DNA of 64,000 nucleotides, taken from positions 3,829,586 to 3,893,585 of the forward strand of contig BDGG01000001.1 of assembly GCA_001949185.1 (NCBI GenBank), written 5' to 3'. The notes beneath the pieces are model-generated. The model was not told where the DNA came from and searched no databases. It saw nothing but the letters and a program-made list of their open reading frames with translations. The stretch is from Ramazzottius varieornatus (taxonomy: Eukaryota; Animalia; Tardigrada). Made by a program: the position numbers and the translations under genes. The first letter of the stretch is position 1. Each line of letters opens with the position of its first letter. Below are positions 1 through 64,000 of this stretch, piece after piece.

Positions 1-138
1 AGCTCCTGCAAAATACACATCTAAACCGTTAAGAATCGGACCTGGAAAGAGAACGGGAGGTTTAGAACGATGTAAGGGAAGAACTTGAGACTGACCTGCT
101 AGGCCCACGAGGGTCACAAGGAGCGGAGCGACGATCAT
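1..138 (-). CDS. Probable first coding exon (signal peptide MIVAPLLVTLVGLA) of a secreted-protein gene that continues beyond the left edge of the window
   Basis: On the minus strand, a CCACCATG Kozak context at 138 is followed by a hydrophobic 14-codon exon ending in a G|GTCAGT donor at 96. Candidate acceptors are at about 42 (TTTCCAG) and about 6 (TTTGCAG). Too short for homology recognition. Confidence 0.35.
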   Translation of the reverse strand, partial: MIVAPLLVTLVGLAGQSQVLPLHRSKPPVLFPGPILNGLDVYFAGA

Positions 139-2003
139 GGTGGATGAGGCACCACAATATGCTGGAGTCAATGGAATATATTCCAGATGTAACTAAAGCC
201 TCGATCGACAGGCTGAAATGGTCGGTCCTTCGGAACGGTAATCCCATATATACTGTCTTCGGCGGTAAGAAGGAAACGTGGCTTATCGGTCGGAGAGAAA
301 AAAGGTATGGGAAGGCCATCTTGATTTGCAGATGTTGACGGCCACGGGAGTAAAGTGCCGGCAGGGACAATGGGGGGAAAAGTTCTTTCACCACAGCTCG
401 CTACTTCAACGATGAGACTGGGATACGAAGCGGTAACTAAATTTCCGTACCGACATACAATAGATCGACCTTTGTTCTAAGAGGTTCATTGATACCTGGT
501 TTTTTTATGTAATCCGTCTTACATTTGTACTGCGTTATCGTTAATCTGCTTCAACTGTCCAACAGGAAATAAAACTGCTTTTCTTTGATAGGGAACGCAT
601 TCTCCTCGTCGATGTACGACTTTCAGTCCACTCGAACCTCGACCCGTTTGGCTTACCGGCATTCGAGCGGAAGTATCTGAAAGGTCCGCACGCGAACCAA
701 AGGAGCGGAGATGAATCTTTCGGGACGAAGGTACTTTATTAACCATTCACGTTAACGTTGGTCGGCAGTTTCGAATTTGGTTTGCGGAACGGCTGTCAGG
801 TTAACCGCAACAGCAAAGGGCCGCGTCCTCCGCGCAAAAATCCGGTGCCGCTATCGAACATTTCAATGCGTCAGAGCCCATGTAATAAGTCCTAAAGATG
901 ATTTTATATGAGATCATTTATCCCGAACAGTTGCGTCAGCAGGTCTGAATGCGTATTTTACACTATCAATTATTCCAATATTTGAGAATGGTCTCATCCA
1001 GATTGAAGCGTAATGTCGCTCTAGCCCACGTAGTATGAGCAGACGTAAACCACAGAACTGCATGAGCACTCAATAAAATTGTCTTTACAGGTACTCCGGT
1101 CGCGAAGGAGAGGCATATCCAAGATCACAGTGGTGAACTGTTGCAGAAACCAGGTAGGAAGCGGGTACGGGTGCGCCCCGTGCAACAGACACTTTCAGTG
1201 AGCTGAGTATCGCTAATCGTCAGTGTGTCACCTAGGGTTCGTCAGACATTTCTACTATGGTTACAGGTACGTTTCCTGATACCATCGTGTTCACCACCTA
1301 TATGTAGAGTTGCACTTGCCGTTCAATGTGGACAACTTGATTCGGAAGTTCAGATAAACCGGTATTTGCTGCAGTATATATGCTGGCTGATACCCGAGAC
1401 AGGTGCTGTACAGTAGGTGAAGACCCTTGAGATTCGCTCTTCCGCTTACCTGTACCATGAAACGACTGTCGGCCTTTTTCCAATACATTGCTTCACTGAA
1501 GTTGAAGCAACTTGTACTTGTAACTTACAAGATAGCCTGCTGCAACTTTACCTGCTGTTACCGTTTTTAATGTCGGAGCTGTAGTCCGTGCCAGATAAAG
1601 CTATAGTAAACCGGTGGACCACAGCAAGTTTCCATCAAACTCGCCATATATATTTACTTTACGGCCATGATGTTCGAGTCTAGATTCCAGTGTACCGCGA
1701 CAACATTACGTCGTCGTGAAACTTTATATTTCTCTGAGAATTCAACGCTTTTTTAGCAGTTGTTTCTACCGGCTGTCTGCCTGGTTTGGTCTAAGGGGAA
1801 AAAAACATCTGGCTGTAGCTGCTCCTATGAGGGGTGTCCAGATTCCCTACATTCTCTATCTTGATACTCTCTTATATTTTCCATTGCTCGGAAGCCGAAC
1901 CTAGCGATCGCTAATACAATTCACTTTCGCCATCGATTCGGTTCGTCGGCAACTTCTTCAACCATTGCTTTTTCGGCCACCGTTGCAGTCAGTCCGACGC
2001 GAG

Positions 2004-12389
<10,386 letters not shown>

Positions 12390-13229
12390 GCGGAGGTGGA
12401 CGTGCTGAACGCCTGCAGATTTAAGTGTGATTGTCGTGAAGAATGGATGAGAAAACTACAGTACGGTGAAAATCTCTGATCTTGACTGTAACATGGATTA
12501 TCACTGTTCTTTTTCCCTGGGCAACGTGTCTCCTCCGATATTATCTGTATGACTGTCGACCTTTTTTGTTTTTGATTTTTGTGCAAAGGCAAGAAAGAAG
12601 TACTCTGCTCGAGATATTTCAATGCTTTTGTTAAGAAGTACTTCCTTCTTCTTCTTCTCCTTCTCCTCCTCCTTCTCTCTATCTTCTCTCGTTTGCATAA
12701 CCGGAAAATGTCTTATGTGAGTTTCGTAGCTGGTATTTATCGTATCTAACCCTTGGGTTTTGTTTTGTTCTGTTGTTTTCGGTGACCTATAATTTTCAAA
12801 CGGAAGTTGGGCATGGGCCTATGAATTGTGCCAGATCGTTTTCCCACGGGGCGCACGCTGCCAGCCAATATCAATGTAGATGTGCGTCACTTGAAATGAA
12901 GATCTGGCTCAGCTCGTTTGCCCACGTCCCAAGCACGCGTGTAGTGGTGAACTTTGATCGCCTGTGCATGCGCACAAGGCTTTGACTTCCTCTCGGGCAG
13001 CATACACTCTCTTTCTTCTGGACTGAATTTATCCATAGGCTCTTTATTACAGAAAGGCTTGATGATGTCGACGTCGCTCAGTCGTGAGAGCCACTCCTGA
13101 ATCTTTTGTTGACACAACCTTTACGGTTCCGTCAATACCACAAACGAGGAATGTAAAAAAGGCGAAATATTCTTGGAATGTTTCGATCATAAACTTTGAA
13201 CTAAAAACTTTACTACAGGCTAAATTGTT

Positions 13230-14221
13230 TTATGCTGTGCGGACGACGACGAACCGCGTTCCGGCAGGCTGAGCGGTTTCAACGGGGACCACCGCGACAG
13301 GCTCGACGGCCTCGGCAGGTGCGTCACTGCGGCCGGAACTGGTCAAGTTGACAACGGGGACCTGGATAGGTATCGTTCTGATGGCAGGTACCTGGTTCGC
13401 TTTCACTGGGGTAAACTTGATTCTGTTTGCAGCCGGCTGGATAGGAGCACTGTTGCCACTGGTGCTGGTGATCACGTAGCCGGCGGGGGGAGTGTCTGAT
13501 GAAATGAAAGAAAAATATAGCGGTGTTTCCAAGAGTCGGTAGTTGGTAGAGGGATGGGAGAAACTTACCAAACAGTTGCTGGTCGGTGTACAGACGGGAG
13601 TTGGCAAAGTTGGAGAACTCTTTGGAAGATACACAGTCGACGTTGTACCAGTAATCGCAAACCAAGGTGAGCTGAAAAATCAAATGTTTATTGTTTCCTT
13701 GTAGATTTCTTTTTGATCCCGAATCTTACCTGGTTAAAAACCGTGGTGTTTACGCAAATGTAACTGTAAGGATGAGCTTTGTAATTTAAGAAACACTCAT
13801 CAGAGTAAGAATGTTCAGTTTTCAGGGACTGGATGCGAAGTCACCAACCAGGCTTCAGCTTACGTGGTAAGATTTCCTTGCACATCACATCGATGGAAGA
13901 CCTGACATTGGGTCTCGACATCTGCGTAATATCTACAAGAAAAGATACTCTTCCCGAAGAACCTCAGCGAACCGCAGGAATTTCCACTCCAGCATTATGA
14001 TATCAGACGACGTACCCGGGCTGGTCCTGCTGGGTGCAGGTGAAGGTGGTCGTTGGAAGATTGTTGACGTCGTATGTAGGATAAGCATTGGCATTCCGAC
14101 TGGCCATTATTATGTCGATTTCGGCGGCAGTAAGTGGCTGCTTCAGCAGGTCGAAGATGTACCGGCCTTGTGGAGCGCACCAGCACACCGTCAAGCAGAG
14201 CGAAAGGAGAAAGACCTTCAT
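13230..14221 (-). CDS. Secreted chitin-binding type-2 (CBM14/peritrophin-A) domain protein with a Pro/Val/Ala-rich tail
   Basis: Exons: 14221-14016, 13932-13864, 13763-13730, 13671-13569, 13495-13230. Signal peptide MKVFLLSLCLTVCWCA. Six-Cys CBM14 pattern: FTC...PGYYADVETQCQVFHRC...YICVNTTVFNQLTLVCDYWYNVDC. Confidence 0.9.
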
Positions 14222-15269
14222 GTTAGCGACAAGTGCGAAGAACTTGGCGAACTCAGATAAAAGCTAGCTATGGAGCACTACGACGTTTCTTGCAGAAGAC
14301 TGGAAACTACCAAGCGGGAGCCAGTTTACGCTATTTTATACTGAACCGGAAGCACGCAAAGAGGAGGCTACAAAATATTCAAGAATGATTTGCTGGAGGG
14401 CAGTTCTCCGACCTCAGGATGATCTTGAATGTTCTTCACAAAGCCGTGGCTTAAATCAAAGCCAATAATTCGTATCGCTTGCCAGGAAAGTCATCGTTTG
14501 CGGCTTCTTTCAACAAGTTTATCACAAGGTGTCTTTACATGTTGTTGTCACTTTCAAAAGAGTTACACCATGTTATTATCCTTACAGAACACTGCCTGTT
14601 GAGCAATTTACAGGCAAGTACCGCTTTAAAATTCCGAAGACCTCGTCTCTTACGGATCTTGGTCCTCCAAGCACCGTTCCAAAGACCATACGGTGAGCAA
14701 CCGGAAGCAGACGAAGCCGAGGATCTTCGCCATACCACACGAGGTCCGTACAGGTATCGATTTCCTGCCCAAAATATTCTGCATGTCGTTCGAATTCGTT
14801 CCTATCAATATCATTTGCTAGAAAGTGACAGTGAACTGGGTGGGTTTTTCTCCAGATCGCTACACAGAACTGGTTTCACGGACAATAAGCAGTGCGTATG
14901 GTGAAAGATTGTTGTTCAACTTGAACAATGAAGCTGATTCATATTTCAAGTACGAAAAAAGAACCCCTCTTGTCAGACTTCTGACCAGTGTGTCTAATAT
15001 TTAACCGGCTTGATGCAGCACGATCTTGTACGAAACCAATCAGACTATGCCTACTAACCTACAGCCGGTAGCGAACAGACAGAAGAACGCTGCCTCTTTT
15101 TGCTGATGATTGTCGAGAAATCTCGCGGAAAAACGAGGTCAGTTATAGAGTCGTTGTCTCATCGTCGTTGTTTCAAGTGTGTTAATAGTTTCCTTTGACG
15201 ACGAGGTTCTCCGTGTTGTTTATAACCCTTTTCTAACAATCCTGGGATTTGGACTACAATTATTCTAAG

Positions 15270-17075
15270 ATGAATAAAGTATTATTACACGTTGTTCTGG
15301 TGGCTGTACTCGGGGAACTACTCATCTCGGTATGGGCAGAAGAGCCGGAAGTACGGCACCATTTAGGGAAGAAATGCGTTGTCAAACGGCGGAACTCCAC
15401 TCGTCCACATGCGCCAAAATCTCATACGAATCCTGTCGAGCGTAAGCGTGGTTTCTTGGCGGTATCGAGCATACTGAAGCGACTCCGGAATTGTAAAATA
15501 TACAGATGAGAACTATAGGTCTGTTTTACGGCTTTCATTTTAGAAATATTCCTAAGGGAGCCCAAGATCAAAGAAGATACGTCAGACGTCTCAGCAACGG
15601 CAGCACCTGGTCAGTCTGGGGTTGTTAGCGGGGCTCCTGGTCAAGATGTGGTTGTTCGCTCTATTCAGAACCTCAACGAGGACGAGCAGGAAGTCCACAG
15701 TACATCGGCACCCTCCACGACGTCCACCGCTGCCGCCAGCACTTCGGACACGCAAGGTCAGTTCTTCGGAATGGCAAGCGATGACTTCGACTCAGACACT
15801 CTTACTGGAAGTGCCACTGTGAAGTCGGCTAGCCAAGCAAGTACCACAACCACCACCAGACATGCGCCAACTACTAGCTCTACCACGACTACCAAAGCCA
15901 CTACGACTACCACCGCAGCAACCAGACTTTCTTCCACAACAAAGCCCACCCGAAAACCGACAACAGCGTCCACTGTAGCTACTACTGCTACATTAACCGC
16001 TCATAAATTGCCCCCTGTCCAGCTGGAAGGCAGTACAAGGCCTCAACCTTTCAGGGACCATGCCGCTGCACGCGTTACCAAAGCAGCGCAACCGACCACT
16101 ACGACTACCCCTCTGGCTACCACCCGACCCACAACACAAGCTCGAACCAGAAGGACGACCACCACGACAACGGAAGCCCCAACAACTGAAGTTACTGCTG
16201 CTACAGAAGCAGCTACGGACGACAGGGGAGTTGAAATTGACGAGAGCGCCACCAAGATGGAAGTGACCACCACGACGACGACGACAACGCCATCTACCAT
16301 AGTGACCTCAGCTTCGCGAAAACGTCCGACGAAAGCGCGAACTCAGTCCAAAGCAACGACCACGTCGACCACAGAAGCACCTACGACTGTTACAACAACG
16401 GAAGCCTTAACCACTGAGGCATTCCATGATTTAGCTGATCAGGATGTTCCTTCGGCGTTGGAAACAGCCGACAAGGAGAAACGGGCGTTTGCCACACGAA
16501 GGCCTATTCCGCGGACACCCCGTTCTCTTTCAGAGTCTTCTCAGTCCAAAAACGTACTTCTCGATGTAGCAGAGGTGGCTGACAAAGATGATACCACCGG
16601 GTTGCAGCGAGTCAACGGTCCAGGTACGCCACTGCTGGATGGGTCTTACCTCAGCGACCCCTGGATGTGCCGAGTCAACAAAAGTGTGGTCCGTTCTCCT
16701 GTCATCATGAAGACCTGCCAAGGTGTCGAGAAGCAAATTGTCGACTTGCGCGTGTATAAACTGGCGGGTATTCCAATCGAAGAATGCGTGTAAGTAATTT
16801 CTTCTGTCCGCCGAAAGTGATTAGTGAAAGTGAATATGATTGATGAGGTATTTTGTAGGACGACTCCCGTGATTCTCGGTGACCGCTGTACTTCACTGAA
16901 TGGCGGAAGAGCAAGATGCGCCCAGCGATACGTCAGATACGGTCTAATAGCCAAAGATCTTGACAGCGACAAAAAGGCCCATGAATGCTTCAGATTTCCA
17001 AGTGCTTGTCTCTGTCAGATAATTTTAGCCAATACTGCTGACACCTCTGCGGCTGATGACGTCGGTCAGCTCTAG
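15270..17075 (+). CDS. Secreted Spaetzle-like cystine-knot growth factor with a long Thr-rich mucin-like prodomain
   Basis: Exons: 15270-15441, 15544-16789, 16859-17075. Signal peptide, then a Thr/Ser/Ala-rich region, then a C-terminal domain WMC...IEEC...DRC...RCAQRY...FRFPSACLC matching the Spz/NGF-like CxQxY and PSxCxC pattern. Confidence 0.8.
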
Positions 17076-19495
17076 ATCTTGACGAACTTAACCTTCTTCC
17101 TACAGTCTTCAAGTGCCGTTCCAGCTCTCTCCGGTCGATATCTTCTGGATGAAATGAAAACAATCGTGATTCTTAGGCATATGGGTCCCTCGTGCGCGCC
17201 GGTTTTGCTGAGCTCGCGAAAACCTCAATGGTAATTTGGTTTTCCGGTATCGACTTGCAAATCACATGCTAAATCCCTATCAAAGTCCTCCTTGCATGCA
17301 TAATCGTGATCTCGTATTGTCGAACAGTTAAGTCCTTTTGTGCGTCAGTCTTTGCTCGTCTTTCTGCACCAACTGAACCGGAGAGATGTGTTGTACTTTA
17401 TGGTTTTCCGCGACGTTTCACTTCCGTTGGACCCATCGTTAGACCGCCGGTGTTCAAACTTTAAAGTCGATATCGAATAGTTCGACATATACCGGTAAAA
17501 GCGTAAAAGGTTTGGCGTGGGTTTCAGTTTACTATGAAATGCACACAGAATAGACTTTAAAGTAAAGCAAGGAGAGGTGCAAGTAAAAGAGCTCTAGGCA
17601 AAGCAAATAGACAATGAAGTCTTTTGTCAATAAAGTTATTTCTTACCTGCCGGTTCTGCAGCTAGTGATAACACGAGAAATTTCCTCGGGTTTCCGTATA
17701 CCGGCATCAGCTGCCAAGCGTACCCGGACTGTACGATCTGCCAACCGCAAAACGTAAAATTCTACTCACCGCTCTGACAAGTGACTCGGCAAAGGAACCA
17801 CACTACCTTTTATGTCTTTACAGTTTCGCTCTCGAATAGACCCGAACAGCTCTTAACGACATCTTTACATCCACTTGGCCACTTTTATACCGAAAACATA
17901 TCACGGATTTACGCCTTCTGATAGAATAGAGTTTCATCACGCCGAGTAACAGGTAATTCGAGTTCCGCGATTCTGACCCGGCTTCACCCTGATTCAACCA
18001 ACAGCCTCTCGACGTTGGGAAATCGGTCTTGCTGTTCGCCCTACCCATCAAAAGTGCATTCGTCTGCAGCTTTCCTTCAAATTTGAGCGATTCCAGTATC
18101 ACGTCCTCATGTGATTGTGGTATGTGCAACGTCGGAAAGAAGATTGCCGTTAATCATTCTTTTGTATTGTTAGAAGATAGTATTGTTGACCATTGATACT
18201 TCGATCTCGCTTACCCGGAATTACAATTATTGGTCCTGCTATCAGGTAAACGGGCACGGTGAGATAGTGGGTTCCCATAATCCTGTTCATTTGCTCATTT
18301 CGAAAAAGTCAACATTGGAACACCCCGTCGATTCGTCGCTTGTTTTCTGGCCTTTCTGCGCTGGCAGAATTCTTATATCACACGACCGGAAGTCTTTTCC
18401 TTACCTAGGAACCAAAGCCATTCATCCGACCGGATACGTTTTACACGTCGTCCGGCGACAGACCCAAAGGTAAGCATCACAGCGCGCAGCTGCGCTTCGT
18501 AACTCGCAAAGTCTCAAATCGTAATCGTCATGGATATAAAACTTTATGATTCCATAAATTTTGATCGACCGATATTAGAAAACTTCTTTGATTCACCAAA
18601 ATTATCAACTTAATTTACTGGGAAGTCCGGAACAAGTAAACCGCGCTTCTCTTCCGGTGGCGCCAAGCCAGCCAGCCCGTCATGGCGGACCATCATATCA
18701 ACAGCGGCAAAACAGCCGGCTAGTCCGCCGAAACAAAGAGGGCGCCTCATCAATGTGCTGGAGGCCTTCAAGGTCTCCAATTTGCACGTGCTGCATTCAG
18801 CTTGCACGTGCGGATCTCCTTCCATACGAAGATGGATTCATTGTTTCATAATCACTACCTGTCAAGCATCCTGATCGATTCCCGGTTCAGGCTGTTCTCA
18901 AGCAACGATTAGGTGTTCTTTGGGGAAGAAGGCCAAGTAGGAACGCAGGACGGAGGCTGTACTATGTTTAGCACACAGACGCCCGATCGGTCGTACGTTT
19001 GCTTTTTTTGAATTTTTAATTTCATTTCCTGGTTCACCGAAAATTGTTTTGATATTGTTCGAATGTTCCTACTTGACAAGCAAACGAGCCATAGAAAAGC
19101 TATGAACGTGAAGCGGCAGCGATTATATCATTCATTGATATGCAGACGTCTTTGACATTGTATGCATGCATGCAAGTGAGCACGTCTGACCGTGGTGAGC
19201 GCAAAGTATTGGTCTCTATGACGCAGCTTACGCATTGCCACCGAATTCACCAGTAAACCCTTTCTGTCGTTTGGCTCGTTTCTACCGGCTACTGTGCGCT
19301 GGACTGTTGTAACATCTGGGGAACGGGCGCTTGTAACCATACAAAATATCTATCTTGGAAGCGGAATATTCATTTTTATGTTATTTGGAATACGCGATTT
19401 CCTCTGGATGATCTGGATATTGGATGGTTGCAGGTTGGACAGCGGGGTTACTTTCCAAGTGGATGGACAGGGTCTGAACGTCCATTTGCAGCGAC

Positions 19496-21798
19496 ATGGA
19501 CATCGTGCTGGATTACTGTGACGAGCACTGGTTGACTCCCTACGTTTATCCCACTTCCCTTCCTCCTGGGAACGTTTTCAGGCAGCTACTTTCCCTCAGT
19601 GTGATCGTCGTCAGCGGCGGATATACCCTCTACTTCCTAACTGCCGCCCTCAATTATTATTTCATATTTGACCATCGGCTCAAGCTGCATCCGCAGTATC
19701 TGAAGGTACGCCGTGTCTGCTGTATGCAAATAATATGCAGCTTTTTGCTTTGTTATCCCCTCGGGTGGAAAGAAGAAAAAAAAGAAGGCGAATGATTAGC
19801 AAGTTGATCGATAATTCTATTCTATACGCTTTACCACCTGTTTGACTGTCTTTACCTGTCAATATGCCGTGATTTGTAAGAATGCAAGCTTACGGGCAGT
19901 TACGTTCTTCCTTGTGATTGCATGTGAACCTCAAAGTCCATCCTTCGGCGAAGACGTCCATTAGTCAAAGTCAGTCACCCGATTCCTGTCTAGTTTTTGC
20001 CGCACGTTGAACGTATCGTGAGAAGCTTCGATGGACTTTCGAATCTGGACCGCGGCCATTACAGTCCGCTCACTCGAGATCCGTACACTGCCTTGCGAAC
20101 TCATTTTGAGGCCCGCTATACACACACCACACAGCATGCCAAGCTTGACGCCAAATTACATAACACATGCTCTACACCGTACTTTAACTGGCGTGATCAA
20201 GTAATCAAGTCGCTTGTGTCCGGCTGTGGGGCCATGGCGAGCAGCCTCGTTGCAGGATTTTCCCATTTCGAAATCAGAAAAAAGTGTACGGATCTTGAGC
20301 GAGTGGACTGTACAGTTGACTTGTTATAAATTATGATGAGTCATCGAAAAAAAAGCCATCAAAGGCGCGCTCAGCCAATATATTAGCGATCCCTCATTGA
20401 TTTGTATTTATATATTGCAGAATCAAGTACAGATGGAGATCGAATGTTCCCTCAAATCGATACCATACATGTCTCTTCTTTCGACGGTCATGTTCCTGTT
20501 GGAAGTTCGTGGGCATGGCAAGCTGTTCGACCATTTCAGCGAGACGTCGTTAGGTAAGAGGAACTCGCATGTGCTGCCCGAGCATGAGCTCGACCTCTGG
20601 CCTCCCCATCTGTGCCACCGGTTCTGTTTTACCATACTTGTTCGGAAATCTAAGCCTAGATTACTCCGGAAGTAAACATGCCAAGCTAAAAATATGAAAT
20701 TTTGTGTACAAAAGCAACATCTAAGTATATGAGTTAACTTTCAAAATTTCGCACGCTGTGAAACTGACCACGCCCTGTTTTTTACAGGATATTGGAGCGT
20801 ACCAGTCTACAGTGCATCCTTCATCGTCTTCACGGACTCGCTGATATACTGGATACATCGGGCATTACATTCCAAGTACCTGTATAAACGATTGCACAAG
20901 ACACATCATAAATGGAAGATACCGACACCGTTCGCCAGCCATGCCTTTAACCCTATCGACGGGTTTCTGCAGTCTTCGCCGTACCACATTTACGTCTTTC
21001 TCTTCCCCATGCACAAATGGACCTACCTAGGTTTGTTTGTCTTCGTCAATGTTTGGACAGTGTCCATCCATGATGGCAATTACCAGGTTCCTGAAAGGCT
21101 GAAACAAATCATCAACGGTGCGGCACATCATATGGACCATCACGTCTATTATAACTACAACTATGGGCAGTTTTTCACACTGTGGGATCGCCTCGGAAAG
21201 TACGTGCTGCCACCTACCCCAGTACTTTCAGCGCGTAAAAAACATTCCTCTTTTTCCAAGTTTATTTCCTTTTTGCAAGAAACGCTGAGACGACTAGGGC
21301 GACGCACCGTAATTTAGACATAAAACTTTGCGCACTACTAGCGTAGACAACTACTGAATGTCTAACTCCAATTGAAAATAAAAAGCTAGTTTGAGCAAGA
21401 GTGCGAAATCAGTGTGAAAAGTGATTTGAGATCTTTGCTCTTTTGATAGGTCGTACCGCAACCCTAGCTCATTCGAAGGAGACGGGCCTCTGCAACAAGT
21501 GGAGAAGCGTCAAGAGCTCCAGAGACGCCTATCCCTATCGGCTGCCGGTGACATTGCAGAGTCCACAGTTCTTACGGACTCGCCGCCCAGGACGCCCGAC
21601 GAACCCGAGCGAGAAGTTGAGCTCATACGAGAGACTGTTATCATAAAGGAGACTATCACGCAGGAAGCAATTCAGGCGACAAGAGAAGTCAACTACGGGT
21701 TTAGCAAAGGCCACGTGCGGACGAGGTCTCTTACGCAGCAATGCGAAGACTTCTTTGCGGAAGCGTTTGCGCAAAACTGTCTGAAGAAGATTGACTAA
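19496..21798 (+). CDS. SC5D: Sterol C5-desaturase (lathosterol oxidase, ERG3/SC5D family)
   Basis: Exons: 19496-19705, 20421-20553, 20788-21199, 21450-21798. His boxes [16 protein letters not shown] and AHHMDHH; [25 protein letters not shown] and NPSSFEG closely match vertebrate SC5D. Confidence 0.93.
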
Positions 21799-22083
21799 AG
21801 TGTTCCTTTTGAGCTGGTTGACGGTTCTTGAGTTCTACGAGCGATTAGCTCACCTTCCTTCCTTCTGTTTGTTTGTTACCTTTTACAAAGTGGCAAAATG
21901 CCGTTACTTCAGTTTAGATAAAGATTCTTATATTCGATCACAATAGTCCACCTTTCGTTAATTTGCATTTTACCACAGTTTTGTACGAAATCTTCCTTAT
22001 CGACAAAAGCTCTACCTTCTTCAAGCCTGCAAAGTTTTATTCGAAAAGCTATGCTATTCGTGAGAGAGATAAAGAAAATTGAA

Positions 22084-23229
22084 TCAAAGAAACGAACCAC
22101 AGCTCTTCAACGAGAGTAACTGTTTCTTCAGTTCAGACTGAAAGTTCTCCGTGCAAAAGGGTTCCTTCGTACAGTCACCAGTCCCGTTCAGAATATCCGG
22201 ATACTTTTCCGCAATAAGTTGCAATGCGGCTTTCCGTAAACCAGTGTGTGCTCCATAGTCGTTCGCAATTTTGAAACACCTCAACTCTCCTTCGACCTCC
22301 ACATTCCTCAGTAAATAATCCGCCGCTTCGTCTATCAAGCCCGTAACATTGAACATATGCGCCAGTTTGAGTACCTCCACTCCATATCCCATCACCGTTC
22401 CTTCATGTAGTATCCCATTGTAACAATAGACCACGAAGGCCGTGACAGCCGGCGTATGGAACTGTTTGAGCAAGATGTCCGTAGACTCTCCCATATGGTC
22501 GATGGCTTCCTTCAAGACATTCGACATTTCTCGCATGAAAGCTTTGTGCGCAGGCACCCGTTCGTCTTGCGCGGTCACGAAGAATAGGTCGTTAAGGAAG
22601 AGCATATCGGGGATAAAGTGCGGTAACGAAGGCGGGTACATCTGTCTCCGATTCCCAAACTCCTTCTCACCAAAAGTATCAAAGGCAACGGTCAAAGTCA
22701 GACGTAGAGCTCCATGAACGTAGCATCTATCAGTGAACAGGGCGGTCAAGTTATCTGGATACTGCCAGCAGTAATAAATAAAGTTCGGGCTGGCTTGGCG
22801 AATCGTGGCGGAAGTATCCTCTGTGTCGGCCGGCCCTGCTGCATTGAACTGTTCGTCTGTGCTGAAGATACTGTGGCCGGCTCGAACCCGAAAGCCCACA
22901 GCGTCTTCTGGACAATGGGTCAGAATTAATTGTCCTTCTACGAAACGCTCCTCCGCTTTACGCTGACGAGGATCTCCGAGGACCAAGACGAGTATCCATC
23001 GGGTTCGCTTGGGTCCTTCGAACTCGGGACTACGGATCTCTGAGTGACGCATAGATAACAGCGCAAAATTGTCGATCGTCCATTTCAGTGTAGACGATAC
23101 ATCGAGATGGATACTATCGGTCACGAAGGTCTCACGAAGAACCATCTCGGTGTTGTCCTTAGCCATACTATCCGAAGCCATGCTCGCATTACTGGCCACA
23201 CTGCTATTGACACAAACACTGTTATCCAT
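22084..23229 (-). CDS. MATH + BTB/POZ domain protein (SPOP/roadkill-like Cullin-3 adaptor), single coding exon
   Basis: First ATG at 23229 in the 391-codon ORF. MATH-like LKWTIDNF...IRSPEF...RWILVL; BTB-like DLFFVT...VPAHKAFM...SNVLKEAI...FVVYCYNG...LKLAHMFNVTGL; BACK-like IANDYG...LRKAALQLI. Confidence 0.85.
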   Translation of the reverse strand: MDNSVCVNSSVASNASMASDSMAKDNTEMVLRETFVTDSIHLDVSSTLKWTIDNFALLSMRHSEIRSPEFEGPKRTRWILVLVLGDPRQRKAEERFVEGQLILTHCPEDAVGFRVRAGHSIFSTDEQFNAAGPADTEDTSATIRQASPNFIYYCWQYPDNLTALFTDRCYVHGALRLTLTVAFDTFGEKEFGNRRQMYPPSLPHFIPDMLFLNDLFFVTAQDERVPAHKAFMREMSNVLKEAIDHMGESTDILLKQFHTPAVTAFVVYCYNGILHEGTVMGYGVEVLKLAHMFNVTGLIDEAADYLLRNVEVEGELRCFKIANDYGAHTGLRKAALQLIAEKYPDILNGTGDCTKEPFCTENFQSELKKQLLSLKSCGSFL

Positions 23230-23642
23230 GTTTCGGATGGTGCTCCGACCAAAGGGCAAAGTTCAGAACATCCTTCTAATTAGAATTTGGGAGCGAAGGA
23301 GTCTGCAGAATCGTTCTAATCGTCACCACGCCAACTAAATGCGGCGTAGCTCTCGTCCAAACACACTGAAACAGGAAACTCGCGCGGAGTTTTTTGTACG
23401 TACGGAAATCTTGATCGTTTGCTCTCTACAAGAACAAAACTAGAGAGAAGTTCCCAGATGAACCATGACTTGAAAACAGAAGAATTTTAAGAAAAAGTCC
23501 CGATCGGGGTAACAAACTACAGTACGTGAACGGAAGGTAGTACTGTAAAAAGGTTTCTGTCGCAGAAAATCACAAATGTGGAGAAATACATCGAGTCAAC
23601 AAACCTAGTTTGACCATCTCGGCCTACATAGGCTGCGCAGTA

Positions 23643-26600
23643 CTAAAGCCAAGGATGCCAAGATGGGTCCATGCGACAAAGATTATCCGGACTCTTCGCT
23701 TGGTGAATTAGTTTCATTATGGCGCTATCGTGACCGCTGAACTGGGACACTTCGTTCAGGTCATGCAAAATCTTCTTCACGCCTTTGGCTACCAAAGCTT
23801 GTAGGTTCGGGTCGCTAAAGGACGTTGGCAGGTTTGCCTGCTTTGACGTTCCAGGTTCAGAGTCTTTTATACTGGCTTCGCTGAAGGCGATGCTGCCGGA
23901 CATCTCTTTGCGGAAGACCATCCAGTATGTCAGCTCGTCAAAGAAGATTGCTTTCAAGAACGCCTACAAAATTTAAAAACATTGCTCAGTTACACAGGAG
24001 TCTGGCTATCGATAAGCGGAAACCCTGCAGTCAAAGTACCAATGTTTTCCTGCACCTGCATACACCATTTCATGCATAAACCAATACATTGCAGGTATGC
24101 AAGTACGTGCTAAAGGGATATATTTCGTCTCTTCAATCCAGAAATCAGTTTACCTTGAATTTCTCTTCGTTCTGTTTGAGTGCCCGTGCAGCAGCGACCA
24201 TGGAGTGATGGAATGGTCCATGAATGCCATAGGGTGTGAAGAGCTCGGTAAGGTTACCCGTGAGACGGAAGGGTACCGGACGACGTCCTCCGTTCTCAGT
24301 TGAGAGCTCACCGTTACTGTCCAGGTCGAACGTGTACGAGTAGATGCCCTCAACACCCGTTTCCGTGTAGACGTACATCATGTCGGGTGTCGTCTTCGTC
24401 AGCCGGAGGAGGTACTCTGCCAGGCACAATATCGCGTGCGACCGTATCATCTGCAAGCACAAAGAGCACGATGATGATCACGATGCCAAATACAAAACGG
24501 TAAAGTCACTACCGTTCTTCGAAACAGGAAGTATTCGTCACACGACGGATACAACTTTATGAAGTGGTCCTTCAAGACGCGGAGAGGAACCATCTGCGCC
24601 TGGATCTCCTTCAGCGAGTCGCGTAAGGTGGCCTGTGGTGCGATGGCAGCGGGAGCTTTGTGCGCGTTCTGATAACAGAAAGGACGACAAATGACATCAT
24701 AGAGCTCAACGGTTATGGAAGAAGAATCGTACCGCGACCAGTTTCTCGTAAAATTTCATGATGGGTGTATCGGTGTCGATATTCTTCTTGTCCGTATACT
24801 TCTTGTAGATGTCGAAGAGGCAGATGGAGGTTTGGCTGTCTTCCATCAAGCGAACCGCTGGAGCGACCGGCGTGATCCTCGGTACGTAGTACTTCAAGGC
24901 ACGACGGCTGGCTTCCGGGAAGTCATCCAAGATGGGATTCATAGCCATGAACATCTGCAGTATCCTCTCCTCCTTCCTGCCTTGAAGGTTGTTGGAATTG
25001 TCGGCCACGATCAGGTACGGGACGATCTCGCCGACGTTGTTCACAAAGTACAGTCGATGACAGACGAGGTTGTGCTTAAAGACCACGTCCATACGAGGAA
25101 GAATCTGAACCACTTTGACCACGTGGTAGTTCCGCTGCATACTGTAGTCACCTGTGATACACAAGCCTCTTGGTTGGATAGTCTACAAGTGACTCAGTAT
25201 TTTCAGCCACAAGACGGACTGTCGATAATACGTGGAAAGAAAATCACATATCTTCAGAATTAAAGTGAAACAGGGAATACCTGGCAGTTCCATGTCAGCA
25301 GTCAGGTTCGTGAAGTTAATCAACGGACGGTAGTTCACATCCAGGTACGAGTGGGTCGTGTGCGATCGAATCTGCTTCTCCAGGGACCGAATCCACTTCT
25401 TCAGCTTGCTAATCATCGTCTGGACCAACTTGTTTGAATCCAAACTCATGTCAAACTCCTTACAGAAATCTTTCTTCAGCTTCATGTAATCCGCACTTGA
25501 CTAAGGGGACAAAATATTTATCTCATTTATCGACACTGTTGAATGACGAAGAAGACTTGCCAGCAAGTTCTGCGCTCGTTTCGTGATAGCTTCCGAGGCC
25601 ACATCGCCTAAAACTTTACTAGCCGACGACGCTCCACTTCCGGGTTCTTGGTACACCCCAGTACCGAAGCTCCTGACGATGGTGGTCATGTACTGCAGCA
25701 TGCTGGGTGTCATCTTGGCGTGCATGACTTGCTCCTTGTTGTCGAAGGCTAAGGCGTAGCATCTCTTCAGTGCTTGGATCAAGTGCGCGTGGAGCTCTTC
25801 GTACCACCTTTCCGGTGCCATCGAGATGTTGAAGATCTGGTTGGCAAAGTTCTCCAGAGCGTTGCAGACCGTCGGCTGCGTGTCGGATATGGCCTTCATC
25901 ACCCTCACGCAGTTGTTGATGAAGGGTGTAGCCCGAATGGTGCTGCCATCTCCTTCGCCGTGCGATTCGGGTTCTACAGCAGTGGGCGCCACTGACGGAG
26001 CTAAAATAATCAACAACATCGTCACCAACATGCATACAACAGCATCACCCACCCCTGCACAACTTAACGTATGCAGGTGCCTGATGTACGACCGATTCAT
26101 CTGCTGTCAGTGAAGAGACCAAATATTCGTGCACCTGCATACCGGTAACTACCGGCCGGAGCATAGCCGAGTTGTATGCAGCTGCCTGAAAGATCGGCCA
26201 TTTTGTTCGCCGCGGTGCATAACTATGACCTACCGTTGACGGTGTCTTTTCCTTGGCGTCGTCTCTTGTTCGCGGGGGTCTTGGCTTCGTGGGCGAGACC
26301 GACGACTGCAGCACCCATCGGAGACTTCAGGTCGCGGCTAGTGTGGACGGCTTTCATCTGGTAGTAGTACGTGCGGACGTGGAGGAAGACTGGCTGTGGG
26401 TTCTGCTTGGCTACATGGATCAGCATAGTGCAAGCGGCTTCGGCGGTCTCTTCTCGCATCATTAGGTGGATAAGTTGGGGTATCCAGAAGACCAACACCG
26501 AGTTGGGTATAACTGCAAAACAACAACTTAGGCTTCAGATTTTGTTTTCAGTGAAAGAACATCACTTGGAAAATGCTTACTGAATGTGCACTGGACTGCT

Positions 26601-29600
26601 TCTTCGATACCGGCCGAAATCGTCCTGGTGGAATCATCAAGATTCAAAAGCGCCACCACCTTGGCACAGCACTCTCTAGCCACCGCATCGATGGGACTCC
26701 TGGACCCAAAGATGTATGCTGTCACTGCCTGTTTCGCCAACATCAGATCTCCTGGTTCAGCTTGCAGCCTGGCCGAGTAGTAGTCGCCATACCGCATCCA
26801 TCCTTCGAAGCAGTTCTCATACGTCTGCACCGCTGTCGAAATGAACCGATGTTCATCATCCATATTGCCCATCCTCGAGCATATCTGGCTCTTCAGCATG
26901 TACAGTTCGGCGTGCATCTCCTTGGTGAAGTATGTGGTAGTGACCGTATCAATGGCATCTAGCCCCAGCTGCAGTTCCTTCTGTTCGCCAGACTGATCGA
27001 ACAAGGCCAAGCAAGTCTGCACGTACTGCTTGACTCGTTCGAAACAGTCCATCAGAGGGACTACGGGTAGCGACTGGACTCTGTTAAGAATGTCGGAAGC
27101 GAAACGTGGTAACTGTTGAGCTCTGGCTGCTCGAGAGAAACTGAAATAGTTCTGAGAGATTGTATGTATGGACAGGATTGGAAAGGTGGCTAGACTATTC
27201 GTAACGTCGTTGGCGACGATGGAGTGCTGAACTTCGGAGGCCAGGTTGACCACGTGAGTAAGGACCTTCTCGCGGAAGTCAGCAATCTCGCCCCAGAAGC
27301 GCAGATCGTCAGCCTGAGCGGGGACGCGAACCTTCCAGTTCTTCACCAGGTTCTTCAGCTGAAGCACGTGTTGGACAGTGCAGCTTTGGGGTGAATGGAT
27401 GCTGGGTAGGAAGTTGAGAAGTTCCTTCAAGTCGGCTACTCGCGTTGCCATCTGAAAGCAAAAGAACATTTGCAAGCTTGGCAAACAGAGTCGGCAAGAT
27501 TGATACGGTGCACGTTTTCAGTGTTACAGGATGAAAGCGTGCGCCACATGGAAAGAATGATCTTGTCGAGTGGTGTGCCTAGGTCTCATTCTCACCTCGA
27601 TAAGAGGACGGTGGGCGCCGCTGCCGACTCGTGGCAGCTGCTTCCACATCTTGATGCAACACTGCTGCAGCACTTCAACCATTCTATCGACGCCTTCCTC
27701 TTTGTAGGTATTGGGCAAACTCAGCATGCCTACCTTCAGAACCTTCTGCAAGGCGTAGTAACTCTTACAGAAGCCCATGTTTAGCTCTTCGCGTGGTGGA
27801 CACTGTTTGTCTGCACTGGCCATCAGGACGGGAATGACGTCAAAGAGGTCTTGATGCCAGGCCGACTCCAGCGCCATACATGGGTTGTTCACTCCTTCGG
27901 AAATGGCTACGTTGTACATGGCTGGCCATTGGTTCAGCTCCTTCAAGATGTCGGTGTACCGCTCAGTCAAAACTTGCAGCTCACCGAACCCTGACTCGTG
28001 GGCGGGTTTGTCACGACATTCCACCATGAATGTGTCCATGGCCTTCTCGAACGATTCTTTCGCTTCGAAGTACATACCTTGGCGCTCGAAACCCAAGGCC
28101 GACCTACGAAACATAAATCCCAGATGAAGCAAGAACATGTATTTAGATCTCAAAAACCTACATACAGGAGTGCTATGGTAAACACGCAAAGTTAGGTATG
28201 TAGGTGCAGTACAACGCGCGTATTTCGTATTTTTTGTTCATTAGCTTTTCATACGACGACTGAGGGCCTTACCGAAAGTCGAGCATTGGTCGAGGGACTT
28301 GCGGTTCTGACTTGGGTGTCAGCGTTCCACGTAACTGCCACACAGCAGCCGAGAAGTCTTCTTCACCCAAGACCGCGTACATCTTCTGCAGACATTCTTC
28401 CGTCGACCACAGAACGCCATGGACCAGCTGGTTCATCACACCAGCGGCGTCACCTTCCCCACCACTGTGTTGTGACCCCTTCGTCCCACCTTTCTGGCCG
28501 ACTGTGGCATTGAGGGGCGGTAAGGCCAGGTCCTCCAAATGCATGGCCGACCGATACCATAAATTTTGCCGCTCTCCCAAGTAGAGAACCGACATGGGAT
28601 GCAGTTTCAGGCAGATCCCTTCGCACTTACTCATGGCGTCCCACATGGCTTGAATGGGGAAGTGGACCAAGTCGCGCTGTGCCGAGTGCGACAAAGTCAT
28701 CAGATACTGCCTATAAGAACAAAAATAGGAAATTGAATTTGCTGTTGAGTTACATGAACAGAAATGACGTACTTGTAGTTGACGACAAGCTGGTCTCGTT
28801 GTTCCTGGCTGAGAAGTTTCCAAATCTGGGGCACGATCAGGACCCACATATCGTTAGCAAGCTGGGTCCGAGTGTGGCATAGCTGGAAGCAGCCCTCGAT
28901 GAAATGACTGACTGTCGTTGCCTTGATCATGTCGTTGAGCTTGAACACTCGCTCAACAATCGTCCCAATGCTAAGTTCTTTCAGCTTGAGGGTTTCGTCC
29001 GATGAAATCTCGGGACTTCCGTTGTCATCGCTGAGGGATTCCAGCATCGAGAGATGCGAGGTTCGCACACTGTGTTCGGAGTGATGCTGAAGACTTTCGG
29101 CTAACTGAGGGGCACTAACCGGCAGGATCAGCTTTACGTTGTGAAGGCAAGGCGCGATGGGGTTCTGAAGGTTCTCAGCCGCTCCGAGAAGCGAGTTAAC
29201 GCAAAAACCTAAAACCAATGATACAACGTCGTATAGCCACAGATAAGTGTCTAGCTTTCACACACCTGTAAGACAAAATTAGCCACCGAAAAATGGGCAA
29301 GATGGATGGGCGGCGCTAGTTAAAAGTCAGCCACTAGTAAAAGTTCTACAGGTTAACTCAAACTTTGGTTGGTCACTTTATAGACGGAACCGCCCATCCA
29401 TCTTACCCATTTTCGAAGGCTATTTTTTTCTTGCCCTGTATCACGGCGCTTAAGTATGCACTTGAATGAAACAGTGAAGCGAAACTTACTGATGTAGTTT
29501 GTGAACTGGCAAGCGTCCCAATGGATGCTAGTGAAAAGACAGTTTAGCCTGTCCACCGCGTTGTCCGGGAAGTTTCGTTCGTACAGCTTGTAGAACTTCT

Positions 29601-32600
29601 TTCGCCAGTCTGGATCGGGATGGCGCATGCCGTAGAGCCACGCGTTCATCAGTCTTTGCTGCATGTCTTGCAGCTTCGGGTCGTCTGAAGAGAAGACCTT
29701 GTAGATCATGGAGGTGTACAGGGACTGCAGTTCGATATCATCGGAGAACTTCTTCTCGATCTGCACTTGGAGTTTCAGGATGAGGACGCCCAGCTCTCTC
29801 GGCGTGATCAGCTGCAGCTCGTCCACTCCTTGTTGTGAAGTGGAGGGTTGAGAGCTTGAGCTGGACGGACCTTGATCAGCTTTCGGTGCTGCTTTCTTCT
29901 TCTTTCTCTTCCCGCCCGCTTCTGATTCAGGCTACAGAGACAAAAAGCATTTTGGTTACACGAAGTCCGCTATGTGGAAAGTTGGTGAGAAACAGCTAGT
30001 TAACCGCCACGCTCCTGCATATTCAAACTCGTGCACAACTCATCGTACCACGTATGCAGGTGTACGCGGAACGGAGATCACAACAGAAAGGGTTTGTTAA
30101 AGGACAGTACCTGTTCTGGTTCATCCTTCTTCTTCTTGGTTTTCTTCGGCGTGATGATAGCAGGTCCCGCTCTCCCACCGGAAGTCGAGGGACCGCTAGC
30201 CACGGTCTTGGATCTTTCCGGCCCACTCAGCCAGTCACTAAAGATGCGGATCAAGGCTCGATGAACCCTCACGTCGAGGCTTCTGGCAATCAGGTCCCCG
30301 ATAACTCCAAGGATGGCTCCACGATGCGAAGTCTGAGGAGGCACGGGCACAGACAAGAAGCCGGGGAACTTGATGACATCCAGTGCGATGACCACCAGCT
30401 CAGCAGACACAAAGCCGTCTTGCATGTTGGCTGCTGGGTTGGCACCCAGCTTGTTCATGTTCAGGTGCTCTTCCACAATCTTCTTCGTCACGTTAGCCAG
30501 TAGCGTCAAGAACCTACATACAGAAAAAAATTTTTCATCTCACTTTTTCTTTTTGGGAGGTTTCTCCTCAGAGACCTTTCGATTATTGAAGGAATCTTCG
30601 CTATGGTCGCTTTAAGCAGCATCAACGTGCAGAAGATGTGGACTTGCGATCCAGGCGACGTTCTCTGATACTCTACCAGTCCATCGTGGATGACTTTGAT
30701 GATTTGCGAGTACAAGTTGTCCAACTGCGGAGGAAGAGTTCTGTTTACAGGATCTCCCGCCCAAATCTCGCAAATGGCTGACAGCAGCTGGTTCATGCAT
30801 TTAGCCACCCGTGCGTTGTAGCACTGCGCTACTTTGATCAAACAGGCGGACAGGTCCTGAATGACCGCCAGTGCGGACGTGCGAGTTATGACCGGGATGA
30901 AAAGCGTCAGGGCTTCCAATGCCAGACAAACACTGGAAAACGGAGTATGCGCACCCTATGAAAACGGCAGAGTACTTAATTCACAGGAGATTGCTTACAA
31001 TATTTCGATCCATTTTTCGTCATAAAAAATGCAATTGTGGGTATAAACTTCGCAATTTGTTCCCTTGCTTACAGGTTGTCCTTGGTCTTGTAGAGCTTGC
31101 TTGTTTGCAGCCGAGTCAATGGATAACAGAATCCTGTCCAGCCACTGCAGCTTCAGGTCGGCATTTACATGCATGTCGCGTCGCATGAAGAACTTGAGGA
31201 CCTTGATACATTTCCGCCCAAGCGATTCAGTGGCTGTCTGCTCGCCGAACATGAAAGCCAAGCGCAGCAAAGTGTTGGCGATACCGTCAACCACTCGCGG
31301 CTCCAACTGTTTGTCGCTTTCTCCTTTGGACGCAGCCTGCATGATTGTACTGCGCTTCCTAGCCAGAAGCTGATTCTGCAAGGCGGCAGCTTGTCCTGAA
31401 ACGAAAATTGACTGCTTTGGTTTGTATCCTAAGTCATTCTAATTCATCTCAAGTAGATTTCCAAGAACATTTGGAAACTCGTCAAACAGACACCGACATG
31501 TGTAGCCTCCCAAATGGCGCACACTTTCAGCCTCTTTGGTAGAGAACGTGTAGCACTTGATAAAAACGATCTTGTCGAGTTTGTTTGCCGAGCTTTATCT
31601 CCAAAACACTAATTGTCAGTTTATTTTTGTTAACTGCAATCACTGCAAGATGACAGCTCAAAATACCGTGTGCAGTGAGCGGGGCCGCTCCGATATCAGC
31701 TATTCCATCCCCATAGTCGACTTCCAAGTTCTTCCTTTGCGCTTCCCAGAAGACGATGCACTCTATCACTTCCACAGCAGTGCGTTTGAAGTCGAGCGAC
31801 GTCGCACTGCTCAAGCCCAGTTTCTGTGCTCCAGCCCACATCAGCGTGACGAAGTGGTGTCGATGAAGAAAGAAGAGATGCCTGTGTCGGATGATGGTCT
31901 GGTAGATGACGCAGATCTGAACCAGGTTACCGAGGTCTTCCGTCAGGGCCTTCTTCAGGAAGGCACACAGCAGAACTGCTGCAGCTTGATCTGGCTGCTT
32001 GAAGATATTCGGTACCAGGATATCGATGGCTTGCTTGTTGGCACTTCTTGGCTCGATTTGCCCACCTGCATGTAAAGTTAACCTCCATCAGACGACATCG
32101 ATACCAGTTTGTATTGATAGGTACGAAAAGGAATGGGAGGTTGGTACTTACGCTTACCCGTGAAGAGACTGCGTAACACGGGTGGTAGATGGGGAATGGC
32201 AATCATCCGAGCGGAGACTACAGCAACGATGTGCTGCGCTTGGAAGACTGTGGCCGTATCGACCTAAAGAGAAGAAAAACAGTTAGTGAAAATGGCTTGG
32301 CCAGATCTTCACTTCAGGTTGCGCAATTTTTCATTGTTATTGGCTGAGAGCGTGCGCCACTCGGTAAAACGCTCTGGGTGAATTCATTTGTCGACGTCCC
32401 GCTTATATTCTGGCTCGTATTTATTCACCTGAATGTGATCGCTGTCTTTTCTTAGGAGGATATGGGTGGCCAACTTGGACGCTGTGGCGTCCAGGGTCTT
32501 GAGTAGCGGCAAGGACGATCCCCCAGCACAAGGAAAAGTCACTTTGACGTCAGGCGTACACTTGTCGATGTTCTCTATGAAGAGACCCAGCAGCTTCAGG

Positions 32601-35600
32601 CAAGCTGTCTTCAGCCCATCCGACATCCTCATGACAAAACTCGGAGACTTCATGTCGGTGCTCAGAAGGACCTGCAGAGCAACGGCCACCATGTTTTGCA
32701 TCGGCAACGGCTGTGTCCGATCGTTGATCATCTGATCAACTTCCGCTGCAATGAAAAAGAAGTTTACCTCTGTTGCTTCGTATGATTTCCATCCCATGAA
32801 AACGGCGACGTGAAAGGGGCTCTCATACCTGCTGAGGCTTGAAACTGCTGTTTGAGGACTGGTTGGATGACTAGTTCCGCAATATCCGCCAAGTAGTCCT
32901 CGTCCTCCTTCTTGTTCTTGACCATATCCAGCCACTTCAGGAACATGGTTCTTCGGCTCGCTGGTGACAGACTCATCACGACTTGTAGCTCGACAAACCG
33001 TCGCCAATGGTTGCCTTCGGCTAACGAACGATGTGAGTGCTTGGCCATCTCAAAGAGGGCGTCGAGGTCTTCCGGATGTATCCGCACATAAACCATAAGC
33101 AACACCAGGAACTTAACAGGTGTCTCCCATGTCTCGTGAGGCTGGTGGAAGATCCGCTTAAGTCGTGCGGAGAATGTCGGCTTGGCCCACACAGTGCGCA
33201 TCACCGCGGTTACTTCACCGGAGTCTGCAAGCCACTTGGCTTCTTTCTTCGTCAGAAGGTAGATTATGCGGATACCAATCGACAAACTATGCCACTCGTG
33301 GTCCGAATCGTCGGAAAAACTGTAAAATGATTCAATTAGAAATATTCTTTCCTCGTTCATCTTATCAGAATAATGCCAGTCTATCATCCACCTGCCTACA
33401 ACATTCCGCCTTCTTACTACAGCAAGCTTGTGTTTAAGTGAGCGATGTAGTTATGCACATGATGACTAATCTTTTTGTCCACCAGAGCTCATCTTCATTA
33501 CTTAATGATTCTCACCAACTTTGATTACTGTAAAATCTCGTTCAACTCGACGATAGAAATGCCCCACCCGTACACTTCAACCCAGGACCATGAATAGTAT
33601 TTACGGCGTACGTACGTAAAACCAGCTGATTGCTGGTTACACACTCTATTAACATGTCTGTACAGAGTAGCTTGACGTCATTCATGGCACACCAACAGTC
33701 AGACGCCTTGAACTCGGTGTCTCCAAAATCGCGCACAACAATATCCCTCGCTTTTTCCTGGATATCTCCGTTCCTCACTTCTAGTCGTTTTCCTGGACCG
33801 TGGAGGTCTAGAACCCATCCATATAGTTCTACCTCCATTTGAGGATACATCACGGGAGTCTTCTTTTTGACGGGAGGAGGTCCGGCGCACCTGTCACACC
33901 TCAAAGTAAGTCCGCTGCGTCATTTCTTTACATTAGGAAAATTTTAACTTACATGCTGAGCCAACCTTTTAAAGTGGTTGTAGGGATCTGCACTCTTCTG
34001 GCGAATTCCGCTATGGAAGTTTTCTTCGTGTTGTTTTTCTCGTGGTAGTTATTAGCGACACGTCTTTTTTCCGCAATGGAGTAGGTATTCTGGTGCCTGC
34101 CCATGTTCTCCGATGCCTTTCCAAAGACACTCAGAAAACGTTCTGCGATGCTGACAAGCCTGGCCAACGATCCCAAGACGTGACCAGTCGGCGCGTGGCC
34201 GCCAAGTGTTGACCAAGTTTTTCACCTCCCCAACTTCTGCAGCGCAGCACAACGATAAATGGCATGTTACTGAAGATATCGTATGCATACCCACGAGCGA
34301 AGAATTGCCTCGAAGATCCTCTAAATTCAAACGTAAACAAAGGCAAGAGAATCACAACTCGAAGCTGAAATTTCAGTAATGATGCATATTGCGTCAGCCT
34401 TGCTCATGGAAAGGCTGCCCCGACTGGGGAGTAAGCCGTGTAACCAGCAATCAGCTGGTTTTACGTACGTACGCCGTAAATACTATCCAGGGTCCTGGGT
34501 AGAAATGTACGGGTAGGGCATTTCTATCGTCGAGTTGAACGAGATTTTACAGTACCGCTGATGTACAGTATTGGTTTAATTTTACCTGATTAGGTTCGTC
34601 AACAGTCCGACCTTCTGGGTGGTCAAACAATCTTTCAGTTCCGAAGCCATCACATCCTTCCCTTTCAAAAGTTTCTCGAAGTACACTGTCCACTTTCCTT
34701 CCAAAACTCTTGCTCCTTCGAAGAACCAGTCCACTACCGAAGCAGCATGTCCTTGTAGGAACGTGGACAGGGCATTGGTCAACGTGCGACCATTCCTGCT
34801 CATCAGGGTCTGTTCGGTTTGCATGATCTTCTCTAAGACCAAGGGAATGCGCTCCGCTATAAAGGCGTGGCTCGCCGTACGGTTGATCAGCGTCAGCATG
34901 GTGGCGCACTTCTTTACACCATCACAGACGTGTGGAACCTAAACGAAAACCCGAAAAGTCAAAACATTTCTTGATACTATTATTAGATCATTCTGTTAGG
35001 TAAGGGGGACTCTTACCTCTTTCTGTTCCATGACAGCGCCATCCAAATGCTCTGGTAGAGCCGCTATGGCGAGCTGCGCGACTTCCTCGTTGAAATGCTG
35101 TGGGTAGATGGACTGTAGACGACTCAGTCGTTCGACCAGGTCGTTTGTCCAGTGGGCCGTGGTCTGTAGCCTGTTCTTCACTGACGTTATGAAGTCAACC
35201 ACAAAGGTCTCGCCGACCGTCGTTTCTGACGCAAACTTCTTTAGGCACTCGCACACGACGTCCAGCAGTTCTTCTGAACCCGACAGCACAGCATCGAACA
35301 GCGCACGGTGAACTTGGACGTTGACGGCAGGGAAGGTGGCAAACACCGACACGAAACCTGAAAGATAACCGAGTCAGTTCAAAACGAACAAGTCAACCAA
35401 CTCTGACTACTTACGGTAAGCCGATATTCGATAAGGCAAGAAACTGATCGGATGATACTGCCGGAAGTCAAAGCATTGGTAGTTTTCTTGAAGGGCCTTG
35501 TCGTCGTTCTTCAAGAACATGAGGATCTCGTTCACGACATCCATGTCTTCCTTGGCATTAGGGTCGTATTTGGCCACGTTGGGGGCGTGAGTGACGAAGA

Positions 35601-38600
35601 ACCGGTTGGCGTCCAGGAGAGCTGTCTGGTGCGACATCTGGTACGCCTTCATGGAAGTGGGCCGTTTCGGAGGAACGAAGTCGTGGATCAACCGCTCGTG
35701 ACACTGGAGAAGTTCGCTCATAGACTGGTTCAGGATCGTGGCTGACAGCTGTAGCGCACTCATAGCCTAAAGAAATATCACACATTCTAAAGATCTTCAA
35801 ACTTAAACTCAAATATCCGGAACAGAATTTTTCATCTAACTTTCTGTTGAACGTTGATCTTTTCTCTGTCATTTTCATTTTCATCAGATCCACAGTTTGA
35901 CTTACCTGATTTCTGACTTCTTCCACAACGGAAGTTGAATTCATGATCAGCTCTTTCGTAATTTCCGTGATGGCCTGTTGTCGTGTCGCCTGAAGATCCG
36001 ACGAAGTCAGGTCTTCTGGAAGTGGACTGAGCACCCGACGAAGGATCCTCTCCAGAAGCTCTTTGGTCACATCGATCGTTCCATACGTCATGTTCTGAAA
36101 GCTATCCCTCAGTACAAACATGAGCGCTCGTGTGAGCAACACGGACATCTCAATGGTCCACGTCAAAGGCAGGTAGTCGATCAGCGGTGAAATGCCATTC
36201 AGCGCACCTGCCTTCGAGCACCACACTTTCTCATAGCACATCGCATGGAGCTTCTCGAAAAGATAGTTCAGAAAAGGCAAGCTCACACAGAACTTCAGAT
36301 CTTCATAGACAGCTTTCAGGGTTTCTAGAATGAGTATGACACCAGCGTCTCCTGTTTTACTGATCGCTGGTTCCTCATGACCAAGGATGACACTGATGGC
36401 GTCCAGAATGACATATGGATCTATGCATTCCAACGGTTGACGGTCACGGGCTGCCGGAGCCTCAGCTTTGGAGTGAGCACTGCCCTGCTGGACGATTGCC
36501 ATTAGAGAAAAATGCCGAACGAACTTGGCCAGGAGTGGCATGGCTGACTTCCGGAAGTCCTTAGTAGCTGCTGCCACCATTAGACCTTCAAAAGAAGAAA
36601 GGTTAAAAATGCCCCGTTCTCTTCATTGTAAACCTACGTTACCTTGTAAGCAGATTTGGGCTGCCGACCGGTTCTTCTCATCCAGGCACTTCACATATGC
36701 CGTTTCGGGGCTCAACGAGGTCACCAAAGAGTACCCATTGGTCTTTCCTGCTTGCTTGAATCCTTGATGTTGTAAAAGGTTCTCCAGTACTTGGGTTGAA
36801 GGGTCTGGACGGATGATGCCCAGCAGGTACGACTGGATGACGTTCCAGGCGCCATTCCGGATGTTCAGCTCGGTATTCTGCTCCAGCAAAGTCTTGTAGG
36901 CCTCTTCGATCGTGCGGTAAATCGGCACTTGCAGGGTTTCTGGCAACCCGGGCAGGTTCATAACGACGCAGGGACCTATCCCAAACACATCCGGTTAGGC
37001 ACGACGAATGTCATCATTTGAATAATTTCAAATACTAGGAGCTATGAATGTAATTCCGTCTGCCGTCTCTTCTTTCTTTTTTACTATTTATAGAATGAGA
37101 TAAAGCCTGAATACTCACCCAGTTCATCTTCACCAGCTTTCGGATGAAGTTGTTGTGGTTCCCGAATGGTCTTCAGTGCATGCCCACACATCTTGCCCAA
37201 AAATCTCAAGGCTACAGTCTGCATGTTCGGGGTTCCCGTCAGCATGATACTCCAGAGAGCCTTCATTAGTTCCTTCTTGACCGGCTCCAGCTGCTCGTAC
37301 AGGTAGTCGCTGGACATGTTGTCGACACACAACTCGAGCGTGCGCAGGCCCTGGCTGGAGGAGCTCGGAGGACCTTGCATGGCTGTCAGGATCGCAGGTG
37401 CGAGCAGCGAGATGTGCGGCATCAACGTGGACAGACGAACCGGGACAATCAAGCACAGCTCGATAAAGATGTCACGGTATGCCGGCTTCTGCCGTTGACT
37501 GTGGAAGGTACACAGTACCTGAAAGAACAGTGTCAAATTAAACATAAGATGATTTCAGATTTCGTGGCACGGCCTTCACAATATACCAGTCTAATACAAG
37601 GGCGTGCTGAATAAAAATTTTACCACTCCAAGTCCACAAACCACCATTCGTACTTGTAAAATCATTGGCAAGTTTGGAAGAAAATCGTGGTATAAGACTT
37701 CGTGCCCACCGCCACCCATCGCCCGGAAGAAGGCTCTGAACATAAGCAGGATGTTCATGGGGTCTTTTGCTCGCATGCATAAGTGGAAACCCTGATGGAA
37801 GATCTTTTGCAGAAGTGGCTTGAAGTACTGTTCGACCTCTTTGGGGTACAGCGAGACTGCACCGAAGAGAATTTTGAAGATCTTGAGCACCGATGCTGAG
37901 TACTCGTTGTTTGATTCAGCCAAGTCAGAAAACTGCGACATGCCCACGTCCAGCATCGTGGTTGTAGTGATGCCGGAGAACCCAGTGTAAGGAATCAGGC
38001 AGTTCAGAGATGCGGACAACACCTGCTGTAGTTGTTCGTCCTAGAAAGAGAATCTAATTAACAAGATATGTTCGCGAGAAAACGGAAACTACTTCCTCAC
38101 GTACCTTGAAAAGCTCGATGAAGGTTCCGAAAATGTGCTGGAAGATGTCTCGATAGACATCGAAGGGGAAAGCCTTCATGGCGTCAGCGAGGTTTTCCGT
38201 GTATTCTTTCTCGACAGTCTTCGGTGCTTGTGGTATGAGTCCAGCCTTACTTCCGGCGCCGTTCCCCACCACGAACAGCTCAGCGGCTTTGACAGCATAC
38301 TTACACAGCTGAGTGAGTACCTTCAGGTCTTCTGGTAGAATCGGCGGCTGGCCCTCAGTCGTGCACTCACGAACACACATCAACAAGCTCCGGATAGCAG
38401 TGAGGATGTGACGAAGAAGCGCCCGTTGCTCGGTCAGAACCAAACCGGAATGATCGATCAGGTCAGTCAGATCTAAAAGGGTTCCTTGTGCTGCCGCACT
38501 CTTTAGCCTAAACCGAACACATCAGTATTTATCAAATTGCTTCAGCCGACTTCGTAAAATCAATTTATTACGGAAACGTGTCACGTACTTCTGTTTGTAC

Positions 38601-41015
38601 AGTGGGAGGGACGACTTGACCATGATCTTGAGTCGGAGCGCTAACATGCTCAGTATTCTCATGAACATCAGCCGGCCTTCTTCCAGCTTCTTCTCTTCTT
38701 TTGCCGTAAGAATGATGGCGTCCGCGGTGGAAGTCATCGTTCGGAGGATGATCAGGTGATGGCTGATCCCAATCGAACGGTCGGAAAAGTAGGAAACGCA
38801 AAGCGTGATGACTTGGTCGAACGTGGCAAGCTTCAAATGAGACTTCACGAAGTTGAAGACGTCCATTGCGACTGAGACAGCCGTTGCCCTGAAAAAGCCC
38901 GACATTAACACCAGCCCTGTCAGGATAGGTTTAACTTTACACAGCGTGGCTTATACTTGAGCAAATCTCGGACACTGTGAGACGGCCCCAGAAGAGTATC
39001 CAGGTCTAGCAGTTGCGGGACGAACGGCACCAAGCCAATCTTCCAGTCGGTGCTAGAAATGGACATCAGTCATGTAAACTTTGGAAAGGATGATACGGCA
39101 ACAAAGAGTGTGTTGATGAATTCCCCGTGCTTACTTGGCAATGTGCTTGATAGCACCTAAGATGTCTCTCCTTCCCCAAACGATTTCCTTCGGACAAATT
39201 CCGAACAATTTCAGACACCCATCTCCGAATGCGTTGGCATCGTCCATTGATTTCTATAGAACATGGGAATTCAGTATCGCAGGACTTTTGACACGGATAC
39301 TAGAAAATACTTTCCGCTGGACATTATGGCTTACGCAAAAATGGCGCGTTGCATACGCGAACAGCTGAGGAACTTTGCAGTACGTCAGCATGAACTCGTG
39401 CCACGCACCGATCACACGAGCCTGCTTGTTCGGCTGATCTTCCAGACTGGCAATCCGTTCTTCGACCCTGAAGAATCGAAAATGCAACCGTAAATAACAA
39501 TGCACAGTCGCAAGATATTGCAACCTAACGCTAAACAGACCTGTCAGCTTGAAGGTTGGCAACCATTATGAAGAGGGCGTCTTGGGAAAAACTAGGGTAG
39601 GTTTCTTCGATCCGCTGCCGCATGTTGGACTGGCTGAACATTATGATCATGACGCTTTCAGCGAGGAACTTCAGTGAGCTGTTGGTCTTTGGAAGAATGA
39701 CAACCTGTAACAGGAACGAAACAGGGATAGAAGAAAACGTGGTACTTTTGATGGAAAGAACTGCAACTGCTGTACTGTACGAAACCGCGACAGACATTAT
39801 ATAGTACTAACAGGGTTTCCGGTGGAAACCGACGAGGACTTGACGTTTAACACGAACGACGAAAGAATCTTTCCCGCGAAAGCCTCGTGATCTACAGCAC
39901 CATCAGGACCAGGTACTGGTGGCTCCAGGTCGGAAAGCTCCAAAACTTGTGAAACCAGAGTTGGCAACGAGGTCCATCGACGGCACATTTTGGTCACGAA
40001 CGCAATCAGCTGTAAAAGAGAGACTTAATTCAATAAAGGATGAGCCAGCACTTAGTATTAATCACGAAGGTCCTACATCTCTGTGAGCAAAAATCGACGA
40101 GACTTGCTGTCCGGGTATCGGCTGTCTGTGTATCTTTATGATTTCCATCAACGTGCGCAGAAGGTGGATTCCATTCTCTTCGTTTTCCATCTGGTAAGAG
40201 ATCAAGATGATTTATCTACTGCATGACTATCTCATAATGCAACGCATTGCTTACCTCGATGATCTGGAGAATGTGGAGCAACACGCTCTCGTGGACGATC
40301 TTGCATACTTCGAGCTGAAGGATACGATGCAGAAAACGGACCATTGTCCTGCGAATAACCTACACAGAGATAATACTCTGGAATGCAGAGCATCGCAAAT
40401 CTTTCAGTGTTTATCGATCCAAAAATTATCAAACGAAAAGAATAATCTTTCAGTCACGTATACTATGTCACTATTAGCTCACATTTTGTGGATCCTCCTG
40501 TATAAAACAAGCTCTATCGGATTTCAGTGTCCTCAGGATCAAAATCACTATACGTTCCGCGACGTCGTATCCTGTGAAAGATCCGGACACAGCCTACGAA
40601 CAATACAGCCCTTTGATACAACGTTCCAGCAGAAGACGGACCGGTATGGAGAGCAGCGATCCGTATATATCGAAACGAAGGATATCGTCATGATGATATA
40701 GTATGTGCGCGTGTAAGACTTACATCAAGTCCATCCAAGAGATCGTCCGCTGCTTTCTGCCGATCCGCAATACCTAAATGAAAAAATGAAACAGGGTTTG
40801 AGTCTTGTAAAGAGCGTAGTAAGATACCAATGGCTCAGCTTACCATATCGTCCTCCTCTCACGTCTGCAACGATAGCCGCTGACGTTAACCAGCTCTTGT
40901 GCATGGCATTCGATTCGAACCACGCGTTGGTTGTTGGCGTAAACGAAGAGAAGTCCGCACTGATCTGCCGCGCTGGCGGAGCTTCATTCTGCTCCCCTTG
41001 AAGTGATCCCTCCAT
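23643..41015 (-). CDS. TRRAP: Transformation/transcription domain-associated protein (TRRAP/Tra1), PIKK pseudokinase scaffold of SAGA/TIP60; many exons
   Basis: C-terminal FATC AKSPDNLCRMDPSWHPWL; PVPFRLTGNL; GRKEERILQMF; FIELCLIVPVRLSTL...QGLRTLELCVDN; VLKIFKILFGAVSLY; N-terminal MENEENGIHLLR. Consistent splice sites across about 17 kb. The start codon at 41015 is the best candidate. Confidence 0.93.
29280..29422. repeat. Intronic imperfect inverted repeat (about 33-bp arms) in TRRAP
   Basis: TAGCCACCGAAAAATGGGCAAGATGGATGGGCGG (29280-29313) versus CCGCCCATCCATCTTACCCATTTTCGAAGGCTA (29390-29422). Confidence 0.8.
33528..34552 (-). mobile_element. Non-autonomous (internally deleted) pogo/Tc2-type Tc1-mariner DNA transposon inside a TRRAP intron (intron about 33320-34585)
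   Basis: Terminal inverted repeats of about 115 bp (33528-33642 and 34438-34552; 5 mismatches), flanking TA duplications at 33526-33527 and 34553-34554, and an internal CENP-B-type HTH ORF. Confidence 0.93.
33542..34104 (-). CDS. Truncated pogo transposase: N-terminal HTH plus CENP-B/Tc5-type HTH, with no DDD catalytic domain
   Basis: Exon 34104-33953 (YSIAEKRRV...AEFARRVQIPTTTLKGWL), a 53-nt GT-AG intron, then exon 33899-33542 (YPQMEVELYGWVLD...IQEKARDI...EFKASDCW). The frame runs into the TIR and stops. Confidence 0.75.
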
Positions 41016-41583
41016 GGACAGCTAATGAGATGCAGAGCGGTTCGAATTCAACAACAAATGCTAATTAACGGCACATCTCTCAGGCTCTCAGCTGACTGCG
41101 CCGGCTCTGTAATGCTTCTCCCCACTTCGATACTGACTCTGCTGTCCCACGTATTAATCCCAGGTTCCAGCTCAGAGCTGTAGCATGCCGACTGTTCCTG
41201 CAACAACGGTAAACCACATCAGCGGGAAACAAAGAGAGCAAATGTAAGAAGTAGGTTGTTTGAATATCATTTGAATAGGCAATGAATGGAGAGATGATGA
41301 AGATTAGCGGGCGCAGTAAAAGCTGATTCTCGATTGATTGAATGAATTATTTTCATCGTTGGTCTGGCTTTATCGCAATTTCGCTTTCGTTGTCGAATGT
41401 ATTATGATTTATGATTTTCGAAATTTCGATCTTCGGAAATTTGGGAATTAGGAATTGAGATCTTCTTCAGTTATGTCGCTTCTGGTTTGAGCCTTCGGCC
41501 GGAGTCGGAGTTCGGTCTTCATGCAGGTATAGCTCACCTTGTTGTTGTAGGTTTGAAACTCCTGGAATCCAAAGAAGCGTAGG
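41016..41583. promoter_or_regulatory. Probable bidirectional promoter region between TRRAP and RBM7-like
   Basis: Head-to-head start codons about 570 bp apart with an AT-rich core. Confidence 0.5.
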
Positions 41584-42522
41584 ATGTCAAGAGGATCGTA
41601 CACACCTCGCGGTCTGAATCCTCAGCTCTCTCAGACCGAACTGGTGGACTTTCTCGACAACGATGACTCCATCCCCGCACGGACACTCTTCGTTGGAAAT
41701 CTGGATCAAAGAGTAACGCGGAAACTTCTGTACGAGCTGATGTCCCAAGCCGGTCCGGTGTACTCCATCAAGATCGTTCCTCTCCGCGATGGCGCGGACA
41801 AGACCTTCGCGTTTGTTGTTTTCGACCACGCAGTTTCGGTTCGATTTGCCATGTGTATCTTTGACGACGTATCGTTATTCCGTTCAAAGCTTTCGATGAA
41901 CTATACACAAGCGCACAAGAATAAGACTCGACCAGTCGCTCCTGCGCCACGCGGGCAAGTGGGACCTACATTCTTCGAGCTTCCGCAAGGCTTCGAGAAC
42001 ACGACCGAAGAAGAAAAACGCTCGATGGTCTCTGCATGGATACTCGCACATCCGCAGTACAAAAGTGGTTACTTCATTGTCCCGGAACATCAGGCTACCA
42101 GCAGACAACCGGGAGCCTACAGAGGATACGAATCATCCGAATACAGGAACAAGAGAAGACAAGAGGAAGCGCCGCAAGACAACAAGCGACGGCGGTTCTC
42201 TCCACCTTCACTTGCAACGGTGCCTCAGATTCAGCAGTCCATGATCCGATCGGCCCCTGTTCACACATTTTTCAACGCTCCGGAACATCATGGTCAGCAT
42301 CAGCAGCACTTCCATTCGCATCCTTCGCCTCCTCGTCAGTATGTCAACAGCGGAACGGGACAGCCAGAACAGTATGGTCAGCGTCCTCAGTTCGGACGGT
42401 CAAATTCTCAACAGGATGATGGTCATCCAAATCAGCAGCAACGGTATCCGAACCACCAAGCTCCACATCATGGCCGTCGCGACTATCAAGATGGAAGACA
42501 CAGAAATGGATGGCATGACTAA
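41584..42522 (+). CDS. RBM7: RBM7/RBM11-like RRM protein (NEXT-complex type) with a Q/H/G/R-rich low-complexity C-terminus; single coding exon
   Basis: RRM RTLFVGNLDQRVTRKLLYELMSQAGPV...KTFAFVVFDHAVSVRFAM matches the RBM7/11 signature (AGPV; FxHxxSVxYAM). 312-aa ORF. Confidence 0.8.
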   Translation: MSRGSYTPRGLNPQLSQTELVDFLDNDDSIPARTLFVGNLDQRVTRKLLYELMSQAGPVYSIKIVPLRDGADKTFAFVVFDHAVSVRFAMCIFDDVSLFRSKLSMNYTQAHKNKTRPVAPAPRGQVGPTFFELPQGFENTTEEEKRSMVSAWILAHPQYKSGYFIVPEHQATSRQPGAYRGYESSEYRNKRRQEEAPQDNKRRRFSPPSLATVPQIQQSMIRSAPVHTFFNAPEHHGQHQQHFHSHPSPPRQYVNSGTGQPEQYGQRPQFGRSNSQQDDGHPNQQQRYPNHQAPHHGRRDYQDGRHRNGWHD

Positions 42523-42875
42523 AATCATTTTTCTGTTCAGGTTACGCTCAATGGAGTCACTGGAGTGCCGCTATGTCTCTGCGGTGAATCTCTGAGAATT
42601 CTGGCTTTTCTTTCTTGCTTCAATCATGAAAATACGACGTACGAAGCACGAGACTTCACTTGAACGATTTACTTTGCGAGTGATTTTCCACCGTCCTCAG
42701 CACCTGATTTTCAATCAGAAACATCGTTAAGCAATCGCCATAAAACAGAAAATGTAACATCAGAGTTGCAGGATTCTGCTTCCGCTGGATAAAGAAAGCT
42801 AGAGTAGCATGATGTTATCGTCCCCAGAATCTGCAAGAGTGGAATAAGAGAGTGCGCCACGACGGATAACCAAAT

Positions 42876-43510
42876 CTATTCGGCGTCTGGGCCATCTTCC
42901 GGTCCTTTTCCTGCCCTTGTGTAGATCAGCTGGGCGCTGTGCTTTATTATGGGTCTGATTTTTCCTGCAAAGAAACAAACCATGAGCAGTGGAGCACAAA
43001 TTCCATCAAACTCCAGATTCCACCTAACATGATCAACCACTGAGCAAAATAGTCTAGACCTAAACACCGAGAAAATTATTCAACAAGAGACAACAGCAAT
43101 CGTTACCTTCACGGTGAAGCAGCTGGATTACTGCTCTGGCGAGGGATCCTCGAATCTTGAGACGTTCTGAAAGGATGGCAGGGGTAATCAGCTTGTAGTT
43201 TACAACCTCCTTCCTCAGCTTCTCCTCCGTTGCTTTGTCCATGAGAACCATGTTGTTCAGCTTGTCTCGGGTCTTTCCCTTCGACCACTTCTAAAATCAA
43301 GCGAGGATTTAGCATGGTGTAACTCCACTTGATTGTGACCGTGTCTCAGTCTCACAAACCTTCTTCTTGGCTTTGCCACCACCACCTCCTTCCTTCTTCA
43401 CCGCCTTTGGCGCGGCTTTCGCCTTGTCCTTCTTATCATCCTTCTTCACCTGTAAGAATAGCTTGTGCACAAAATGTCCAGAGGTCGAAATATCGGGGAC
43501 CACTTACCAT
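42876..43510 (-). CDS. RPS25: 40S ribosomal protein S25 (eS25)
   Basis: Exons: 43510-43508 (ATG only), 43449-43360, 43290-43107, 42964-42876. Motifs [44 protein letters not shown] and [10 protein letters not shown]. Confidence 0.96.
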
Positions 43511-44131
43511 GTTTGCGGCAGGAGTAGATCGTGGAAGCCAACAATTTTCGTAGCGAGCTCTCTGACTTTCCGGTAACTGCGATTCTGCGAAGTCAGTCAA
43601 ATCTCTCAAATCTGTGAAGATCGACCATATAACTTACCTTGTTGACGTGAGAGTGTACAATACAAACAAATTGAAACATAGTTCACGCGCATACTGGTGG
43701 TCCTGTTGGTTGAATTCGACACGTGGCCAGTTACGTCAAAGTTACCAGTTTTCGGATCGTGCAAAGAGTCGGGAAGTACTGATCCGCGGTACGGAGTGTT
43801 CTACGGAAGGATAGGCTCAGGGAACACGCTGGTTTCGCCTAGGATCAGCAGAGTAGGTGCCAGGAACCGATGCGATCGATACGCTCCGCACTTCCAGAGG
43901 CTCCGTTCCGCTCGTACGTCTGTACGACCAACCAAGTTAGCAACTCAAAATAGGTAGATTTAAAATTTCTCTTATTTTCTTGTTCTCCTAGAGAAAATAC
44001 GGGACATCCGACATTTGCTCCAGAACATCCAGTTGTTCCGGATACCCCTACCGTCTTGGCTGAACCTGAAGGAATCTGAGTGCTGTTCAGTTATATGCGG
44101 GTGACTACGCGTATCCGATCTCTCTCCTAAG
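43511..44131. promoter_or_regulatory. Probable bidirectional promoter region between RPS25 and PP2A-A
   Basis: Head-to-head start codons about 620 bp apart. Confidence 0.5.
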
Positions 44132-47127
<2,996 letters not shown>

Positions 47128-47764
47128 CTTGTGAGGAGAATTTCCTTTCATAACCTATTGCTAGTCTAAATGATATCACTGTTCATTTCGTCAACGGATG
47201 GGGCAAATATCATTGTGAAATTTGTGCTCTAACAGGTAATTGGATATCGTATTGTTAATCAGGCCATGATGGATAACCGAAGTTATTGAACAATAAAGCC
47301 GAGCCATTTCAAACTTTTTACGGCCTCTGGTTGAGCCGTTTAGCTATGGGTTGTGTTTCACTGTAGAGTCTTTTCCATGTGATTTGTGCGCGCAGTGGAA
47401 ATATTCTTTTTGGTCCGTGTTTTACATGCAGTTATCCTAGTATCTTCTTTGCTCTGTTTAGATGTTCCGATCAACTTTTATAAACAATATACTTACTGTG
47501 AGAAACTTATCCAGCGAGTTTCGTTTACCGAGTCGATTACGACCAGACGAGTAGGTATTAAACACATTCATGCATCAAAAACAAGAAGCCTTCGAAGCGA
47601 ATAAACTACTAAAATCAACAAAATTAGAACGTTCACGAGTTAAACGAAGACAAAAAGAGCATGGCAAAAGTACCCGACTTAATTCTATCACATAAGCTGT
47701 GTATAGGCGTGAAGCTCTGATCACCGTGAAAGACTGATGCGGTGAAATTGCTTATGAGGACTCG

Positions 47765-54179
<6,415 letters not shown>

Positions 54180-54797
54180 AGCGCAATTCGTTAAATAAGG
54201 TAATCGAAGAACTTGCAGGGGCCCACCGTTCTCTGAAAAAAGATCCCGTTGAAGCATACGGTGCGAAAATCAAGATTGAAGCACTCGCATATAAAAAGTT
54301 GGACTGTTAGATCATATGCATACCGGATAAACCCCTTCAATCTTCCGAGAATTCAGACGTATAGCGGAAATGGATTAGAGCAAGATCCGACAGCTGGAGA
54401 ACTCCCTAGAGCTAAGTGGTCCGTGATATCCCTTGACTGAAATGCTGTGGATGATATCAGGTGGAAGAATTCCTCTGCATAGTACACTTACTAGGCTGGC
54501 ATTCCCGGATAGTTGTCAGTCGAGATTCGGCGTTTCGCTCGATGATCCGCGCTACAACTCTTGATAAGACACTATTGAGTTTCTCTCTCGCGATCGCTCT
54601 TTCTCTTGACACTTTTGAAACCGGATAACATCCGTCTATTGCCAGCCAGCCTCTGCGTACATCAGCGTACGGTCTCGATGTTCGATCTACAATACGCGGC
54701 GCGACAGGCTAGCGGGCTGGGGTTATTACACTAGCTCGATCAACTGAGCAGGATACCTGTGCTCTCACAAACCACGCCCTACCGGTGGGTTGTCTCG

Positions 54798-57219
54798 TCA
54801 AGGTGGAAGGCGTACAGGCATGCAACCTAATCTGCTTGCGTCCAGGAGCGCTGGGAGATCGCTAGGAGATTGTTGTCGAGGTCCCCGACCAGCTGACAGT
54901 TCTTGGAACCATCGGTTTAAACCTGCGGCCTGCCGGAAGTAGAAAATCTTCAGACGATTATAAATAAGGGGACCCCTACGGATAACACAGTAAATTCGGA
55001 GAAGCATGAATTACCGTATTCGAGGTCGGGGTCCGTTGCAGCGATCCGAACAACAATGACATTCCACGGCAAGCTTTTAATCTCGAGGAAGTATATTATG
55101 CATAAGCGCATGAACTTTGGGTAAGCAACATGATCACAAAAGAAATTGAGTAATATTTCGTTCGCGATTGCATGGTTCCTACGGAAGCCGCGTTAATGTA
55201 CGTTCAACTGCTGAAAATTGCGAATTATCTGATCGAAAATTGCGCTGTTGGGTAACATAAGCACTCAAACTATAGACCACAACAAACTAGGACGATCCGA
55301 TATCTTTTGACTGGTCGATTATGCCGTTATGCTTTACTTACGAGGACCTTGATCTCGTCCACTGGAGTTCCCTCGACGCCCGACGGAGCTGCGCATACCG
55401 GACAGCGATAACCAGCGTCCTCTCCACACACGATTTTCCGACCGGCAGTGGAACTAACCCAGTTCGACAAGGCGGCAACCATGTAATCGCACTGGAGCGG
55501 ATTTCCGTGTATCCGCACTGTTTTTATCGGTGATCCATCAGCCTGGAAGGAATCCAGCAGGTGGTCCGGCAGATTTTTCAGCAAATTGTCGTTGGCGTGC
55601 AGTTCCCGCAAAGGTAGCTGGCTAACGAGGTAGGGAACTGCTTGGATCTTGTTGTTCGAAAAATCCAGAACCTTAACGAAAAGCGCAGGCTGGGGAATAA
55701 GGAAAGCACATTACAGTAATTTTGGTTCTGGAATCTGGCGGATCCGGAAGTCAGAAAAAGATTGGCAACGGCAGTGAACAACGACATATCTTGATTGCTT
55801 TGACAACAGCCTGAACATCGCAAACCCTTCATTGTGCAGTGTCCCTGATCAAGAATCAATCGTACATCTCGACGAACTTACCTCTAGTTTTGGAGCGGAC
55901 TGGAAGACCTTCTCATCGATCGCCGCAAACAAATTACTTGAAATGTTTAACGCGATGACTTTATGGTTGTAGTCGAGAAGTTTGGATGGTAATCTGGGTA
56001 GTCGCATGGAGGACAGGGAGAGTGACTGCAAATTGGGAAGAAACTGGAACATGCGATCTCGCAAATTAATTGGATTTCCGCCCAAGTCAATTGCAATCAG
56101 GTCCGTGGCTATCGGAGTCAAGAGCTGCTGGTCAACTTCTTGTAGCCCATTGGACGCCAAGCTCAAGCTTTTCACTTCAGAGTTCTGGAACAGAGCTCTG
56201 GTGCTATTCTCCCGGAACAAATTCGAATTTATATTCGACAAGTCCAGGTGGTCCAGTTTCAGTCCGGAGAACGATCCCGGGATGATTGAGGTAAGTTGAT
56301 TTCCCGCCAGATTCAGGCGTCGGAGGCTCTTGATCAAATTAAACTGTTTATCGGAAATTGTTGTGATTTTGTTATTCGAGACATCCAGGTCTTCTAGGTT
56401 GCGACAATATTTTGCCACCGCGGAGAAGGGAATCTTCTCGATATTCGTGTTGGCTAAGCTGACTTTTCTCAGATTGGGCACATCCTGGAAGATCAATTCG
56501 GGGATACTTTCGATGTGTGGGTCGATCTTCTTCCCACCGATTGGGTTCCCACTGATATCCAAAACCTGGAAGGAGTACGGTGTTCAATCATATGCTCTCC
56601 TATTACATATAGGTCCTTCCTTCGTTGATGGACAGATTTTGATTGTAGTTACCTCAAGTACAGGAAGCTCTTGGAGGAGGAAGCGAGTACCCAGGTCGGT
56701 GATGCGATTGTTGGAAACGGTAAGGACCTTCAAGCTCCGCTGATAATTAAATACTGCCGAATGAAGATGACTGATCTTGTTATGGTCCAGATGCAGATGG
56801 GTCAGTACGGAAAGATTGCGAAAGTTGTTTTCATTGATGTCCATAATATTGTTGTTGGCGAGATTGAGGACTTGTAATGTGGACGATAGATAATAGAAGG
56901 TCCGATGTCCAATAGATTCAAGTTGGGAATTTGTCAAGTATAACTCCTTTAGTTGCAAATCTTTGAACATGTTGGGCTCTAGTCCCGATACACTGTTGGG
57001 TTTTCCTGCAGGTGCGGCAATGAGAAGGACCTCTACATCCTTGTCGATCGACTGCAAGGCGAACGCTGCTGGAATGGACAGTCCACCTTGGTCGCATCGC
57101 ACGCGTTTCCGGTTGTTGCTGTCCCGATCACAAATACATACAGATGGGCATGCTGCAGAAGCTAATTCGAAAAGACCTAAGTACACGATGAACCAGTACC
57201 AGATGGAGTGGCGCAACAT
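54798..57219 (-). CDS. Secreted leucine-rich-repeat protein (LRRNT, many LRRs, LRRCT); last exon uncertain
   Basis: Exons: 57219-56653, 56565-55882, 55671-55342 and a tentative last exon 54929-54798. Signal peptide, CPSVCICD...VRC cap, LxxLxLxxNxI repeats, and GNPLQCD...CAAP C-cap. No clear transmembrane segment. Confidence 0.82.
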
Positions 57220-58280
57220 GGTAAGTTTATTGACGCAGTTCTCCCCGATATGAACAGCGAGAATCAAAATCTTAAATCCAGTCTACTGATTATATTAACT
57301 AGATCGAAGACAGTCTGGTAAGCATGCTTGAAAGTTAGAGTGAAGGCTCGTCATTCAAGATGTCGATCCGTTTTCCTACGGGTGTGCCATCCAGATTCGT
57401 ATCAGTGAAACCCCAACAAGAAATCGGCATCACAGATTATGTCACTGTACGACGTTCTCGTACTTTGGACCTGCCTGCGATCAGGTTCTTCCTCGAAACG
57501 ATGTGTGAATATTTTATGGTCGGAGAAAGTATGTAGGAAGATGCGGTGTGGAAACTTTCACCTGGGCTACCCTGGATCTTTCGGTCCTTGCGGAGACCTC
57601 CCTTATTTTCCTCTACAGTGCAGGAAATGCATCCGTTGCCGGTCTTCCGTTTGGATGCTTATTCTGGCTTCGAGTTGGGAACACCACCTTAGGACTGTTG
57701 TTCCAACCTGGCACGGGGGGAGAAATCCAAATGGAGGACCGGGAAAGAATACGTTTCCTCCACTACAATGCACGCCTGCTGTACAGGTCTTGCTATGAGA
57801 AACGCGAGTTCCAGTTATACGCCTAGTACCACAGCACCCCACGAGTTCCTGGCAGCGTCTGAGGCAGGTTCCCAGAGCTAGTGTTTGAGCAAGAAAACAA
57901 AGGAAGTAGGGCGTCGCTCGTCGACCAAAAACGTTTGCAATACCGTCGGCTGGCCTTTTCATTACAGATACCTCATAATGTTTCCGACACTGCGTTTTCT
58001 GAGTGGATGCAAGATCAACACCAGGATTCCTAGCATGCCTGCTAATCAAAAATCGCGAAGTAAACACGTAGTAACCCAATCTGCAGATTCTGCACCACAA
58101 TATATCTCGGCGGGGTTCGAGCGTGAGGGTTCCGAGTACTACGCGCTGAGTAATAGTCTTCCTCGCGATACGTCCACAAGGTCACGGTCGTTGTTTCCTC
58201 TGTCTGGAACCCGAAGTTCCGAACGCTTCTTGGATTTTGATCTCACAATACCGGAGGTTTTTTTTTGCAGCCTCCGGACG

Positions 58281-61200
58281 ATGGCAACGTCAATGTCCGT
58301 CTTACTTGCCGTTGGTCTGTGGTTCGCCGTTATCAGGTCTTACTCCTGTAAGTCATCCGTACACGTATAATTCGATTTCCCGGTCGGACGCCGAAACATA
58401 TGATAACCGTGGAGATGTACAGTAAATTTTTTTCCAGGTGCAAAACACCGGTTCAAACGAACTTACAACGTCGATCCTTCATTTTCCATATGGCCCAACA
58501 AAAGCCGAATTTTATACTATTTAGACAGTGACTACAGTAAGTGCCGAATACCGAACGGACAAACGCTTCTGGATTTCCTTACCTTTAACGTTTTCATAGG
58601 TGACTCGGAAAGGAATCTCATCAAAGCCGGCATTACCCAGATTATGAGTCAACTTCAAGGCTGCATCAACTTTGTGGAAACCACGGCTTCGGACACGAAC
58701 TTCAAGATTAGAGTCACCCCGTTTGATGCCAACGGGTAGGTCCACGATTGAATTCGAGCTTCACTATTATAAATAAAAAAGTTGCTTGTTTCCTGAAAGC
58801 TGGGCTTGCTGATTACAGGACCTTACAAGACTTCTGCTGGTCATATCAAGGTCAGAGGAACTTCCTGAGAAATACGGGAGCACTTGAGCAACCACTGATC
58901 ATTACACGAGGACCCAATGGCTGCCTCGATGGTTCGCTGCATAACATCATGAAGTACTTCGCGATATGCCTAGGAAAGCGTAACGAACATCAAAGAGGCG
59001 ATCGAGACAAGTACATCACCGTTTACCAGCAGAATATCGTTGTTCAAGTAACACTGAAAAATTTGCCAATTATCAGTCTGTTTTATTTTACCATTGTTTT
59101 CGTTTTTGCTTAGAATGCGTACCGGCTGTACAACACCAGCGAAGCCGTGTGGACCCTCTTTCCGTACGACTTCTGTTCCATTACTCACAACAAGATGACC
59201 GACTACGCTGCACCGGGTACTTTAGCATTTACTCCAGTCTCCGGACCTCAAGCGGTTCCTTTCTTGAACCAGATCAGCTACTACGATTGTCGGGTCATCA
59301 GCATGGAGTACTCTTGTCCCGCTGCAGCCTGCAAACCGCATAAGTACACATTCAAAAAAGCCAAAACGCCTCTCGCTTACGAACTCCTACTAATCGTTAC
59401 TAAATGTTGTTCTGATTACAGTGGAATGCAATAAAGCAAGGCTGGATGCTGCTAACGGTAGAGGTACTGTTTCTCGATCCACATAGACTTTTTGAAGGGA
59501 CTTCCTGAAGAGACTTTACAGTACCGGAGTCTTTCCCATCACAGGTAAAATGTTTTGATGTTTGGCAGGTTCGACCACTCCGATATCGGGGGGAATGTCA
59601 GGCGCGACTCCTGGACGGACGAATGGTCCGGGTGGGTCCACCATGGCTTCCGGTTTCGCAGGCCCAACTCAGGCACCAGGTTCCGGTGGTTCCACAGCCG
59701 CACCGGGCTCGGGAGTGTCGACACCAAGTTCCGGAGGACTGACACCTTCTCCCGGCTCCGGTACTCCAGTCACTGCCGCTCCCGGATCCGCTACTCCGAT
59801 GGGCCCTTCTGGCTCGGGCACGTCGCAAGCGACCATGGCACCTGGTGGCGGTACAACATCCATGCCTCAGACACCTGCTGGAGCCACTCCGGGCCCCTTT
59901 CCAACTGCTGCCACCCCGTCGGCACCTGGTGCGACTACTGCTAACCCAGCCGCCACCACAATGGCTCCTGGCGCCACCACAGGTACCTTACTTTTTAGTG
60001 TTCTCTTTTGCTCGCTCATTATTTATTTTCTATTTTTATTCCTTCATCCTACTTTAAAGCTGCAGCTGCAGCTACTACCGTTGCTCTGGGCGTCACCACG
60101 GCATCCCCTGGCGCGACCCCGGGTACTGTGCTGCTTTGAACCTTCTCACCGTAAACGTCTCAGTTTTGTGTTCGTTTGCTAGTTTATGCGTCAATTACAG
60201 CTGCTTCTGGTGCAACCACCCCATCTCCCGGAGCTACTATCGCCACCGGCCCAACTGCAGCCACTTCCGCGAATACAGGATCGACAGCGACTCTGGGCAG
60301 CACGGCAACTGCCTTTCACCAGGCTCAGCCCAGCATTTTTACTGTATTAATCGTATAGATTCGGCTGTCTTGCAGCCACGGGAAGCACGGTGATAATAAC
60401 AAGTAGCACCACACCAATGTCCACAACGACGCCTGAATGTCCTGCTAACTGGTTCTGCACTAACCCACCTGACGAGTCGAGCTATCTCTATGGCCCGTAC
60501 AGGCCAAACCCGACCTTGTTGCTGACCAGAGGTGATATACCTCTTGTACGAAGGTCTTGCAAAGGTGTATTAATATCTTTTGGTAGGAAAGTGTATTCTG
60601 CAGTATAACATGAACTATCAGACCGGCAAACTCGATCCAGCGAATAGTCCGCAACTGATCACGTCATACTTTCCCGGTCCTGGTGGACCCACGGCGCCCT
60701 TCCCCCTCTCCATGAACTATATGACTCCGGACCCTGCTACCAACAATCAGACTTATATCCTCAACATGATTGGACCGGTAAGTCCTACCTTTTCATCATC
60801 GAGGTGGGAAGATGGGTACATGCGCCTGGCCCAAGTGTGGGCATGGAAAAAACTGTGGGCCGTGGAGCGAAAGCGGCACGGATCAGCTGAAGTCGACAAA
60901 TCAATTAAATCAGCGCCGCTGTCGCTCCGTGACCCACAGTTTTTTCCTTGCCCACATTTGGATGAGATGCGTGCGTTATTTTACTGTGCATTCATTCATC
61001 TTACAGTGGAGCCAAAAAGCTTTGAGCTGCAGCGTCAGCCCCGCCAAGCCGCCAGCCACTGCCCCCACTTGCCCGGAAGCTGCTGATGTCCAAGACATCA
61101 ATGTCCAAGGTAGCATATACAACGAAACAAGTCTTGGGAAACACGCGGTAGTCTTTATTGGACTGAAAGGTGATCCTCTCTTTTCTAGACATTACAAATC

Positions 61201-61578
61201 GCTTCAGCAGCGCTTCCTCGCAATTGAATTACGAGGATGGTCTAATTTATCAGTTTGTTGTTAACAAGCGTAAGTCTAATGGGCGTTTCGCATCCACAAG
61301 GAGACAGATTAGACTGTTGTTCTTGTAGCCTCGAGAAGGGAATCGGTCTCGAGAACACAGACTTCAGCGAGTCATATCAAAACACGACAGGGTTCTTGAG
61401 TGGCCAAAGCAAGATCTACCAGATGACAGCCATCCAGGTCCTGAACGATCCTGACGGTAACGACCCGCCTCTGATGACCGTTTTCGGTATTGGCACTGAC
61501 GGTAGCACTGGCTATGTCGGCTTCGGTCAGTTCTCCAAAGCGCATACGCACTACATAGGTATCAACATGCCTCTTTAA
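58281..61578 (+). CDS. Astacin-fold (M12A) pseudo-protease paralog 1: signal peptide, RFKR site, inactive astacin domain, G/S/T/P mucin linker and a C-terminal globular domain (hemopexin-like repeat); some junctions irregular
   Basis: Exons: 58281-58347, 58438-58536, 58600-58735, 58819-59047, 59114-59339, 59422-59457, 59569-59982, 60060-60122, 60201-?, 60377-60531, 60587-60777, 61007-61109, 61189-61269, ~61313-61578. AATAAA overlaps the stop. Astacin landmarks: WP..I.Y, CI.F, CWSY.G, GC, EHQRGDRDKYITV and PYDFCSI. Confidence 0.75.
60831..60961. repeat. Intronic imperfect inverted repeat (47-bp arms) in astacin-like paralog 1
   Basis: 60831-60877 versus 60915-60961; about 6 mismatches, several compatible with G-U pairing. 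Confidence 0.85.
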
Positions 61579-62230
61579 TAAATTCTTACTCGTAGTTCAC
61601 ATGCCCCTGTCGGGGGACCCGACTCAACCCTTATCTCCCGTTGCGGTTCGTACTTGTTGCAACATATGAAGTGTCCACAGAATGACATAACGAAATTCTA
61701 TACACAAGATTGTAATTGCAGTGGATACAGCAGCCAGTCCCTATGAAAGATGCCTTTTCGTCGGGTTGTTAGAAGTGCACATGGAGCTATACGATGTAGA
61801 CAGCGGTCTTTTTACTGAAAAGTCACAAATGCTCGCATTCCCTTTTTCGACCTGCCGATCGGGGGCATTTGTTAGACAGAATATCAAGAGTATTAAACTC
61901 ACACTGCCGACGTCCGGTCGACGTAGAATACCCAAGTACCGAATGTGAAGTTCAACTCTTCACATGCGCAACTTGCCGGTGAACACAATAACAAGTCAGC
62001 AGCTGGCATATTTTTAAAATCGCAAGGCGAACCTCAAATCGATTGCAGTCATTACCATTTTTTTCGGAATTCGCTCATGCAGCAAAGAGATTTCGACTGT
62101 CGAGCAGGACAGGACAGGAAATCGATATGGCACGCGTCTCTCAAACGAAGCTGGGGTTCTTTGTCAAGGGATAAGGCCCCTTCTTCTACTGTCTGCAAAC
62201 TCTTGGAACAATATCAAGTTCGCCATCGAT

Positions 62231-64000
62231 ATGACAGGAAGAACTTCATTGACCGTGTTTTGCTCGCTGATCGCATTACTCCATTCTTGCCGCGCACGAG
62301 GTGAGAGACTGAACGGTTGAAGTTTACCGCCCTTGTGATCTATGCTTACCGTTTCCCGGTTATGTGTCGCAGGAGGAAGAAACCATCTGCGGACGTACAA
62401 TGTGGACCCAACGTTCTCCCGATGGCCTGACCGCACCAATATCCTCTTTTATCTGGACTCTGCCTACAGTACGTTCTGTATGCTGTAGCTCCCTGGATTG
62501 CGCCATCTTGGTGTGATATTCCACATTATAGGTTTTACGGAGCAAAGCTACATTCGAACAGCTATCGCAACCTTTCAAACTCAGATGAAAGGTTGTCTGA
62601 CCTTCGTCGAAACCACCGCGTCGGACCCTCGATTCAAAGTTCACGTGACACCATATCTTTCCGGGTACTATCTTTGAGGCGCTGTATAACCTAAAGGCTT
62701 AGTGTGAATTCGCTACCATTTTTGTTTATTATTCCGCAGAGTTCTCCAGACATTCTGTTTCTCCTATCCCGGACAGTCAAACAATGCAGTCAACACCGGG
62801 GCCACGGAACAGTTGCTGATCGTTACTCGTGGACAATATGGCTGCTTGGACGGGTCGCTGCGCAGCATCATGAAACTATTCGCCATTCTTGTCGGCAAAC
62901 GCAACGAACACCAACGAGGTTAACGTAGCATTCTCAAACCGCTCAAAGCCACATCTGTGTCCAACTCTCGTTCTTTCAGGAGATCGTGAAACCTACATCA
63001 CTGTGTTTGACAGTAACATTATCGTCCCCGTAAGTCACCTGCATTTCGTTGCAATTCTAGCGGTTCGAAATCATTTTCTGCTTAGAACTCCTATCGGCTG
63101 TATAACACGAGTGAGGCTAGGTGGTTATTTCGTCCATACGACTACTGCTCAATTACGCATAATCAGCCCACCGACTACTCCGCATCGGGAACCCTAGCAT
63201 TCGCCATCAAGTCGGGACCTCCGGCCATCCCGAAGATCGACCAAATCAGTGACCAAGACTGCCAAATCATCAGCATGATTTACAACTGTGTCGTCGCGGA
63301 TTGTGATGCATGTAAGTTAGAAAACGTCGGCGCGAAGCGAAACCGTCAGTATCTCTTTGTACCGTTTCGTTTCAGTCGACTGCCTGGCCGCCAGGCAAAA
63401 CGCTTTGGGAATGGTTTCTTCCACACCGGCACCCACGATTGCTCCCACAACGACCAGAGTGCCACCCACCACCACAGCGCCACCACCGACAACCACGGCC
63501 ATACCAACCACAACTACCATGGCTCCAACTACTACCACCCTCGCACCAACAACAACTAACCCAACAACAAGGACTACACCTTTACCGACCACTACCACAC
63601 CTGCGCCCACTACCACCACGGTTCCACCAACTACCACCACGGTTCCACCAACTACCACCACGGTTCCACCAACTACCACCACGGTTCCACCAACTACCAC
63701 CACGGTTCCACCAACTACCACCACAATTCCACCAACTACCACCACGGTTCCACCAACTACCACCACGGTTCCACCAACTACCACCACAATTCCACCAACT
63801 ACCACCACGGTTCCACCAACTACCACCACAATTCCACCAACTACCACCACGGTTCCACCAACTACCACCACGGTTCCACCAACTACACCACGGTTTCACC
63901 AACTACCACCACAATTCCACCAACTACCACCACGGTACACCGACTACCACCACAATTCCACAACTACCACACGGTACCACGACTACACACGGCGGCACAA
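62231..64000 (+). CDS. Astacin-fold pseudo-protease paralog 2 with a TTTTVPP mucin repeat; 3' end beyond the window
   Basis: Exons: 62231-62300, 62373-62468, 62532-62664, 62740-62908, 62980-63029, 63086-63311, 63376-end. Colinear with paralog 1: RTYNVDP.FS.WP, GC..FVETTASD, GCLDGSL, GKRNEHQRGDR, YRLYNTSEA, PYDYCSITHN. Confidence 0.85.
63609..64000 (+). repeat. Coding tandem repeat with a 21-bp unit ACTACCACCACGGTTCCACCA / ...ACAATTCCACCA (TTTT[V/I]PP)
   Basis: More than 15 near-identical units that degrade with single-base indels toward the window end. Confidence 0.95.

What the first reader, a model, noticed from the sequence alone, without database searches (positions are those of the whole stretch)
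58281..64000. Tandem pair of catalytically dead astacin-mucins sharing a conserved replacement active-site motif
Established: astacins use HExxHxxGxxHExxRxDRD (three Zn-binding His plus a catalytic Glu) and the Met-turn SxMHY. Seen: at the aligned positions paralog 1 reads KYFAICLGKRNEHQRGDRD and YDFCSITHN, and paralog 2 reads KLFAILVGKRNEHQRGDRE and YDYCSITHN. All three His (to K, I, N), the Glu (to Y or L) and the Met-turn Met/Tyr (to T, N) are lost, while the structural E..R.DR, cysteines, signal peptide and intron phases are retained. The paralogs differ at many other positions yet keep the same substitutions. Inference: this is not random decay but a selected non-enzymatic astacin family on an O-glycosylated stalk, possibly a binding decoy, protease inhibitor, or cuticle, eggshell or peritrophic structural protein.
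Basis: partly seen in the sequence, partly recalled or inferred. Interest (0 to 1): 0.85.

Follow-up and report, generated by a model that had tools for sequence, protein, structure and literature searches.

The report
Tardigrade dead-astacin, mucin, hemopexin gene cluster
These are two of three tandem genes from a large tardigrade family of secreted proteins that keep the fold of astacin zinc proteases but have lost every zinc-binding and catalytic residue, and that carry a mucin-like linker and a hemopexin-like propeller, so they most likely bind rather than cut.

Summary
The window comes from Ramazzottius varieornatus (models RvY_01335 and RvY_01338).

- **Motifs.** A profile alignment to solved astacins maps Lys, Tyr/Leu, Ile, Asn, Thr and Asn onto His92, Glu93, His96, His102, Met147 and Tyr149.
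- **Fold.** Whole database models pass the Pfam Astacin cut-off. The AlphaFold model of the third, adjacent paralog matches meprin, BMP1, hatching enzymes and astacin at Z about 21.
- **Selection.** Synonymous sites between the paralogs are saturated (pS 0.76-0.87) while pN is 0.23-0.37, and the frames stay open. This is not decay.

- It is a tandem triplet, not a pair.
- The genome holds about 34 loci without HExxH against about 18 loci with the intact motif.
- All named relatives come from three eutardigrade genera.
- Paralog 1 has an AT where its fifth splice donor should read GT.
- Paralog 2 runs into an assembly gap.

No RNA evidence could be obtained. I found no paper describing astacin pseudoproteases. 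Other first readers of this scan noted the same family elsewhere in this genome.

The parts
58281..58347 (+). Paralog 1 (RvY_01335) exon 1: start codon and hydrophobic signal-peptide-like N-terminus MATSMSVLLAVGLWFAVIRSYS; phase-1 donor GTAAGT.
   Evidence: Reading. Identical to the N-terminus of database models P0001/P0074.
58438..58536 (+). Paralog 1 exon 2: short leftover pro-segment AKHRFKR, then the predicted mature N-terminus TYNVDPSFSIWP...
   Evidence: In the model of paralog 3, the Thr after the Arg aligns with residue 1 of mature astacin and HCE-1.
58600..58735 (+). Paralog 1 exon 3, astacin-fold N-terminal subdomain.
   Evidence: part of P0074, which scores 44.9 bits on PF01400.
58819..59047 (+). 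Paralog 1 exon 4, holding the dead active-site helix. KYFAICLGKRNEHQRGDRD lies at 58952-59008.
   Evidence: Pfam Astacin 21.6 bits, E 1.9e-4, for the exon alone; residue mapping.
59114..59339 (+). Paralog 1 exon 5, C-terminal subdomain with the altered Met-turn YDFCSITHN (59165-59191). The donor at 59340 reads AT, not GT.
59422..60122 (+). Paralog 1 linker exons 59422-59463, 59569-59982 and 60060-60122, all phase 1-1. The main exon is Gly/Thr/Pro/Ala/Ser-rich (21/19/17/16/14 %).
   Evidence: Canonical GT-AG junctions that keep the frame.
60201..60278 (+). Possible cassette or decayed linker exon of paralog 1. The frame is open, but the expected donor reads GA. A canonical path skips it (donor 60123 to acceptor 60375).
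60376..61669 (+). Paralog 1 hemopexin-like C-terminal domain. Exons 60376-60531, 60587-60777, 61007-61109, 61189-61269, 61313-61558 and 61596-61669; stop TGA at 61667-61669.
   Evidence: Exons are collinear with residues 290-516 of H. exemplaris P0010 (44-72 % identity). That region models as a four-bladed propeller and hits hemopexin-fold structures. It also matches Hemopexin clusters in the ESM Atlas.
60831..60961 (.). MITE-like inverted repeat inside an intron of paralog 1 (53-nt arms, 85 % complementary). Not part of the protein.
   Evidence: at least 40 dispersed copies in the genome.
62231..62300 (+). Paralog 2 (RvY_01338) exon 1: start codon and signal-peptide-like MTGRTSLTVFCSLIALLHSCRAR.
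   Evidence: identical to database model P0004.
62373..62664 (+). Paralog 2 exons 2 (62373-62468) and 3 (62532-62664).
62740..63029 (+). Paralog 2 exons 4 (62740-62918) and 5 (62980-63029). The dead active-site motif KLFAILVGKRNEHQRG|DRE is split by an extra phase-1 intron.
63086..63311 (+). Paralog 2 exon 6 with the altered Met-turn YDYCSITHN (63137-63163); donor t|GTAAGT.
   Evidence: Pfam Astacin 21.7 bits, E 1.8e-4, for the exon alone.
63376..64000 (+). Paralog 2 mucin-like exon: 49 % Thr and 25 % Pro, with about 18 copies of a 21-bp unit encoding TTTTVPP. Sequence degrades from about 63880 and runs into an N gap.
   Evidence: TRF period 21, 17.9 copies, 90 % matches; composition; gap and the hemopexin-like exons beyond it.

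Best explanation
The stretch holds two members of a tandem triplet from a eutardigrade family of secreted astacin-fold pseudoproteases.

**Layout of each gene.**
- A signal peptide.
- A 7-10-residue remnant of the pro-segment that ends in Arg. No aspartate-switch propeptide is present.
- A roughly 215-residue domain with the complete astacin fold.
- A Thr/Pro/Gly/Ser-rich hinge of variable length, probably O-glycosylated.
- A four-bladed hemopexin-like beta-propeller.

**Shown.**
- The fold and the homology to astacins.
- Loss of all canonical zinc and catalytic residues: His92 to Lys/Arg, Glu93 to an aromatic or aliphatic residue, His96 to Ile/Val/Leu, His102 to Asn, Tyr149 to Asn, Met147 to Thr.
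- Purifying selection, and conservation in three genera.
- The dead form outnumbers the live form in this genome.

**Inferred.**
- The protein cannot hold the catalytic zinc and is not a peptidase.
- The astacin cleft and the propeller act as two binding modules held apart by a glycosylated spacer.
- Its likeliest role is an extracellular adaptor or decoy in the cuticle, eggshell, moulting fluid or matrix, where live astacins act. It would bind their substrates or regulators without cutting.
- Paralog 1 may currently yield only the astacin-like part, because of its AT splice donor.
For: **Identity.** The window is R. varieornatus; the models are GAU88686/7 (RvY_01335) and GAU88693 (RvY_01338), and the neighbour is GAU88695 (RvY_01340).

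**Homology.**
- PF01400 scores 44.9 bits for the paralog 1 model and 46 bits, over the full profile, for paralog 3.
- Single window exons score 21.6 and 21.7 bits.
- The family profile hits HCE-1 at 1.6e-19, and the key columns are substituted.

**Fold.**
- In the paralog 3 model, residues 40-270 have pLDDT 94-98.
- That model matches meprin beta, BMP1, TLL1, HCE-1, ZHE1 and astacin at Z 20-21, rmsd 2.3-2.7 A over about 190 residues. MMPs reach only Z about 10.
- H. exemplaris relative P0010 models at pLDDT 80.6 with two domains.
- Foldseek matches astacins at TM 0.77-0.80. It also matches hemopexin-fold proteins 6ix1, 3oyo and 7rj9 and full-length MMP-1.
- All 30 named nearest ESM Atlas clusters for residues 288-552 are Hemopexin.
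- The window's C-terminal exons are collinear with that domain.

**Selection.**
- pS is 0.76-0.87 and pN 0.23-0.37.
- P2 against P3 gives pN/pS 0.28 (bootstrap 0.22-0.35).
- Third-position identity is 0.41 against 0.77 at positions 1 and 2.

**Family.**
- About 34 loci lack HExxH and 18 carry HExxHxxGxxH.
- Only 73 hits turn up in 1.84 billion representatives, and 70 lack HExxH.
- Every named member is from R. varieornatus, H. exemplaris or P. metropolitanus.
- The cluster's subclade holds members of all three genera.
Against:
- Zinc binding and activity are inferred from sequence only. A non-canonical metal site cannot be excluded by computation.
- Paralog 1 has a G-to-A change at +1 of the ancestral donor after exon 5. 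The nearest GT, 4 nt downstream, shifts the frame to a stop after four codons.
- The hemopexin-like domain has no Pfam hit. Its assignment rests on predicted structure and language-model similarity of an orthologue 44-72 % identical to the window exons.
- O-glycosylation is inferred from composition.
- The proposed binding or decoy role has no direct support.
Confidence: 0.75

Rival explanations
1. The genes are decaying pseudogenes of former astacin proteases. The shared substitutions were simply inherited from one dead ancestor.
For: - Paralog 1 has an AT in place of the GT donor after exon 5 and a linker exon whose donor reads GA.
- The public gene models are all truncated or frameshifted.
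- No RNA evidence was obtained.
Against: - Synonymous sites are saturated, yet every astacin and hemopexin exon of the three copies is open and pN/pS is at most 0.28-0.43.
- The motif is conserved in about 34 loci and in three genera.
- Asn in place of His102 and Thr in place of Met147 are nearly invariant.
- The model of paralog 3 is very confident.
- The broken public models can be explained by hard-to-predict linker exons and an assembly gap.
Confidence: 0.07
2. Paralog 1 alone is a recently disabled or truncated copy. The G-to-A donor change forces intron retention or use of a cryptic GT. The product would then be only a secreted dead-astacin domain of about 265 residues, and the linker and propeller exons downstream would be untranslated relics.
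For: - The homologous donor is GT in paralogs 2 and 3 and AT in paralog 1.
- The only frame-keeping GT-AG alternatives delete the conserved C-terminal cysteines.
- By their numbering, the annotators' models RvY_01335, 01336 and 01337 appear to split this locus. This is an inference from numbering only.
Against: - The downstream hemopexin exons are intact and conserved, so any lesion is recent.
- A single-base assembly error or strain polymorphism is equally possible.
- Rare AT-AG splicing cannot be excluded.
Confidence: 0.3
3. The proteins are still hydrolases or metal-binding proteins that use a rebuilt site, for example the conserved Lys/Arg, Asn, Glu and His of K....LGKRNEH.
For: - The replacement residues are themselves conserved: K/R in 79 of 101 motif variants, N in 65 and E in 79.
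- His of the Met-turn (SITHN) and His after the family Glu (NEH) are kept.
Against: - All three metzincin zinc ligands, the general-base Glu and the Tyr switch are gone.
- I know of no metzincin that works without them.
- The aspartate-switch propeptide that keeps live astacins latent is absent, which fits a protein with nothing to keep latent.
Confidence: 0.05
4. The main role is structural. These are gel- or matrix-forming mucin-type glycoproteins of the cuticle, eggshell or gut lining, in which the two folded domains serve only as anchoring or cross-linking ends.
For: - Long hinges that vary in length, with 49 % Thr and 25 % Pro, and a 21-bp tandem array too long to be assembled.
- Relatives named 'mucin-2-like', with two dead-astacin domains and very long Ser/Thr tracts.
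Against: - Close relatives in H. exemplaris and P. metropolitanus have hinges of only 20-40 residues (P0009, P0010).
- The folded domains, not the hinge, are therefore the conserved part.
- This reading overlaps with the best explanation rather than excluding it.
Confidence: 0.2

Closest known systems
Astacin family metallopeptidases (MEROPS M12A, Pfam PF01400): astacin, BMP1/tolloid, meprins, hatching enzymes HCE-1/ZHE1
   Same: - Same fold (Z 20-21) and a significant HMM match.
- Conserved GC...G, the family Glu, RxDRD, YDYxSI.H and C-terminal cysteines.
- Secreted.
- The mature N-terminus is at the equivalent position.
   Different: - No HExxHxxGxxH, no catalytic Glu, Met-turn Met replaced by Thr, Tyr switch replaced by Asn.
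- No aspartate-switch propeptide.
- A C-terminal hemopexin-like domain. The word 'hemopexin' does not occur in the 2023 astacin review (PMC9848320).
Matrix metalloproteinases (M10A): catalytic domain, hinge, four-bladed hemopexin domain
   Same: Same overall layout: metzincin-fold domain, flexible hinge, hemopexin-type propeller. Full-length MMP-1 and MMP-13 are hit across both domains.
   Different: - The N-terminal domain is astacin-type, not MMP-type (Z about 21 against about 10).
- It is catalytically dead.
- The hinge is mucin-like.
- The layout is most simply convergent or the product of domain shuffling.
Pseudopeptidases of the ADAM branch (M12B): ADAM2, 7, 11, 18, 22, 23, 29, 32 and UNC-71
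   Same: Metzincin-fold domains that lost zinc ligands and the general base and work through protein-protein binding (review PMC11266112).
   Different: - Different subfamily and architecture.
- ADAM pseudopeptidases usually keep the Met-turn Met (same review), whereas here it is Thr.
- That review lists no astacin pseudopeptidase.
Substrate-binding pseudoenzymes of invertebrate extracellular biology, such as chitinase-like lectins and clip-domain serine protease homologues. This comparison is from my own knowledge.
   Same: Lineage-specific expansions of secreted enzyme folds that lost catalytic residues but are kept under selection as binders or regulators.
   Different: Unrelated folds. The analogy is functional only and was not tested here.

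Membership tests
Astacin family (M12A / PF01400) | Significant match to the family HMM | tested here: met
   - P0074 (paralog 1 model) scores 44.9 bits and P0005 (paralog 3) 46 bits, against a cut-off of 22.5.
- Single window exons score 21.6 and 21.7 bits, just under the cut-off.
- The genome-wide exon scan with PF01400 did not list these loci at E<=0.001.
Astacin family (M12A / PF01400) | Astacin three-dimensional fold | tested here: met
   Predicted models only. Z 20-21, rmsd 2.3-2.7 A over about 190 residues to 4gwn, 3edh, 3vtg, 3lqb and 1ast; Foldseek TM 0.77-0.80.
Astacin family (M12A / PF01400) | Zinc-binding and catalytic motif HExxHxxGxxHE | tested here: not met
   KYFAICLGKRNE and KLFAILVGKRNE. 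The profile alignment maps K, Y/L, I and N onto His, Glu, His and His.
Astacin family (M12A / PF01400) | Met-turn SxMHY with the Tyr zinc ligand | tested here: not met
   SITHN in both genes: Met to Thr and Tyr to Asn. CSITHN is seen in 21 of 28 family Met-turns found.
Astacin family (M12A / PF01400) | Propeptide with an aspartate switch that blocks the zinc | tested here: not met
   Only 7-10 residues lie between the hydrophobic N-terminus and the residue that aligns with residue 1 of mature astacin. No Asp-containing pro-segment is present.
Astacin family (M12A / PF01400) | Zinc-dependent endopeptidase activity | not testable with these tools
   Needs recombinant protein, metal analysis and activity assays.
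Hemopexin-like repeat domain (PF00045) | Match to the Pfam Hemopexin HMM | tested here: not met
   No hit in full-length relatives or in the window's C-terminal exons.
Hemopexin-like repeat domain (PF00045) | Four-bladed beta-propeller closed by a disulfide between first and last blade | tested here: inconclusive
   - The P0010 model shows four groups of strands between residues 300 and 520.
- It hits hemopexin-fold proteins 6ix1, 3oyo and 7rj9 at TM 0.54-0.59, and full-length MMPs.
- All 30 named nearest ESM Atlas clusters are Hemopexin at 0.90.
- Cysteines sit near the start and end of the domain in the window gene (CPANWFC ... RTCCNI).
- The disulfide itself was not checked, and the window's own domain was not folded.
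Matrix metalloproteinases (M10A) | MMP-type catalytic domain with cysteine-switch propeptide | tested here: not met
   MMP catalytic domains score Z about 10 against about 21 for astacins. No PRCGxPD-type propeptide is present.
Mucin-type glycoprotein | Ser/Thr/Pro-rich tandem-repeat region | tested here: met
   Paralog 2 has 49 % Thr and 25 % Pro, with a 21-bp unit in 17.9 copies. The main linker exon of paralog 1 is 19 % Thr, 17 % Pro and 14 % Ser.
Mucin-type glycoprotein | Dense O-glycosylation | not testable with these tools
   Needs glycoproteomics or lectin staining.

The most novel reading that the evidence does not exclude
Eutardigrades evolved and expanded a family of metal-free astacin-fold binding proteins that outnumber their live astacins. 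A conserved Lys/Arg and Asn take the place of the zinc ligands. The old substrate cleft, together with a hemopexin-like propeller, captures cuticle, eggshell or matrix proteins, or the regulators of live astacins. On this reading it would be the first astacin pseudoprotease system and an independent reinvention of the MMP layout, possibly tied to moulting, hatching or matrix protection in tardigrades.
Probability: 0.3. Interest if true: 0.75.

Novelty: new variant of a known kind. Interest (0 to 1): 0.6.

Why it matters
**For the pseudoenzyme field.** Pseudoenzymes are well studied among ADAMs and carboxypeptidases. The 2024 review of pseudo-metallopeptidases (PMC11266112) lists none from the astacin branch. 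The 2023 astacin review (PMC9848320) mentions neither inactive members nor a hemopexin partner domain.

**What is new here.**
- A whole lineage-specific family, about 34 loci against about 18 live astacins in a 56-Mb genome.
- A fixed replacement motif, clear purifying selection and an MMP-like layout.
- This gives protease biochemists a natural test of what an astacin scaffold does without its metal.

**For tardigrade biology.** It is a large, uncharacterised class of secreted proteins. It probably underlies two earlier, unexamined observations:
- the 'metallopeptidase' and 'hemopexin-like repeat' domain expansions (bioRxiv 10.1101/122309);
- the tardigrade-only Peptidase M12A orthogroups (PMC5531438, supplement file 20).

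**For annotation.** UniProt labels such as 'Metalloendopeptidase' on these proteins are misleading, and the public gene models of this locus are truncated.

Tried and rejected
**RNA and context evidence.**
- Expression, splice junctions and the AT donor therefore remain unchecked.

- Searches were made exon by exon, by reference.
- The public models P0074, P0004 and P0005 and the orthologue P0010 served as proxies.
- Scripts translated only across single junctions, to test frame continuity.

**Searches that gave little or nothing.**
- Exon 5 in the search for homologous proteins found nothing, because of the length window and word index.
- The hemopexin region of P0010 found only the H. exemplaris tandem pair.
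- The Pfam Astacin scan of the whole genome did not list the window's genes. Single exons are too weak.
- Pfam gave nothing for the linker or the C-terminal exons.
- dN/dS proper could not be computed because pS exceeds 0.75; only pN/pS upper bounds are given.
- A bacterial promoter/terminator scan of an intron was irrelevant.
- Gene identifiers gave no paper and no hit in the Yoshida 2017 supplements.
- Phrases such as 'inactive astacin' gave no paper.

**Readings considered and rejected.**
- A U12-type AT-AC intron for the odd donor: it reads ATAAGT...CAG, not ATATCC...AC.
- Membership in the MMP family: Z about 10 against about 21.

Full report
**Source and gene structure**

The window is G000:C1:3829586-3893585 of a 55.8-Mb, 200-contig genome. 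Exact look-ups identify it as Ramazzottius varieornatus. The 192/198-aa models GAU88686/7 (RvY_01335) are paralog 1. The 231-aa model GAU88693 (RvY_01338) is paralog 2. GAU88695 (RvY_01340) is a third copy just past the window end.

From the sequence and junction checks I read paralog 1 as follows:
- Astacin exons: 58281-58347, 58438-58536, 58600-58735, 58819-59047, 59114-59339.
- Linker exons: 59422-59463, 59569-59982, 60060-60122, with a doubtful cassette at 60201-60278.
- C-terminal exons: 60376-60531, 60587-60777, 61007-61109, 61189-61269, 61313-61558, 61596-61669.

Paralog 2 reads as 62231-62300, 62373-62468, 62532-62664, 62740-62918, 62980-63029, 63086-63311, and 63376 onward. From 64001 the assembly has 2,033 N. 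The last 120 bases before the gap show indels in the 21-bp repeat, so those frame breaks are probably assembly noise. After the gap come the C-terminal exons of paralog 2, then paralog 3.

Searches were exon by exon, by reference, and public models served as proxies.

**The observation**

A 25-member family profile was searched against PDB sequences. It hits HCE-1 at E 1.6e-19 and ZHE1 at 3.7e-17. The printed alignment gives this mapping:

| Family residue | Astacin position |
|---|---|
| K | first His |
| y | catalytic Glu |
| i | second His |
| n | third His |
| E | family Glu |
| RgDRd | RSDRD |
| T | Met-turn Met |
| n | Tyr |

Intron positions and phases agree between the paralogs. Paralogs 2 and 3 have one additional phase-1 intron inside QRG|DRE.

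**Homology and fold**

- Single window exons score 21.6 and 21.7 bits on PF01400, just under the 22.5-bit cut-off.
- Whole models pass clearly: 44.9 bits for paralog 1 and 46 bits over the full profile for paralog 3.
- The AlphaFold2 model of paralog 3 has pLDDT 94-98 over residues 40-270.
- It aligns to meprin beta, BMP1, TLL1, HCE-1, ZHE1 and crayfish astacin at Z 20-21, rmsd 2.3-2.7 A over about 190 residues. MMP catalytic domains reach only Z about 10.
- Residue 34 of that model, the Thr after Arg33, aligns with residue 1 of mature astacin. The mature N-terminus is therefore probably made by cleavage after the Arg of RFKR|T, HLR|T and HHR|T. There is no room for an aspartate-switch propeptide.

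**The missed C-terminal domain**

- The Hypsibius exemplaris relative P0010 (BV898_08324, 552 aa) models at mean pLDDT 80.6 with a second, all-beta domain of four strand groups.
- Foldseek hits hemopexin-fold proteins 6ix1, 3oyo and 7rj9, and full-length MMP-1 and MMP-13 across both domains.
- All 30 named nearest ESM Atlas clusters for residues 288-552 are Hemopexin, at score 0.90.
- Pfam itself gives no Hemopexin hit.
- The window's C-terminal exons are collinear with P0010 residues 290-318, 323-387 and 457-516, at 72, 44 and 57 % identity.

The layout is therefore dead astacin, hinge, hemopexin-like propeller, which parallels MMPs.

**Selection**

- Nei-Gojobori counts were made exon by exon.
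- For P1 against P2 and P3 they give pS 0.76-0.87, which is saturated.
- In the same comparisons pN is 0.26-0.28 in the astacin part and 0.33-0.37 in the propeller.
- P2 against P3 gives pS 0.79, pN 0.225 and pN/pS 0.28, with bootstrap range 0.22-0.35. Identity is 0.77 at codon positions 1 and 2 and 0.41 at position 3.
- Because pS is saturated, these ratios are upper bounds.
- Open frames across more than ten exons per gene at this divergence exclude long-term neutral decay.

**Family size and range**

- A tblastn-type search of the genome with exon 4 finds 37 matches.
- Reading the loci shows the motif MK.....LG.RNEHQR.DRD, or close variants, throughout.
- Adding the PF01400 loci gives 18 loci with HExxHxxGxxH and about 34 without it, counting the three of this cluster. 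A few of the latter keep one His.
- An exhaustive HMMER search of 1.84 billion representatives finds only 73 proteins at E<=0.001. Seventy of them lack HExxH.
- The only two named proteins carrying an intact HExxH motif, from a sturgeon and a nematode, sit at the margin.
- Every named member is from R. varieornatus, H. exemplaris or Paramacrobiotus metropolitanus.
- A quick ML tree puts P1, P2 and P3 with BV898_08323/08324 and a Paramacrobiotus protein in one weakly supported subclade. P2 and P3 are sisters there, with SH-aLRT 83.
- H. exemplaris also has a tandem pair.
- Variants include proteins with two dead-astacin domains and a dead-astacin-apyrase fusion.

**Open problem in paralog 1**

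The donor homologous to t|GTAAGT (P2) and c|GTAAG (P3) reads c|ATAAGT. Splicing there would give ...CKP-L-ECNKARLD, matching the family consensus. The nearest GT, 4 nt downstream, shifts the frame to a stop after NGMQ. The other frame-keeping GT sites delete conserved cysteines.

This may be a recent lesion, a base error or a rare AT-AG intron.

A linker exon at 60201-60278 has GA where a donor is expected. All linker exons are phase 1-1, so a canonical path (60123 to 60375) skips it.

**Mechanism**

Shown: fold, loss of the canonical metal and catalytic residues, selection, and secretory-type N-termini (the last by reading only).

Inferred:
- There is no zinc and no proteolysis.
- The retained cleft and the propeller are binding modules separated by a glycosylated spacer.
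- The protein acts extracellularly as an adaptor or decoy in matrices where live astacins work. In nematodes, astacins process cuticle collagens and serve moulting and hatching; this is my own knowledge and is also covered in PMC9848320.
- The conserved Lys/Arg at the first His position (79 of 101 motif variants) and Asn at the third (65 of 101) suggest a rebuilt, metal-free core. This is speculation.

**Literature**

- The 2024 pseudo-metallopeptidase review lists no astacin pseudopeptidase (PMC11266112).
- The 2023 astacin review does not contain the words 'inactive' or 'hemopexin', and cites only ordinary tardigrade astacins (PMC9848320).
- The Milnesium genome preprint notes hemopexin-like repeat and metallopeptidase domain expansions shared by three tardigrades (10.1101/122309).
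- Yoshida et al. 2017 list tardigrade-only Peptidase M12A orthogroups in a supplement, and mention metalloproteinase families that respond to anhydrobiosis (PMC5531438).
- Neither of those two papers discusses the dead active site.
- Phrase searches for inactive or pseudo-astacins found nothing.
- The library does not cover subscription journals or MEROPS. MEROPS, as far as I recall, lists non-peptidase homologues in M12A.

**Verdict**

It is a new variant of a known kind: a pseudo-metzincin of the astacin branch with an MMP-like layout. Other first readers of this scan flagged the same family elsewhere in this genome.

Noticed in passing
window 60831-60961: An intron of paralog 1 holds a MITE-like inverted repeat with 53-nt arms, 85 % complementary and 25 nt apart. 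The genome has at least 40 dispersed copies at 74-85 % identity.
   Followed up: partly
window 59340: The ancestral splice donor after exon 5 of paralog 1 reads AT instead of GT. Paralogs 2 and 3 have GT at the homologous site. It could be a lesion, a base error or a rare AT-AG intron.
   Followed up: partly
window 60201-60278: An open-frame linker exon whose expected donor reads CAG|GATCGA. All linker exons are phase 1-1, so it may be a skipped or decayed cassette.
   Followed up: partly
window 63880-64000 and L001 (2,033 N directly after the window end): The TTTTVPP-coding 21-bp array degrades into indels and then an assembly gap. The true length of the paralog 2 hinge is unknown.
   Followed up: partly
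L001/L002 (G000:C1:3897200-3900500; window-equivalent 67640-70900): A third tandem paralog (RvY_01340) has the same dead motif (KYWAIVVGKRNEHQRGDRE, YDFCSITHN), a Thr-rich hinge and a hemopexin-like domain. The public model P0005 is out of frame after about residue 283.
   Followed up: yes
Public models P0001/P0074, P0004, P0005: All three R. varieornatus gene models of this cluster are truncated or frameshifted, through intron retention, wrong splicing or the gap. UniProt names such as 'Metalloendopeptidase' are misleading for these proteins.
   Followed up: yes
P0038 (H. exemplaris OQV14385.1); P0003 and P0006 (P. metropolitanus): Other family architectures exist: dead astacin fused to a full apyrase domain (PF06079, 317 bits), and proteins with two dead-astacin domains and very long Ser/Thr tracts ('mucin-2-like').
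   Followed up: partly
L037, L041, L045, L049 (G000:C2:7525977, C4:90360, C3:940905, C5:1081283): Some astacin-like loci have intermediate motifs that keep only one of the three His, for example RQVLHLLGFHAELNRPDRD and RELMHVLGFNDEHLRSDRD. This suggests further, possibly independent, losses.
   Followed up: no
P0010/P0075 (H. exemplaris BV898_08324/08323, same contig): H. exemplaris also carries a tandem pair of this subfamily. The tree shows it as a species-specific duplication (SH-aLRT 100).
   Followed up: partly
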